Of a stretch of 10,711 nucleotides of DNA, positions 1-10,711 are shown one piece after another; the stretch's first letter is position 1; every line of letters starts with the position of its first letter. Below the pieces are notes generated by a model, which did no database searches, was not told the origin of the DNA, and saw nothing but the letters and a program-made list of their open reading frames with translations. The DNA lies in IMG/VR virus record IMGVR_UViG_2554235190_000004; one strand, 5' to 3'. This stretch comes from a virus. Its lineage: Duplodnaviria > Heunggongvirae > Uroviricota > Caudoviricetes. Both the position numbers and the translations under genes were made by a program.

Positions 1-567
1 ATGCTTATTGGCTATGTACGCGTGTCAACAAATGACCAGAACACCGATTTGCAACGTAGTGCGCTGAACTGCGCGGGATGTGAGCGGATTTTTGAGGATA
101 AAATCAGCGGCACTAAGTCCGACAGACCGGGGCTGAAAAAACTGCTCAGGACACTATCGGCAGGAGACACGCTGGTTGTCTGGAAGCTGGACAGGTTGGG
201 GCGCAGTATGCGGCATCTTGTTACGCTGATAGAAGAGTTACGCCAGCGTGGTGTGAATTTCAGAAGCCTGACTGACAGTATTGATACCAGTACCCCAATG
301 GGCCGTTTCTTTTTTCATGTCATGGGTGCCTTGGCTGAAATGGAACGCGAACTGATAGTTGAACGTACCAGGGCAGGGCTGGCTGCAGCTCGTGCCAAAG
401 GCAGAGTAGGTGGACGCCGTCCTAAGTTGACCACCGAACAGTGGGCACAGATTGGGCGTTTACTCGAGGCCGGAGAATCAAGACAGCGTATTGCACTGAT
501 TTTTGATGTAGGTGTTTCTACCATTTATAGAAAATTTCCGGCAAATAAGATCAATGAATCCCCCTGA
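1..567 (+). CDS. Serine site-specific DNA invertase (Hin/Gin/Pin/Cin family resolvase-invertase)
   Basis: 188-aa ORF beginning MLIGYVRVSTNDQ, the typical N-terminus of serine invertases with the catalytic Ser in the VRVSTxDQ motif; C-terminal helix-turn-helix (GVSTIYRKF). Length matches Hin/Gin/Pin (about 185-193 aa). The window begins exactly at the start codon, so the upstream crossover site is not visible. Confidence 0.9.
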   Translation: MLIGYVRVSTNDQNTDLQRSALNCAGCERIFEDKISGTKSDRPGLKKLLRTLSAGDTLVVWKLDRLGRSMRHLVTLIEELRQRGVNFRSLTDSIDTSTPMGRFFFHVMGALAEMERELIVERTRAGLAAARAKGRVGGRRPKLTTEQWAQIGRLLEAGESRQRIALIFDVGVSTIYRKFPANKINESP

Positions 568-615
568 ATCAGCATTATGTTGATTATCCCTGCAAGCAGA
601 CAAATACCGTTATTT

Positions 616-633
616 TGTGTGAATAACGGCACA
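616..633 (+). promoter_or_regulatory. Candidate Ogr-dependent late promoter upstream element (TGT-N12-ACA dyad) for the FI operon
   Basis: TGT at 616-618 and ACA at 631-633 separated by 12 nt, lying inside a hairpin-capable dyad (ccgttatt 607-614 / aataacgg 622-629). The dyad centre is about 85 bp upstream of the FI ATG, which would put a transcript start near 680 and leave a 5' UTR of about 30 nt with the AGGAGG at 695-700. P2-family late promoters carry TGT-N12-ACA centred near -55 (recalled from the literature). Confidence 0.4.
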
Positions 634-709
634 ACTGCGATTAGCTGTTTGGCAGGCACAATCACTTCAACATAGGGCGAAGCCTAATCCAATCAGGAGG
701 TTCGCCACT

Positions 710-1882
710 ATGGCTCAGGATTACCACCACGGGGTGCGCGTTGTTGAAGTCAACGAAGGCACCCGATCCATTACCACGGTGAGCACCGCCATCGTGGGTA
801 TGGTCTGCACGGGCGATGATGCCGATGCAAAAATGTTTCCTCTTAATAAACCCGTGCTGATCACTGATGTGCTGACTGCCAGCGGTAAAGCGGGTGAGTC
901 CGGCACGCTGGCCCGTTCGCTGGACGCCATCGCTGACCAGGCAAAACCCGTGACCGTTGTTGTGCGTGTGCCGCAGGGTGAAACGGAAGAAGAAACCACG
1001 ACCAATATCATCGGCGCAGTGACTGCAGAAGGTAAAAAAACAGGCATGAAAGCCCTGTTATCTGCCCAGACACAGCTCGGCGTTAAACCACGCATTCTCG
1101 GCGTGCCGGGTCACGATAACAAAGCCGTTGCTACTGAGTTGCTGAGCGTGGCGCAAAGCCTGCGCGGGTTTGCTTACCTGTCAGCGTATGGCTGCAAGAC
1201 GGTACAGGAGGCGATCACTTACCGTGAAAACTTCAGCCAGCGCGAAGGAATGCTGATCTGGCCCGACTTTACTGGCTGGGACACGGTGCTGAATGCCGAA
1301 GCAACGGCATATGCCACCGCCCGTGCGCTTGGTCTGCGCGCCAAAATTGATGAGCAGACCGGGTGGCACAAAAGCCTGTCCAACGTGGGCGTGAACGGTG
1401 TCACCGGAATTTCTGCAGATGTGTTCTGGGATCTGCAGGACCCGGCAACCGATGCGGGTCTGCTGAACCAGAACGACGTCACCACGCTTGTGCGTAAAGA
1501 CGGTTTCCGCTTCTGGGGTTCCCGCTGTCTGAGCGATGATCCGCTTTTTGCCTTCGAAAACTACACCCGCACGGCGCAGGTGCTGACGGACACAATGGCA
1601 GAAGCGCACATGTGGGCAGTGGACAAACCGCTGAACCCGTCGCTGGCGCGCGACATTATCGAGGGCATCCGCGCCAAAATGCGCAGCCTGGTCAGTCAGG
1701 GGTATCTCATTGGTGGTGATTGCTGGCTGGACGAGTCGGTGAACGACAAAGACACTCTGAAAGCCGGAAAACTCACCATCGACTACGACTACACGCCAGT
1801 GCCGCCACTTGAAAACCTGATGTTGCGTCAGCGCATCACCGATCAGTACCTGGTGAATTTCGCCAGCCAGGTCAGCGCGTAA
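710..1882 (+). CDS. FI: Contractile tail sheath protein (P2 gpFI family)
   Basis: 390-aa ORF, strong RBS AGGAGG 9 nt upstream of the ATG; size and position (directly before the tail tube gene) match P2 FI; the translation reads as a myophage sheath protein by my recollection of the family. Confidence 0.9.
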
Positions 1883-1891
1883 GGGGACAAC

Positions 1892-2407
1892 ATGGCTTTA
1901 CCACGTAAATTAAAACACCTGAACCTGTTTAACGACGGGAATAACTGGCAGGGGATCGTTGAGTCGCTGACGCTGCCGAAATTCACCCGCAAATATGAGA
2001 AGTATCGCGGCGGCGGAATGCCGGGGGCAGTGGATGTGGATCTGGGGCTTGATGACAGTGCGCTGGACACAGAATTTTCCATTGGTGGTACTGAACTGCT
2101 GCTGTTTAAGCAGATGGGCAAAGCCACGGTGGATGGCATCCAGTTGCGCTTTACCGGCTCTATCCAGCGTGACGATACCGGGGAAGTGCAGGCCGTGGAG
2201 CTTGTGGTGCGTGGACGTCACAAAGAAGTGGATTCCGGTGAGTGGAAGACGGGCGAAAGCAATACCACCAAAGTGACCAGTACCAACAGCTACGCGAAGC
2301 TGACCATCAATGGTGAGGTGCTCTATGAAGTGGACCTTATCAACATGGTGGAAATTGTGGACGGTGTGGACCTGATGGAAGCGCACCGCAACGCCCTCGG
2401 CCTCTGA
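1892..2407 (+). CDS. FII: Tail tube protein (P2 gpFII family)
   Basis: 171-aa ORF, RBS AAGGGGA 1881-1887, starts 10 nt after the FI stop; size and order match P2 FII. Confidence 0.9.
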   Translation: MALPRKLKHLNLFNDGNNWQGIVESLTLPKFTRKYEKYRGGGMPGAVDVDLGLDDSALDTEFSIGGTELLLFKQMGKATVDGIQLRFTGSIQRDDTGEVQAVELVVRGRHKEVDSGEWKTGESNTTKVTSTNSYAKLTINGEVLYEVDLINMVEIVDGVDLMEAHRNALGL

Positions 2408-2418
2408 TGTATCTGAAC

Positions 2419-2436
2419 GGCGCGGGATTCCGCGCC
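2419..2436 (+). other. GC-rich stem-loop between FII and E (7-bp stem ggcgcgg/ccgcgcc, 4-nt loop), no U-tract
   Basis: Perfect inverted repeat 2419-2425 / 2430-2436 seen in the sequence; it is followed by agaacccaattt rather than a T-run, so it is not a canonical intrinsic terminator. Confidence 0.3.
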
Positions 2437-2461
2437 AGAACCCAATTTACAGGACAACAAA

Positions 2462-2764
2462 ATGAGCGATAAGCAGACTGAAAAGACTATTCAACTGGAT
2501 ACCCCCATCATGCGCGGTAAAACAGAAATTACCGAAATTGTGCTGCGTAAACCGCAGTCCGGTGCGCTGCGCGGTACACGCCTGCAGGCCATTATGGATA
2601 TGGATGTGAACGCGATGATGACCGTGATCCCCCGCATCTCCAGCCCGGCACTGACTGCACAGGAAATTGCAGAGATGGACCCGGCAGATCTCACTGCCAT
2701 GTCGGTTGAGGTTGTCACTTTTTTGTTGAAGAAGTCGGTGCTTGCCGGTTTACCGACAGCCTGA
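2462..2764 (+). CDS. E: Tail assembly chaperone gpE (zero-frame product)
   Basis: 100-aa ORF lying between the tube and tape measure genes, as in P2; contains the T6G slippery site near its 3' end. Confidence 0.85.
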   Translation: MSDKQTEKTIQLDTPIMRGKTEITEIVLRKPQSGALRGTRLQAIMDMDVNAMMTVIPRISSPALTAQEIAEMDPADLTAMSVEVVTFLLKKSVLAGLPTA

Positions 2765-2898
2765 CGGTTGACGATCTGGTGGCAGATATCGCCACCATTT
2801 TTCACTGGCCGCCATCCGTTACTGACGTTATGCCGCTGACCGAAGTGCTGGAATGGCGGTATAAAGCGATTCAGAGAAGCGGGGCCAACGATGAGTGA
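2462..2898 (+). CDS. E+E': Tail assembly chaperone frameshift fusion gpE+E' (join about 2462..2725 with -1 shift to 2898)
   Basis: Hand translation of the -1 frame from 2719 gives FFVEEVGACRFTDSLTVDDLVADIATIFHWPPSVTDVMPLTEVLEWRYKAIQRSGANDE then stop, with no in-frame stop; the end overlaps the tape measure ATG at 2891. Absent from the supplied ORF track because it has no ATG of its own. Confidence 0.65.
2719..2725 (+). other. Programmed -1 ribosomal frameshift slippery heptamer TTTTTTG (E to E')
   Basis: tttttt g at 2719-2725 inside gpE; the -1 frame is open from here to the TGA at 2896-2898. This is the same arrangement as the P2 E/E' and lambda G/GT chaperone frameshifts. Confidence 0.65.
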
Positions 2899-5800
2899 TA
2901 ATAACCTGCGCCTGCAGGTCATTCTTAATGCGGTTGACAAACTCACCCGCCCATTCCGTGCTGCACAGGCCAGTTCGAAAGAGCTGGCTGGCGCAATCAG
3001 AAACTCCCGTAACGCATTAAAGCAACTCAATCAGGCGGGTAACAGCCTGGAAAAATTTCGCAAGCTGCAGGCCGATAACAAGAAGTTAGGCGACAGGCTG
3101 AACTATGCCAGACAGAAGGCTAATTTGCTTAGCTCTGAGCTGGAGGCGATGGAACAACCATCACAACGGCACCTTGTGGCTTTAGGTCGGCAAACGCTGG
3201 CAGTCCAACGCCTGGAAGAACAACAAAAATATTTGCAGAAGCAAACGGCACTTGTGCGTGCAGAACTGTACCGGGCGGGAATTTCTGCGAAAGATGATGC
3301 GGGAGCAACTGCCCGTTTAGCCCGTGAAACATCACGTTATAACCAGGAATTGTCGAAACAGGAGGCGCGGCTGAAGCGACTGGGGGAGGCTCAGCGCAGG
3401 ATGAATGCTGCGCGTGCCAGTTATGCCCGTTCGCTGGAGGTGCGTGATCGTATTGCAGGTGCCGGAGCCACCACCACGGCTGCAGGGCTGGCAATGGGCG
3501 CACCAGTGATGGCGGCAGTAAAAAGCTATACCAGCATGGAAGATGCCATGAAAGGTGTGGCAAAGCAGGTCAATGGTCTGCGTGACGATAATGGCAACCG
3601 CACTGCACGTTTTTATGAAATGCAGGATGCCATCAAGGCTGCCAGCGAACAGTTGCCGATGGAAAACGGTGCTGTGGACTTTGCCGCACTGGTTGAAGGT
3701 GGTGCGCGCATGAACGTCGCAAACCCTGACGACAGCTGGGAGGACCAGAAACGTGACCTGCTGGCCTTCGCCAGCACGGCAGCAAAGGCGGCAACAGCCT
3801 TTGAGCTGCCAGCGGATGAACTGTCAGAAAGTCTGGGGAAAATCGCCCAGCTCTACAAAATCCCTACCCGCAATATTGAACAGCTCGGTGATGCGCTGAA
3901 CTTTCTGGATGATAACGCCATGTCGAAAGGGGCGGACATCATTGATGTGATGCAACGTCTGGGCGGTGTGGCTGACCGTCTGGATTATCGTAAAGCGGCG
4001 GCGCTGGGTTCCACCTTCCTGACACTGGGCGCTGCGCCGGAGGTTGCAGCCAGTGCAGCAAACGCGATGGTGCGTGAATTGTCCATTGCCACCATGCAAA
4101 GCAAGAGTTTCTTTGAAGGGATGAATCTGCTGAAACTCAATCCTGAAGTGATTGAAAAGCAGATGACGAAGGATGCGATGGGAACTATCCAGCGTGTGCT
4201 GGAGAAGGTGAACGCACTGCCGCAGGACAAGCGTCTGTCTGCCATGACCATGTTGTTTGGTAAAGAGTTTGGCGATGACGCGGCGAAACTGGCAAACAAC
4301 CTGCCGGAACTACAGCGCCAGCTAAAACTGACAGCGGGCAATGATGCGCTCGGTTCCATGCAGAAAGAATCCGACATCAACAAGGACTCACTTTCTGCTC
4401 AGTGGTTGCTGGTCAAAACCGGAGCGCAGAACACCTTCAGCAGCCTGGGCGAAACGCTGCGCCAGCCGCTGATGGATATTCTGTACACGGTGAAAAGCGT
4501 CACAGGGGCGTTGCGTCGCTGGGTGGAAGCTAACCCGGAACTGACAGGCACACTGATGAAAGTAGCCGCTGTGGTGGCTGCCGTTACCGTGGGCCTCGGC
4601 ACCTTAGCGGTGGCGCTGGCTGCAGTGCTGGGGCCGCTGGCAGTGATCCGTCTGGGATTCTCTGTGCTGGGTATCAAAACGTTACCTTCCGTTACGGCAG
4701 CAGTAACTCGAACCAGCAGCGCGTTGTCCTGGCTGGCTGGCGCACCACTGGCACTGCTGCGACGCGGGCTTGCTTCATCGGGCAACGCCGCAGGTTTACT
4801 AACTGCGCCGTTGTCGTCTTTGCGCCGCACGGCATCACTGACGGGAAATGTCCTGAAAACGGTAGCAGGTGCGCCGGTTGCACTTTTGCGGTCTGGATTA
4901 TCCGGTTTACGTGCGGTTGCTGTGATGTTTATGAATCCACTGGCAGCACTACGCGGTGGACTGGCTGCCGCAGGCGCGGTGCTGCGAGTACTGGCATCTG
5001 GTCCACTGGCGATGCTGCGCGTTGCCCTGTATGCCGTATCTGGTCTGTTAGGTGCTCTGCTCAGTCCGATAGGTCTTGTGGTTACTGCACTGGCGGGCGT
5101 GGCGCTGGTTGTCTGGAAATACTGGCAACCCATCACCGCATTTCTTGGTGGCGTGGTGGAAGGATTCAAAGCGGCGGCAGGTCCCGTCAGTGCAGCATTC
5201 GAACCGCTTAAGCCCGTGTTCCAGTGGATTGGCGACAAAGTACAGGCGCTGTGGGGCTGGTTTACTGATCTGCTGACGCCCGTTAAGTCGACCTCTGCCG
5301 AACTGCAGAGTGCAGCGGCAATGGGGCGGCGATTCGGGGAGGCACTGGCGGAAGGGCTGAATATGGTCATGCATCCGCTGGACTCCCTGAAATCCGGCGT
5401 TTCCTGGTTGCTGGAGAAACTCGGCATTGTCAGTAAAGAGGCTGCAAAGGCGAAACTGCCGGAAAGAGTGACGCGTCAGCAACCTGCGACGGTGAATGCA
5501 GACGGTAAAGTGATGATGCCATCGGGTGGTTTTCCGTCATGGGGATATGGCTTTGCGGGGATGTATGACAGCGGCGGCTATATCCCGCGCGGGCAGTTTG
5601 GCATCGTCGGTGAAAACGGGCCTGAAATTGTTAACGGCCCGGCAAATGTGACCAGCCGGAGAAATACAGCTGCACTGGCTGCCGTTGTTGCCGGAATGAT
5701 GGGGGTTGCTGCCGCGCCTGCAGAGCTTCCACCGTTGCATCCTTTGGCACTTCCCGCGAAAGGCGGCGAAGCGATGGTGAGTCGTGCAGCCACTGTGCCG

Positions 5801-5968
5801 CCCGTTCACCGGATTGAGGCACCGACGCAGATCATCATTCAGACGCAGCCAGGACAAAGTGCGCAGGATATTGCACGGGAGGTGGCACGCCAGCTTGATG
5901 AACGTGAACGCAGGCTGAAGGCAAAAGCCAGGAGTAACTACAGCGATCAGGGGGGATACGACGCATGA
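2891..5968 (+). CDS. T: Tail tape measure protein (P2 gpT family)
   Basis: 1025-aa ORF immediately after the chaperone pair; N-terminal charged coiled-coil-like region, central hydrophobic Ala/Leu/Gly-rich repeats, conserved position. Its stop overlaps the start of U (ATGA at 5965-5968). Confidence 0.9.
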   Translation: MSDNNLRLQVILNAVDKLTRPFRAAQASSKELAGAIRNSRNALKQLNQAGNSLEKFRKLQADNKKLGDRLNYARQKANLLSSELEAMEQPSQRHLVALGRQTLAVQRLEEQQKYLQKQTALVRAELYRAGISAKDDAGATARLARETSRYNQELSKQEARLKRLGEAQRRMNAARASYARSLEVRDRIAGAGATTTAAGLAMGAPVMAAVKSYTSMEDAMKGVAKQVNGLRDDNGNRTARFYEMQDAIKAASEQLPMENGAVDFAALVEGGARMNVANPDDSWEDQKRDLLAFASTAAKAATAFELPADELSESLGKIAQLYKIPTRNIEQLGDALNFLDDNAMSKGADIIDVMQRLGGVADRLDYRKAAALGSTFLTLGAAPEVAASAANAMVRELSIATMQSKSFFEGMNLLKLNPEVIEKQMTKDAMGTIQRVLEKVNALPQDKRLSAMTMLFGKEFGDDAAKLANNLPELQRQLKLTAGNDALGSMQKESDINKDSLSAQWLLVKTGAQNTFSSLGETLRQPLMDILYTVKSVTGALRRWVEANPELTGTLMKVAAVVAAVTVGLGTLAVALAAVLGPLAVIRLGFSVLGIKTLPSVTAAVTRTSSALSWLAGAPLALLRRGLASSGNAAGLLTAPLSSLRRTASLTGNVLKTVAGAPVALLRSGLSGLRAVAVMFMNPLAALRGGLAAAGAVLRVLASGPLAMLRVALYAVSGLLGALLSPIGLVVTALAGVALVVWKYWQPITAFLGGVVEGFKAAAGPVSAAFEPLKPVFQWIGDKVQALWGWFTDLLTPVKSTSAELQSAAAMGRRFGEALAEGLNMVMHPLDSLKSGVSWLLEKLGIVSKEAAKAKLPERVTRQQPATVNADGKVMMPSGGFPSWGYGFAGMYDSGGYIPRGQFGIVGENGPEIVNGPANVTSRRNTAALAAVVAGMMGVAAAPAELPPLHPLALPAKGGEAMVSRAATVPPVHRIEAPTQIIIQTQPGQSAQDIAREVARQLDERERRLKAKARSNYSDQGGYDA
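4631..5029 (+). repeat. In-frame tandem repeats within the tape measure gene (six copies of a roughly 21-aa unit with core xPLAxLRxGL)
   Basis: Protein positions about 581-713: GPLAVIRLGF, APLALLRRGL, APLSSLRRTA, APVALLRSGL, NPLAALRGGL, GPLAMLRVAL at about 21-22-aa spacing, with correspondingly repetitive GC-rich DNA. Confidence 0.6.
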
Positions 5969-6450
5969 TGATGGTGCTGGGATTGTACGTGTTTATGCTG
6001 CGCACCGTGCCGTATCAGGAACTGCAGTATCAACGCAGCTGGCGACATGCGGCAAACAGCCGGGTAAACCGACGTCCGTCCACGCAGTTTCTGGGACCGG
6101 ACAACGACATGCTGACGCTTTCTGGTGTTCTTATGCCGGAGATAACAGGCGGCAGGCTGTCGTTGCTGGCTCTGGAGCAGATGGCAGAACAGGGAAAAGC
6201 ATGGCCCCTGATTGAAGGCAGCGGCACGATTTACGGCATGTATGTGATTGAGGGACTGAATCTGACTAAAACGGAGTTTTTCCGCGACGGTATGCCGCGC
6301 CGGATTGAGTTCACTCTGTCGCTCAAACGGGTGGATGAATCCCTGTCCGATATGTTCGGTGATCTCAGTGCGCAACTGAATAATTTGCAGAATACGGCAA
6401 CGTCTGCCTTAAGCGATATCAGTAAAACGGTGGGAGGGCTGCTGTCGTGA
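5965..6450 (+). CDS. U: Tail protein gpU
   Basis: 161-aa ORF, start overlaps the T stop (ATGA), stop overlaps the D start (GTGA); size and order match P2 gpU. Confidence 0.88.
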   Translation: MMMVLGLYVFMLRTVPYQELQYQRSWRHAANSRVNRRPSTQFLGPDNDMLTLSGVLMPEITGGRLSLLALEQMAEQGKAWPLIEGSGTIYGMYVIEGLNLTKTEFFRDGMPRRIEFTLSLKRVDESLSDMFGDLSAQLNNLQNTATSALSDISKTVGGLLS

Positions 6451-7547
6451 ATTTCAGCTCTGAACTGCTTAACAAAGGCAACAAAACTCCGGCATTCAGC
6501 ATCAGTATTGAGGGCAGGGATATCACTACTGTGCTGGATAACCGCCTGATGGGGCTTACGCTGACGGACAATCGGGGCTTTGAAGCGGACCAGCTTGATC
6601 TGGAGCTGGACGACGCCGACGGAAAAATCGTGCTGCCGCGCCGTGGTGCGGTCATTACGCTGGCGCTGGGCTGGAAGGGGCAGCCGCTTTTCCCGAAAGG
6701 GGCATTCACGGTGGACGAGATTGAACACACTGGCGCACCGGACCGCCTGACTATCCGGGCGCGAAGTGCTGATTTTAGGGAAACGCTGAATACCCGCCGT
6801 GAAAAATCGTGGCACAAGACCACGGTCGGGGAAGTGGTGAAGGAAATAGCCGTACGTCACAAGCTGAAGATGGCACTGGGTAAAGACCTGTCGGATAAGC
6901 CCGTGGAGCATATAGACCAGACTAATGAGAGTGACGGCAGTTTTCTGATGCGGCTGGCGCGCCAGTACGGTGCTATTGCGTCGGTGAAAAATGGCAATCT
7001 GTTATTCATCCGTCAGGGACAGGGTAAAAGTGCCAGCGGTAAACCACTGCCGGTGATCACTATCACACGTAAGGACGGCGACAGTCACCGCTTTACCCTG
7101 GCAGATCGCGGAGCCTATACGGGCGTAATTGCCAGTTGGTTGCATACCCGCGAACCCGCGAAGAAAGAAAGCACTACGGTGAAGCGTAAGCGCAGGACTA
7201 AGAAGCAGAAGAAAGAGCCGGAAGCGAAGCAGGGCGATTACCTGGTGGGGACGGATGAAAACGTGCTGGTACTTAATCGCACTTATGCCAACCGGAGCAA
7301 CGCCGAACGAGCGGCAAAAATGCAGTGGGAACGCCTGCAACGCGGCGTTGCGTCATTCTCGCTACAACTGGCGGAAGGTCGGGCAGATCTCTACACGGAA
7401 ATGCCAGTGAAAGTCAGTGGCTTTAAACAGCCGATAGATGATGCGGAATGGACCATTACGACTCTGACACATACCGTCAGCCCGGATAACGGTTTTACGA
7501 CCAGTCTGGAGCTTGAAGTGAGGATTGATGATTTCGAAATGGAGTGA
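6447..7547 (+). CDS. D: Tail protein gpD (late control gene D family)
   Basis: 366-aa ORF with GTG start at 6447 overlapping the U stop; position between U and ogr as in P2; contains a Lys/Arg-rich segment at protein positions about 235-262. Confidence 0.88.
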   Translation: MNFSSELLNKGNKTPAFSISIEGRDITTVLDNRLMGLTLTDNRGFEADQLDLELDDADGKIVLPRRGAVITLALGWKGQPLFPKGAFTVDEIEHTGAPDRLTIRARSADFRETLNTRREKSWHKTTVGEVVKEIAVRHKLKMALGKDLSDKPVEHIDQTNESDGSFLMRLARQYGAIASVKNGNLLFIRQGQGKSASGKPLPVITITRKDGDSHRFTLADRGAYTGVIASWLHTREPAKKESTTVKRKRRTKKQKKEPEAKQGDYLVGTDENVLVLNRTYANRSNAERAAKMQWERLQRGVASFSLQLAEGRADLYTEMPVKVSGFKQPIDDAEWTITTLTHTVSPDNGFTTSLELEVRIDDFEME

Positions 7548-7573
7548 TTCTTCGCAATGGAGAACTTTTAAGT

Positions 7574-7603
7574 TTGCAAAATGGAATAATACGGTATCAT
7601 TAT
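7574..7603 (+). promoter_or_regulatory. Candidate sigma70-type promoter for ogr (TTGCAA -35 at 7574-7579; TATCAT 7595-7600 or CATTAT 7598-7603 as -10)
   Basis: Hexamers read directly from the sequence in the AT-rich D-ogr intergenic region; spacing is 15 nt to TATCAT or 18 nt to CATTAT, neither ideal. Confidence 0.3.
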
Positions 7604-7637
7604 TGTGAATTTAGCAAAAATGGGGAGAACTCGAAAA

Positions 7638-7856
7638 ATGATGATTTGCCCACTGTGTGGAAGTGCCGCCCATACTCGCAGCAGTTTTCAGGTATCTTCA
7701 TTGACCAAAGAGCGTTACAACCAGTGCCAGAACATTAACTGCAGCCATACTTTTGTTACCCATGAAACTTTTGTTCGTTCGATTGCAACGCCAAAAGAAT
7801 CAAATCCGGTTCAGCCGCATCCAATGAAATCAGGGCAGGTGGCGCTCTCTCTTTGA
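7638..7856 (+). CDS. ogr: Ogr/Delta-type zinc-finger late transcription activator
   Basis: 72-aa product MMICPLCGSAAHTRS...KERYNQCQNINCSHTF with a C-x2-C-x22-C-x4-C zinc-binding motif and close resemblance to P2 Ogr (MFHCPLC...KERYHQCQNVNCS, recalled). RBS GGGGAG at 7622-7627. The 83-aa form in the ORF track (from 7605) is probably an artefactual N-terminal extension. Confidence 0.88.
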   Translation: MMICPLCGSAAHTRSSFQVSSLTKERYNQCQNINCSHTFVTHETFVRSIATPKESNPVQPHPMKSGQVALSL

Positions 7857-7936
7857 CGCTGCCGCCATTTTATCGCCATCGTTAAAAAACAGTGATTCTA
7901 ACATCATGATTTTAAACGGTATAAATTTCAGGCAAC

Positions 7937-7979
7937 AAAAAACCCATCAACCTTGAACCGAAATGGCGGGGTTGATGGG
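7937..7979 (-). terminator. Rho-independent terminator read on the - strand (10-bp stem cccatcaacc/ggttgatggg followed by a T-run), likely the ybjL terminator
   Basis: The inverted repeat 7943-7952 / 7970-7979 with AAAAAA at 7937-7942 on the + strand gives stem plus UUUUUU on the - strand transcript; the loop is long (17 nt); located about 115 bp downstream of the ybjL stop. Confidence 0.5.
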
Positions 7980-8091
7980 CTCCACAAAATGGGGACATCA
8001 AAGAAAAGCAGTGGCACTAATTAAGACTGATGCCCTGCGGAAAAGTTCTGCGGTTGTGCAAAAAAATTTCATTTTCAGGGCAACTTCAGTT

Positions 8092-9777
8092 TTATCCTAA
8101 TCCTGGCCATACCATGACGATGATTGTCCCTGCCAGCGTCAGCAGGACGTTGGCGATTGCATAGGTGCCCGCATAGCCCAGCGCCGGGATGTTACTGCGA
8201 GCTGTATCACTGATGATCTCCATTGCCGGCGCGCAGGTACGTGCGCCCATCATTGCGCCGAACAACAGCGCGCGGTTCATTCGCAATACATAAGCACCGA
8301 ACAAGAAACAGATAACCACGGGCACCAGACTGACAATCAATCCGGCAATCAACATCTGACCGCCAATCGCGCCCAGGCCGTTATTAATACCGCTACCGGC
8401 GCTCAGACCAACGCCTGCCATAAACACCATCAAGCCGAACTCTTTCACCATGCTTAATGCACCCTGCGGAATGTAACCGAAGGTCGGGTGGTTAGCACGC
8501 ATAAAGCCCAGCATAATTCCGGCGAATAACAACCCGGCAGCGTTCCCCATGCCGAAACTGAATGTGCTGAACTGGAAGGTGATCATCCCGATCATCAGCC
8601 CAATAACAAAGAAGGCGCAGAATGCCAGCAGGTCAGTGACCTGGCTGTGAATCGAGATAAAGCCGATGCGATCGGCGATGGTTTTTACGCGGCGGGCATC
8701 GCCGCTGACTTGTAAAACGTCACCTTTGTTAAGCACGACGTTGTCATCTATCGGCATCTCAATCTGGCTACGAATGACGCGGTTAAGGAAGCAACCGTGA
8801 TCGGTCAACTTCAGTTGTGCGAGACGTTTACCTACAGCGTTATGGTTTTTAACGACCACTTCTTCAGTGACGATACGCATGTCGAGAAGGTCACGATCGA
8901 AAACTTCTTTACCGTTACGGAAGCTGGGATCGAGTCGGGCATGGGCGTCGGGATAGCCTACCAACGCTATTTCATCGCCCATTTGTAGCACGGCATCACC
9001 GTCTGGATTTGCCAGAATCCCGTTACGTCGAATACGTTCAATGTAGCAGCCGGTTTGTCGATAAATACCCAGTTCACGCAGATTTTTGCCGTCGGTCCAG
9101 GCCACCAGTTCCGGGCCGACGCGATAGGCGCGGATCACCGGTAAATAAACCTTACGGTTGGCATCAGTGTCCAGGCCACGTTCGCGGGCGATTTGCTGGG
9201 CGCTGGTCTGTAAGTCCTGATGCTGCAATTTCGGCAAGTAACGCGCACCAACAATCAAACTCACCAGACCGATTAAATAGGTTAAGGCATACCCGAGGCT
9301 CAGATTATCCAGTGCCAGTGAGAGCTGCCTGCTTTCCATGCCGGAATGACGCAGTGTATCGCCAGCACCGACCAGAACCGGTGTCGACGTCATAGAGCCT
9401 GCTAACATACCGGCCGTCAGGCCAATATCCCAGCCAAACAGCTTACCTAACCCTAAGGCGATCACCAGCGCACTGCCAACCATCACCAGTGCTAACATTA
9501 GGTAATTTTTCCCATCGCGAAAAAAAATGGAAAAAAAGTTCGGTCCGGCTTCGACCCCGACGCAGAAAATAAACAGCATAAAGCCAAGATTAAGCGCATC
9601 GGTGTTAATGCTGAAATGTTGTTGGCCTAATAACAGCGATACGACTAAAACGCCAATGGAATTACCCAGTTGGATCGAACCAAGTCGTAACTTTCCGAGA
9701 CATAGCCCAAGCGCGAGGACCACAAATAATAACAGAATGTAATTCCCATTTAACAATTCGGCGACGTTTATATTCAC
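8092..9777 (-). CDS. ybjL: Putative transporter YbjL (AspT/YidE/YbjL family, two membrane domains flanking cytoplasmic TrkA-C-like domains)
   Basis: 561-aa ORF with GTG start; [24 protein letters not shown]... matches E. coli YbjL as I recall it, including length; hydrophobic N- and C-terminal halves with a soluble middle. Confidence 0.9.
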
Positions 9778-10046
9778 GGAGGCTAACTTCTTGTTTACTA
9801 GTAAGCTGTTGAAAGAAATGGTAATTTACGATAATGTTTTTTACCAGAATTCAGGGCGCAGATTCATTCAGCGCACCTAAACGATAGTAAAGTAACAATA
9901 TATTTTACTAGTGTAATCACATTAGGTATCAACGGCTATATGAATTGCGTTGGCCTATATTAGCATGGAATGCGAAGCGGCTTTATCTTACTGAACGCCA
10001 CACTGGCGAAAAATGTGTTCGATAGACGCAGTGTCAGGAGGAACGA

Positions 10047-10424
10047 GTGAAACATAAACAACGTTGGGCGGGGGCAATCTGCTGTTTTGTCCTCTTCATT
10101 GTGGTGTGCCTTTTTCTGGCGACGCACATGAAAGGCGCTTTTCGGGCTGCCGGGCATCCTGAAATCGGCTTGCTATTTTTCATTCTTCCTGGAGCAGTCG
10201 CCAGCTTCTTTTCACAGCGTAGAGAAGTCCTGAAACCTCTGTTTGGCGCAATGCTGGCGGCACCCTGTTCGATGCTCATTATGCGGCTGTTTTTTTCACC
10301 GACGCGCTCATTCTGGCAAGAGCTGGCATGGTTACTAAGCGCGGTGTTCTGGTGTGCGCTGGGGGCACTGTGTTTCTTATTTATCAGTAGTTTGTTTAAA
10401 CCACAGCACAGAAAAAATCAGTAA
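10047..10424 (+). CDS. ybjM: Inner membrane protein YbjM
   Basis: 125-aa hydrophobic ORF, GTG start at 10047 with AGGAGG 5 nt upstream; divergent from ybjL and convergent with grxA as in E. coli K-12. Confidence 0.8.
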   Translation: MKHKQRWAGAICCFVLFIVVCLFLATHMKGAFRAAGHPEIGLLFFILPGAVASFFSQRREVLKPLFGAMLAAPCSMLIMRLFFSPTRSFWQELAWLLSAVFWCALGALCFLFISSLFKPQHRKNQ

Positions 10425-10444
10425 AGCCCTCAACGCGAGGGCTT
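10424..10444. terminator. Bidirectional intrinsic terminator between convergent ybjM and grxA
   Basis: Stem aagccctc (10424-10431) / gagggctt (10437-10444) with a 5-nt loop, flanked by A's and T's so that either strand reads stem plus U-rich tail. Confidence 0.5.
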
Positions 10445-10453
10445 GTCAGACGA

Positions 10454-10711
10454 TCAGGCGTCCAGATTTTCTTTCACCCATGCAGCAAAATCGGTATAGC
10501 CGCCGATATGTTGCTGATCGACAAAAATCTGCGGCACGGTTTCTACGGGTTTACCTGCCTTTTGTTGTAGATCTTCTTTAGTGATCCCTTCCGCACGAAT
10601 ATCTACATACTGATACTGAAAATCATCGCGTTCATTGCTCAATTTCTCAGCCAGATCTTTTGCACGCACACAGTAAGGGCAACCCGAACGACCAAAAATA
10701 ACGGTTTGCAT
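10454..10711 (-). CDS. grxA: Glutaredoxin 1
   Basis: 85-aa product MQTVIFGRSGCPYCVRAKDLAEKL... with the CPYC active site; matches E. coli Grx1. Complete: the window ends at its start codon. Confidence 0.93.
   Translation of the reverse strand: MQTVIFGRSGCPYCVRAKDLAEKLSNERDDFQYQYVDIRAEGITKEDLQQKAGKPVETVPQIFVDQQHIGGYTDFAAWVKENLDA

Follow-up and report, generated by a model that had tools for sequence, protein, structure and literature searches.

A Gin-type DNA invertase in the fun(Z) slot of a P2-like Escherichia coli prophage and its probable role in a Mu G-segment-type tail-fibre switch

Inversion of tail-fibre genes by Gin-type invertases is a familiar feature of Mu, P1, e14, Fels-2 and P2-like prophages. 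The stretch of prophage DNA analyzed here (10,711 nt, hereafter the window) begins at the start codon of a gene for such an enzyme, which is followed by a set of P2-like tail genes. What does an invertase do at the head of a P2-like tail operon, and is there anything upstream for it to invert? An earlier note, made from the letters of the window, had predicted an invertible cassette of tail-fibre C-termini and chaperones immediately 5′ of position 1. Comparison with near-identical genomes gives us high confidence that window 1-567 encodes the recombinase of a host-range switch of the Mu G-segment type, carried by a P2-like prophage integrated by ybjL in E. coli.

The invertase gene (1..567, + strand) is an intact ORF of 188 aa that opens at base 1. 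Its product is a small serine recombinase of the resolvase/invertase family, with Pfam matches to Resolvase (PF00239, E 2.6e-53) in a catalytic N-terminal domain containing Ser9 and to HTH_7 (PF02796, E 1.4e-15) in a C-terminal DNA-binding domain. Residues 1-184 align without gaps and collinearly with the Mu Gin crystal chains 3UJ3 and 4M6F (E 5.6e-92). The catalytic nucleophile Ser9 is retained within MLIGYVRVSTNDQ, and the VVWKLDRLGRS motif is also aligned; opposite Ser9, the Gin chains have Ala (3UJ3) or Ser (4M6F). Residue 114 is Met, and Val in both Gin chains. Provided that these chains bear the M114V change that confers Fis independence, the window enzyme has the wild-type, Fis-dependent residue at this position. 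By tblastn, the protein is 98.9% identical to the Cartapus invertase, 85.6% to Fels-2 Fin and 78.6% to P1 Cin. Collinearity with Gin, together with the identities to Cin and Fin, places it with good reason in the Gin/Cin/Pin/Hin/Fin (Din) group of serine recombinases, and the complete Hin/Gin/Pin-type invertase that the earlier note had recognized at the start of the window is therefore confirmed.

The remainder of the window is the right arm of a P2-like (Peduoviridae) prophage in which all phage genes lie on the + strand. The invertase gene is followed by FI (tail sheath, 710..1882, with Pfam matches to Phage_sheath_1, Phage_sheath_1C and Gp18_domIII_N), FII (tube), E, the tape measure gene T (2891-5968), U, D and ogr, and Pfam matches in the window cover sheath, tube, TAC_7, GpU, GPD and Ogr_Delta. 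The chromosomal genes ybjL, ybjM and grxA come after ogr, consistent with integration next to ybjL, and V-W-J-I-H lie upstream in relatives. The late gene order FI-FII-E-(E′)-T-U-D-ogr and a predicted Ogr-dependent pF promoter both point to a P2-like phage. This promoter is assigned to the intergenic region at 568..709 (+ strand), which aligns with the annotated activator-binding site and transcription start of P2 pF and would serve the FI-FII-E-T-U-D operon. It contains a putative activator dyad, TGT-N12-ACA (~617-634), an AACATA −10-like box (~668-673) and an AGGAGG ribosome-binding site just before the FI start codon at 710; an alignment of P2, Fels-2, one invertase-less relative and the window shows no variation in the ACATA box or in the TTGT and CA of the dyad. 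A sigma-70 scan of window 1-800 returned chance-level matches only.

Since 568-709 aligns with the pF region of P2, the invertase gene precedes the F operon instead of belonging to it, and FI, the first gene of that operon, forms the right border of the slot. The order in P2 is H, G, terminator, fun(Z) on the minus strand, pF activator site, transcription start and FI, so that fun(Z) occupies the same position, between the fibre chaperone gene G and pF/FI. The invertase thus fills the Z/fun slot of P2 and is co-oriented with the tail operon, both being on the + strand, as had been proposed. It differs in kind from the P2 occupant, a lysogenic-conversion gene that is unrelated and runs on the other strand.

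The upstream layout was read from relatives encoding exactly the proteins of the window. None of the records retrieved by exact protein matches the window at every one of its 10,711 nt, and the best differ by a single nucleotide: the loci L031 (GCA_053264495.1) and L033 (GCA_024371905.1) are each 1 nt apart from the window over its full length, and L036 is 2 nt apart. A megablast search of 5,426 complete E. coli genomes gave a best identity to the window of ~98%. The close relatives form a tight lineage, defined by an identical tape measure protein of 1,025 aa. In this lineage the invertase gene is preceded by H, a + strand chaperone gene matching Caudo_TAP, and then a chaperone gene and an ORF for a fibre C-terminus on the − strand, the last of which stops ~30 bp before the invertase start codon. 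The Pfam matches are Phage_tail_fib together with either Collar or Gp53-like_C for the fibres, and Caudo_TAP for the chaperones. All six lineage members with contigs extending upstream possess the whole cassette and its two crossover sites. The predicted cassette directly 5′ of position 1 is therefore found in L031 and L033, as opposed to being read on the window's own molecule.

The segment is bounded by two sites that fit the Din crossover consensus TTCTC..AAACC..GGTTT..GAGAA, an imperfect palindrome of 26 bp. The left site (L), TTCTCGCATACCTTGGTTTGGGAGAA, is located within H, and the right site (R), TTCTCCCAAACCAACGTTTAAGAAAA, starts 81 bp before the invertase start codon, with its central dinucleotide 68-69 bp before it. 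L is made up of TTCTCGCATACC, TT and GGTTTGGGAGAA, and R of TTCTCCCAAACC, AA and CGTTTAAGAAAA; a central TT in L and AA in R on the + strand means that the sites are inverted relative to each other. A generic inverted-repeat search of L001 missed them, a shorter seed caught them in L005 and L004, and the consensus scan followed. Among invertase-bearing E. coli loci with an intact cassette and available DNA extending far enough upstream, L and R are the sole consensus matches in 12 loci at up to five mismatches and in six more at up to three. Relatives that share the sheath protein but lack an invertase gave no site, or one only, in the same scan. The pattern is also matched by the annotated cix sites of P7 and by the equivalent positions in Fels-2 and Cartapus. 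Paired, inverted 26-bp sites of the Din type thus flank the cassette in genomes 1 nt from the window, and the expectation of inverted crossover sites of ~26 bp, with one shortly before the invertase start codon, holds in these relatives.

Does the segment invert? Two pairs of genomes in the lineage of the window, L033 and L034 on one side and L035 and L030 on the other, carry the same 1,817-bp segment in opposite orientations with 1-7 mismatches, and the 3-kb flanks on each side of it have 0-1 mismatches. L007 and L011 share a segment of 1,874 bp which, once reverse-complemented, has 0 mismatches and is bounded at the central dinucleotides; their flanks differ at 2/8059 and 14/10634 positions. 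Near-clonal genomes with opposite orientations point to inversion between L and R, and the flip-flop cassette of the earlier note is thereby met with in sister genomes with almost identical flanks. Inversion has occurred in this lineage, a statement that stands apart from its rate or present activity. Among the complete E. coli genomes, the two junction types occur in 444 and 42 genomes (at least 80% query coverage), counts that are rough given that the cassettes are mosaic.

The consequence for the fibre can be read from an in-silico flip of L005, which converts a 502-aa H with a Collar-type tip to an in-frame 466-aa H′ with a Gp53-like_C tip. The two proteins share their first 354 aa, and the breakpoint falls in the site-encoded peptide LLAYLGLGE. 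The same flip brings a 146-aa chaperone ORF downstream, the other chaperone being 200 aa. The C-terminus of the fibre is swapped in frame and its cognate chaperone is placed downstream.

Some contigs of the lineage, from short-read or metagenome data, begin close to the R site: L036 (1-42), L037 (1-17) and L038 (1-9) start 8-41 nt before it. Such breaks fit reads of mixed orientation, but could also stem from repeats that other prophages share.

The only cis element of inversion able to lie inside the window would be the recombinational enhancer. A putative Fis-bound enhancer (sis) is assigned to 19..86 (unstranded) by homology to nt 19-86 of P7 cin, annotated as “putative enhancer of Cin-mediated C-segment inversion.” Over these positions the window is identical to cin at 54/68, to gin at 49/68 and to fin at 56/68, and coding constraint explains most of the identity in the cin comparison. 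Invariant third-codon positions peak in nt 1-60 (7/20, vs. 1-5/20 elsewhere), which is a weak signal. A scan upstream of the start codon in L005 found no sigma-70-like promoter between the R site and the ATG, and expression of the invertase accordingly stays inferred.

In the switch that we propose, the ~1.8 kb segment directly upstream of the window, bounded by L in H and R before the invertase gene, would consist of two divergent sets, each pairing a fibre C-terminus with its own assembly chaperone. By analogy with Gin, Hin and Cin, invertase dimers would bind L and R, and Fis bound to the enhancer within the 5′ coding region of the invertase gene would probably assemble the invertasome. Ser9 would then make staggered 2-bp cuts at the central TT/AA, followed by a 180° subunit rotation of the half-sites and religation. 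Each inversion would join the constant 354-aa N-terminal part of H to a C-terminus of either the Collar or the Gp53-like_C type and put the matching chaperone gene downstream of the fused H. Induced phage populations would then be expected to carry two fibre specificities.

This arrangement is closest to that of Mu, where a constant fibre part is likewise followed by a site, Sv-U, inverted U′-Sv′, a second site and then a co-oriented invertase. The G-segment boundary in Mu (S-U-U′-S′-gin) is 67 bp before gin, a spacing equivalent to that found here, and the gix-type sites of Mu are similarly of 26 bp with an AAACC-NN-GGTTT core. The two systems differ in their host phage, which here is P2-like, in the length of the segment (~1.8 kb here vs. 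~3 kb in Mu), in the fibre cassettes, which here are of other families (Collar and Gp53-like_C), and in the central dinucleotide, here TT/AA. Relative to P2, the 3′ end of H, G and the slot have all been replaced by a Mu-G-like module. Cin of P1 and P7 belongs to the same enzyme group and its cix sites fit the same consensus; however, cixL adjoins the 3′ end of cin and the segment measures ~4 kb, whereas here it is the 5′ end of the gene that faces the segment, as in Mu.

Invertase-bearing P2-like phages are already represented by Fels-2 (Fin, STM2702), Cartapus, 500465-1, pro483 and SEN8, in which the gene has the same position between H-G-G′-H′ and FI; that of Cartapus is annotated as “Mu phage Gin invertase homolog.” The crossover sites of Fels-2 and Cartapus lie at positions equivalent to those here, and differences from the Fels-2 group are allelic only, comprising fibre cassettes, some bases of the sites and the integration site, which here is ybjL. 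The tail-fibre segment next to fin in Fels-2 is inverted between LT2 and LT7, giving alternative C-termini on identical N-termini (PMC7953296). In cultures of enteropathogenic E. coli (EPEC) E2348/69, invertible loci were found in two P2-like prophages, at one of which all four variants coexist in clonal populations, as validated by PCR (PMC4272514). The authors ascribed these inversions to hin homologs and the alternation of tail fibres (PMC4272514). Inversion is not discussed in a study of P2-like coliphages (PMC5285337).

The module varies considerably among relatives. Loci L029, L031 and L033 of the window's lineage have segments of 1,854, 1,835 and 1,817 bp, respectively, with differing content, although their 3-kb left flanks have 0-1 mismatches and their right flanks match too, save for a deletion in the FI gene of L029. 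Differing segments between near-identical flanks mean that fibre/chaperone cassettes are swapped by recombination inside the invertible segment. The FI deletion, in the near-identical relative L005/L029 (GCA_028597835.1), removes 648 bp, equivalent to window 850-1496 (L005 10849/10848); FI is intact in the window. Loci with an identical sheath protein vary at this slot. L014 (8295-9866) has a cassette of H, chaperone, inverted chaperone and inverted H C-terminus, with a degenerate R site (4 mismatches) and no invertase gene. L012 and L013 have a plain H-G arrangement and no site, and L015 and L017 have a lone L-type site inside H. Insertion sequences are also seen: L009 has an IS1 within its invertible segment (7823-8520), and the match in FORC_081 (NZ_CP029057.1) covers an IS26 and lists the recombinase two times, which suggests that IS26 splits the recombinase gene. 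In L001 (8476-8937), RefSeq calls the antisense fibre C-terminus “integrase, incomplete; missing N-terminus,” which is a misannotated Sv′ fragment. A second variable slot is located between S and V, outside the window (L001 2728-3534, L005 3609-4502, L007 3626-4492, L013 3835-5040). Its genes are on the minus strand and differ by relative, encoding DUF6216, a faint match to DUF2971 or an unannotated product.

The most extensive rearrangement is that of EPEC E2348/69 (L025, NC_011601.1 864000-880000). Here the invertase gene is 98% identical at the nucleotide level, the variable fibre cassette is missing, and the invertase is preceded by an inverted block of 4,761 bp that contains the 3′ end of S, a moron, V, W, J, I and the constant portion of H. 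The junctions of this block are hybrid 26-bp sites with a central TA (L025 9732-9757 and 14491-14516), one consisting of a quasi-site in S joined to the outer half of L, and the other of the remaining half of the quasi-site joined to the outer half of R. When the block is turned back in silico, a full gpS ORF of 148 aa with the conserved RYAKRRLLG motif is regained. The reconstructed quasi-site X is absent from other S genes at up to four mismatches, since S is variable at its 3′ end, and it is the regained ORF that validates the reconstruction. Recombination by the invertase at a quasi-site together with a deletion looks to have crippled this prophage, and the event resembles the quasi-cix events described for Cin. 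The four assemblies of E2348/69 are uninformative as a same-strain comparison of orientation because the cassette has been lost in that strain.

Might the invertase of the window itself be an orphan, intact as a gene in a source genome whose cassette has been deleted or rearranged so that nothing upstream flips? The earlier note had named this outcome as one that would speak against its prediction, and it does apply to E2348/69, with its 98%-identical gene, hybrid sites and lost H/G/G′/H′ cassette. The IS26 next to or inside the recombinase gene of FORC_081 and the IS1 within the segment of L009 indicate that modules decay elsewhere too. However, the E2348/69 junction is confined to the four assemblies of that strain among the 5,426 complete genomes, and the six lineage members that reach upstream, L031 and L033 included, all retain the full cassette and both sites. 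We consider an orphan very unlikely for the window. Slightly less probable still is a frozen system, in which the cassette is present and the invertase silent or inactive, the two orientations being relics of ancient events or of homologous recombination between prophages. The lack of a predicted promoter upstream of the invertase start codon and the skew of the junction counts (444 vs. 42) count in favour of such a state, as does the evidence that cassette content also recombines within the lineage, given segments of 1,817, 1,835 and 1,854 bp between identical flanks. Neither relic is easily reconciled with flips that end exactly at the central dinucleotides, and where genomes differ by 0-1 mismatches in the 3-kb flanks and in the segment, the flips must be very recent. 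Moreover, the ORF is intact with all Gin-aligned residues present, and close homologs flip in culture (PMC4272514). The contigs that break 8-41 nt before R behave as mixed-orientation reads would make them, an argument tempered by the shared repeats that could do the same.

A role for the enzyme beyond switching the phage's own fibre is also unlikely, if somewhat less so than either of these states. The invertase may rearrange prophage DNA by acting in trans or at quasi-sites, which the scrambled E2348/69 prophage suggests, or the flip may serve the lysogen as an anti-phage defence switch; PinQ and PinR inversions were recently reported to block T2 adsorption (PMC12529663). The fibre switch of the Mu G-segment type remains by far the best account of the gene and of the DNA that precedes it in its nearest relatives.

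Read in this way, the inversion system of the window is an already known one, correctly recognized, and it brings no new biology. Its value is practical. It accounts for the breaks and differences among assemblies of this prophage immediately before the invertase gene, and for the mislabelling of the antisense fibre fragment by annotation pipelines. Predictions of host range for P2-like prophages of this kind must take in two fibre tips.

What the first reader, a model, noticed from the sequence alone, without database searches (positions are those of the whole stretch)
2719..2898. Unannotated E' extension via -1 frameshift at TTTTTTG, overlapping the tape measure start
The supplied ORF track has no entry for this frame, yet the -1 frame is open for 60 codons from the T6G heptamer to a stop at 2896-2898, ending in ...LTEVLEWRYKAIQRSGANDE. 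The chaperone frameshift is conserved in long-tailed phages and is easily missed by ORF callers.
Basis: partly seen in the sequence, partly recalled or inferred. Interest (0 to 1): 0.45.

Follow-up and report, generated by a model that had tools for sequence, protein, structure and literature searches.

The report
P2-type tail chaperone E/E+E' frameshift

Summary
T_TTT_TTG lies at 2719-2725 in X_XXY_YYZ phase of gene E (2462-2764). The -1 frame is open from there to TGA 2896-2898, and it overlaps the tape-measure ATG (2891) by 8 nt.

- The -1 peptide matches Pfam PF06528 Phage_P2_GpE (E 5e-19), and E matches Phage_TAC_7.
- The predicted 145-aa fusion aligns with P2 E+E' (142 aa) without a gap across the junction (48% identity, E 5e-50), so the two heptamers fall in the same column.
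- Among 59 distinct relatives, changes downstream of E's stop are mostly synonymous in the -1 frame only (74:25, against 11:90 and 14:87).
- The heptamer is kept in 58 of 59 (the other has TTTTTTA).
- Variability dips in the dual-coding stretch.
- 16 of 20 loci examined (window included; the rest from Peduoviridae and similar phages) carry T6G there, and the other four carry other in-phase slippery heptamers.

The locus sits between the tube and tape-measure genes of an Elveevirus/Cartapus-like prophage next to E. coli ybjL. Public records are not silent on it. RefSeq calls a 39-aa stand-alone "GpE family" ORF (2779-2898), while the P2 record annotates a joined frameshifted CDS and the Fels-2 record notes the frameshift. 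The feature is already known, so interest is low.

The parts
1892..2407 (+). Tail tube gene (P2 FII homologue), the upstream neighbour that defines the canonical position of the chaperone pair
   Evidence: Pfam Phage_tube PF04985, E 8.8e-60. RefSeq relative: 'phage major tail tube protein'.
2462..2764 (+). Gene E, zero-frame product of 100 aa (tail assembly chaperone)
   Evidence: ORF list and translation. Pfam Phage_TAC_7 PF10109, E 2.4e-18. PHROG 103, E 7.9e-44.
2708..2711 (+). GAGG, a Shine-Dalgarno-like motif 7 nt upstream of the heptamer. It is a possible frameshift stimulator, which is a weak inference only.
   Evidence: Anti-SD duplex of -6.3 kcal/mol, the best in the upstream part of E. 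The same holds in 9 of 13 diverse loci. It ranks only in the top 8% of windows across the phage genes and is confounded by conserved residues.
2719..2725 (+). Slippery heptamer T_TTT_TTG (E codons 87-88 are TTT TTG), the site of the -1 shift
   Evidence: Sequence. Same heptamer and phase as the site annotated in P2 NC_001895. Intact in 58 of 59 distinct relatives, with TTTTTTA in the other one. Present in 16 of 20 loci examined, window included.
2725..2898 (+). E' extension in the -1 frame: 57 codons from GTT 2725-2727 to GAG 2893-2895, then TGA 2896-2898. The predicted fusion E+E' is join(2462..2725, 2725..2898), 145 aa.
   Evidence: Translation. Pfam Phage_P2_GpE PF06528, E 5e-19. 48% identity to P2 E+E' over 139 ungapped residues, E 5e-50. 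Synonymous:nonsynonymous codon changes of 74:25 in this frame, against 11:90 and 14:87 in the other two.
2726..2764 (+). Dual-coding stretch: the last 12 sense codons of E plus its stop, overlapped by the first codons of E'
   Evidence: 3 variable sites in 36 nt here. By comparison, 59 of 257 vary in the E-only part and 27 of 126 in the E'-only part. The variability minimum lies at 2717-2761.
2779..2898 (+). The stand-alone 39-aa 'GpE family phage tail protein' CDS as RefSeq/PGAP and many phage records call it. It is an annotation surrogate for E', probably not a separate gene.
   Evidence: Annotation. No Shine-Dalgarno sequence before GTG 2779 (-2.5 kcal/mol, the background median). That column is V/M/I/A in relatives.
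2891..5968 (+). Tape measure gene T (1025 aa). Its ATG overlaps the end of E' by 8 nt (ATGAGTGA).
   Evidence: ORF list. Pfam PhageMin_Tail, E 6.4e-17. RefSeq 'phage tail tape measure protein'.

Best explanation
Gene E (2462-2764) of a P2-like (Elveevirus/Cartapus-like, Peduoviridae) prophage encodes the tail assembly chaperone. Most ribosomes read through to the stop at 2762-2764 and make the 100-aa E. A minority slip back one base at T_TTT_TTG (2719-2725). The P-site tRNA-Phe on TTT and the A-site tRNA-Leu on TTG re-pair with TTT TTT, and reading continues in the -1 frame from GTT 2725 for 57 more codons to TGA 2896-2898. This gives a 145-aa fusion, E+E' (...VEVVTFL|VEEVGACRF...SGANDE). By analogy with lambda G/GT, E and the E part of E+E' coat the tape measure protein encoded just downstream. 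The E' domain recruits the tube protein so that the tube polymerises around the tape measure. Neither protein stays in the virion, and the fixed low frameshift rate sets the E:E+E' ratio. Shown here: the sequence anatomy, homology of both parts to P2 E and E', purifying selection on the -1 frame, and conservation of the slippery site. Inferred: that the shift occurs in this prophage, its efficiency, and the chaperone contacts.
For: The heptamer is in X_XXY_YYZ phase 12 codons before E's stop. The -1 peptide is a Pfam Phage_P2_GpE member (E 5e-19) and E is Phage_TAC_7 (E 2.4e-18); PHROG 1756 covers fusion residues 85-145, starting at the junction. The fusion aligns with P2 E+E' over 139 residues with no gap across the junction (48% identity, E 5e-50). 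The P2 RefSeq record annotates E+E' as a joined CDS with a '-1 translational frameshift' site at the same heptamer and calls both products essential tail proteins. PMC3091744 summarises Christie et al. 2002 and Xu et al. 2004: P2 shifts -1 at TTTTTTG to give E of 91 aa and E+E' of 142 aa. In 59 distinct relatives (87-99% identical), the E'-only region shows 74 synonymous to 25 nonsynonymous codon changes in the -1 frame, against 11:90 and 14:87 in the other frames. The -1 frame is open to the same stop in all 59, and the heptamer is intact in 58. The exception has TTTTTTA, which is still slippery. Variability is lowest across the heptamer and the dual-coding stretch. In 20 loci examined (window included; the others from Enterobacterales, Burkholderia, Ralstonia, Halomonas, Acidovorax, Mannheimia and Vibrio phages), 16 have T_TTT_TTG at the homologous place. 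The other 4 have different in-phase slippery heptamers (GGGAAAG, CCCTTTC, AAATTTT, TTTTTTA). In many loci the -1 frame opens only 0-4 codons before the heptamer. The gene order sheath-tube-E/E'-T-U-D-ogr is that of P2. The lambda G/GT mechanism and its 30:1 ratio are described in PMC5009743.
Against: There is no protein-level evidence for this prophage. No significant downstream RNA structure was found that could stimulate shifting (100 nt, z = -1.29, 25 of 200 shuffles fold as well); this agrees with what is reported for P2. The heptamer alone is not rarer than chance. The chaperone mechanism is transferred from lambda, whose G/T proteins gave no Pfam match here. No solved structure of any relative exists to check the contacts.
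Confidence: 0.93

Rival explanations
1. E' is a separate small gene translated on its own from GTG 2779 (39 aa), as RefSeq/PGAP and many phage records annotate it, and no frameshift is involved.
For: Near-identical records annotate a stand-alone 'GpE family phage tail protein' CDS at 2779-2898. A GTG is present there.
Against: No Shine-Dalgarno sequence precedes GTG 2779: anti-SD pairing is -2.5 kcal/mol, the background median, against -7 to -11 for the sheath, tube, T, U, D and ogr starts (E's own start is weaker, -4.0). The homologous column is V, M, I or A in relatives, so it is not a conserved start. Protein similarity to P2 E+E' and to PHROG 1756 continues upstream of 2779 right back to the heptamer. 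The -1 frame is open back to the heptamer in every locus, and in many it opens just before it. P2 genetics, as recorded in its annotation, treats E+E' as the essential product.
Confidence: 0.03
2. The -1 frame is reached by transcriptional slippage. RNA polymerase adds one extra U on the T6 run, and the edited mRNAs encode E+E' directly.
For: The site is a homopolymer run, and sequence alone cannot separate the two routes. An inserted U would give ...TFFVEEV..., the same product as P-site-only ribosomal slippage.
Against: Six T is short for efficient polymerase slippage (established knowledge, not tested here). The conserved feature is the X_XXY_YYZ phase, not the homopolymer. Relatives reach the homologous E' through GGGAAAG, CCCTTTC and AAATTTT, which suit tandem tRNA slippage but not polymerase stuttering. 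The P2 literature and record describe a translational frameshift.
Confidence: 0.04
3. The open -1 frame is a chance or decayed remnant with no product.
For: The heptamer count equals the chance expectation. A stretch of about 57 open codons is not extremely rare.
Against: Pfam E 5e-19. The synonymous bias is specific to the -1 frame. The frame is open in all 59 relatives and in all the other loci examined.
Confidence: 0.005

Closest known systems
Bacteriophage P2 genes E and E+E' (Christie et al. 2002, J Bacteriol 184:6522; NC_001895 P2p25/P2p26)
   Same: Same Pfam families for both parts and the same T_TTT_TTG heptamer in the same phase and alignment column. The -1 extension is 57 codons in both. 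In both, the E' stop overlaps the start of T in the string ATGAGTGA (window) or ATGAGTAA (P2). Both lie between FII and T. No downstream RNA structure in either.
   Different: 48% protein identity. E is 100 aa rather than 91, because the zero frame runs 12 codons past the heptamer rather than 6. The fusion is 145 aa rather than 142. The downstream tape measure is 1025 aa rather than about 815.
Escherichia phage Cartapus (Elveevirus), Fels-2 and SEN8 (Felsduovirus) E/E' loci
   Same: Cartapus has an identical E' extension and 98% DNA identity. Fels-2 and SEN8 are 86% identical with the same heptamer. The Fels-2 RefSeq notes already state that gpE+E' forms by translational slippage.
   Different: Essentially nothing; this window is one more copy. 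About 769 of 5426 complete E. coli genomes carry at least 80% of the window.
Phage lambda G / GT tail assembly chaperones (Levin 1993; Xu, Hendrix, Duda 2004, 2013, 2014)
   Same: Two overlapping frames between the major tail gene and the tape measure gene. [quoted passage not shown] This is the source of the functional model: the chaperone binds the tape measure and the extension binds the tube subunit.
   Different: No sequence-family match to lambda G/T was found here. Lambda's slippery site is G_GGA_AAG (my recollection). Lambda has a non-contractile tail, whereas this is a contractile-tail phage with a sheath gene.
E. coli dnaX gamma/tau -1 frameshift (A_AAA_AAG with an upstream SD-like element and a downstream stem-loop)
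   Same: A -1 tandem slippage on an X_XXY_YYZ heptamer in a bacterial system. A G-rich, SD-like stretch lies upstream of the site here too.
   Different: No significant downstream stem-loop. The SD-like motif is 7 nt upstream, not about 10 as in dnaX (my recollection), and it is statistically weak. The outcome here is an extended protein, not a truncated one.

Membership tests
P2-type E / E+E' frameshifted tail assembly chaperone pair | The upstream ORF is a Phage_TAC_7 (gpE-type) chaperone | tested here: met
   PF10109, 66.4 bits against a cutoff of 25, E 2.4e-18, residues 9-88.
P2-type E / E+E' frameshifted tail assembly chaperone pair | The -1 frame extension belongs to the Phage_P2_GpE (E') family | tested here: met
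   PF06528, 67.9 bits against a cutoff of 23, E 5e-19, full profile 1-37. PHROG 1756 at 2e-23 and PHROG 6416 at 4e-21.
P2-type E / E+E' frameshifted tail assembly chaperone pair | A slippery heptamer in X_XXY_YYZ phase near the 3' end of E, at the position homologous to the P2 site | tested here: met
   T_TTT_TTG at 2719-2725, E codons 87-88. The ungapped alignment with P2 E+E' puts both heptamers in one column.
P2-type E / E+E' frameshifted tail assembly chaperone pair | Located between the tail tube gene and the tape measure gene, with the extension ending at the tape measure start | tested here: met
   Tube 1892-2407, E 2462-2764, E' stop 2898, T ATG 2891.
P2-type E / E+E' frameshifted tail assembly chaperone pair | The -1 frame evolves as protein-coding sequence and the slippery site is conserved | tested here: met
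   Synonymous:nonsynonymous 74:25 in the -1 frame against 11:90 and 14:87. Heptamer intact in 58 of 59 relatives. Open frame in 59 of 59.
P2-type E / E+E' frameshifted tail assembly chaperone pair | The fusion protein is actually produced by frameshifting, and both products are needed for tail assembly | not testable with these tools
   Known for P2 only, from the record notes and the summary in PMC3091744. The primary paper, PMC135442, is not held.
Lambda G/GT-type chaperones (sequence family) | Sequence similarity to lambda gpG / gpT | tested here: not met
   The Pfam scan at E <= 0.01 returned only Phage_TAC_7 and Phage_P2_GpE. The relationship is one of gene position and mechanism, not detectable sequence homology.
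Lambda G/GT-type chaperones (functional class of Xu et al. 2004) | Two overlapping ORFs between the major tail and tape measure genes, joined by a programmed frameshift | tested here: met
   Class definition as quoted in PMC3091744.
dnaX-type stimulated -1 frameshift | A downstream stem-loop or pseudoknot stimulator | tested here: not met
   100 nt downstream: MFE -31.6 kcal/mol, z = -1.29, and 25 of 200 shuffles fold as well.
dnaX-type stimulated -1 frameshift | An upstream Shine-Dalgarno-like stimulator | tested here: inconclusive
   GAGG lies 7 nt upstream. It is the best anti-SD pairing within E in 9 of 13 loci. It ranks only in the top 8% across the phage genes and overlaps conserved codons.

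The most novel reading that the evidence does not exclude
The G-rich, Shine-Dalgarno-like stretch ((G/A)AGGT(G/T)G, GAGG 2708-2711 in the window) 7 nt upstream of the heptamer might be a conserved stimulator of the P2-type frameshift. It would pair with the 16S rRNA 3' end and substitute for the missing downstream RNA structure. That would be a dnaX-like stimulator at an unusually short spacing, not so far described for P2 as far as I could find.
Probability: 0.12. Interest if true: 0.3.

Novelty: already known. Interest (0 to 1): 0.07.

Why it matters
The main value is for annotation quality. The true product, a 145-aa E+E' fusion written as join(2462..2725, 2725..2898), is usually represented in RefSeq and many phage records by a 39-aa stand-alone ORF, or is omitted. 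Recoding-aware annotation would correct hundreds of E. coli prophage entries. Biologically it confirms that this prophage keeps an intact tail-assembly chaperone pair. It opens no new question.

Tried and rejected
- A downstream RNA stimulator was rejected: folding 2726-2825 gave z = -1.29.
- NCBIfam has no model matching E, E' or the fusion.
- No solved structure of any relative exists, with 0 PDB hits at E <= 1, so the chaperone contacts cannot be checked structurally.
- The primary P2 paper (PMC135442) is not in the held library. One literature query held an illegal character. Two others gave nothing or nothing beyond PMC3091744.
- A terminator scan of 7500-8200 found nothing.
- My first pass treated Ralstonia RSY1 as an exception with no T6G. 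Re-reading showed that the RefSeq ORF is called in the wrong frame and that RSY1 has T6G at the expected place.
- I did not run the large protein-database searches, structure prediction or the metagenome and genome scans. The identification was already unambiguous, and those runs would not have changed the verdict.

Full report
**Observation**

The window carries TTTTTTG at 2719-2725. Gene E is the 100-aa ORF 2462-2764. In its frame the heptamer reads T_TTT_TTG, the classical X_XXY_YYZ arrangement for tandem -1 slippage.

Translating from 2719 in the -1 frame gives 59 sense codons and a stop at 2896-2898. The -1 frame is closed by a TGA at 2707-2709 and opens at 2710, only three codons before the heptamer. 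The third frame is full of stops. The next gene (2891-5968) begins at an ATG 8 nt inside the end of the -1 frame.

The heptamer alone is not statistically unusual: 3 copies in the window against 3.1 expected, with only this one on the + strand. Everything rests on homology and conservation.

**What it is**

- **Family matches.** E matches Pfam Phage_TAC_7 ('tail assembly chaperone proteins E, or 41 or 14'; E 2.4e-18). The -1 peptide matches Pfam Phage_P2_GpE over the whole 37-position profile (67.9 bits against a cutoff of 23; E 5e-19). PHROG families 103 (E) and 1756/6416 (E') agree, and PHROG 1756 covers fusion residues 85-145, starting at the junction.
- **Neighbouring genes.** These are a resolvase-family recombinase, sheath, tube, tape measure, gpU, gpD and ogr. 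This is the P2 FI-FII-E-T-U-D-ogr order.
- **Genomic setting.** The window is the right end of a prophage lying next to E. coli ybjL/ybjM/grxA. About 769 of 5426 complete E. coli genomes hold at least 80% of it. The closest named phage is Escherichia phage Cartapus (Elveevirus, Peduoviridae; 98% identity). Fels-2 and SEN8 are 86% identical.

**Comparison with P2**

The P2 RefSeq record annotates E (91 aa) and a joined CDS E+E', with a 'site of -1 translational frameshift' at the G of the same TTTTTTG. It calls both products essential tail proteins.

The predicted window fusion (88 residues of E plus 57 of E', 145 aa) aligns with P2 E+E' (142 aa) over 139 residues without a single gap. Identity is 48% and E is 5e-50, so the two heptamers fall in the same column. 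In both phages the extension is 57 codons long and ends just inside the tape measure gene's start.

PMC3091744 summarises the primary work (Christie et al. 2002; Xu, Hendrix and Duda 2004). It reports a -1 shift at TTTTTTG, products of 91 and 142 aa, conservation in Burkholderia P2-like phages, and no downstream hairpin. The primary paper itself is not held.

**Evolutionary evidence that the -1 frame is read**

I compared 83 full-length homologous segments, which collapse to 59 distinct sequences including the window, at 87-99% identity.

| Measure | Result |
|---|---|
| Codon changes in 2765-2890, -1 frame | 74 synonymous : 25 nonsynonymous |
| Codon changes in 2765-2890, E (zero) frame | 11 : 90 |
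| Codon changes in 2765-2890, +1 frame | 14 : 87 |
| -1 frame open to the same stop | 59 of 59 |
| Heptamer intact | 58 of 59 |

- The single exception (L071) has TTTTTTA, which is still slippery and is silent in E.
- Variability is lowest across the heptamer and the stretch where E and E' overlap, at 2-3 variable sites per 30 nt against 6-9 in most other windows. This is what dual coding predicts.

I also examined the window together with 19 other phage loci, from Enterobacterales, Burkholderia, Ralstonia, Halomonas, Acidovorax, Mannheimia and Vibrio phages.

- Sixteen of the 20 have T_TTT_TTG at the homologous spot.
- The other four have different in-phase slippery heptamers leading into a homologous E': GGGAAAG, CCCTTTC, AAATTTT and TTTTTTA.
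- In many loci the -1 frame opens only 0-4 codons before the heptamer.
- The E' alignment shows the conserved core VDDLxADIAxIFHWxPSE...ELxxWRxRAxxRSG.

**Mechanism**

The most likely mechanism is tandem ribosomal slippage, with confidence about 0.93 that this is a functional E/E+E' recoding site. tRNA-Phe on TTT and tRNA-Leu on TTG re-pair one base back, and reading then continues in the -1 frame.

I found no significant RNA structure downstream (z = -1.29), which matches what is reported for P2.

The function is inferred from lambda G/GT as reviewed in PMC5009743. In that model the chaperone coats the tape measure protein, and the frameshift-encoded domain recruits the tube subunit. The two products are needed at a roughly 30:1 ratio, and neither is in the virion. 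For this prophage the shift itself, its efficiency and the contacts are all inferred.

**Rival explanations**

1. **Stand-alone initiation at GTG 2779**, as PGAP and many phage records annotate it.
   - No Shine-Dalgarno sequence is present: -2.5 kcal/mol, the background median, against -7 to -11 for most of the other gene starts in the window.
   - The column is V/M/I/A in relatives.
   - Similarity to P2 E+E' continues upstream to the heptamer.
2. **Transcriptional slippage on the T6 run.** Sequence alone cannot exclude it. It is disfavoured because phase, not homopolymer, is what is conserved, and relatives use non-homopolymeric heptamers.
3. **A chance open frame.** Searches exclude this.

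**Annotation state**

- Among the records inspected, only P2, Musica and Mannheimia 1152AP carry a joined CDS. L-413C and Wphi list an E+E' feature.
- Fels-2 mentions the slippage in its notes.
- Most others list a short stand-alone ORF.
- Several list nothing: phiE52237, KSP20, FSL SP-004 and the Vibrio phage.
- RSY1's ORF is called in the wrong frame.

**Verdict**

The feature is a further copy of a recoding event described in 2002-2004, identical at the E' protein level to that of phage Cartapus. Novelty is 'already known' and interest is low.

The only loose thread is a Shine-Dalgarno-like stretch 7 nt upstream of the heptamer, which is the best anti-SD match within E in 9 of 13 diverse loci. 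It is statistically weak and is confounded by conserved codons.

Noticed in passing
window 2708-2716 (GAGGTTGTC); the homologous 16 nt in L004, L005, L086, L088-L090, L092, L093: A G-rich, Shine-Dalgarno-like stretch lies just upstream of the slippery heptamer. It has the strongest anti-SD pairing of the whole upstream E gene in 9 of 13 diverse loci. It might stimulate frameshifting, but the spacing is short (7 nt), it ranks only in the top 8% of windows across the phage genes, and it encodes conserved (E/K)-V-V residues.
   Followed up: partly
L071 (IMGVR_UViG_2778261510_000014), position homologous to window 2719-2725: One of the 59 distinct relatives carries TTTTTTA instead of TTTTTTG. The change is silent in E (Leu) and V to I in E', and the heptamer is still X_XXY_YYZ.
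   Followed up: yes
L095 894-900, L098 852-858, L099 855-861, L100 843-849: More distant P2-like phages reach a homologous E' through other in-phase slippery heptamers: GGGAAAG, CCCTTTC, AAATTTT and TTTTTTA. The slippery site has therefore been replaced several times while the recoding was kept.
   Followed up: partly
L087 552-1022 (NC_025115 Ralstonia phage RSY1 ORF30): The RefSeq 'tail protein' ORF30 (156 aa) is called in the -1 frame, which happens to be open across the whole E gene. The real E is in the other frame, with T_TTT_TTG at L087 849-855. This is probably a mis-annotation.
   Followed up: partly
window 1-567 (+): A 188-aa resolvase/invertase-family recombinase (Pfam Resolvase 2.6e-53 plus HTH_7) lies directly upstream of the sheath gene. 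It may be a Hin/Gin/Cin-type invertase for a tail-fibre segment that lies outside the window.
   Followed up: no
window 7856-8092: The prophage-host junction must lie between ogr (7638-7856) and the host gene ybjL (8092-9777, minus strand). No terminator-like site was found by the simple scan. The att site was not identified because the other prophage end is outside the window.
   Followed up: partly
window 5965-5968 and 6447-6450: The T/U and U/D gene junctions overlap by 4 nt (ATGA, GTGA), as E'/T overlaps by 8 nt. This suggests translational coupling along the tail operon.
   Followed up: no
H41, NZ_CP029057.1 (E. coli FORC_081): In this strain the homologous prophage region matches in two pieces, and an IS26-family transposase is annotated within it. 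This looks like an IS insertion into the tail gene region.
   Followed up: no
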